From an uncultured delta proteobacterium (GTDB lineage: Bacteria > Desulfobacterota > WTBG01 > CAIYCZ01), in assembly GCA_963803975.1 (NCBI GenBank), contig CAWDOY010000018.1:1-34347 (forward strand): a DNA stretch of 34,347 nucleotides, written 5' to 3'. The notes beneath the pieces were generated by a model that searched no databases, was not told the origin of the DNA, and was given only the letters and a program-made list of their open reading frames with translations. The position numbers and the translations under genes were made by a program. Shown piece after piece: positions 1-34,347 of the stretch (position 1 is its first letter; each line of letters starts with the position of its first letter).

Positions 1-124
1 AAAGGGTACCTCTAATAATTGGTTTCACGCTAAACAGCGGGAAGAAAAAACAATACCTTACATTTATTGAGCGCGTTAGAAATTCTATTTTTAGAGTCCC
101 CCGTAAGTATAAAGGAGCAGAACG

Positions 125-592
125 ATGAGCTGTACCGCCATGCGGAAGAAGATCAAAGCCTGTCTTGACGGCGAGCTGCCGGCCGCAGAGGCAGCGGCAC
201 TAAAAAGCCATCTTGCGCAGTGCCCCGCCTGTTCTCGTGAGGCCGCAGAACTGGCAAAAACCTGGGAGCTTCTGCTCGCATTACCTGACGTGCAGGAAGC
301 GCCTGATCTTATTCCCGCTACCTTGGCCCGCATTCTCGAAGAGCAGGAAAATACCCGGTCACAGAAACTCCTGCGCTGGCTCTTCCCGGTTCCGCTTTCT
401 GCTGCCACAGCGGCTCTGGTGATCGGCCTTGTCATCGGCATCGGGCTCGGACGGATCATTGCATCAAACTATCTTGACCGGGAAGAAACAGATACGGCCC
501 TGTACTTGGAAGTATTTCAGGATACCCCGCCCCAGTCAATTGGCGATGCGTATATAAAGGTCAATTATGCTATGGAGGAAAAGGGTATATGA
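125..592 (+). CDS. zf-HC2 (ZAS) anti-sigma factor, single transmembrane
   Basis: N-terminal C..(LDGEL)..HLAQCPAC (HxxxCxxC) motif, hydrophobic TM segment (AATAALVIGLVIGIGLG), RBS AAGGAG upstream. Confidence 0.85.
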   Translation: MSCTAMRKKIKACLDGELPAAEAAALKSHLAQCPACSREAAELAKTWELLLALPDVQEAPDLIPATLARILEEQENTRSQKLLRWLFPVPLSAATAALVIGLVIGIGLGRIIASNYLDREETDTALYLEVFQDTPPQSIGDAYIKVNYAMEEKGI

Positions 593-1086
593 AAGATACC
601 TGGCTCAAAATCAGTTTCATCTTTTCTCTGGCAGTTAATTGCGCCGTGCTCGGCGCTCTCGGCTACCCGTTAGCCCGGCAGTACTGGATAAGCGGCAGTG
701 AGCCGGCACGCATTCCTGAGATGCCGGCTGAAAAATTCCCTCCCCAGGTGCTTCAGTCACGGGCAGATTTCCGGAACAGGCTGTGGCAGGAACGATCAGG
801 CATACAGAAGCAGCGGGAGCAGCTTGCCCTTCTCCTTATGGAGCAGCCGCCGGATAAACAGAAAATCCAGGAAAAGATTCGGGCCATCACCGCGCTGCAG
901 GGAAAAATCCAGGAGGCAACAGTAGCGCAGATTCTTCAGGAGACTGCTGCCATGACACCGCAGCAGAGAGAGGTGTATCTCGGGAACATCCAGGGCATGA
1001 TGTGCCCGAAGGGTATGCTGGGCGGCTGCGGTAAAGGCCCGGGGTTTAAGGGCAGAATGGGCAGAGGAAACGGGCCCTGCCAATAA
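589..1086 (+). CDS. Periplasmic heavy-metal sensor / Spy-CpxP family protein (CnrX/ZraP-like)
   Basis: N-terminal membrane anchor with SLAVN, helical core, MTPQQR (LTxxQ-like) motif, Gly/Cys/Met tail; ATGA overlap with the anti-sigma gene. Confidence 0.8.
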   Translation: MKDTWLKISFIFSLAVNCAVLGALGYPLARQYWISGSEPARIPEMPAEKFPPQVLQSRADFRNRLWQERSGIQKQREQLALLLMEQPPDKQKIQEKIRAITALQGKIQEATVAQILQETAAMTPQQREVYLGNIQGMMCPKGMLGGCGKGPGFKGRMGRGNGPCQ

Positions 1087-1158
1087 CCGTCGCGCAGGAT
1101 GTGCCGGCGTCAACTGTTTAACCGTATAACAACAATTATAACCGAGGAGAAATAACCC

Positions 1159-1692
1159 ATGAAAAAAGCATTACTGATCACCGTACTGATGGTCGCAGCC
1201 ATGAGCTGGACCATGACTGTTGAGGCCCAGTGTTTCATGCACAGCGGCGCACCCGGAGGAGGTCCCGGCTGGCGGGCTGATTTTGCGGGGCTGAACCTTT
1301 CCGCTGAGCAGCAAAAGAAACTGGATACGCTGCACCAGGGTTGCTGGAAGGAATGCGCGCCGCTGGGCAACCGGATTGAACAGAAGCAGGTTGAGCTGAA
1401 AGGCCTGCTGCTGGAGCCGAAACCCGACGCAGACAAAGCAAGAAAGCTGCTTAAGGAGATCAGCGAGCTGCAGCTGCAGCTCAATGAAAAAAGGCTCTCC
1501 TGCCAGCTTGAGGCACGAAAAATTCTGACTCCCGAACAAATGTCCCTGCTTCCCCCCGGCTGCACCTTCGGGTTCGGCTGCATGCTTGCCGGAGGCGGCC
1601 CTGGACCTGGCTGCGGCATGATGCCGGGCTGCGGTAAAGGTATGGGCCCCGGCTGCGGCAAAGGTCCGGGAAGAGGCCCCGGCGGCTGGTAA
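1159..1692 (+). CDS. Spy/CpxP/ZraP family periplasmic protein with Gly-Pro-Cys tail
   Basis: Signal peptide (VEA|Q), LSAEQQ and LTPEQ motifs, tail GPGCGMMPGCGKGMGPGCGKGPG; RBS GAGGAG. Confidence 0.82.
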   Translation: MKKALLITVLMVAAMSWTMTVEAQCFMHSGAPGGGPGWRADFAGLNLSAEQQKKLDTLHQGCWKECAPLGNRIEQKQVELKGLLLEPKPDADKARKLLKEISELQLQLNEKRLSCQLEARKILTPEQMSLLPPGCTFGFGCMLAGGGPGPGCGMMPGCGKGMGPGCGKGPGRGPGGW

Positions 1693-1717
1693 TATAAAAC
1701 AATATGCTGAAGATCAC

Positions 1718-1756
1718 ATCCCTCATCCGCAGTTTTGCGGATGAGGGATTTTTTTT
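1718..1756 (+). terminator. Rho-independent terminator
   Basis: ATCCCTCATCCGCA-gttt-TGCGGATGAGGGAT followed by a T run. Confidence 0.9.
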
Positions 1757-1762
1757 CTTGAG

Positions 1763-1791
1763 TTGACATGTTTCTGTCTTACTTTTATGAT
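1763..1791 (+). promoter_or_regulatory. sigma70-type promoter
   Basis: TTGACA-N17-TATGAT upstream of the flavoprotein gene. Confidence 0.65.
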
Positions 1792-1940
1792 ACAACAAAT
1801 GTCCGGGACCAGGGAATCGTGTTAAAAAGTACACTTGGAAAGTGAAGCGTGATATTCGGGTTCGGGTCACAGGTCGACAAACTCACCGCAGGTCACGAGC
1901 CTCAGGTCACAGGCGATCTGCAACAAGGAGGAAATTGAAA

Positions 1941-2552
1941 ATGAAGGTTTTAGGACTGGTCGGAAGCCCGCGCAAAAAAGGGAACACGGAAATCATGGTC
2001 GATACCTTTCTGGAAGGCGCTGCCTCTGCAGGAGCAGAGGTAAAAAAATATTTTCTCGCTGATCTTGACATCAATCAATGCCAGGGATGTTTTCGCAACT
2101 GCATGCTCCAGCCGGGATTGAAGTGCAAACGCTTCCGTGATGACATGGACACGCTGCTGCCGGAGATGGCGGCAGCAGATTTGATACTGTTTGCCTCGCC
2201 CCTGTACTGCGCGACCTATACCGCAATCATGGCGCGTTTTTTTGAGCGCTGCCTGCCGCTGTGGGAGGTTGAGATTGTCGGCGAGCTGGGAACGATGGAC
2301 GCGTTCCGCTTCATCCACAACGGGCTGAAAGGCAAGAAGGCGGTTGTCGGCATGGTGCAGGACTTCAAAGACCCGCAATCCGCAGAGCTCGCCTTCCAGG
2401 CGTTTGAGCGTAATATCGCCAGAACCTATATGATGCAGATCGTGGAGAAACTGCACGTAACCGATGTGCGGGATGTGGGTGACATTAAGAAAAAGACCGA
2501 AGAACTGAAGAAGGTTTTTGCGTCAGGGAAAAAGCTTGCAAGCGCCGGGTAA
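1941..2552 (+). CDS. Iron-sulfur flavoprotein / NADPH-dependent FMN reductase (flavodoxin-like) family
   Basis: MKVLGLVGSPRKKGNT, CQGCFRNC-x7-C cluster motif, ASPLY; ATG 1941 follows RBS AAGGAGG. Confidence 0.85.
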   Translation: MKVLGLVGSPRKKGNTEIMVDTFLEGAASAGAEVKKYFLADLDINQCQGCFRNCMLQPGLKCKRFRDDMDTLLPEMAAADLILFASPLYCATYTAIMARFFERCLPLWEVEIVGELGTMDAFRFIHNGLKGKKAVVGMVQDFKDPQSAELAFQAFERNIARTYMMQIVEKLHVTDVRDVGDIKKKTEELKKVFASGKKLASAG

Positions 2553-2590
2553 TTAAAAAAGACCACGATTGCTTTCAGCAGGACAGCTCC

Positions 2591-2623
2591 GGGGGTAACC
2601 GGCGGGCACTGTTACCCCCTTTT
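2591..2623. terminator. Hairpin terminator between convergent genes
   Basis: GGGGGTAAC...GTTACCCCC 9-bp stem followed by TTTT. Confidence 0.6.
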
Positions 2624-2629
2624 CAAATT

Positions 2630-3034
2630 TCACTCCCAGCCGATGGGCTCATAGCCTTTTTCGTGCAGGCAGCGGTTCACAAAGTTCATGAATGTCGGGC
2701 TTGGCTCGCGCGTCCTGAACATGCCGCTGGCAGTGCTTCCCACCACTCCCGCGGCCGCGCCTGCAGCAGCGCCTCTTCCCGCGCCGCCGTACACCGCGCC
2801 GACCGCAGCTCCGGTGGCAGCACCCACCACACCTGTTTTCGCCGCGTCTGTCGCTATCTCTTTGCCCGGGTGTGACGTGAGGTAGGCCTCAGCCATGCGG
2901 CAGCACACGTCTATATCCATCTGCGCCTGGGACTGGCCGACCTTCTGCAGTTTTGCGTTAGGATAGAGTACCGGCCGCTTGACACTGCATCCGGCAACAA
3001 GCAGGCAGATTATCAGTATTGATATTTTTTTCAT
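2630..3034 (-). CDS. Glycine-zipper lipoprotein
   Basis: Lipobox LVAGC, GAATGAAVGAVYGGAGRGAAAGAAAG zipper, C-terminal RCLHEKGY; RBS AGGAGG. Confidence 0.8.
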   Translation of the reverse strand: MKKISILIICLLVAGCSVKRPVLYPNAKLQKVGQSQAQMDIDVCCRMAEAYLTSHPGKEIATDAAKTGVVGAATGAAVGAVYGGAGRGAAAGAAAGVVGSTASGMFRTREPSPTFMNFVNRCLHEKGYEPIGWE

Positions 3035-3185
3035 CTACGCCATTCCTCCTTCAGAGCCGCTGCGCTCGGCCGAGGAGACGGGCCGACGGCATACTCTTAT
3101 CATACAGGATCGCTGGTCACAAGTCACTACGTTCCACCTTGCACTCTTCACCTTCTGCCTCTGTGCCTTTGTGCCTGCCTCAATT

Positions 3186-4910
3186 TCAACACTGCTCACA
3201 CACTGGCTGCGAACACCCTCCGCACCCCGGTACAGCGTCACATACATCTCCTGCGCCATCGTTGTCAGCATCCAACTGCTGCGTATTACAGGCTGCAGGG
3301 CAGTTGTCGCACACATCTCCCGCGCCGTCTCCGTCAGTATCCTCCTGGTTCAGTAGCTGCACTGCCCGTTGGCAGAACAGCCAATCACACAATCAGCGTC
3401 ACTGGTGACAGGTTACGCCTGCTTTATCTGAGCCAGGCATACATGTGCCAAGGTTCTGTGCCGATTGGGTTTGTTGGGGCAGTTATCAATAGCATCAGGG
3501 ATACCATCACTATCACTATCAATTTCTTGATACCGCCATACCTCTGTACCTCCAATTCCTCCGTATTTAGTATACCGGTATGTAGCAGCATACAAGTAAC
3601 CATCATAACTCTTGAGAGCCATTACCCCGTGATTATTTGTATCACCAAGCTGGTTGTTGCTAAACTCGATAAAATCTACCCCGTCACAGGTTCTATAAAT
3701 CCGTGCACTTTTAGACATATATTCCCCTGTACCAATATACAGACAGTCGTTATACACCTCAATCGCCTCTGCCATCGTTATTATTATAGGTATCTCCTAA
3801 ACCATTCTCTCCCACCTGAGTCCAATCAATACCGTTCGGGCTGCGCCATATCTCAATCCACCAGTTTCCTGCACCGAGATAATCATTTCTGACTGTTGCA
3901 TATAAATATCCATTATAAACTATAAGCTGCCGTATCATATCTCTGTCTCTCTGATACATATCAGCAGCCATGCCGTCAATGTTTACCTGCTCCCAGTTTA
4001 GTCCGTCAGAAGTTCTCCATAATCCGGTCCCATCAATATCGTTTCTAACAGACACATAAAGCTTCCCATCAAAAACCTCAAAGGGATAAGCAAAACGATC
4101 AGTCACATTATTGAATCCATTATCAACCACTTTTGTCCAGTTGACACCATCTGCGGAGCGAAAAATCTCCGGGTGTTCTTTGCCCGCTTCAATAGCCCGT
4201 GCACTTATATAAAAGAACCCATCAAACACCACTGCACTCATCAAATCGCCCTTGTCACCGCCAGCCGGGTTTGCAAGCCAGTCATCATAATCAAAAACCT
4301 TTGTCCAGCTACTGCCATTTACCGGATTATTGGTTCGCCAGAGTTGTCCATTTTCTTTGACGGGAGCATTCTGACCATATACGGTACCTGCATACAGGTA
4401 GTCCTGGAACACAATCAGAAATTGAGTAGCTTCGCCCCCATAAAGAAAACTTTAACCGGCATGATGGGTTATCAGATACTTTGGTCCAGTGTTGTTGAGC
4501 CGTCACCATTATATGCCCATATTTCAGGACCATAAATGGGGTTGTCAGTTCCCGCGTAAAGCAGTCCATTATACACAGCAAATGAGTCATCAAACACCGC
4601 CATAATTATTTGCACCTCGCCAGTAAAAAACAGGGTCAAAACCTTCCAGATTTACCTGAGTCCAGGGAATGGACAAATCTGCAAGTGTACTGAGGACCTC
4701 TTCATTTTTATTGTAAGTCCAAGGATTAATGATGGCTTGATTCTCTGCGTCATCGAAAGGTTCCTCGACCTGGGGAAATAAAAATTCTCCGGAGTCATCA
4801 AAATATTTTGTCTTCTCTGCTTCCTGTAGCGGTTGTGCTATACATATATACGGAGAGAGCATAATTATCGAAATTAAAATGACTGTATTTCGCAAAATAG
4901 TCATATTCAT
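3186..4910 (-). CDS. Secreted beta-propeller repeat protein with C-terminal TSP3-like repeats and CGGC tail (split by several frameshifts)
   Basis: Joined fragments 4590-4910 (signal peptide), 3759-4412, 3413-3775 and 3186-3392; repeated LY(A)GT..G.E(I/L)WR(T/S).DG..W..V...G units; DSDSDGIPDAIDNCP; ends CDAVPGCGGCSQPVCEQC*. Confidence 0.72.
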
Positions 4911-5015
4911 GTTTTTCTATCTGGTTCAATTAAAAAGTGCCGTTATTGCATTTCCCCACGCCATTGCAGAAAGCCGCACTTTTAACGAAATAACATACTA
5001 CCACTACATAAAGAT

Positions 5016-5054
5016 AAAACACAGGGAGGGCCATGCTGACCCTGCCTGTGTTTT
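5016..5054. terminator. Probable terminator after the CFI-box-like gene
   Basis: AAAACACAGG-G-AGGG...CCCT-G-CCTGTGTTTT inverted repeat. Confidence 0.6.
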
Positions 5055-5070
5055 CACCATTATTTATAAA

Positions 5071-6196
5071 TTACGGCTCTTTGTTACTCTCCTCTACCTT
5101 TTTCCTAATCCCCGGCAGCATCCCATCGATCAAGGTCTTGGCCCTATTTTTTAACAACGGCCTCTGTTCCAATAACATTGTTACCGTCGGAGAGAATTTG
5201 TAATAGGTTTTTATAATTTCCTGCCCTTCAGGAGTTTTACTCAATACGTTATCCCGATACTTCCTCAGCAGTTCTGTTTCCTCTGAGTTCTCCCCATAGA
5301 TTGCCTCCGCAGCACACGGGCCTGATTGTATTGTAGTAGTAGTTGTTGGTTCTGTGGTTGTAGTTGAAAGCTGAGGTAGTGGTTGTAGTGCTTGTTGGTG
5401 AAATTGTAGTAGTCGAGGTTGTGACCGGAGATGTTGTTGACGTGGTGATTATCGAGGTGGTCACACTAACAGTACTGGTGGTGCTTGTTCCACCGTCGTC
5501 CCCGGAAGTGGTGGAGGTTGTGACTGGTTGCATTGATAGTGGTGGTGGTTGTGCTTGCCGGGGTAATGGTGACTTGTTGATAGTGCTTACCGGAGCAGTA
5601 GTGCTTGTTGATGAACTGTTGCTGATACACTGGTTAGTATCTTCATCACAAAACAAACCATTGGCACAGTCTGCATCTGCCTGACACGGCCAGTTTGCAC
5701 TTGCACTGGGCCATAAGTCATTATACCTTGTATGTTTCCGTTGAGCGTCTATAGCTTCAACTTGTAATAGTATGTTTTCCAGTCGCTACAGAGGCATCCT
5801 CAAAATTATATGATACACCATTCGTGGATGAGCCTGTGGATGGGATTAATCCTGAATTTAACCTGGTAGTGTATTGACCATTCTCTGCTTCATCACGGTA
5901 GATGTTAAAGCCAGCAGTATCGATCTTCTGAGGCAGTTACCCAGTTAATATCTATAGTATTATCTTTGTTTCAGAAGGGAAGCTGTAAAAGATGAGAGTG
6001 TCTATCACTGTAGCGGGATCGGTTGTATTGGTTGAGAGAAGTGTTGAGTTTGCAGTAGATGCGCCATCTGCATATTGAAGGATAGTACCCAAATTACCAA
6101 CAGTAAAAACATCTGCACCTTTTGCATTTTGCGGTTGCAAATTACCATGACAAGGAATAAGGCAACCATAACTTGTTTTATTGTTTTATTGTTCAT
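5071..6196 (-). CDS. Secreted Thr-rich protein with Ig-like domain and CFI-box-CTERM-like C-terminal domain (frameshifted)
   Basis: Signal peptide MNNKTIKQVMVALFLVMV; DTAGFNIYR...SYNFED...YYYK Ig-like segment; CQADADCANGLFC; long T/S linker; C-terminus PCAAEAIYGENSEETELLRKYRDNVLSKTPEGQEIIKTYYKFSP (hand-translated). Stop lies between about 5071 and 5097 depending on an indel. Confidence 0.68.
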
Positions 6197-6237
6197 AGCT
6201 TCTTTCTCTCTTTCTACACTAATCACGAACCACGAGT

Positions 6238-9200
6238 TTAGCACTGCGTCTCACACTGGGGTAGTCCGCATCCACCACAGCCTGGAGACGTATCGCACAC
6301 ATCTCCTATGCCATCACCGTCTGCATCAAGTTGATTAACATTACAGTTGTTCGGGCAATTATCCTGAGTATCAACAATGCCGTCATTATCACTGTATCTG
6401 CTAACTTGAACGGCGTTGCCGGATCCCCGAACAGGGTAAATGTCTCAATAATGTCTGTTGACAGGATTTGATTATAGGCATTTATCTTTCCTGTGTAGAA
6501 CACTGATGCCGATTCCCGTGTCCCCGTCATTGTAAATACGGTTGAATATCTTCGTCGCCAGCACTTCATGCTCGGACGTATAACCAAGGCTGGTTGAAGC
6601 GAGGCATGCAATGGCTCCCTTGTTCTGCGCACGCACAAATTCCTCGGCAAGGGAATACTGGTCAAGAAAGTTGGGAAAAAATCCGTTCAAACAGTTCAGC
6701 GCCATCACAAAGGTGAGTGTACTGCCATTGGTCAGGAGATCAACATCATTAGGCGGACTGGTTCTAAACAAATATTCGGCAGCCCAGTTATCCACTGAAC
6801 CATGCCCGGTGTAATTCGTTATAAGGCTTCCGGCATTGATCTTATTAAACAGATCAGTTCTTGCCAGAGTTACGTTGCCATAAGTGCTCAAATATACTTT
6901 TTGTGCTGTAATGTACGCAGGAAGCAATGCGGCAAGATTATTGGACGTTACTTCAAAAGCACTTTCATTATCTGCTGCCAGGATAACGCGCCTGGGACCA
7001 GGCTCCGGAGGCGCTGGCTTCATACGCTTGAATCTTTGCAACAATGTTATTGACATCGGCCGCAGTCTTGACACATAGCCTGCCGATTATCATGTCCGGT
7101 ATCGGGTCAGTGCCGCTGACGCAGGCAAACCTGTTATCCGTCGGGGTGTCCCCCAGCAGATAGGTCTCGTACAGGTACGTGGGAACATAATCAGTATAAC
7201 CCTGGCTATAAAGACCCAAATCATCCCGGTAGTCTATGTTCGCATCGCCCACTAACAGCACATAGGTCGGGTGAGACCCTGTTTTCCAGTTATTATACGC
7301 ATAGGTTAAGAAATTCTTTATGGCCTGGGCATCCTTGATCCCGTAGGAGAACTCATCATAAATGTCCTGTATCTTTGCTATCTCAACATTCAGCCCCTGT
7401 GCGGTTCGGTAAGTTTTTAATGCGACTATGTCATTATAAAAGGCTTCATTGGTGATTATAATATAGTCAATATTTGTGCGTGTTGTTTTAAGACTGGATG
7501 AGGTATCAACAACCAGTGATGCCGGACTTTTGAATTGACTTTCTTCTGCCGCATAGTAGTTTTTAACTGCTCCTGAAAGCGTATCACCAAACTTCATCGT
7601 GTAGCTGGCAGCAGCCGCCGCCGGTAATTTCTGGATTACTTATGTGTAACGTGTTCAGCGGACTGGTAATGTCAAGCAGCATGATGCTGCTGCCCGTGAA
7701 ATTGCTGACGCTAAAAGAAAAGTTGCCGGTGCCCTCGCCTTTGAACTTCAATTCATTTGTCTCCGCCACATAGGAATCATTATAATTTATCTCAAACCAG
7801 TTTGTGTAAATACGGTCAACGGTGACCCCCGCGTCAAGGATCTCTTCGATCTTGATGCTGTTGTTCCCGTTTATAAACAGGGTAGGGGAAATATTTGCTG
7901 ATATCTTCAGTCCGCTCCACCTGCCCCGACCAGGTGAAATTCTTCACCAGCGTGTTATTTACATACACTTTGGTATGATGCCCGAGCGCTGTTTCCCCCC
8001 GCAGATTCACCTTCATGGAATAATTGCCGGCCGTCGTTACAATATTGTTTAATGGGGCAGTGTAGGTAATTGACACAGGTACTGATGTCGAGGTTGGCTG
8101 TAATCTGTTCCAGAACCAGTGGTCCACACCCGCGCCATTCGGGATTGTTTCCCAGTACATTAGATCCTGTTCTCCATGATAGGTGTTCTTAAAACTTGTT
8201 TGCGCTGGGTACCCGGTCTGGCTCCCGTCCTTTAAGACCATGCTGCTGCCGTTACTTGACCCCTGGTATATCCAGTACACATTTTTCTTAGCGTATAAGG
8301 ATTTAAAAGGTTCTCCGTAAAATAGAATATACTCTCCCGCTGAGAATGTACCCGTTCCGCTGCGGTACAGAGGTATTTGATTGCCCCGGTTCTCTACCTT
8401 TATATTTGCAATGGTGGTGGCTGATAAATTTATGCCGAGGGCGGACAAGCTTTCGTAAGTAATTTTATATATCCCCGCACTCTCGATAACCGCACGTACC
8501 GCATACGGGCTTCCTTCTGTTTGCACAGATTCTATGCCTATCGCGGAGGAGAGCGCCTGGCTGCTGCTGGTAACATTGGTAACGGGCTGTGCGTTCAGCA
8601 GGCAAGACTTATAAATGTTGTCAAAAATTTCATCACCTGCTGCCGTGGTTGCTGCATTTTGATAGCTGCTGGTGAGGGGCGTTTTAAATGCGTCGGCTGC
8701 CGTAAAATTAAAGGTTATATGAACCTGGTACTTTTTATGTACGATAAGGGTTTCAGATACCGGATTATACTGAACCGGAGAAAACAGGAGCCGGGCAATG
8801 CGCTTGTCCCGCAGGTATCCGGTAAATTCAACGGTGGCCAACTCAGCGGGAGTATAAGCATTTTGGGAATAGCTGTCAAAGTCAGGAAGATACTGTTCTG
8901 TTACTGTTTTATTGCCCGACTCATCTTCGACAACAACTTGATAGGGCGCCGGCCCCAGACAGAAAATCAGGATACTCAACGGTCTCTATGGGATATGAAT
9001 GATACTTCAATATCGCATCCTTCGGGAATTTCTATCAGCTGCCCGGTTTGCAGCACAGCCGGGCTTCCGCCCTGATGTATAACTGAATAGCCCGGTATTG
9101 ATATGTTCTTGTAGGGGAGGTATTGCGATGGGGTTATATTTAAATCAGCAGCTGTACCTTCAATAACTATCTGCGTTGCGTCTTCACTTACTATGGCAAT

Positions 9201-9296
9201 GGGTTTATCTGCCGGGAATGCAGTTGAACTGTTCAGCAAGAAAAGCGTAATATAAAAAAAACAAAAAGCTATAGTAGAATATTTTATCTTTTCCAT
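6238..9296 (-). CDS. C25-family (gingipain/PorU-like) cysteine peptidase with propeptide, TSP3-like repeat and CGGC tail (frameshifted, about 1000 aa)
   Basis: Joined fragments: signal peptide; propeptide (GSPAVL..LIEIP, FSPVQYNP); GIYKITYESL..LGI / YILFYGEP segment; DYIIIT, QDIYDEFSYG, YVLLVGD, IGRL; catalytic NYTGHGS and ALNC; TLFGDPAT; ends DVCDTSPGCGGCGLPQCETQC*. Confidence 0.85.
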
Positions 9297-9457
9297 CTTA
9301 TTAATTCTCCTTATTTATAGTTTTCTCTACAATAACCGCTAATTAGTTTTTAACACCCCTGATTGTATTTCAGCAGTCAACTTTTTTTATTGTCTTCAAC
9401 AATATAATAAAAATAAAATTAAAAAAAATTATGTTATATAATATTATATCATTAAAA

Positions 9458-9928
9458 TCAGAAAAGTGCTACCTTTTTGCCACCTTGGTGATATATTTGA
9501 GTAGCTTCGCCTCCCAAGAGAAAACTATAACCGGATGGCATGTCAGATACTTTTGTCCATGTTGTCGATCCGCCTTCATTATATGCCCAAATTTCTGGGC
9601 CAAATTCTGGATTGTCAGTTCCTGCATAAAGTAACCCATTATATTCAACAAATGAGTCATCGAATACGCCGTAATTATTTACGCCTCTCCAGTAATAAAA
9701 AGGTCAAACCCTTCCAGATTGACCTGGGTCCAGGGAATAACAGCAGAAGGGGCTGCTGTGTTGCTATCTTCGAGGAGGTTCTGGTCTCCGGTAATGAAGC
9801 CGGGCGGCACCGTCCGGAAGCTGTCGGAACCGGCGGCGTGCGCTGCTCCCGGCAGGGGAAGTGCCCTGCATGGCGGCGCTGAAACCAGTGCCAGTATCGC
9901 AAGCAGCAGAAATTCTTGTGCAAACCAT
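9458..9928 (-). pseudogene. Truncated paralog of the beta-propeller gene at 3186-4910 (signal peptide plus first repeat)
   Basis: 9497-9738 is clearly similar to 4422-4670 (PWTQVNLEGFD..WRG.NNYG..DDSF..YNGLLYAGTDNP..GPEIWAYN..WTKVSD..GGEATQ), then similarity stops. Start ATG 9928 after GAGGAAG gives MVCTRILLLAILALVSA if one T is removed. Confidence 0.6.
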
Positions 9929-9961
9929 CTCTTCCTCGGTGTCCCTGCAGGGGGCGTACAT

Positions 9962-10000
9962 AAAAAAACCCGAATCAGCCAGGCAGCTGATCGGGGTTTC
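9962..10000 (-). terminator. Intrinsic terminator just upstream of the 9928 start codon
   Basis: Minus strand GAAACCCCGATCAGC-tgcctg-GCTGATTCGGG-TTTTTTT. Confidence 0.65.
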
Positions 10001-10114
10001 TGTTTGTTTGATATGGAAAAAACTCTTTCGGGTGTCTGTTTCACGCAGTTCCCTCTTTCTGCCATTTCGTGTCATGAAGTAAGTAACAGTTTAGTAAAAT
10101 TAGCGGAAAAATGG

Positions 10115-10195
10115 AATAAAATACCTCCCGGAGCTGGTCAGGGAAAAGAGGGGGGGAACCCTGCCATCTCCAGGAGGTATCATGGGCTATACACA
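10115..10195 (-). ncRNA. Putative small RNA / leader hairpin with C/U-rich loop
   Basis: About 22-bp stem (10121-10180), loop UUCCCCCCCUCUUUU, followed by UUUAUU; upstream TTGCAT-N16-TATATT (TG-extended) promoter-like motif at about 10200-10228. Confidence 0.35.
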
Positions 10196-10364
10196 ATTTA
10201 AATATAACACATGAAAATGGTTATGCAAAGGGCCCGGCAAAATAAATTTGCCGCTCACCAGAAGGGCCGCCGCATCCTGGCGCAGCCCGGATTATACTTT
10301 ACAACATTTATAAGAATGGCATAGAATAGAATCTGGTGACCATACTTTTTTTATCGGAGCTGAA

Positions 10365-10787
10365 ATGGGCTGCAAACAATCTCCTTTACTCAAATGCCTC
10401 ACTATCATTGCGCTGCTCCTTGCTTTGGGCTGCGCTTCCCCGGTAAAAGAAAATATCCGGATACAGCCGCCGCCGGTTAATAATGCCGGGCTCACGCAGG
10501 ATGGCAAGAAGGTAGGAACCCTCACCGGAACAACGGATATCAAAGGAACCACCTATTATATTTTCAATGTTACCGAGCCGTTTTGCTTCAAATATGCGCC
10601 TCAAATAAAACGGCCTGAACTGCCCCAGGAACTCAATCAATTCCGCGACTCATATAACCTGGTAAAAAAAGATGCCGGAACCTTTTGCGCAACCGGAAAT
10701 ATCATCTTTCTTCTCAACCCCCAGACAAAAACCATAGACTATATTATTCCTCAGAATAAAATTGACCGGGTGATGGAAGTTCGATAA
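10365..10787 (+). CDS. Hypothetical lipoprotein
   Basis: Lipobox LALGC, RBS GGAG, 140-aa ORF. Confidence 0.7.
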   Translation: MGCKQSPLLKCLTIIALLLALGCASPVKENIRIQPPPVNNAGLTQDGKKVGTLTGTTDIKGTTYYIFNVTEPFCFKYAPQIKRPELPQELNQFRDSYNLVKKDAGTFCATGNIIFLLNPQTKTIDYIIPQNKIDRVMEVR

Positions 10788-10930
10788 AGTTAAAAGATGA
10801 CAGTGGGTACCGCTTGAGGTCACCCATTAAAGGTTCCTTGTCAAGAGACCCGTTAATTAGATATACTGTGATGGTGAAGACATCCGCTGCTTTTAAACCA
10901 TACTGATTGTTATGAGTTGGAGAAAACAAT

Positions 10931-11761
10931 ATGAAGGCAGATGACATAAAACAGATTGTCAAAGAAAAATACGGCGAGATAGCAGCGCAGGGAAAACCAC
11001 ATTCTGCATGCTCCTGCTGTTCTCCGGACAGCGCTGCAGGTGTTGATTACACCATCTTCAGCGAGGACTACTCAAAACTGGAAGGCTACAACCCTGACGC
11101 GGACCTTGGCCTTGGCTGCGGCATACCGACTGACAGTGCCGGAATAAAGCCGGGCGATACGGTTATAGATTTAGGCGCGGGCGCGGGCAATGATGTGTTT
11201 GTGGCGCGGCGCCTGGTGGGAGAATCAGGCCGGGTTATCGGCATTGACATGACAGAATCCATGATTGAGCGGGCGCGGGAAAACAACAAAAAGCTCGGCT
11301 ATCAGAACGTGGAGTTTCGTTTCGGAGAAATTGAAAACCTGCCGGTTGATGACGACACTGCCGATGTGGCGATAAGCAACTGCGTGCTGAACCTGGTGCC
11401 CGACAAGCTCAAAGCATATCAGGAGATCTGCCGTGTACTCAAGCCCGGCGGACATTTCAGCATTTCTGATGTGGTGCTGACGGCAGCCCTGCCCGCAAAC
11501 CTGCAGGCTGCAGCGGAGATGTATGCAGGCTGCGTTGCGGGGGCCCTCAAAAAGGAAGAGTACCTCAACATCATCAGGAAGGCAGGCTTTCCATCTGTAG
11601 CCGTGGTTAAAGAAAAAACAATCAGCCTGTCTGATGAAATGCTCTCCCCCTATCTTTCAGAAGCGGAATTAAAGGAATTCAAGAAATCCGGGCCGACAAT
11701 TCTCAGCATTACCGTTCGTGGAGAGAAATTAAAGACAACTGCCTGCGGCTGCTGCGGTTAA
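10931..11761 (+). CDS. arsM: Arsenite S-adenosylmethionine methyltransferase
   Basis: GLGCGIP, DLGAGAGND, ISNCVLNL, YAGCVAGA conserved Cys motifs; Cys-rich N- and C-termini. Confidence 0.9.
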   Translation: MKADDIKQIVKEKYGEIAAQGKPHSACSCCSPDSAAGVDYTIFSEDYSKLEGYNPDADLGLGCGIPTDSAGIKPGDTVIDLGAGAGNDVFVARRLVGESGRVIGIDMTESMIERARENNKKLGYQNVEFRFGEIENLPVDDDTADVAISNCVLNLVPDKLKAYQEICRVLKPGGHFSISDVVLTAALPANLQAAAEMYAGCVAGALKKEEYLNIIRKAGFPSVAVVKEKTISLSDEMLSPYLSEAELKEFKKSGPTILSITVRGEKLKTTACGCCG

Positions 11762-12128
11762 AACAGTCTACAGCCCTTCGAACTCCGGGTCCCGTATCCG
11801 GATCACAGTTTTAGCGTCACTGGTCACGAACCACGAATCCCTATCGTCCTATCCTTTAAAACGCTTCCAAGCCTGTTCCCTTTTAATTGGCTATTTAATC
11901 CAGCCGGTATAACTGTTGCCCCCCCAGCCCTGCTGCGCTGCAGTTTATTATCTCCTTCCCCATGGTTTCAAGCAGCGGCGTCATCTTCTCGATATGAATA
12001 TACCTATCACAGTAACTGTAAAAAATGTATCGCTGCAGCTATCCTGCGCAACATCGGCACTCACGGTATCTTAAACAGCCCGCGCTATAAAAAAATTGCT
12101 ATTAACCCCCTGTATAATTCCGGTCTAA

Positions 12129-12280
12129 CAGTTTGTTGAAAAATTAGTTTTCTTTCAGGCTGGTCAAAAACATCCAGATGCAAGGCGCGCGAAATCGTGA
12201 GGAATGAGGCGTACTTTACCGTACGTCGCAATGACGAAGGATGAGCGCAACAAAGCAGATGGGTGTTTTTCAACAGCCTG
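12129..12280. mobile_element. Non-autonomous MITE-like element (152 bp), IS5/IS1182-like ends, CTAA direct repeats
   Basis: CTAA|CAGTTTGTTGAAAAA...TTTTTCAACAGCCTG|CTAA; 13/15 TIR match; no transposase inside. Confidence 0.75.
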
Positions 12281-12427
12281 CTAATGCAAATTAATTTACA
12301 TTCTAATACAAAATACCCCGGACAATAACCCGTTCGGGATATTGACCGGGGATGGATGATCTCCTATTATAGTCTCTATAAAAGGGAAGCATCCAGAGCA
12401 TGCTTACGGGCATGACAGGACGGGGAA

Positions 12428-12748
12428 ATGGCTATGTCATTACTGCCCTTATTTATATTTTACCTCATTGCATTCTTTGCCGGCGTGGTTTGCGGATCAT
12501 TAGCACTGGTTCCCCCGCTTATCATCATGTGCTTCGGTATTCCCTGCACAATGGAACTGAACCAAAAGGGCGTGATGAAAAGCTGCGTGCCAATGGTTCA
12601 TTGTATTGTTTCACTTGTTGTGCTGTTTTCCGTTTTTACCGTCGCAACATGGGCCTGCTATAATTTCCTGCTGAAAGGGTTCGGCGGCTATATCGCCGGC
12701 ATCCTTGTTACCGTGATTGTCGGACTGTATCGATGCAACAGAAAATAG
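12428..12748 (+). CDS. Hypothetical membrane protein (may continue to 12920 via a frameshift)
   Basis: Several hydrophobic segments; RBS GGGG; overlapping frame 12717-12920 could be its C-terminus. Confidence 0.55.
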   Translation: MAMSLLPLFIFYLIAFFAGVVCGSLALVPPLIIMCFGIPCTMELNQKGVMKSCVPMVHCIVSLVVLFSVFTVATWACYNFLLKGFGGYIAGILVTVIVGLYRCNRK

Positions 12749-13133
12749 AGCGAATCTTGCAGATTGCTGGAGGGAGCCCGGCAAATACAGCGAGCCTAAA
12801 TTATTAATTAAAGCATCGCAGCTTTTCCTCGTTGACAGCCAAGCGCCCGGCGCGCCAGCAGAGCCCGATCTGTTCTCAGCCCTGCTGCGCAGGTTCGACT
12901 ACCGCGATACTATCAATTAACCGCCCCGCCATGGCAGTGATGCCCGCCGGCAGTTGTAACGCTAACCGCCCCCGCGTTTTTCTCATATTTCCCTTATCAT
13001 CAGCTCAACTCCTGCGGCCGAGCAAATTTTTTATTGCATTTTTTTGTGCGTTGCATTAGATTAGCATGCAATTCCACGCACACCGTATTTGACCACAGAT
13101 CGTTTTACACCACAACCCGGTAAGCAGAAAACT

Positions 13134-13503
13134 ATGAAAGACAATATCCGCGGGACCGGCAAGGTCGGCTGTTTAATCTGGCTTCTCATCCTGGGGGCTG
13201 CGTTTTATGTTGGCTTTAAATTTGCCGAGGCACAGTGGGCATATCTTTCCATGAGAGAAGATATTCATGAGGTTGCCAGGTTTGCCGCTTCCCAGCGGAC
13301 CCTGGACATAGAGATCATTCAGCGGGAAGTCGAAAGCCGGGCTGAAAAACTGGGGATCTCCATTTATCCCGAGGACATAAAGCTTGAGGACGGTGGAAAA
13401 CGATGTCACCATCGACGTGTCCTGGGAAGTGGAGTTTGCCTTCCCCTTTTATACCTATTACCAGGAGTATTCAGTGAGCGCCAGTCACCGGAAAGGTTTG
13501 TAG
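13134..13503 (+). CDS. DUF4845-like single-TM protein (frameshift near 13398)
   Basis: MKDNIRGTGKVGCLIWLLILGAAFYVGFKF...; shifted frame continues NDVTIDVSWEVEFAFPFYTYYQEYSVSASHRKGL*. Confidence 0.6.
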
Positions 13504-13507
13504 CCGG

Positions 13508-14488
13508 TCAGCTGGTGCGCTCCACCACATAGCGGGCAAGAGCCAGCAGCGGTTTCTTCTGCTCTGACCCGTCAAACGCCTGCAACGCTTCTTCTGCTTT
13601 GCGGATGTAGTACTGTGCCTTGTCCACAGCCCGGCGGTTCCCCTCGTATTTATTAATGATCTCCAGGATGGCGGCCATGTCGCCCGGCTGCAGCTCCTCG
13701 CCCCTGCATAGCAACTCCGTCATAATCTTTTTATCACGCACGGAGGAGCGCTGCAGCGCTTCTATGAACGGCAGCGTGATACTTCCTTCCTGGAGGTCCT
13801 TGCCGATGGCTTTCCCCAGGTCATGTTCCGTTGAAGCATAATCAAGCACATCATCCATAATCTGAAACGCAATCCCCACATTCATGCCGTAATCTGCCAG
13901 GGCCTGCTCCCTGGTGCTGTTCGCGCCTGCCAGGATGGCCCCGATCTGCGCTGCGGCCGAGATGAGGGTTGCGGTCTTTTTGGTAATGATCTGCAGGTAG
14001 TTATCTTCAGACAGCAGGGGATCGCGGGAGTGCTCCATCTGCAGGGTCTCGGCCTCAACCATGAGCGTTGCAGAGCGCGCAATAACCTGCAGGATGGCTG
14101 TGTTGCCGTATTCTACGGCCATGGAGAAGGCCTTTGACAGGAGAAAGTCGCCGACCAGGATGGTGGTGTGGTTGCCCCAGAGCGTGTTTGCCGAGGAATT
14201 GCCGCGGCGGATCTGGGCATGGTCAATCACATCATCGTGCAGAAGCGTTGCCGTGTGAATATATTCCACCACGCAGGACAGCGGGATGTGGCTTTCTCCC
14301 CGGTACTCGCAGAGCCGTGCGGCAAGCAGCAGCACCAGCGGCCGGAAGCGTTTCCCCCCGCTGGAGAGCACATAGTTGCTCACGTTTTTTATAAGCTCCA
14401 GGTGCTCGGCCAGGGAGACAAAAAGACCCTGCTCAACCCTGTCCAGATCGTCTTTCACCACGGCAATAATCGCATCAATTGACGTCAC
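13508..14488 (-). CDS. ispB: Polyprenyl (octaprenyl/heptaprenyl) diphosphate synthase
   Basis: GGKRFRP, HDDVID...RRG (FARM), KTA, FQIMDDVLD (SARM), GKDLQEG. Confidence 0.9.
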   Translation of the reverse strand: MTSIDAIIAVVKDDLDRVEQGLFVSLAEHLELIKNVSNYVLSSGGKRFRPLVLLLAARLCEYRGESHIPLSCVVEYIHTATLLHDDVIDHAQIRRGNSSANTLWGNHTTILVGDFLLSKAFSMAVEYGNTAILQVIARSATLMVEAETLQMEHSRDPLLSEDNYLQIITKKTATLISAAAQIGAILAGANSTREQALADYGMNVGIAFQIMDDVLDYASTEHDLGKAIGKDLQEGSITLPFIEALQRSSVRDKKIMTELLCRGEELQPGDMAAILEIINKYEGNRRAVDKAQYYIRKAEEALQAFDGSEQKKPLLALARYVVERTS

Positions 14489-14501
14489 TGTGTCCTCTCA
14501 T

Positions 14502-15224
14502 CTATAGGGTCCGGGCCAGCGTGAGCACATCAACGCGTCGGGCACCGTTTCGTTTCAGAACCTTTGCACATTCGTTAACGGTTGAGCCGCTGGTATAGAC
14601 ATCATCAACCAGCAGGATACTTTTCTTCTCTACTGCCGCTGCCCGGCAGCTGAAAGCATCTCTGACATTGCGCAGCCGCTGCCGTTCGTGCAGCATGGTT
14701 TGCGGGTCAGTCCAGCGAGTGCGCTCAAGCCCCTCTGCCGCAACCGCTACGCCCCAGAGCTTCCCCACCTGGCGCGCCAGGACCAGCGACTGGTTAAAAC
14801 CCCGCTGCCGGATGCGGCGCGCATGCAGCGGCACCGGCATAATCACGTCATGCTCATGCTCCAGCAGCCCCCGGCCCTGCTGTGCCAGAACGGTCCCCAG
14901 CGGTGCTGCCAGCAGCGAGCGGCTGTTATATTTAAACAGATGTATCGCCTGTTTCAGTGCCCCGGCATAGATACCCACCGCCCGCGCCGTGTCAAATGCC
15001 GGATCTTTTCCGATGCAGCGGCTGCAGAGGTGATCAGCACCTTCCGGCGAGACAAAGGGCATACCGCAGCGCGGGCACAGCGGCCCGCTGATGAGGGGCA
15101 GGGCCTCGCTGCAGGGACTGCAAAAATATGTTTCATGCGGGGCAATCAGAAATTTCCTGCACAGCAGGCACCGCGGGGGAAAGAAGAAGTCGGCAGCTGC
15201 GGTAAAAAAGTTTCTGAAGCCCAT
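14502..15224 (-). CDS. comF: ComF family protein (double zinc ribbon + phosphoribosyltransferase)
   Basis: FFPPRCLLC, CSPC, CPRC, CSRC; PVPLH..R..QRGFNQS; LLVDDVYTSGST; start may be 15245. Confidence 0.9.
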   Translation of the reverse strand: MGFRNFFTAAADFFFPPRCLLCRKFLIAPHETYFCSPCSEALPLISGPLCPRCGMPFVSPEGADHLCSRCIGKDPAFDTARAVGIYAGALKQAIHLFKYNSRSLLAAPLGTVLAQQGRGLLEHEHDVIMPVPLHARRIRQRGFNQSLVLARQVGKLWGVAVAAEGLERTRWTDPQTMLHERQRLRNVRDAFSCRAAAVEKKSILLVDDVYTSGSTVNECAKVLKRNGARRVDVLTLARTL

Positions 15225-15282
15225 GCGATAAAATCCAAATGCCAAAGCTCAAATGACAAATCAATGACCACGGTACAGCCTG

Positions 15283-15726
15283 TTAGCTCTTTTTCTTCCG
15301 TGTCCCAGCCTTTGTCTTTTCGGTTTTGGTTTTTTTTGCCGTTTTAGTTTTGTCCCCGGGCATTGCGCTCTCTGTCGCGCCATCAATTTCTACCGGGATT
15401 CTCTGCGCATCTGTCCACAGCCGCTCCAGGTCATAAAATTCCCGCACCGGCTCATGAAAAACATGTATTACCACATCAGCACAGTCAAGCAGAACCCATC
15501 TGCCTTCACGCACGCCTTCAACCCCCAGCGGGAGCATGCCCGCCTGTTTGCCGCTTATTTCAAGATGCGCGGCAATGGCTTGCACATGGCGATCTGAGGT
15601 GCCGCTGCAGATGATAAAATAACTGGTAAAGGATGACTGTTCCTGCACATCAAGGACCACCAGATCAACGGCCTTCTTGTCCAGCGCCAGATGCGCATAC
15701 CACAAAGCTTTTTCTTTTGCGTCCAA
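15283..15726 (-). CDS. rsfS: Ribosome silencing factor
   Basis: DKKAVD, YFIICSGTSDRHV, WVLLDC.DVVIHVF...REFYDLERLW. Confidence 0.93.
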   Translation of the reverse strand: MDAKEKALWYAHLALDKKAVDLVVLDVQEQSSFTSYFIICSGTSDRHVQAIAAHLEISGKQAGMLPLGVEGVREGRWVLLDCADVVIHVFHEPVREFYDLERLWTDAQRIPVEIDGATESAMPGDKTKTAKKTKTEKTKAGTRKKKS

Positions 15727-15768
15727 TACTTCGTGCTCCTTTCAGCTGTAGAAAAAACAATTTTTTCA

Positions 15769-16479
15769 TCACCCGGCCGGCGGGCGCTGCGGCTGCCGGC
15801 CCGGCGCTGCGGTTATCCGATAGAGCTGGTGCCCGGCAATATAGCGTTCCACCTCGCGGGGAACCAGGTACCTGATAGATTTCCCCGCGGCCGTGCAGGC
15901 GCGGATAACCGTTGAAGAAATGTCAAGCGGCGTCACCGGGGCAGTATAAATGCGGCAGCCCGAGGTGTGAACAAAGCACTGCTCCCGCTCCTGCCGGGTA
16001 AACTCTTTTTCTATATCACGGGGAATAAGCTCAGCAGGCTGCACATCGTGTGCGCCGGGACGGGTCATGACAATAAAATTGCAGGCAGAGAAAAATGCCG
16101 GATAGTCCTTCCAGACAGGAATTTCCCGGAATGCATCCATGCCCATGATAAAAAACAGTTCCTCCTGACCCCGGGAAAGCCCGTGAAAATGCCGTATGGT
16201 GTCTATGGAATAGGATTTCCCCGGCCTCTGCAGCTCGATGTCTGAAACCTGAAAAAAGGAATTGCCGCGGATGGCTTTTTTCACCATGGCACAGCGGTGC
16301 TCTGAAGAAATAACATCGGCCTTCTTGTGCGGCGCAACATGTACCGGGATAAAAATGACGCGAGAGAGATCGAACCGTTCACGAATTTCTTCTGCAGAGC
16401 GCAGATGCCCCCAGTGAATGGGATTGAAGGTCCCGCCGAAAAGACCGACTCTGGTATTCTTTCCTGTATCTCTTTTCAA
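15769..16479 (-). CDS. nadD: Nicotinate-nucleotide adenylyltransferase
   Basis: GLFGGTFNPIHWGH, PHK, SYSIDT, FIMGMD, ISSTVIR. Confidence 0.93.
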   Translation of the reverse strand: MKRDTGKNTRVGLFGGTFNPIHWGHLRSAEEIRERFDLSRVIFIPVHVAPHKKADVISSEHRCAMVKKAIRGNSFFQVSDIELQRPGKSYSIDTIRHFHGLSRGQEELFFIMGMDAFREIPVWKDYPAFFSACNFIVMTRPGAHDVQPAELIPRDIEKEFTRQEREQCFVHTSGCRIYTAPVTPLDISSTVIRACTAAGKSIRYLVPREVERYIAGHQLYRITAAPGRQPQRPPAG

Positions 16480-16598
16480 ACCGCTGCTGCCGCGCTTAGA
16501 AAAAGTTTCTTAGTGCTGAGTAACGAGTAGCTGAGCAGAAAAAGGATTGCTGGCCGTGCTCTGTCACTCTGAACTCTTAACTCTGAATTCGCAACTTG

Positions 16599-17856
16599 TT
16601 ACGTTCTTACCTGCCCCTCTCCGTATACAATAAATTTTGTCGTGGTGAGCTCGACAAGCCCCATGGGGCCGAAGGCATGCAGCTTTGAAGTGCTGATGCC
16701 GATCTCAGCGCCGAGGCCAAGCTGATTGCCGTCATTAAAACGGGTAGAGGCATTGACCAGCACCACCGATGAATTAACCTCCCGCAAAAATTTCTGCGAG
16801 CTGTTATAGTCGCTGGTCACAATGGCCTCCGTGTGCAGGGAGCCGTAGCGGGCTATGTGGTCAATGGCATCATCAATAGAGTCCACCACGCGCATTGACA
16901 GCCTCAGGTCCAGATATTCTGTTGACCAGTCCTCTTCTGTGGCCTGCTCTGCTTCCGGGACCATCCGGCAGGTGCGCTCGCAGCCGCGGATGGTAACACC
17001 TTCCGTGCGCAGGGCGCTTGCCAGCGCTGCCAGATGTTTTTCAGCAAACACCCGGTGCACCAGCAGCGTCTCCATGGCATTGCACACGCCGGGGCGCTGC
17101 ACTTTTGCATTCAGGCTGATGGTTTGCGCCATGCCGGGGTCTGCTGAGGCGTCAATAAAAACATGGCAGACTCCCTTGTAGTGGGCAATCACCGGTATTT
17201 TTGAATGCTCATACACGGTGCGGATCAGGGATTCACCGCCTCGCGGGATGATGACATCAATATAGTCGGAGAGCTGCAGCAGCTCGAGCACCGCGTCCCG
17301 GTCTGCAGTAGGGATTACCTGGATTGCTGCCGGGTGAATCTGCTCGCTCGTGAGCACCTCCTGCATGAGCGCCGCCAGGGCGCGGTTTGAATGCAGGGCC
17401 TCGCTGCCGCCCCGAAGAATTACGGCGTTGCCGGCCTTGAGGCACAGCCCTGCTGCATCCACCGTGACATTGGGCCGCGATTCGTAAATCATGCCGATCA
17501 CGCCGATGGGGATGCGCATCCTGCCGACGAGCAGGCCGTTGGGCCGCTTCCACATGCCGGTCACCTCGCCGACCGGATCGGGAAGCTGCGCCACCTCTTC
17601 CAGCGCGGCGCTCATCTCATCAAGCACCGCCGCCGGAAAGTGTCAGCCGCTCAATAAAGGCTGCCGGCTGCTGCTGGCTGCGGGCCGCGGCCACATCTTT
17701 TGCATTTTCTGTCTGCAGCAGGGATTTTTTTTCAGCGAGCAGCCGGGCAATGCCCCGCAGCACCCGGTTCTTCTGCGCGGTGGTCAGTGATGCAACCGAG
17801 CGGGAAGCCTCCCGCGCAGTGCGTGCGATGGTGAGAATGTGCTGCGACACTTCCAT
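16599..17856 (-). CDS. proA: Gamma-glutamyl phosphate reductase (frameshift near 17635)
   Basis: 17620-17856 is the N-terminus (ERLTL); 16599-17627 has [38 protein letters not shown]. Confidence 0.93.
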
Positions 17857-17857
17857 G

Positions 17858-19042
17858 TTAGTCTTCTCTCAATACTACCAGGTCATCCCGGTTTATCACT
17901 TCCTGGGCCGGGCAATGGCCGAGCACCTTTTTTATCTCTGCGGTCTTGCAGCCCCGTATCCGCTCAATTTCAGCAGACCCGTAGCGTGTCAATCCCCGGG
18001 CAAAGGGGGCGCCGCTCCGGTCGCAGCAGGCTACCGCTTCTCCGGCATCAAATTCTCCGCGCACCTGAATAATGCCTGAGGGCAGGAGGCTGGTGCCTTT
18101 CCTGAGAATAGCGTCTTTTGCCCCGTCGTCAACTATAATTTCACCCTGGGGTTTTAAGGTGAAGGCGATCCACTGCTTGCGGCTCGCGAGCTTGTTCTGC
18201 TCAGGAAGGATCAGCGTGCCCACATCCCTGCCCTGCAGAATTTTTTCCAGGTTGCCGGGGGTTTTACCGTTGGCAATAATGGTGGGGACACCAAACAGCG
18301 CAGCGGTCCTGGCCGCCGCAATCTTGGTGGCCATCCCCCCGCGGCTTATGGTGCTCCTGGTGCCGTTTGCCAGCCGCTCTATGCCTGCCGTGATATTGCG
18401 CACCAGGGGAATGAGCCGTGCCGACGGGCAGGTCTTGGGGTCGCGGTCATAGAGCCCGTCAATATCGGTCAGTATTATGAGCAGGTCTGCCTGCACCAGG
18501 CTGGTAACCAGAGCTGACAGGTGGTCGTTGTCTCCAAACCGGATCTCGTCAACAACCGTGGAGTCATTTTCGTTGATGATGGGAATGATATGATACTCAA
18601 GCAGGCTGCTCAGCGCGTGCCGGGCATTTAAGAACCGCCTGCGGTCCTTCAGGTCGCTGTGCGTCAGCAGCACCTGGGCAACGCTCACATCGAGCTGCCC
18701 GAAGAGGCGCTGATACAATCCCATGAGACTTATCTGGCCGATTGCTGCTGCCGCCTGTTCCAGGGGAATGAGCCGGGGCCGCTCTCTGAAGCCCAGTTTG
18801 CCCATGCCGGCAGCAATCGCGCCGGAAGAAACCAGAATAAAATCGCCCCGGCGCTTTCGTGCCCGGGCAATGGTTGCGGTGATATCGGCAAATACTTTCC
18901 TGTCCAGCTTCCACCCGGCAGTGGTCAAAACATTACTCCCGAGCTTTACGACCGTGCGCTTTACCTGCTGTAGTATGCCTTTTCTGATCTGTTCAGTGGA
19001 CAAGGATTCCTTCCTGAATGAAAGGTCACGCGCCCCGGACAC
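17858..19042 (-). CDS. proB: Glutamate 5-kinase with PUA domain
   Basis: VVKLGS, VSSGAIAAG, PIINENDS, FGDND, GGMATK, C-terminal PUA (DDGA...SLLPSGI). Confidence 0.95.
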   Translation of the reverse strand: MSGARDLSFRKESLSTEQIRKGILQQVKRTVVKLGSNVLTTAGWKLDRKVFADITATIARARKRRGDFILVSSGAIAAGMGKLGFRERPRLIPLEQAAAAIGQISLMGLYQRLFGQLDVSVAQVLLTHSDLKDRRRFLNARHALSSLLEYHIIPIINENDSTVVDEIRFGDNDHLSALVTSLVQADLLIILTDIDGLYDRDPKTCPSARLIPLVRNITAGIERLANGTRSTISRGGMATKIAAARTAALFGVPTIIANGKTPGNLEKILQGRDVGTLILPEQNKLASRKQWIAFTLKPQGEIIVDDGAKDAILRKGTSLLPSGIIQVRGEFDAGEAVACCDRSGAPFARGLTRYGSAEIERIRGCKTAEIKKVLGHCPAQEVINRDDLVVLRED

Positions 19043-19057
19043 TTCCGGGACTGCATG

Positions 19058-19312
19058 TTATGCAGCTACGATGGTAACCCGTTTTCTGCCTTTGCCGAAA
19101 TCTTCAAACTTCACCACCCCGTCGATCTTGGCAAACAGGGTGAAGTCCCTGCCCATGCCCACATTCACGCCCGGGTGAATTCTGGTGCCGACCTGGCGGA
19201 TCAGAATGTTTCCTGCCTTTACCTTCTCGCCGCCGTAGCGCTTGGTGCCGAAGCGCTGGCCGGCGCTGTCACGTCCGTTACGGGAGCTGCCTCCTGCTTT
19301 CTTATGAGCCAT
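19058..19312 (-). CDS. rpmA: 50S ribosomal protein L27
   Basis: [16 protein letters not shown]...GRDFTLFA. Confidence 0.97.
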
Positions 19313-19436
19313 AACAAAAATCTCCTTTTATATAGTAATGAAATTCTAAATGCTAATTCCTAAATCCTTGACATTTGGATTTTGTACTTTGACATTGTTT
19401 GTTTCGAAGTTGGTTCTTCGAATTCAGGAATGATGT

Positions 19437-20385
19437 CTATCGTTTCTCCTCGTATCCCTTCAGGTATTTAAAAAAATCGCTCTTGGTGCTCAGCACTACC
19501 GAACTGTCCTTGCCAATAGTCTGCCGGTAGGCATCCAGCGTCTTTAAAAACGAATAAAATTCAGGATCTTTATTGTATGCCCCGGCATAAATGCGGGCCG
19601 CCTCGCCGTCTGCCTTTCCTTTTATTTCCTGGGCCTTGCGGTATGCTTCAGAGTTTATTCGCTGCAGCTCCTTGCCCCGCTCGCCTTCTATCTTCTTGCT
19701 CTCGCCTTTGCCTTCAGAGCGGAACTTTTCTGAAATCTGCTTGCGTTCCGCGATCATGCGCTCGTAGACTTTTTTCTGCACTTCATCAACATAGTTGATG
19801 CGCTTGATGCGCATATCAATGATCTCAATGCCGAACTTCTCAAGCTTCGGTTTGGCCTGCTCCATGATGCCCTGGTTCATCCCTGCCCTGCCGAGTTTAA
19901 TGGAAATCTGCTCCTGGACGCTTTCAGCAAGACCTGCCGAATCAATCACTTCCTTCTCCAGCAGACGATTGGAGTTTCGTACCGCTTCAACAAGGTGATG
20001 GGAAGATATAAAGTTAAAGGTCGCTGAATCCAGTATATCATCAAGCTTCTTCTGTGCTGCAATCTCATTATACACCGTCTCATAGTATTTGAGCGGGTCC
20101 TTAATGCGCCAGCGGGCAAAGGTCTCTACATAGATGAAGGTCTTGTCCTGCGTCGGGTATCTGCCCGGGGTCACCGTTCCACTCAAGCAGCGTTTTGGGG
20201 AAAACGTTTGCGTTCTGAATGAACGGCAGCTTTACCTGCAGCCCCGGATCGGTAATGGGGTCACCAACCGGCTTGCCGAACTGGGTAATGACCACCTGCT
20301 CAGTTTCATCCACCGTGTAAAAGACGCCGCCGAATATAAATATACCCAGCAGCACAATAACAGCGATCAGCAGTCTGCTCTTCAT
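19437..20385 (-). CDS. hflC: FtsH protease modulator HflC (frameshift near 20160)
   Basis: YTVDETEQVVITQFGKP (20101-20385) joins DKTFIYVETFARWRI..VYERMIAER..DPEFYSF (19437-20186). Confidence 0.92.
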
Positions 20386-21419
20386 GGCTTCTTCTCCTCT
20401 GCAAGTTTTTCACCCAGATTGAGAAGCGGCAGCAGCCCCCCCTGCTCGGGATCGATGATATAGGTCTTGCCCAATTTCGGCAGAACATCCTGCATGGCTT
20501 CAAGATAGAGGCGTCTTCTGGTTACATCTTTGGCATTGGCATATTCAGTCCAGAGCGACAGAAAGCGGGCCGCATCTCCTTTTGCCTGGTTGATGCGCTC
20601 CAGGGCATAGCCTTCCGCTTCCCTGAGGACCCGCTGCGCCTCCCCGCTTGCTTCAGGCACTACTTTGTTGTAAGCCTCCCGCGCCTCGTAAATCATCCGC
20701 TCTTTTTCCTGCAGGGACTGGTTGACCTCGTTAAACGACGGCTGCACCGGGTCAGGCACCGTGGCCCGCTTGAGTTCAACGGTGACGATGGTAATGCCCG
20801 TGTCAGCTTCATTCACGGCCTTCTGCAGCTCGATTTTAACCGCTGTTGCAATCTCCAGCCGCTCGGTAATAACCTCGTTAATGCTGCGGTCACCCACCAC
20901 CTGGCGCATCACTGCCTCGGACAGGTCGCGCAGGGTCTTTTTCACATCCCGCACTTTAAATAAAAATTTATAGGGATCGGCAAGCCGGAACTGCACAATC
21001 CAGGGCACCACCGCGCAGTTGAGATCGCCGGTGAGCATCAGGGACTCGTTCAGATACTCCCTGCTTGAAGAGTACTCGGTGTCCACACCTGCCTGTATGG
21101 TCCGGATGCCGAATTCCTCGGTATAGACATACTGCACCCGCACTTTGGTAAGGGTTTCAAGCCCTGCCGGTAATTTCAGATTGAGCCCGGGGCCCGTTAT
21201 CCGCACAAATTTGCCAAACCGCTGAACAACGCCGGCCTCACCCGGCTGAATGGTATAAAAGCAGCTGATGCCCCACAGCGCTGCCACCACGATAATAATA
21301 AGCCAGATGCCGGAGAAACCTTTACCAAGCATGTTTTTAAGCTGCTTTATGAGTTGCTCGGGATTGAACTCCTGATTACTCCAGGGGTTCTGTTTTCCGG
21401 AATTGTCTTGCCAGGGCAT
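20382..21419 (-). CDS. hflK: FtsH protease modulator HflK
   Basis: MPWQ N-terminus, GVVQRFGK, MLTGDLN, GDAARF, VTRRRLYLE. Confidence 0.93.
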   Translation of the reverse strand: MPWQDNSGKQNPWSNQEFNPEQLIKQLKNMLGKGFSGIWLIIIVVAALWGISCFYTIQPGEAGVVQRFGKFVRITGPGLNLKLPAGLETLTKVRVQYVYTEEFGIRTIQAGVDTEYSSSREYLNESLMLTGDLNCAVVPWIVQFRLADPYKFLFKVRDVKKTLRDLSEAVMRQVVGDRSINEVITERLEIATAVKIELQKAVNEADTGITIVTVELKRATVPDPVQPSFNEVNQSLQEKERMIYEAREAYNKVVPEASGEAQRVLREAEGYALERINQAKGDAARFLSLWTEYANAKDVTRRRLYLEAMQDVLPKLGKTYIIDPEQGGLLPLLNLGEKLAEEKKP

Positions 21420-21517
21420 AAATAAGAGTTCCTTATAAATGTTTTATATTTCGCTGGTCGTTACGACCCTTCCACAGGCGTTCAATTGTGAAGGTAAAAT
21501 AATGCCTTAATTTATCT

Positions 21518-21547
21518 ATTGTAAAGTGAGAGAGGATACAATGTCAA
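21518..21547 (-). promoter_or_regulatory. sigma70-type promoter for hflKC
   Basis: Minus strand TTGACA-N18-TACAAT. Confidence 0.5.
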
Positions 21548-21604
21548 GGTTTGTTTGTGCAGCGCCGCGCTCTTCGCGAAGAATTTGCCGGATGAGTGGT
21601 TACC

Positions 21605-21637
21605 AAAAAAGCCTCCTTGAAACCGGGAGGCTTTTTT
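21605..21637. terminator. Bidirectional intrinsic terminator ending the por-nuoEF-like operon
   Basis: AAAAAAGCCTCC...GGAGGCTTTTTT. Confidence 0.85.
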
Positions 21638-21665
21638 AGCATTATTCAGATGAAGATTTTTTCTT

Positions 21666-23521
21666 CTATTCTATGCTGACTGCATCAAACTTGCATGCTT
21701 CAAAACAGGCCCCACACTTAATGCATTTTAAGGTATTGATCGAATGGAGCTCCTTGAGTTCTCCTGTTATTGCATCAGCCGGACACACCTTCTTGCATGC
21801 TCCGCACTTCTTGCATTGTTCAGGGATAACGCGATACTGGATGAGAGCCTTACAGACACCGGCAGGACATTTTTTATCTTTTATATGGGCTTCATATTCA
21901 TCTCTGAAGTAGCGGATGGTGCTCAGAACCGGATTGGGGGCGGTGCTGCCGAGAGCGCATAATGCGCCGTCAATGATTGCATCGCACATGGACAGCAGCA
22001 GTTCAATATCTCCCTCTCTGCCCCGGCCCTCGCAGATATCGGCGAAAATCTCTCCCATGCGCAACAGCCCCTCCCGGCAGGGAACGCACTTGCCGCAGGA
22101 TTCCTCCTGCAGGAAGTTGAGAAAGTAGCGGGCCACATCCACCATGCAGGAGCGGTCATCCATCACGATCATGCCCCCTGAGCCCATCATGGAGCCGGCT
22201 TTTGCGAGGGCATCGAAATCAACCGGCAGGTCCAGCATGCTCTCCGGGATACAGCCGCCCGAGGGGCCCCCGGTCTGGACTGCCTTGAATGTTCTCTCCC
22301 GGGGTATGCCGCCGCCGATGTCATAAATAATTTCCCGCAGGGTCATGCCCATGGGAACTTCGACCAGGCCGGTATTATTTATTTTCCCCACCAGGGAGAA
22401 TATTTTTGTTCCCTTGCTGCCCTCGGTGCCGATGGAGCGGTACCATTCAGCTCCCCGGTTGATAATGAGGGGCACGTTGGCCCAGGTTTCCACATTGTTC
22501 AGCGCCGTGGGCTTGTCCCACAGCCCTTTTTCCACCGCGTGGATATATTTGTCCCGGGGCTCGCCGGAGCGGCCTTCAATGGAGGCAAACAGGGCTGATG
22601 ACTCGCCGCAGACAAACGCGCCGCCGCCGCGGTTGATCTTAATCTCAAAATTAAATCCCGAGCCTAAAATGTTCTCTCCCAGCAGCCCCGCTTCCCGTGC
22701 GGTTGTTATTGCCATGGTGAGGTGTTTTACCGCCAGGGGATATTCATTGCGCACGTAGAGAAATCCGGTTTCCGCGCCGATGGCGTAGGCGCCGATGGTC
22801 ATCCCTTCGATGATGCTGAAGGGGTTTCCCTCCATGATGCTTCTGTCCATGTAAGCGCCGGGGTCGCCTTCATCGCCGTTGCCGATCACATACTTGGGCG
22901 AGCCGGCTGCCGCCCGGCAGTGCTCCCACTTGGTGCCCGTCGGATAGCCGCCGCCGCCGCGGCCCCGCAGGCCGGCGTGCAGCACTTCGTGTATGACTGC
23001 GTCCGGGGCCATTGCGGAGAGCGCTTTGGCCAGCGCGCTGTAGCCGCCGACAGCCAGATAATCATCCACGCTGGTGGGATCGATCTGGCCGTTATAGCCC
23101 AGGATGATGCGCTTCTGCTTGTTGTAAAACGGGACCTCGTCTTCATTGACGAGCTTCTTTTTCGCCGCCGGGTCAGTGTACAGCAGCCGCTCCAGCACCT
23201 CGCCGGTGCGCGATGGTCTTGCGCGATTATATCCGCGGCATCATCGATTTTCACCTGCTGGTAAAAAATCTTCTGCGGGTGGATGACCACCAGCGGCCCT
23301 TTTTCACAGAACCCGTGGCAGCCGGTTGCTCTGACCGCTACCTTGCCGGAAAAACCCTGCTTGTCGATTTCCGCTTCAAGCGCTTCTTTTACTTTTAAAC
23401 ATCCCTGGCCCTGGCATCCGGTGCCGGCGCAGATGGTGATGAGCGGCTTTTTCGGGTCGCGCATGTCCTGCAGCTTTTTCTGCAGGGCTGAGAGCTCAGC
23501 TGCGTTTCCAATCCGTTTCAT
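21666..23521 (-). CDS. HydB/BfuB (NuoF-like) FMN/NADH-binding subunit, long form with extra Fe-S domains (frameshift near 23200-23220)
   Basis: N-terminal thioredoxin-like 2Fe-2S (CAGTGC..GCHGFC), [67 protein letters not shown], two C-terminal 4Fe-4S motifs. Confidence 0.9.
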
Positions 23522-23983
23522 GCCTGGTCTCCCGCTTTCAAGGTAGTAACAATTTTCTCGGTCTTGGCAAGGGTCATCTGGCCGTGATACTCTCCGTCCG
23601 CAACCACGATGGGGCCCAGCGCGCAGGCGCCCACGCAGTTGACCGTCTCCAGGGTAAACTGCACCGTCCTCTCCCGTGGTGCCGGGTTTTATGTGTAAGG
23701 TCCGCTCCAGCGCGTCCAGCACCTTGGGCGCGCCCCGCACGTGGCAGGCAGTGCCGAGGCAGACACTCACAATGTGTTTGCCCCGGGGTGTCAGGCTGAA
23801 GGCCTTGTAAAACGTGGCCACTGAAAAGACCAGGCTGTGGGGAATGGCGAGCTCTTCCGCCAGCTCCAGGAGCAGGTCCCGGGGCAGATAATTGCAGCGG
23901 GACTGAATATCCTGCAGTATCGGCACCAGAAAAGCCTTATCCCTGCCGTAGCTCTCAACAATGGCTTTAATCTCTTCCTGCAT
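23518..23983 (-). CDS. HydC/BfuC (NuoE-like) 2Fe-2S subunit (frameshift near 23660)
   Basis: LVPILQDIQ, VATFY, VCLGTACHVRGA; shifted frame gives FTLETVNCVGACALGP; ATGA overlap with the NuoF-like gene. Confidence 0.88.
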
Positions 23984-23990
23984 AGTTCCC

Positions 23991-24914
23991 TCAGCCGGAT
24001 GCTTTCTTCTTCAGTTCTTCATAGGTTTTTATGACCCGGTCCTGCATCTGCTCCAGCAGGTCCGGCGTTAAATGCCGGAACCGGCCCTGCACTTTGGTAT
24101 ATTCAGCAACCGGCCGCAGGGGCGAAATATCCATGCTCAGCCGGTATTGTCCATTTACAATTTCATAGAGGGGAAACACGCCGGTCTCAACCGCCAGCCG
24201 ACCCATCTTCACGCTCAGCTCGGGTGCCGAGCGCCAGCCGGTCGGGCACACGGAAAACACGTGGATGTAGGCCGGCCCCTCAACCGCCTGGGCGCGCTTC
24301 ACCTTGTCAAACAGATCAAACGGATAGCTCGGGCAGGCTGTTGCCACATAGGGGATGCCGTGGGCCGCGGCAATGGCCGGCATGTTCTTCTTCCCGGTTA
24401 TCTGGCCGATGCCTTTTTTGCCGGCAGGAGAGGTGGAGGTCGTTGCGCCGTACGGTGTGGCGCTTGAGCGCTGGATGCCGGTATTCATATAGGCTTCATT
24501 GTCAAAGCAGAAATAGATAAAATTATGCCCCCGCTCAAGAGCGCCTGACAGGGACTGCAGCCCGATGTCACAGGTCGCGCCGTCACCGCCCATGGCCACG
24601 ACCGTTATCTTTTTGTCCGGGATCTTTCCCCTGCGCCTGAGCACCTTCAGGCCTGATTCAATGCCCGAGGCGACCGCTGAGGTGTTTTCAAACAGGCTGT
24701 GTATCCACGGCACCCGCCAGGTCGTGGTGGGAAGCGCGGAGGACACGATCTCCATGCACCCGGTGGCATTGGCAATGATCACATCCTTGCCCAGGGCCTT
24801 GCACACATGGCGCACGGCAAGCGCTTCGCCGCAGCCGATGCAGGCCCGGTGGCCGGGAGCAAAGTACTCTTTGGTGGTAACAAGCCGCGGAACAAAAATT
24901 GAAAACTGGTCCAT
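23991..24914 (-). CDS. porB: Pyruvate/2-oxoacid:ferredoxin oxidoreductase beta subunit (TPP-binding)
   Basis: GHRACIGCG, ATGC, GGDG...DNEAYMNTG, CPTGW. Confidence 0.92.
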   Translation of the reverse strand: MDQFSIFVPRLVTTKEYFAPGHRACIGCGEALAVRHVCKALGKDVIIANATGCMEIVSSALPTTTWRVPWIHSLFENTSAVASGIESGLKVLRRRGKIPDKKITVVAMGGDGATCDIGLQSLSGALERGHNFIYFCFDNEAYMNTGIQRSSATPYGATTSTSPAGKKGIGQITGKKNMPAIAAAHGIPYVATACPSYPFDLFDKVKRAQAVEGPAYIHVFSVCPTGWRSAPELSVKMGRLAVETGVFPLYEIVNGQYRLSMDISPLRPVAEYTKVQGRFRHLTPDLLEQMQDRVIKTYEELKKKASG

Positions 24915-26089
24915 TACTCCCTCACCCCGATAGTTTCATATTCTACCGTAACTTTTGAATCCAGAATTTTACGGCCCCGCGCGATCATATCTTCAAACTG
25001 CCGGGGCGTGATGTCCCGCCCGCCCAGGCCGCCGATGAAATTAAATATTTTCGGTTTCTTTTCTTCACTGTAGAGGGCGGACTTTATTTCCGAGCACAGG
25101 GGGCCGCCGGGGCCGCCCAGGATTATGCAGCGGTCAAATACCAGCACCTTCTGCGCTCCCTGAAGCGCTGCGCGGATTTCGGCGAAGGGAAACGGCCGCC
25201 ACAGCCGCAGGTGCACCATGCCCACTTTTTCTCCCCGGGCCCGCATGGTATCAATGGCAACGCTTGCGGTTTCGGTGTAGCACCCGATCCCCACCAGGAT
25301 GGTGTCCGCGTCTTCGGTCCGATAGGTTTCAATCGGCTTATAGCTGCGCCCGAACCGGTCGCCGAATTCCTTCCATACCCGGAGGATGGTCTCCCTGGTG
25401 CCCTGCAGGGCAACTTCCAGTGCCTTGCGCGCTTCGGTGTAGAGCACCGGCGGGGAGAACGCGCCCATGGTGACCGGCCGCCGCGGGTCCAGGGGAAAAG
25501 GATATTTATACGGCGGGAGAAATCCTTCCAGCTCTTCTTTCTCCAGAAGATGGAGCGGCTCAACCACGTGGGAGACAAAAAAGCCGTCAATATTCATCAT
25601 CACCGGGAACAGCACCTGCGGGTCTTCGGCAATCTTGAAAGCGCACAGCGTCAGGTCAAAGGATTCCTGGGCATTCTCCGCGAAAAACTGAATCCAGCCG
25701 CAGTCGCGCGCGGCCATGACATCTGACTGATCGCCCCACACATTGAGCGGCCCGGACAGCGCCCGGTTCGCCACGGCCATGACAATCGGCAGCCGCGATG
25801 ATGCTGCCACAAACAGCACCTCGTGCATCAGCTCCAGCCCCTGGCCGGCCGTGGCGGTAAAGGTGCGCGCGCCCACCGCAGAAGAGCCGACGCAGGCGCT
25901 CATGGCCGAATGCTCGGACTCCACGCAGATGAACTCGGCGTCTATTTCACCGTCCGCCACCATCTCTGACAGGCGCTCAACAATATGGGTCTGGGGCGTG
26001 ATGGGGTACGCTGCCACCACTTCAGCTTCAGCAAGCTTCACTGCCTCGGCTATGGCAAAAGAAGCTTCCATGCCAACGCGTCTGCTCAT
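24914..26089 (-). CDS. porA: Pyruvate/2-oxoacid:ferredoxin oxidoreductase alpha subunit
   Basis: AAYPITPQT, ESEHSAMS, NRALS, RLWRPFP, GLGGRD; start MSRRVG overlaps the porD stop. Confidence 0.92.
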   Translation of the reverse strand: MSRRVGMEASFAIAEAVKLAEAEVVAAYPITPQTHIVERLSEMVADGEIDAEFICVESEHSAMSACVGSSAVGARTFTATAGQGLELMHEVLFVAASSRLPIVMAVANRALSGPLNVWGDQSDVMAARDCGWIQFFAENAQESFDLTLCAFKIAEDPQVLFPVMMNIDGFFVSHVVEPLHLLEKEELEGFLPPYKYPFPLDPRRPVTMGAFSPPVLYTEARKALEVALQGTRETILRVWKEFGDRFGRSYKPIETYRTEDADTILVGIGCYTETASVAIDTMRARGEKVGMVHLRLWRPFPFAEIRAALQGAQKVLVFDRCIILGGPGGPLCSEIKSALYSEEKKPKIFNFIGGLGGRDITPRQFEDMIARGRKILDSKVTVEYETIGVRE

Positions 26090-26382
26090 CAGCTTTCCTC
26101 CGGTATCATGCGAATTGCCGAGGTCGGGCATTCTTTGGAGCAGATGCCGCAGCCCTTGCAGTAGAACAGATTATTTTCAAAATATCCTTCCGCGTCCTGC
26201 CCGATGCACGGCTCAGGGCAGAACAGGTAACAGATCCCGCACTTGATGCAGCGGGTCTTGTCCCAGACCGGACGCTGGGATTTCCAGTCACCGGTTTTGT
26301 ACTGGCTGGCGCTCCCCGGCTCGGTGACAATGCAGCCGATTTCCAGGTCCTTCCAGGTCATCTCATAATCAGGCTTAGCCAC
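26089..26382 (-). CDS. porD: Pyruvate/2-oxoacid:ferredoxin oxidoreductase delta subunit (2x[4Fe-4S])
   Basis: KTGDWKSQRP, CIKCGICYLFCP, CKGCGICSKECP. Confidence 0.92.
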   Translation of the reverse strand: MAKPDYEMTWKDLEIGCIVTEPGSASQYKTGDWKSQRPVWDKTRCIKCGICYLFCPEPCIGQDAEGYFENNLFYCKGCGICSKECPTSAIRMIPEES

Positions 26383-26385
26383 GTC

Positions 26386-26934
26386 TTATTCCTCCACTAT
26401 GGTTTCTTCATAGGCGCGCTGGCACACCTGGATATTTTTTGCTGCTATTCGGCCGAAGCGATGATGCAGCGGCTCGTTGAGGGAGTCGATGGCGACAATG
26501 CCCGTTGCTTTAACCAGCGCACCGATCATCGTGGTATTGGTTATGGGCAGCCCGAGCACTTCGCGGGCAATTTTGGTTGCGTCAACAACAGCGGTGCGAT
26601 GGGTGATGGAGAATTCCTGCTTTATCTGGGCGACGGGTTTGCCGGTGTTCACAATGATGAGGCCGCCCTTCTTTACCCCGGACGTGGCATTGGCAACCGT
26701 AATGAGCGCCGGCTCCAGCACCACCACAACATCCGGCTCCCGGATATCGCAGCGCAGCTTTATCGGATCGCTGCTTACGCGGATAAAGGCAAGCACCGGC
26801 GCGCCCCGCCGCTCGGGCCCGAAACTGGGAAAGGCCTGTGCGTATTTACCTTCACTGATGGCGGCAAGCGCTACCATTTCGGCAGATGTTACCGCGCCCT
26901 GCCCGCCTCGTCCATGAATTCTAACTTCAATCAT
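26386..26934 (-). CDS. porG: Pyruvate/2-oxoacid:ferredoxin oxidoreductase gamma subunit
   Basis: EVRIHGRGGQG, FPSFGPERRGAP, NTTMIGA. Confidence 0.92.
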   Translation of the reverse strand: MIEVRIHGRGGQGAVTSAEMVALAAISEGKYAQAFPSFGPERRGAPVLAFIRVSSDPIKLRCDIREPDVVVVLEPALITVANATSGVKKGGLIIVNTGKPVAQIKQEFSITHRTAVVDATKIAREVLGLPITNTTMIGALVKATGIVAIDSLNEPLHHRFGRIAAKNIQVCQRAYEETIVEE

Positions 26935-27052
26935 CCCCGCATCTCCGCATTTTATATTCCTCGTATATCATCAGGAAATGCTGTTATGTATCATATCGAA
27001 AGTATGCTGTCAATGTCATAACCAGCCACAAAAGCAGGTTTTTTTACTTTTT

Positions 27053-27652
27053 TTATTTCATCTCCCGGCGGCCGTCAAAAGCGCTGCGCAGCGTTCCCTC
27101 GTCTATGTACTCGATGTCCCCGCCGCTGGGCACTCCCTGGGCAATCCGGGTAATCCTGACACCGGCAGAGCTCAGCTGCTGGGAAATATAGAGGGCGCTG
27201 GCATTGCCGCTCACCGTGGGATTGGTGGCGAGAATTATTTCCTGTATGGCCTCTGATGGGACGCGCTGCAGCAGCTCGTTAATTTTGAGCTGGTCGGGGC
27301 CGACGCCGTCAAGCGGTGCTATTGCCCCGTGGAGTACGTGATATAATCCTTTGTAGTGGCCTGCCTTCTCGATAGACATGAGATCCCCGGGCGTTTCCAC
27401 AACGCAGAGCAGGTGGGCATCACGGGACGGGTTCCTGCAGATAGCGCATTCATCATTATCGGTAAAATTAAAGCACCTGCTGCACAGGTGAACCTTTTCT
27501 TTTACATCGAATATGCTTCGGGCCAGCTGCAGGGCATCGGCCTCGGGCTGGTTCATGATAAACAGTGCCAGCCTGGTAGCGGTTTTTTCACCGATCCCGG
27601 GGAGGGCCGACAAACATTGAATCAGATTGAGCATGGGCTGGGGACAGTACAC
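27053..27652 (-). CDS. recR: Recombination mediator RecR
   Basis: LPGIGEKTATR, C4 zinc finger, CVVE, YHVLHG, EIILATNP. Confidence 0.95.
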   Translation of the reverse strand: MYCPQPMLNLIQCLSALPGIGEKTATRLALFIMNQPEADALQLARSIFDVKEKVHLCSRCFNFTDNDECAICRNPSRDAHLLCVVETPGDLMSIEKAGHYKGLYHVLHGAIAPLDGVGPDQLKINELLQRVPSEAIQEIILATNPTVSGNASALYISQQLSSAGVRITRIAQGVPSGGDIEYIDEGTLRSAFDGRREMK

Positions 27653-27711
27653 GGCCGTACCTCTTAATCCCTTAGTTGTTATTTTCGTGTTTTTTGGGCA
27701 AGAAAAATTTA

Positions 27712-27854
27712 AAATACGAATATCGAAGCACGAAACAAATTAAAAATAAAAATGTTCCAAATTTTAAAACAGCATTTTTCACCAGAGTCGTTTTAAATTT
27801 CCCATTTTGGTCATTTGAATTTGTTTAGAATTTCTGATTTCGCTATTCGGATTT
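27712..27854. repeat. AT-rich imperfect palindrome built of degenerate heptamers
   Basis: AAATACGAATATCGAA..AAACAAATT..AAATTTTAAAAC versus GTTTTAAATTT..AATTTGTTT..TTCGCTATTCGGATTT. Confidence 0.7.
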
Positions 27855-27872
27855 GATTCCGGCTTGTCCGGG

Positions 27873-28184
27873 TTAGGGAGTTACGCCGGGGATACGCAGG
27901 CCGCCGGTAATTTTCCCCATCTCTTCCTGCATGAGGCTGTGGGCAGACCTGAGCGCCTCATTCACCGCCGCGGTCACCAGATCCTCAAGCATGGCGATAT
28001 CCTGCGGGTCCACTGCTTCCGGAGCGATTTTAATAGAGAGCATCTCCTGCTTGCCATTGGCAATGACCGTCACCATCCCGCCTCCTGATGACGCGGTTAC
28101 CGTTTTCCGCGCAAGCTCCTCCTGTATCCGTTCCAGCTGTTCCTGCATCTTCTGCGCCTGCTTCATTATCTTTCCTACATCCAT
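27873..28184 (-). CDS. ybaB: YbaB/EbfC nucleoid-associated protein
   Basis: MKQAQKMQ, SSGGGMV, MLEDLVTAAVNEA; lies between dnaX and recR. Confidence 0.95.
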   Translation of the reverse strand: MDVGKIMKQAQKMQEQLERIQEELARKTVTASSGGGMVTVIANGKQEMLSIKIAPEAVDPQDIAMLEDLVTAAVNEALRSAHSLMQEEMGKITGGLRIPGVTP

Positions 28185-28227
28185 TATCTAATTCTCCCGT
28201 TATGAATAGCTATCAGCCGTCAGCATT

Positions 28228-28460
28228 ACTGTGACCCGTGTCCCGTCGCTCGTGACCCGTTTTGTTTTTCCGATCACGGATCACTGGTCACGGGCCCCGA
28301 TCCGCACTCTGCAATTTTCTGTTGCCTTTTGCCTTTTGCCTTTTGCCTATTCACCTATTGCAGCCTTTTGCCTTCACGTCCTGTCCCCGAGCCGTTCGGC
28401 CCTGAGCTCACGGCCGAAGGGCGCTGTCGAGGGGTGCCTATTGCCTATTGCCTCTGTGCC
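28228..28460. repeat. Degenerate heptamer arrays with an embedded GC-rich REP-like hairpin
   Basis: GTGACCC/GGTCACG units at 28228-28300; TTGCCTT/TTGCCTA units at 28322-28374 and 28435-28460; insert at 28375-28434. Confidence 0.65.
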
Positions 28461-28461
28461 T

Positions 28462-30126
28462 TTAGATTTCTGTCCTCACTTCTACGATCTCGCCGTCAAA
28501 TGAATCAATGATTTTTTGAACCAGGGGGTTGCGCAGCGCCTCCTGTCGTTTTTTTTTCCGCTCCTGGTCCCGGTCATCCTCACCGGATACGACACTGTTT
28601 TGGGCGCCGGCCACAACCGTGAGCTTGAGCGTGCGCTTGAAAAATTCCTCCCCCAGCTGCTGAATTATTTTCTCGGTTTCACGGTTTTTAATATTTTCCA
28701 GATAAAACGAGTTGGCAGGAAGTTCGATGACCAGCTCGCTCTCGCCCCGCAGAAGCATCTGCCCGTGTTCCAGCTGGGAGGCCAGGGGCAGGTTGTGCTG
28801 CCGTATAAAATCAAGGAACGACCCTGCAGGCTGTTCCCGGAGTTGTCCCTGCGGCTGCGCCGGCACGGTCTGGGCGCGCGGCGCCGGACTGCGGGTGATG
28901 GGGGCCTGATCTTCTTTTACGCTGTAGGCTGCAGGGGGCATTGGTGCTGCCGCAGGTGCGGCGCGTTTTGGCGCTCCGGTCTCAAACTGCTGCTGCAGTG
29001 TTTCAAGCCGCTGCAGCACCTCGTCCACCGGGATGGAGCGCTTCGCCTGGATCATTTCCAAAAGACACATCTCCAGGGCAATCTTGGGCAGCGGGGAACG
29101 GCTTATCTCATCCTCTGCTGAAAACCACAGCCGAAAATAGCGCTGCAGGTCATCCGCCGAACATGCCGCTGAAAGACGCTCCGCTTCTTTCAGCTCCTCT
29201 TCCGGCAGATCCATCCAGCCAGTTGACACCCTGCTTACCTTTACCACCATCAGGTCCCGCAGGTGTTCCAGATAGGCATAGTAGAACTGCCGCAAATCAA
29301 ATCCTGATTCATAAATGGTATTGAGCGTTTCCAGACAGGCCTGGGCATCGTCTGCCAGCAGCGCCGCGGTTATTTTGTGCAGCACGCCCCGGTCCACCCG
29401 GCCGAGGAGTTCTTCCACGTCTGCATCCCGCACCTCAGCACCGCAATAGGAAAGGATCCGGTCCAGCAGGCTCTGCGCATCACGCATGCTGCCGGCAGCG
29501 GTCCGGGCAATTACATAGAGCGCCCGCTTGCTGATGCGGATGTTCTCCTGCCCGACCAGCGCTTCCAGATGGGCGACGATCTCCTGCGTTGCGATGCGTT
29601 TTAAATCAAAGCGCAGGCACCGCGAGATGATGGTATCGGGGATTTTCTCCGGCTCGGTGGTGGCAAACATGAATATAACATGGGGCGGCGGCTCTTCCAG
29701 GGTCTTGAGCAGCGCATTAAAGGCCGGCTTTGAGAGCATGTGGACTTCATCGATGATATATATCTTATAGCGGTCGCGGGAGGGCATGTAGCGCACATTC
29801 TCCCGCAGTACCCGCACATCATCCACGCCGGTGTTTGACGCGCCGTCGATCTCGTGGACGTCGATGGCCGTGCCGGCAGTTATCTCCTGGCACGAGGGGC
29901 ACTGGTTGCAGGGCTGTTCAATGGGGCCCTGGTTGCAGTTGAGCGCCTTGGCGAGAATCCGCGCTATCGAGGTTTTCCCGACTCCCCGTTCTCCGGCAAA
30001 CAAAAAGGCATGGGCAATTCTGCCTTCCTTGATTGCATTCTTGAGCGTCCGGGTTACGTGTTTTTGTCCGATGACATCCTCAAAGGTCTGGGGACGGCAT
30101 CTGCGGGCGAGCACCTGGTATGGCAT
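28462..30126 (-). CDS. dnaX: DNA polymerase III subunit gamma/tau
   Basis: YQVLARRCRPQTF, GERGVGKT, EIDGASN, IIDEVHML, NALLKTLEEPP, SRC, GSMRDA. Confidence 0.96.
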   Translation of the reverse strand: MPYQVLARRCRPQTFEDVIGQKHVTRTLKNAIKEGRIAHAFLFAGERGVGKTSIARILAKALNCNQGPIEQPCNQCPSCQEITAGTAIDVHEIDGASNTGVDDVRVLRENVRYMPSRDRYKIYIIDEVHMLSKPAFNALLKTLEEPPPHVIFMFATTEPEKIPDTIISRCLRFDLKRIATQEIVAHLEALVGQENIRISKRALYVIARTAAGSMRDAQSLLDRILSYCGAEVRDADVEELLGRVDRGVLHKITAALLADDAQACLETLNTIYESGFDLRQFYYAYLEHLRDLMVVKVSRVSTGWMDLPEEELKEAERLSAACSADDLQRYFRLWFSAEDEISRSPLPKIALEMCLLEMIQAKRSIPVDEVLQRLETLQQQFETGAPKRAAPAAAPMPPAAYSVKEDQAPITRSPAPRAQTVPAQPQGQLREQPAGSFLDFIRQHNLPLASQLEHGQMLLRGESELVIELPANSFYLENIKNRETEKIIQQLGEEFFKRTLKLTVVAGAQNSVVSGEDDRDQERKKKRQEALRNPLVQKIIDSFDGEIVEVRTEI

Positions 30127-30272
30127 GTTAAAACGCTACCTGATCTTTACCTTACGGTTGGCTGTTAAACTGCGTTGCGTGCTGTAATTATATAATAGGC
30201 GAGTACGGGAAAAACTGCGCTTCCCGGTGAGCATGGAATTTATCCACGCGCTGCGTTTACTGATAAAATAAA

Positions 30273-30368
30273 TAGCCGGATACACTGAACACCCAGAATC
30301 ATCACTACCGTTGCTTCCTTCCGGACCTGGCGGGGTTCGCAACTCTTCCGTTGTTCAGGATCCGGCTA
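30273..30368 (-). ncRNA. ffs: Signal recognition particle 4.5S RNA
   Basis: Minus strand GAACCCCGCCAGGTCCGGAAGGAAGCAACGGTA domain IV motif within a long hairpin (TAGCCGGAT...ATCCGGCTA); upstream of dnaX. Confidence 0.92.
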
Positions 30369-30483
30369 TTCTATTAACTGTATCATACAAAATTGATAAA
30401 CGACAGCATTTAAAAACAAGAATACCAAAAACTGCTCTGTATGTCAGCCTGGTTCCCGAGGGTCACGGGATTCTTATTGAAAA

Positions 30484-30576
30484 TGGCGGAGAGAGAGGGA
30501 TTCGAACCCTCGGTACACTTTTAGGTGTACACACGATTTCCAGTCGTGCTCCTTCAGCCAACTCGGACATCTCTCC
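30484..30576 (-). tRNA. tRNA-Ser(GGA)
   Basis: GGAGAGATGTCCGAG...CACGA-CTGGAAA-TCGTG, long variable arm, GGTTCGAATCC, encoded CCA. Confidence 0.96.
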
Positions 30577-30592
30577 AGCTTGTTTTCTATAT

Positions 30593-31085
30593 TTACTCGT
30601 AAGCGGCGGCTATTGCCCGCCGCTGCTGTTTCTTCTTATCTTTAAAAAATTTTTGCAGTAGATTCCCCGCATTCAGCTGCAAGAACCTCCGGCGTAACTT
30701 CAATGGTGTGGTTCAGCTTCTCATGGGAGGCAAGATTAAATACCGAACCTGCCGCCCCTGCCTTGGGATCACGGGCGCCGAAAATGAGCCGCTTTACCCG
30801 GGCGTGAACCAGGGCGCCCATGCACATGACACAGGGCTCAAGGGTCACGTACAGCTCGGTACCAGTGAGCCGGTAGTTGTTCAGCTGTTGGCCGGCTTTG
30901 CGCAGAGCAAGAATTTCTGCGTGAGCAGTTGGGTCCTGCAGCGTAATCGGGCTGTTGTGAGTGCGGCAGATGATGGCGCCATCCTTAACCAGCACTGCGC
31001 CGATCGGAATCTCACCCTTCTCCAGGGCTACCCGGGCCTCATCAAGGGCCGCCCGCATGAACCGTTCATCGCTACCGTTTATCAA
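30593..31085 (-). CDS. tadA: tRNA adenosine(34) deaminase (probable frameshift near the C-terminus, about 30665)
   Basis: GEIPIGAV, DPTAHAE, YVTLEPCVMC, DPKAGA; removing one G gives ECGNLLQKFFKDKK...YE*. Confidence 0.93.
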
Positions 31086-31174
31086 GGTAATATTTCTCGA
31101 AAAACATGCTGTTAATCAGTTCGACATATTTCCACATTCTCTGAAAAAAGTAAAGTGTCAATTCTTCCGGTATT

Positions 31175-31228
31175 ATTTTATTAGGGACGTTGTCCCCATT
31201 CATTTTATTAGGGACAGTCACCTATTTA
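31175..31228. repeat. Left REP-like end of the RAYT element
   Basis: ATTTTATTAGGGAC occurs twice (31175-31188, 31202-31215); GGGACAGTCACCTATTTA at 31211-31228. Confidence 0.75.
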
Positions 31229-31906
31229 ATGCTTATTTGTTTTCGTTTTCGGCCTGCCAACCGGCAACGCTCGTACCCGCCTCTCAAGCCTTCGCTCAAG
31301 CTTTTTTAAGAATCCCTCAGCCCCGTACGGTCTTCCCGTCATGGTGTGCTTTCTCAGTCCTTCAAACTCTGCCTCTTCCTCCGGAGATCGAAGTACCTGC
31401 CTCCAATTGCTACTATCAATAAGCTGTTTCCACAAATCCATAGCAACCAGGGTTTCAGGATCAGTGCCATTGATATGTACTTTTGCGCTTGACCAGGGAT
31501 AGTCTTCTGCCTTTCTTACTTCTCCTGTTCGTACAGGATTTCTCTCTATATACCTCATCGCAGTTATTAAGTGATTATCCTCAAGAACAACAGAGTAAAA
31601 CCGGTTTTGCCACAAATGACCGCTTCTGTTGTATTTACGATTAAAATACTGCGTATACCGGAAGTGTGTGCCACCAATTGCTTTTGCCAGTGCTGCCGCC
31701 TTGTCCGGAACGACAATCAAATGTACGTGGTTGGTCATGAGACAATAGCCCAGTACATGGACACGGTATTTTTTAGCAAGCGCCTTGAGAAAGGTCAGGT
31801 AGGCTTTCCGATCTTCATCGTCCAGAAACACGTCCTGGCGGTTGTTGCCCCGCTGGGTAATATGACAGGGGTGCTTATCAGTGATGATTCTTGCTATTCG
31901 CGGCAT
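31226..31906 (-). mobile_element. REP-associated tyrosine transposase (RAYT, Y1 HUH, IS200/IS605 superfamily)
   Basis: MPRIAR, HITQRGNNRQDVF, YCLMTNHVHL (HUH), GHLWQNRF, YIERNPVR, YPWSS. Confidence 0.9.
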
Positions 31907-31941
31907 AAACCCTTTCTATCACAAAAATAATTACAATACAA

Positions 31942-31959
31942 TAAATAGGTGACTGTCCC
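31942..31959. repeat. Right REP-like end of the RAYT element
   Basis: TAAATAGGTGACTGTCCC is the perfect reverse complement of 31211-31228; followed by CCCAATTCT twice. Confidence 0.8.
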
Positions 31960-32075
31960 CAATTCTCCCAATTCTCCATCCCTATTGATTATTATAAGCA
32001 TTAGTTATATTATTTGTTTGTTAGTGATATAATTATCTTCTAATTGTATCCTTTAAACTTAAGAAAGGAGATACT

Positions 32076-32510
32076 ATGAAAAAAATATTACCAAAAACAG
32101 TGGGAATCCTTATGGTCTGTATAGCAGTGTTTTTATTTAATTCTTGCATTTACAAAAAATATCTTGCCGATGTCGACCCTGCTGTTGTTGCAGAACTTGA
32201 ACGATTAGGTGTTGTGCCTACAGCAGTAGCAAAAGTTCAGCAAATTGAAATTCCTGAAGACTTAAACACAGATGGCTATTATTATTATACACCAGCTTGT
32301 GAACAAGGTGGCTATGATTTGAATCCCTCTGCAGGAAAAACCGTAACTTTGACTTCTGTTGATATTAAGGGAACATGTCTGGGTGAAAAAATTACAATTC
32401 GCGTTTTCTCAGAAGAAGACAAAATCGTCTGTGCATATCTAACTCTTCGAGAAGGTAGTTCTGGGGCTCCAGGAGTGTGGCCAATAAATAGTGCGGAGTG
32501 TGAATATTAG
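32076..32510 (+). CDS. Hypothetical lipoprotein (possibly DUF4830-like)
   Basis: Lipobox FNSC, RBS AAGGAG, AT-rich; GYDL...GKTV segment reminiscent of DUF4830. Confidence 0.65.
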   Translation: MKKILPKTVGILMVCIAVFLFNSCIYKKYLADVDPAVVAELERLGVVPTAVAKVQQIEIPEDLNTDGYYYYTPACEQGGYDLNPSAGKTVTLTSVDIKGTCLGEKITIRVFSEEDKIVCAYLTLREGSSGAPGVWPINSAECEY

Positions 32511-32641
32511 AGCTAACAATGTAGGGGGCAGAGGCTCACATCTTCATCTGTCATATTTGGAGAGCTAACATAACCAGCTTTTGAATATTCGCCTTGCGTA
32601 AAAGTGCTGGTTCTATTAAATAATCTGCCTGAGAAAAAAGC

Positions 32642-33073
32642 TCAGTATCCTATCGCCCGCCCACCCAGCTCTTTTATTTTTATGCGGTAAAAACTTGATT
32701 CCCTGCTTGCAGCGAGCTGGTTAGAACGCGGCTCAATACGTGACTCAGGGAGCCCCAGTTTTTTATAGAGCACGCGAAGGCCCTTCACGATCTCATCTTT
32801 TTCAGTGAGTTTCTTCACCTGACCTTCAACAATCACCGCCCTGAAGCGCGAGGCATCACGTGAGGAATCGCAGACTTTAAAAATCACGTTGGCATTGTCT
32901 TTAACACAGCGCGCCATCCGCCCGCCCGGCATGGAACCGCAGTAGACATATTCCCCATCCGCTGCGTAGGAAAGCTCAATCGCATAGGGCCGGTCACCCT
33001 CAATGGCAATCAGGGTGCCCCACGTCCACTCTCCAAGAAACTTCCTGATCTCTTTTTCTGACATGGATTTCAT
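32642..33073 (-). CDS. Pyridoxamine 5'-phosphate oxidase-like flavin-binding protein (NimA-like)
   Basis: MSEKEIRKFL, GTL, RPYAIELSY, NANVIFKV, FRAVIVEG; RBS GGGAG before ATG 33073. Confidence 0.8.
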   Translation of the reverse strand: MKSMSEKEIRKFLGEWTWGTLIAIEGDRPYAIELSYAADGEYVYCGSMPGGRMARCVKDNANVIFKVCDSSRDASRFRAVIVEGQVKKLTEKDEIVKGLRVLYKKLGLPESRIEPRSNQLAASRESSFYRIKIKELGGRAIGY

Positions 33074-33193
33074 AGTGTCGTCACTCCCAAACAGGTTAGC
33101 TGTGCCGTGACACCTGTCTCTCATTGTTCCTTTAAATGCCTGGCTGGCTCCGAATAATTTGACCTCCTGGCAATTTTGAGAATATAAACAAGC

Positions 33194-34347
33194 TTAACTG
33201 CTTGCGGTGTGTATCACCACCTCGGCCGAGTGTACCTTGCGGTCGTCAACAAGAAGAATCGCCTGGTCATGCTGCTTCACGCCATCAACGGTCACGCCCG
33301 TCTCGCCATTCCCGTCGCGCGTGTTCATGACGACAATGTGATAGACCGTCTCACGATACCGGTAGTGCACCGTGAACGCCGTCCAATCCGCAGGGAGGCA
33401 GGGAACAAAACGCAATTTGTCCTTTTCCAGCCGTAAGCCCAGGAGTGATTCCACGATCAGCCGGTACATCCAGCCGGCCGAGCCCGTGTACCATGTCCAG
33501 CCGCCGCGGCCAATGTGCGGCGCCAGCGCATAGACATCGGCCGCAACAACGTACGGCTCTACTTTGTAGGTCGCAATCCCCTCCGGAGACATCGCATGGT
33601 TCAGCGGGTTGATTATGGTCAGCAGTTCCCACGCGCGCCGGCTGTCGCCCAATGCAGCAAACGCCATCGCCGCCCAGATCGCCCCATGCGTGTACTGTCC
33701 GCCATTCTCTCTGACGCCCGGGACGTACCCTTTTATATAGCCGGGATTCAAGTCCGACGTGTCGAACGGCGGGTCCAGGAGCTGGATCAGCGCATGCTCC
33801 CGCTGCACCAGGCGCGTATCCACCGCTTCCATGGCCATGCGCGAGCGCTCGGCAGCGCCCGCCCCGGACAGCACCGACCAGCTTTGCGCAATCGAATCAA
33901 TCTGGCATTCGGGGTTACGCGCCGACCCGAGCGGTGAGCCGTCGTCAAAGTACGCGCGGCGATACCACGCGCCGTCCCAGCCATGCTGCTCGATATTCAG
34001 GCGCAGCTGCGCCGCCTCCCTCTGGCAGCGTTCGCCAAAGGCTGTGTCACCACGCGCACCGGCAACCTCAGCGAACCGCATCAGCACTTCATACAAAAAG
34101 AATCCCAGCCAGATGCTTTCGCCGAAGCCCTGTGCGCCCACCAGGTTCATGCCGTCGTTCCAGTCTCCGGAGCCGATGAGCGGCAGGCCGTGCGCACCGC
34201 GGCTGAGGCCCTTTAAAATGGCTCGCACACAGTGTTCGTATAAACTGGCCGCTTTTTCAGACCGGACCGGGAGATCATAATACGAGTCCTCCTCTGTATT
34301 GAGCGGGCGGCCTTCAACGAAGTGTACGGGTTCATCCAGCACCCCGG
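33194..34347 (-). CDS. C-terminal GH94 phosphorylase domain of a cyclic beta-1,2-glucan synthase (ChvB/NdvB/Cgs)-like protein, 5' partial
   Basis: GLPLIGSGDWNDGMN, WDGAWYRRAYFDDG, IDSIAQSW, GYVPGVRENGGQYTH, GRGGWTWYTGSAGW. Confidence 0.88.
   Translation of the reverse strand, partial: GVLDEPVHFVEGRPLNTEEDSYYDLPVRSEKAASLYEHCVRAILKGLSRGAHGLPLIGSGDWNDGMNLVGAQGFGESIWLGFFLYEVLMRFAEVAGARGDTAFGERCQREAAQLRLNIEQHGWDGAWYRRAYFDDGSPLGSARNPECQIDSIAQSWSVLSGAGAAERSRMAMEAVDTRLVQREHALIQLLDPPFDTSDLNPGYIKGYVPGVRENGGQYTHGAIWAAMAFAALGDSRRAWELLTIINPLNHAMSPEGIATYKVEPYVVAADVYALAPHIGRGGWTWYTGSAGWMYRLIVESLLGLRLEKDKLRFVPCLPADWTAFTVHYRYRETVYHIVVMNTRDGNGETGVTVDGVKQHDQAILLVDDRKVHSAEVVIHTASS

Follow-up and report, generated by a model that had tools for sequence, protein, structure and literature searches.

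Introduction

To our knowledge, PorU-type sorting has been described only for the T9SS. PorU (PG0026, PDB 6ZA2), the C-terminal signal peptidase and sortase of that machinery, is a C25 cysteine peptidase whose cleavage sites favour Ser, Thr, Asn or Asp beside a small residue (PMC5445135) and which keeps its own C-terminal domain, or CTD (PMC11285876). The gingipains RgpB and Kgp (1CVR, 4IEF, 4RBM, 5MUN) possess a prodomain and a catalytic fold of the same family, and in sediment, secreted C25 genes, 41-45% of signal-peptide peptidases, have been counted as protein-degrading capacity (PMC6752024). Other described systems touch on the C-terminal tails and peptide genes considered below. The model description of one such tail, CFI-box-CTERM (NF041770), names no processing enzyme. 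SynChlorMet (TIGR04248-51), HPr-rel-A (TIGR04352) and lasso clusters such as that of pseudomycoidin bring together PqqD, a SPASM radical SAM protein, an HprK-like kinase and a YxxP-type leader; in the pseudomycoidin cluster PsmK phosphorylates a Ser residue, and adding a hexose requires PsmN (PMC6993621).

Here, we describe an analysis of a 34,347-nt contig from an uncultured delta proteobacterium (the window), in which a C25 gene is clustered with genes for exported proteins. A first-pass annotation had proposed that the enzyme is a PorU-like transpeptidase acting on CFI-box and CGGC tails. We present evidence that the C25 clade likely belongs to an undescribed system that processes bacterial surface proteins, because the enzyme travels with a different domain, WxT, and with a peptide gene, and not with either tail. 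No published description of a C25/WxT/peptide system was found in the literature searched.

Results and Discussion

A C25 enzyme related to PorU

The C25 gene occupies 6238..9296 on the minus strand, as do all features described below. Read from 9296 to 6238 by reference, with X placed at seven frame breaks, it gives a single frame of 1005 aa in seven stop-free pieces and is an accessory paralog; a second C25 paralog, on contig C3 of the same genome, is the cassette-linked copy. The product comprises, in order, a signal peptide (judged by eye only, like that of the window's middle gene), a gingipain-type prodomain, PorU-type N-terminal domains that include a CBM36-like jelly roll, the catalytic domain, and a tail formed by a thrombospondin type 3 (TSP3) repeat and PGCGGC (6241..6393, ending at 6241). 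Profile searches with the pieces of the gene yielded 56 bits for Propeptide_C25 and 167 and 106 bits for Peptidase_C25 (PF01364, cut-off 23), which together with the His/Cys dyad places the protein in family C25. The catalytic His (codon 6802..6804, in NYTGHGS at 6816-6796) and Cys (codon 6691..6693, in ALNCLNG, with ALNC at 6702-6691) are each present in 59/59 alignment rows. The PorU-type region begins with the segment at 8308..8475, bounded by GIYKITY (8475-8455) and YILFYGEP (8331-8308), and position 8 of the PorU model NF033707 aligns at residue ~267 of an intact ortholog. The first-pass annotation was thus correct about the approximately 1000-aa peptidase and its dyad, about this segment, and about the shared orientation of the C25, CFI-box and CGGC-ended genes.

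PorU, which shares the dyad, is the best PDB match of the window-type enzyme both by sequence and by Foldseek, and the PorU-related NF052324 ('PorU2') is a close known model as well. A structural model of the intact ortholog aligned with 6ZA2 over 581 residues (Z 25.4, rmsd 6.2), residues 247-968 corresponding to PorU 24-792 and spanning the N-terminal and catalytic domains. The clade profile scored PorU at 159 bits, RgpB at 128 and Kgp at 88. The window enzyme is nevertheless not PorU: against an NF033707 cut-off of 420, the intact ortholog reached 255.7 bits and the paralog 285. Unlike PorU, the window-type enzyme falls in a separate clade, carries an added gingipain-type prodomain, lacks both a T9SS CTD and an adjacent porV, and is tied to a RiPP-type cassette and the WxT domain. 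It also lacks PorU Arg722 (PMC4560394), a Ser in LASTSLG (6583..6603) occupying that column. At 32 residues beyond the catalytic Cys, Arg is found in 2/2 PorU rows, 5/7 gingipain-type rows and 0 clade rows, and is absent from all 52 rows that are neither PorU nor gingipain-type; because it also occurs in gingipain-type rows, Arg722 is not specific to sortases. Profile searches of the genome, which is 98% complete, gave 0 matches to six T9SS families, SprA, Por_Secre_tail, PorV and also PorP, GldM and GldN, the first three with positive controls (SprA in 3/5 control genomes) and the last three with none. The earlier remark that no T9SS-type C-terminal domain is visible holds, in these searches, for the whole genome.

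The prodomain and the catalytic fold are shared with the gingipains. The catalytic domain superposes on RgpB (Z 43.7, rmsd 1.8, 318 residues aligned) more closely than on latent PorU, and the prodomain on that of Kgp with a Z of 15.2. Gingipains, however, are defined by a prodomain directly before the catalytic domain, by IgSF domains and by grouping with RgpB and Kgp, whereas here some 330 residues of PorU-type domains intervene, the gingipain profile scores fall below that of PorU, and the clade leaves out same-phylum gingipain-type C25s; gingipain membership was rejected. This separation was seen in a FastTree phylogeny that contained gingipain-type proxies, RgpB and Kgp themselves being left out, and whose deep nodes are weak (87-93). 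The suggestion that the enzyme is PorU-like rather than gingipain-like thus stands for its N-terminal domains and best profile score, and fails at the NF033707 cut-off, the missing Arg722, the prodomain and the RgpB-like catalytic domain.

Co-occurrence with the WxT domain and a peptide cassette

The middle gene of the cluster (5071..6196, frame-broken) encodes a signal peptide, a WxT/FN3 domain, a small Cys module, a Thr-rich linker and a CFI-box. WxT is an unnamed domain, a seven-strand FN3-type sandwich that opens with P-T-x-I-x-L; it had gone unlisted in the first-pass annotation. Its limits in the window are approximately 5700..6020 (HMM match 5924-5772), with landmarks at DPATVID (6020-6000), DTAGFNIYR (5921-5895) and YYKL (5769-5755). 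In this gene and in its intact ortholog (L101:7890-8783; 298 aa, signal-WxT-Thr-rich-CFI), the domain directly follows the signal peptide.

The distribution of WxT follows that of the C25 clade, in counts for which related genomes are non-independent samples and C25 neighbours supplied part of the WxT alignment. Among 151 Chloroflexota genomes, 23 carry the clade, 22 of these carry WxT, and the other 128 have neither. In 151 genomes of the window's own phylum, WxT was found in 8/9 clade genomes, the ninth having its C25 gene at a contig end, and in 3/142 others, two of them weakly. WxT is therefore largely confined to genomes with the enzyme (22/22 in Chloroflexota, 8/11 in the phylum), with exceptions in the own class. 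There, among 30 genomes, at least 10 WxT domains occur in 10/12 clade genomes against 1/18 others; ten of these 18 keep 1-7 domains, including G027 (98% complete, 10 contigs). G011 (93% complete) holds 31 WxT domains and 9 precursors with no match to C25, HprK-like or cassette radical SAM proteins, and G001 and G002 have the enzyme and only 2 WxT domains. In many Chloroflexota genomes, some WxT genes sit on contigs other than that of the listed C25 match.

Linkage is also physical. Among 80 C25 loci drawn from many phyla, 47 had WxT and 35 had at least two cassette genes; the single CFI-box seen was on the enzyme itself, and no CGGC was found. In three genomes the sole WxT gene is directly upstream of the C25 gene, and at five loci small signal-WxT-anchor proteins flank it. 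Fourteen ORFs fuse WxT to C25; in 10 of these, WxT replaces the prodomain immediately ahead of the enzyme core. On four C25 enzymes WxT is C-terminal. In the window genome, with ~40 WxT loci, the domain is mostly the last in its reading frame, and a Thr-rich linker often precedes it; exceptions to the C-terminal position include the middle gene of the cluster, where it is N-terminal, and fusions in which it is internal. Aligned WxT starts have Thr in 28/36 and Pro in 20/36.

The second partner of the clade is a RiPP-type precursor with a PqqD/radical-SAM/HprK-like kinase/S26-peptidase cassette. In the 30 class genomes the precursor was found in 12/12 with the clade and 1/18 without. The window genome has eight copies, none found within the window; five start at most 100 nt after a WxT domain, three of these in one tandem array. 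Of the best 30 of 50 precursor matches, 9 lie in a cassette and 15 lie within 1.5 kb of a WxT domain on the same strand; none has a CFI-box on its strand. Assignment to SynChlorMet or HPr-rel-A was rejected (best scores 20-126 bits, cut-offs 100-400). Some cassette loci include a probable nucleotidyltransferase and an ABC exporter, as in kinase/NTase-bearing lasso clusters; the window genome has no nucleotidyltransferase match. In contrast to these systems, C25-linked cassettes include an S26 peptidase and the secreted C25 enzyme, their conserved neighbours include no lasso cyclase or B2 cluster, and precursors are scattered beside WxT genes.

A proposed model for processing of WxT proteins

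On balance, these patterns of sequence and linkage lead us to favour, by a little, a model in which the C25 subfamily is the processing enzyme for exported WxT proteins, acting with a small cassette-matured peptide, and the window holds an accessory copy. Enzyme and cargo would be exported by Sec and bear lineage-specific end tails (CFI-box, TSP3-CGGC, YLP in Chloroflexota, a true T9SS CTD in SprA-positive lineages) that, by analogy with the CTD of PorU itself, may serve in export or surface retention; as with PorU, the enzyme bears the same kind of tail as other exported proteins. At one locus (L026) WxT precedes a T9SS CTD. After removal of the prodomain, the PorU-type N-terminal domains would bind WxT, and the His/Cys dyad would cut at the conserved Pro-Thr junction that precedes this domain, or close to it. 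In the cytoplasm, the YxxP leader would mediate binding of the peptide for modification; the S26 peptidase would then cleave behind an A-x-A-like motif, and the peptide would be exported. In the least certain step, itself doubtful, the peptide's new N-terminus, mostly Cys, would resolve the acyl-enzyme, the peptide thereby doing for this enzyme what A-LPS does for PorU.

The fullest form of the model is offered tentatively, as a possibility: a sorting system found in numerous uncultured phyla might use a PorU-type transpeptidase to cut cargo at the Pro-Thr junction of WxT and ligate it to a modified ribosomal peptide, the RiPP serving as a covalent surface anchor or linker, with extra peptide genes co-transcribed with cargo genes. 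If true, a sister C25 subfamily extends PorU-type sorting to envelopes without a T9SS, in Desulfobacterota-type bacteria, Chloroflexota, anammox Brocadiae, Acidobacteriota and large sulfur bacteria; orphan HprK/PqqD/radical-SAM cassettes gain a role unrelated to antibiotics; and some sediment C25 genes may be sorting enzymes. Several observations count against processing: the N-terminal WxT of the window gene, since a cut before it frees only ~20 residues; G011, the low WxT counts of G001 and G002, and WxT in clade-less genomes; the absent Arg722 and RgpB-like catalytic fit; precursor cores without Cys at seven loci; and the missing nucleotidyltransferase match and window precursor.

Several of these observations would also fit a role for WxT as an uncleaved docking module that binds the enzyme or the matured peptide and builds a surface complex, the protease acting instead on the peptide, on its own prodomain or on external proteins. 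Such a role accounts for the same co-occurrence of C25, WxT and precursor, FN3 folds being common binding modules, and it suits the N-terminal position of WxT in the middle gene and the small anchored neighbours, its internal or C-terminal position in enzyme fusions, and the loss of the PorU Arg. We consider it unlikely, given that the Pro-Thr immediately preceding the first strand is kept across phyla and positions, that WxT in the window genome mostly closes the frame in the manner of a sorting domain, and that the enzyme keeps its PorU-type N-terminal domains.

Frame breaks and the state of the locus

Whatever the function of the family, the cluster in this strain could be a decaying set of pseudogenes, in which case the C3 paralog would carry out the function. 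Aligning the DNA with the intact syntenic C25 copy, from a genome of the same family, located frame-changing breaks near 9000, 8959, 7900, 7610, 6993, 6506 and 6395, seven in 3 kb against a background of 2/19 split genes elsewhere in the assembly. All three genes of the cluster are broken, and a truncated second copy of the beginning of the repeat-protein gene lies upstream (9458..9928, N-terminal part, 81% identical to the ortholog over 69 aa). Yet every break is a 1-2 nt insertion without an in-frame stop; compared with the intact ortholog, the four long segments are 73-88% identical and the N-terminus 62%; the extra base at 6994 is absent from related-strain contigs in 2/4 runs, and those at 8959 and 8997 in 1/4 runs; and the C3 cassette has two breaks as well. 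The breaks are probably assembly errors, and decay of the locus is quite unlikely.

Still less probable is that the enzyme serves nutrient uptake as a degradative protease of the gingipain kind, as sediment metagenomics reads such genes (PMC6752024), its associations arising from shared surface-protein islands. The prodomain and the superposition of the catalytic domain on RgpB and Kgp are in its favour. Same-phylum gingipain-type C25s, however, in which the prodomain leads directly into the catalytic domain and of which two tested score best on RgpB, fall outside the clade; the 22/23 WxT and 12/12 precursor matches are far tighter than island sharing would give; and CFI-box proteins occupy the same islands, yet do not track the enzyme.

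The CFI-box and CGGC tails

The CFI-box-CTERM domain of the middle gene (5074..5322) matched NF041770 at 5122-5310 with 56.7 bits (cut-off 40) in the last 80 residues; as in that family, it is C-terminal after a Thr-rich linker and has a Cys at its start, but no membrane helix follows. CGGC marks a thrombospondin-type repeat. Exported proteins with these tails are indeed present, as first annotated, one of the two CGGC tails being the enzyme's own.

In favour of the enzyme being the sortase for both tails are the co-oriented cluster of the three genes, found here and in G016, the 31 CFI matches and five CGGC tails in the genome, and some enrichment of the CFI-box in the phylum (6/9 clade genomes against 33/142 others). 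Those 33, of 39 CFI-bearing genomes among 151, lack the clade. In the 30 class genomes, at least 11 CFI copies occur in 9/12 with the clade and 11/18 without, and the CGGC motif in 6/12 and 5/18; G024 combines the enzyme with 32 WxT and 2 CFI domains, whereas G027 has 33 CFI domains and no C25, and G004, also without C25, has 65 CGGC motifs, mostly in tandem ~156 nt apart. C25 enzymes themselves bear either tail interchangeably; among 120 homologs, tails were YWR-type in 33, YLP in 28, PNGGE in 18, CFI in 6, WSDVI in 5, CGGC in 4, other in 17 and truncated in 9. Because proteins with these tails are common in genomes lacking the clade, their reading as cognate C25 signals is unsupported and now highly improbable; a link to a C-terminal domain, here WxT, does survive from the earlier proposal, and CFI-box-CTERM stays an orphan domain with C25 dropped as its candidate enzyme.

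The remaining gene of the cluster (3186..5060, frame-broken, start at 5060 or 4910; ortholog L101:8805-10763) encodes an exported repeat protein that ends in the second TSP3-PGCGGC tail (3189..3341, ending at 3189) and, judged from its repeats only, is propeller-like.

Results

The source genome (4.25 Mb, 98% complete) carries on contig C18 a block at 3186-9928 whose GC content is 0.42-0.48, against 0.50-0.61 across most of the contig. Three frame-broken genes lie there on the minus strand: a C25 peptidase gene (9296-6238), a gene whose product contains the FN3-fold domain termed WxT, a Thr-rich linker and a CFI-box (6196-5071), and a repeat protein gene ending in TSP3-CGGC (5060-3186). They are accompanied by a truncated duplicate, also on the minus strand, of the start of the repeat protein gene (9928-9458). 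Every motif named in the first-pass annotation was found in the window. At locus L101 of G016, a genome of the same family, all three genes are intact in the same order, encoding 1018, 298 and 653 aa. The C25 gene in the window contains seven frame-changing breaks, each an insertion of 1-2 nt, and no in-frame stops, and at three of the seven the extra base is missing from related-strain contigs; these breaks are probably artefactual. The block is nonetheless broken beyond background, because only 2 of 19 genes tested elsewhere in the assembly are split. Contigs from RNA run X19 cover parts of the locus but derive from relatives and do not demonstrate transcription here.

The block is preceded by an anti-sigma (zf-HC2) gene and two ZraP/Spy-like periplasmic chaperone genes (125-1692), a flavodoxin-fold reductase (1842-2552) and a glycine-zipper lipoprotein (2630-3034). 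Beyond it, a lipoprotein-like ORF without a family (10365-10787) resembles one that precedes the C25 gene at L101. The ordinary genes of 10931-34347 encode a SAM methyltransferase, polyprenyl synthetase, a ComF-like protein, rsfS, a nadD-like gene, proA, proB, rpmA, a Band 7 pair (one member apparently split at ~20100-20190), NuoE/F-like proteins, 2-oxoacid:ferredoxin oxidoreductase, recR, ybaB, dnaX, a deaminase, an IS200 transposase and GH94, together with an SRP RNA (30271-30367) and a tRNA (30487-30576).

Judged by its predicted structure, the clade enzyme is a hybrid of gingipain-type and PorU-type parts. A model of an intact ortholog (mean pLDDT 85) matches gingipain prodomains at its N-terminus, and the domains that follow the prodomain, together with the catalytic domain, match PorU (top Foldseek match, E 2e-30; structural alignment over 581 residues, Z 25.4, rmsd 6.2). 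The first-pass annotation had noted that the GIYKITY/ILFYG segment is closer to PorU than to mature gingipains. For the whole enzyme, sequence profiles favor PorU (159 bits, against 128 for RgpB and 88 for Kgp), but the enzyme falls short of the PorU family cut-off and the catalytic domain by itself fits RgpB best (Z 43.7, rmsd 1.8). In a FastTree phylogeny of 59 rows (58 of 102 loci plus the window, with RgpB and Kgp not among the rows), the window enzyme falls in a clade of 49 rows with support of 93, separate from the seven C25s of gingipain type and from two proteins annotated as PorU; its closest named relatives are records labelled Proteobacteria, Thermodesulfobacteriota and delta proteobacterium. 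An Arg proposed as a mark of PorU (PMC4560394) occurs in no clade row of this set and in five of the seven gingipain-type rows. Searches for six T9SS families, three of them backed by positive controls, returned no matches in the source genome. A jelly roll resembling the carbohydrate-binding ones of CBM36/BcsB forms a PorU-type N-terminal domain of the modeled protein P0019 (residues 367-510, ~7750-8200 of the window; Z ~11-12) and is a possible glycan-binding site.

Co-occurrence profiling led us to reject the CFI-box and CGGC tails, initially proposed as the processed tags, as substrates of the enzyme. Our class sample comprised 30 genomes at least 85% complete, 12 with the clade enzyme and 18 without; these counts use a corrected clade assignment, since PF01364 alone misplaced two genomes, G015, in which the clade enzyme is split over contig ends, and G005, whose C25 is of gingipain type. 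The source genome itself has 31 CFI matches and five CGGC tails. At least 11 CFI copies were found in 9 of the 12 clade genomes and in 11 of the 18 others; for the CGGC motif the numbers are 6 genomes with the clade and 5 without. Across the phylum, CFI occurs in 39 of 151 genomes, 33 of them without the clade, and is missing from 3 of 9 clade genomes. In the neighborhood of 80 C25 genes from public genomes we counted one CFI and no CGGC. The CGGC motif is a thrombospondin-type repeat rather than a tag, because G004, a genome with no C25, holds 65 copies of CD-xx-PGCGG, most of them arrayed in tandem at a spacing of ~156 nt, an extensive expansion of this TSP3-Cys repeat.

CFI, CGGC, YLP and other lineage-typical tails are also found at the ends of the enzymes, much as PorU itself carries a CTD that stays on (PMC11285876). 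Since the CFI and CGGC profiles do not track the enzyme, and the enzymes bear such tails themselves, these tails look like features common to enzyme and cargo rather than the enzyme's recognition target. A short YLP-type terminal motif closes 28 of the 120 homologs of C25 (P0051, P0056, P0083 and 25 more; those with a named source come from Chloroflexota) as well as exported neighbor proteins at four loci (L012, L013, L022, L025), and is a candidate lineage-specific export tag. In Brocadiae, a PNGGE-type domain forms the end of the C25 enzymes; a WSDVI double repeat closes five other homologs.

A motif scan revealed a third conserved domain, WxT, at ~40 loci of the source genome, mostly C-terminal and beginning P-T-x-I-x-L. 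It matched no NCBIfam family and gave one weak Pfam match, under the cut-off. Its predicted fold is a seven-stranded FN3-type sandwich (pLDDT 94), and the structures it matches are of the generic FN3 kind (best Z 11.0, with many ties); no T9SS CTD structure is among the fold matches listed, though the two may still be related. Atlas clusters at 0.92-0.94 are unnamed, and the closest named cluster, which carries Por_Secre_tail and stands at 0.85, is a lead only. Of the 80 C25 genes, 47 have WxT nearby; in 14 ORFs the domain and the enzyme are fused. The profile of WxT follows the clade enzyme across genomes: it is present in 22 of 23 C25-clade genomes of Chloroflexota versus 0 of 128 others, and in 8 of 9 versus 3 of 142 in the enzyme's own phylum. 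Within the class, at least 10 copies occur in 10 of 12 clade genomes versus 1 of 18 others, a looser match, as 10 of the 18 clade-less genomes still have 1-7 copies. The phylum of G176 gives no contrast, because both PorU-like C25 and WxT are found in 61 of 61 genomes. Each of these carries 1-8 PorU-like C25 genes, all scoring under the PorU2 cut-off, together with 1-53 WxT domains; G176 also has SprA, so T9SS and the C25/WxT system may coexist in that phylum. In SprA-positive genomes WxT can precede a true T9SS CTD, and it may correspond to 'LPVEL', the domain found before the CTD in Bacteroidota cargo.

A second, nearly intact clade enzyme of the source genome, on contig C3, sits in a cassette beside genes for PqqD, a SPASM radical SAM protein, an HprK-like kinase, an S26 peptidase and an ABC exporter. 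Over the 80 C25 loci and the C3 locus, S26 and PqqD genes occur at 23 loci each, radical SAM at 22, two HprK-like groups at 19 and 15, and a probable nucleotidyltransferase at 13. A 301-aa ORF without a family separates the C3 PqqD gene from an EF-P/EpmA-like pair (G000:C3:186258-187160; L001:6258-7160) and is fused to an EpmA-like protein in the related locus L006. Three more PqqD-like genes lie outside the cassette, at G000:C25:79966, C19:48053 and C19:38495.

The cassette genes flank short ORFs for a putative precursor peptide with a YxxP leader, usually with Cys right behind an A-x-A-like or VLG-like motif. The window has no such gene; the source genome has eight near-identical copies outside the cassette, five of them starting <100 nt after a WxT domain. 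All 12 clade genomes of the class have the precursor, and G011 is the only one of the other 18 that does. Among the best 30 of 50 precursor matches, nine belong to the cassette, 15 lie within 1.5 kb of a WxT domain on the same strand, and six show neither arrangement; a same-strand CFI domain accompanies none of the 30. G011 (93% complete) has 31 WxT domains and nine copies of the precursor, the majority immediately behind WxT genes, and no match to C25, HprK-like or cassette radical SAM genes, which may reflect an assembly gap or recent loss. At G000:C3:110800-115200 (L117 and upstream), a WxT gene, NiFe-hydrogenase-like small and large subunit genes (heavily frame-broken and called by eye) and a precursor gene follow one another on one strand, as if the precursor closed an operon that the WxT gene opens.

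Discussion

The anatomy and clade of the enzyme, and its co-occurrence and linkage with WxT and the precursor, are direct observations. From these we lean toward a mechanism in which the enzyme would recognize WxT and cut at its Pro-Thr junction; PorU sites favor Ser, Thr, Asn or Asp beside a small residue (PMC5445135). The main rival, that WxT serves for docking without cleavage, draws on the N-terminal position of the domain in the window's own gene, and we consider it rather unlikely. If WxT is instead cleaved, the matured peptide might, more tentatively, act as acceptor in the reaction, which would account both for the duplication of peptide genes beside cargo genes and for most cores starting with Cys. 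In pseudomycoidin, a Ser is phospho-glycosylated by a kinase plus nucleotidyltransferase-like enzymes (PMC6993621), chemistry that suggests, by analogy only, a route for linking such a peptide to a surface glycan. Counting against the simple model are G011, the Cys-less cores, the nucleotidyltransferase missing from the source genome and the absent Arg.

The broad idea of C25-linked sorting survives, with WxT as a different partner domain and a peptide pathway added; new here are the rejection of CFI and CGGC as substrates and the co-occurrence counts. Should the peptide prove to be the acceptor, the system would represent a new kind. Searches of the open-access literature, including bioRxiv 10.1101/2023.06.07.544157, yielded no description of a C25/WxT/peptide system, no paper on CFI-box-CTERM and none joining C25 with SynChlorMet/PqqD/HprK or RiPP/HPr kinase/S26 genes. 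Term searches found no mention of CFI or PorU in the myxosortase preprint, nor of six terms in PMC13381572.

Giant passenger-WxT-C25 fusions of 1100-2950 aa, from Acidobacteriota and others (L052, L059, L069, L072, L078, L080, L082), form two starred groups in the tree and are candidate self-processing surface proteins.
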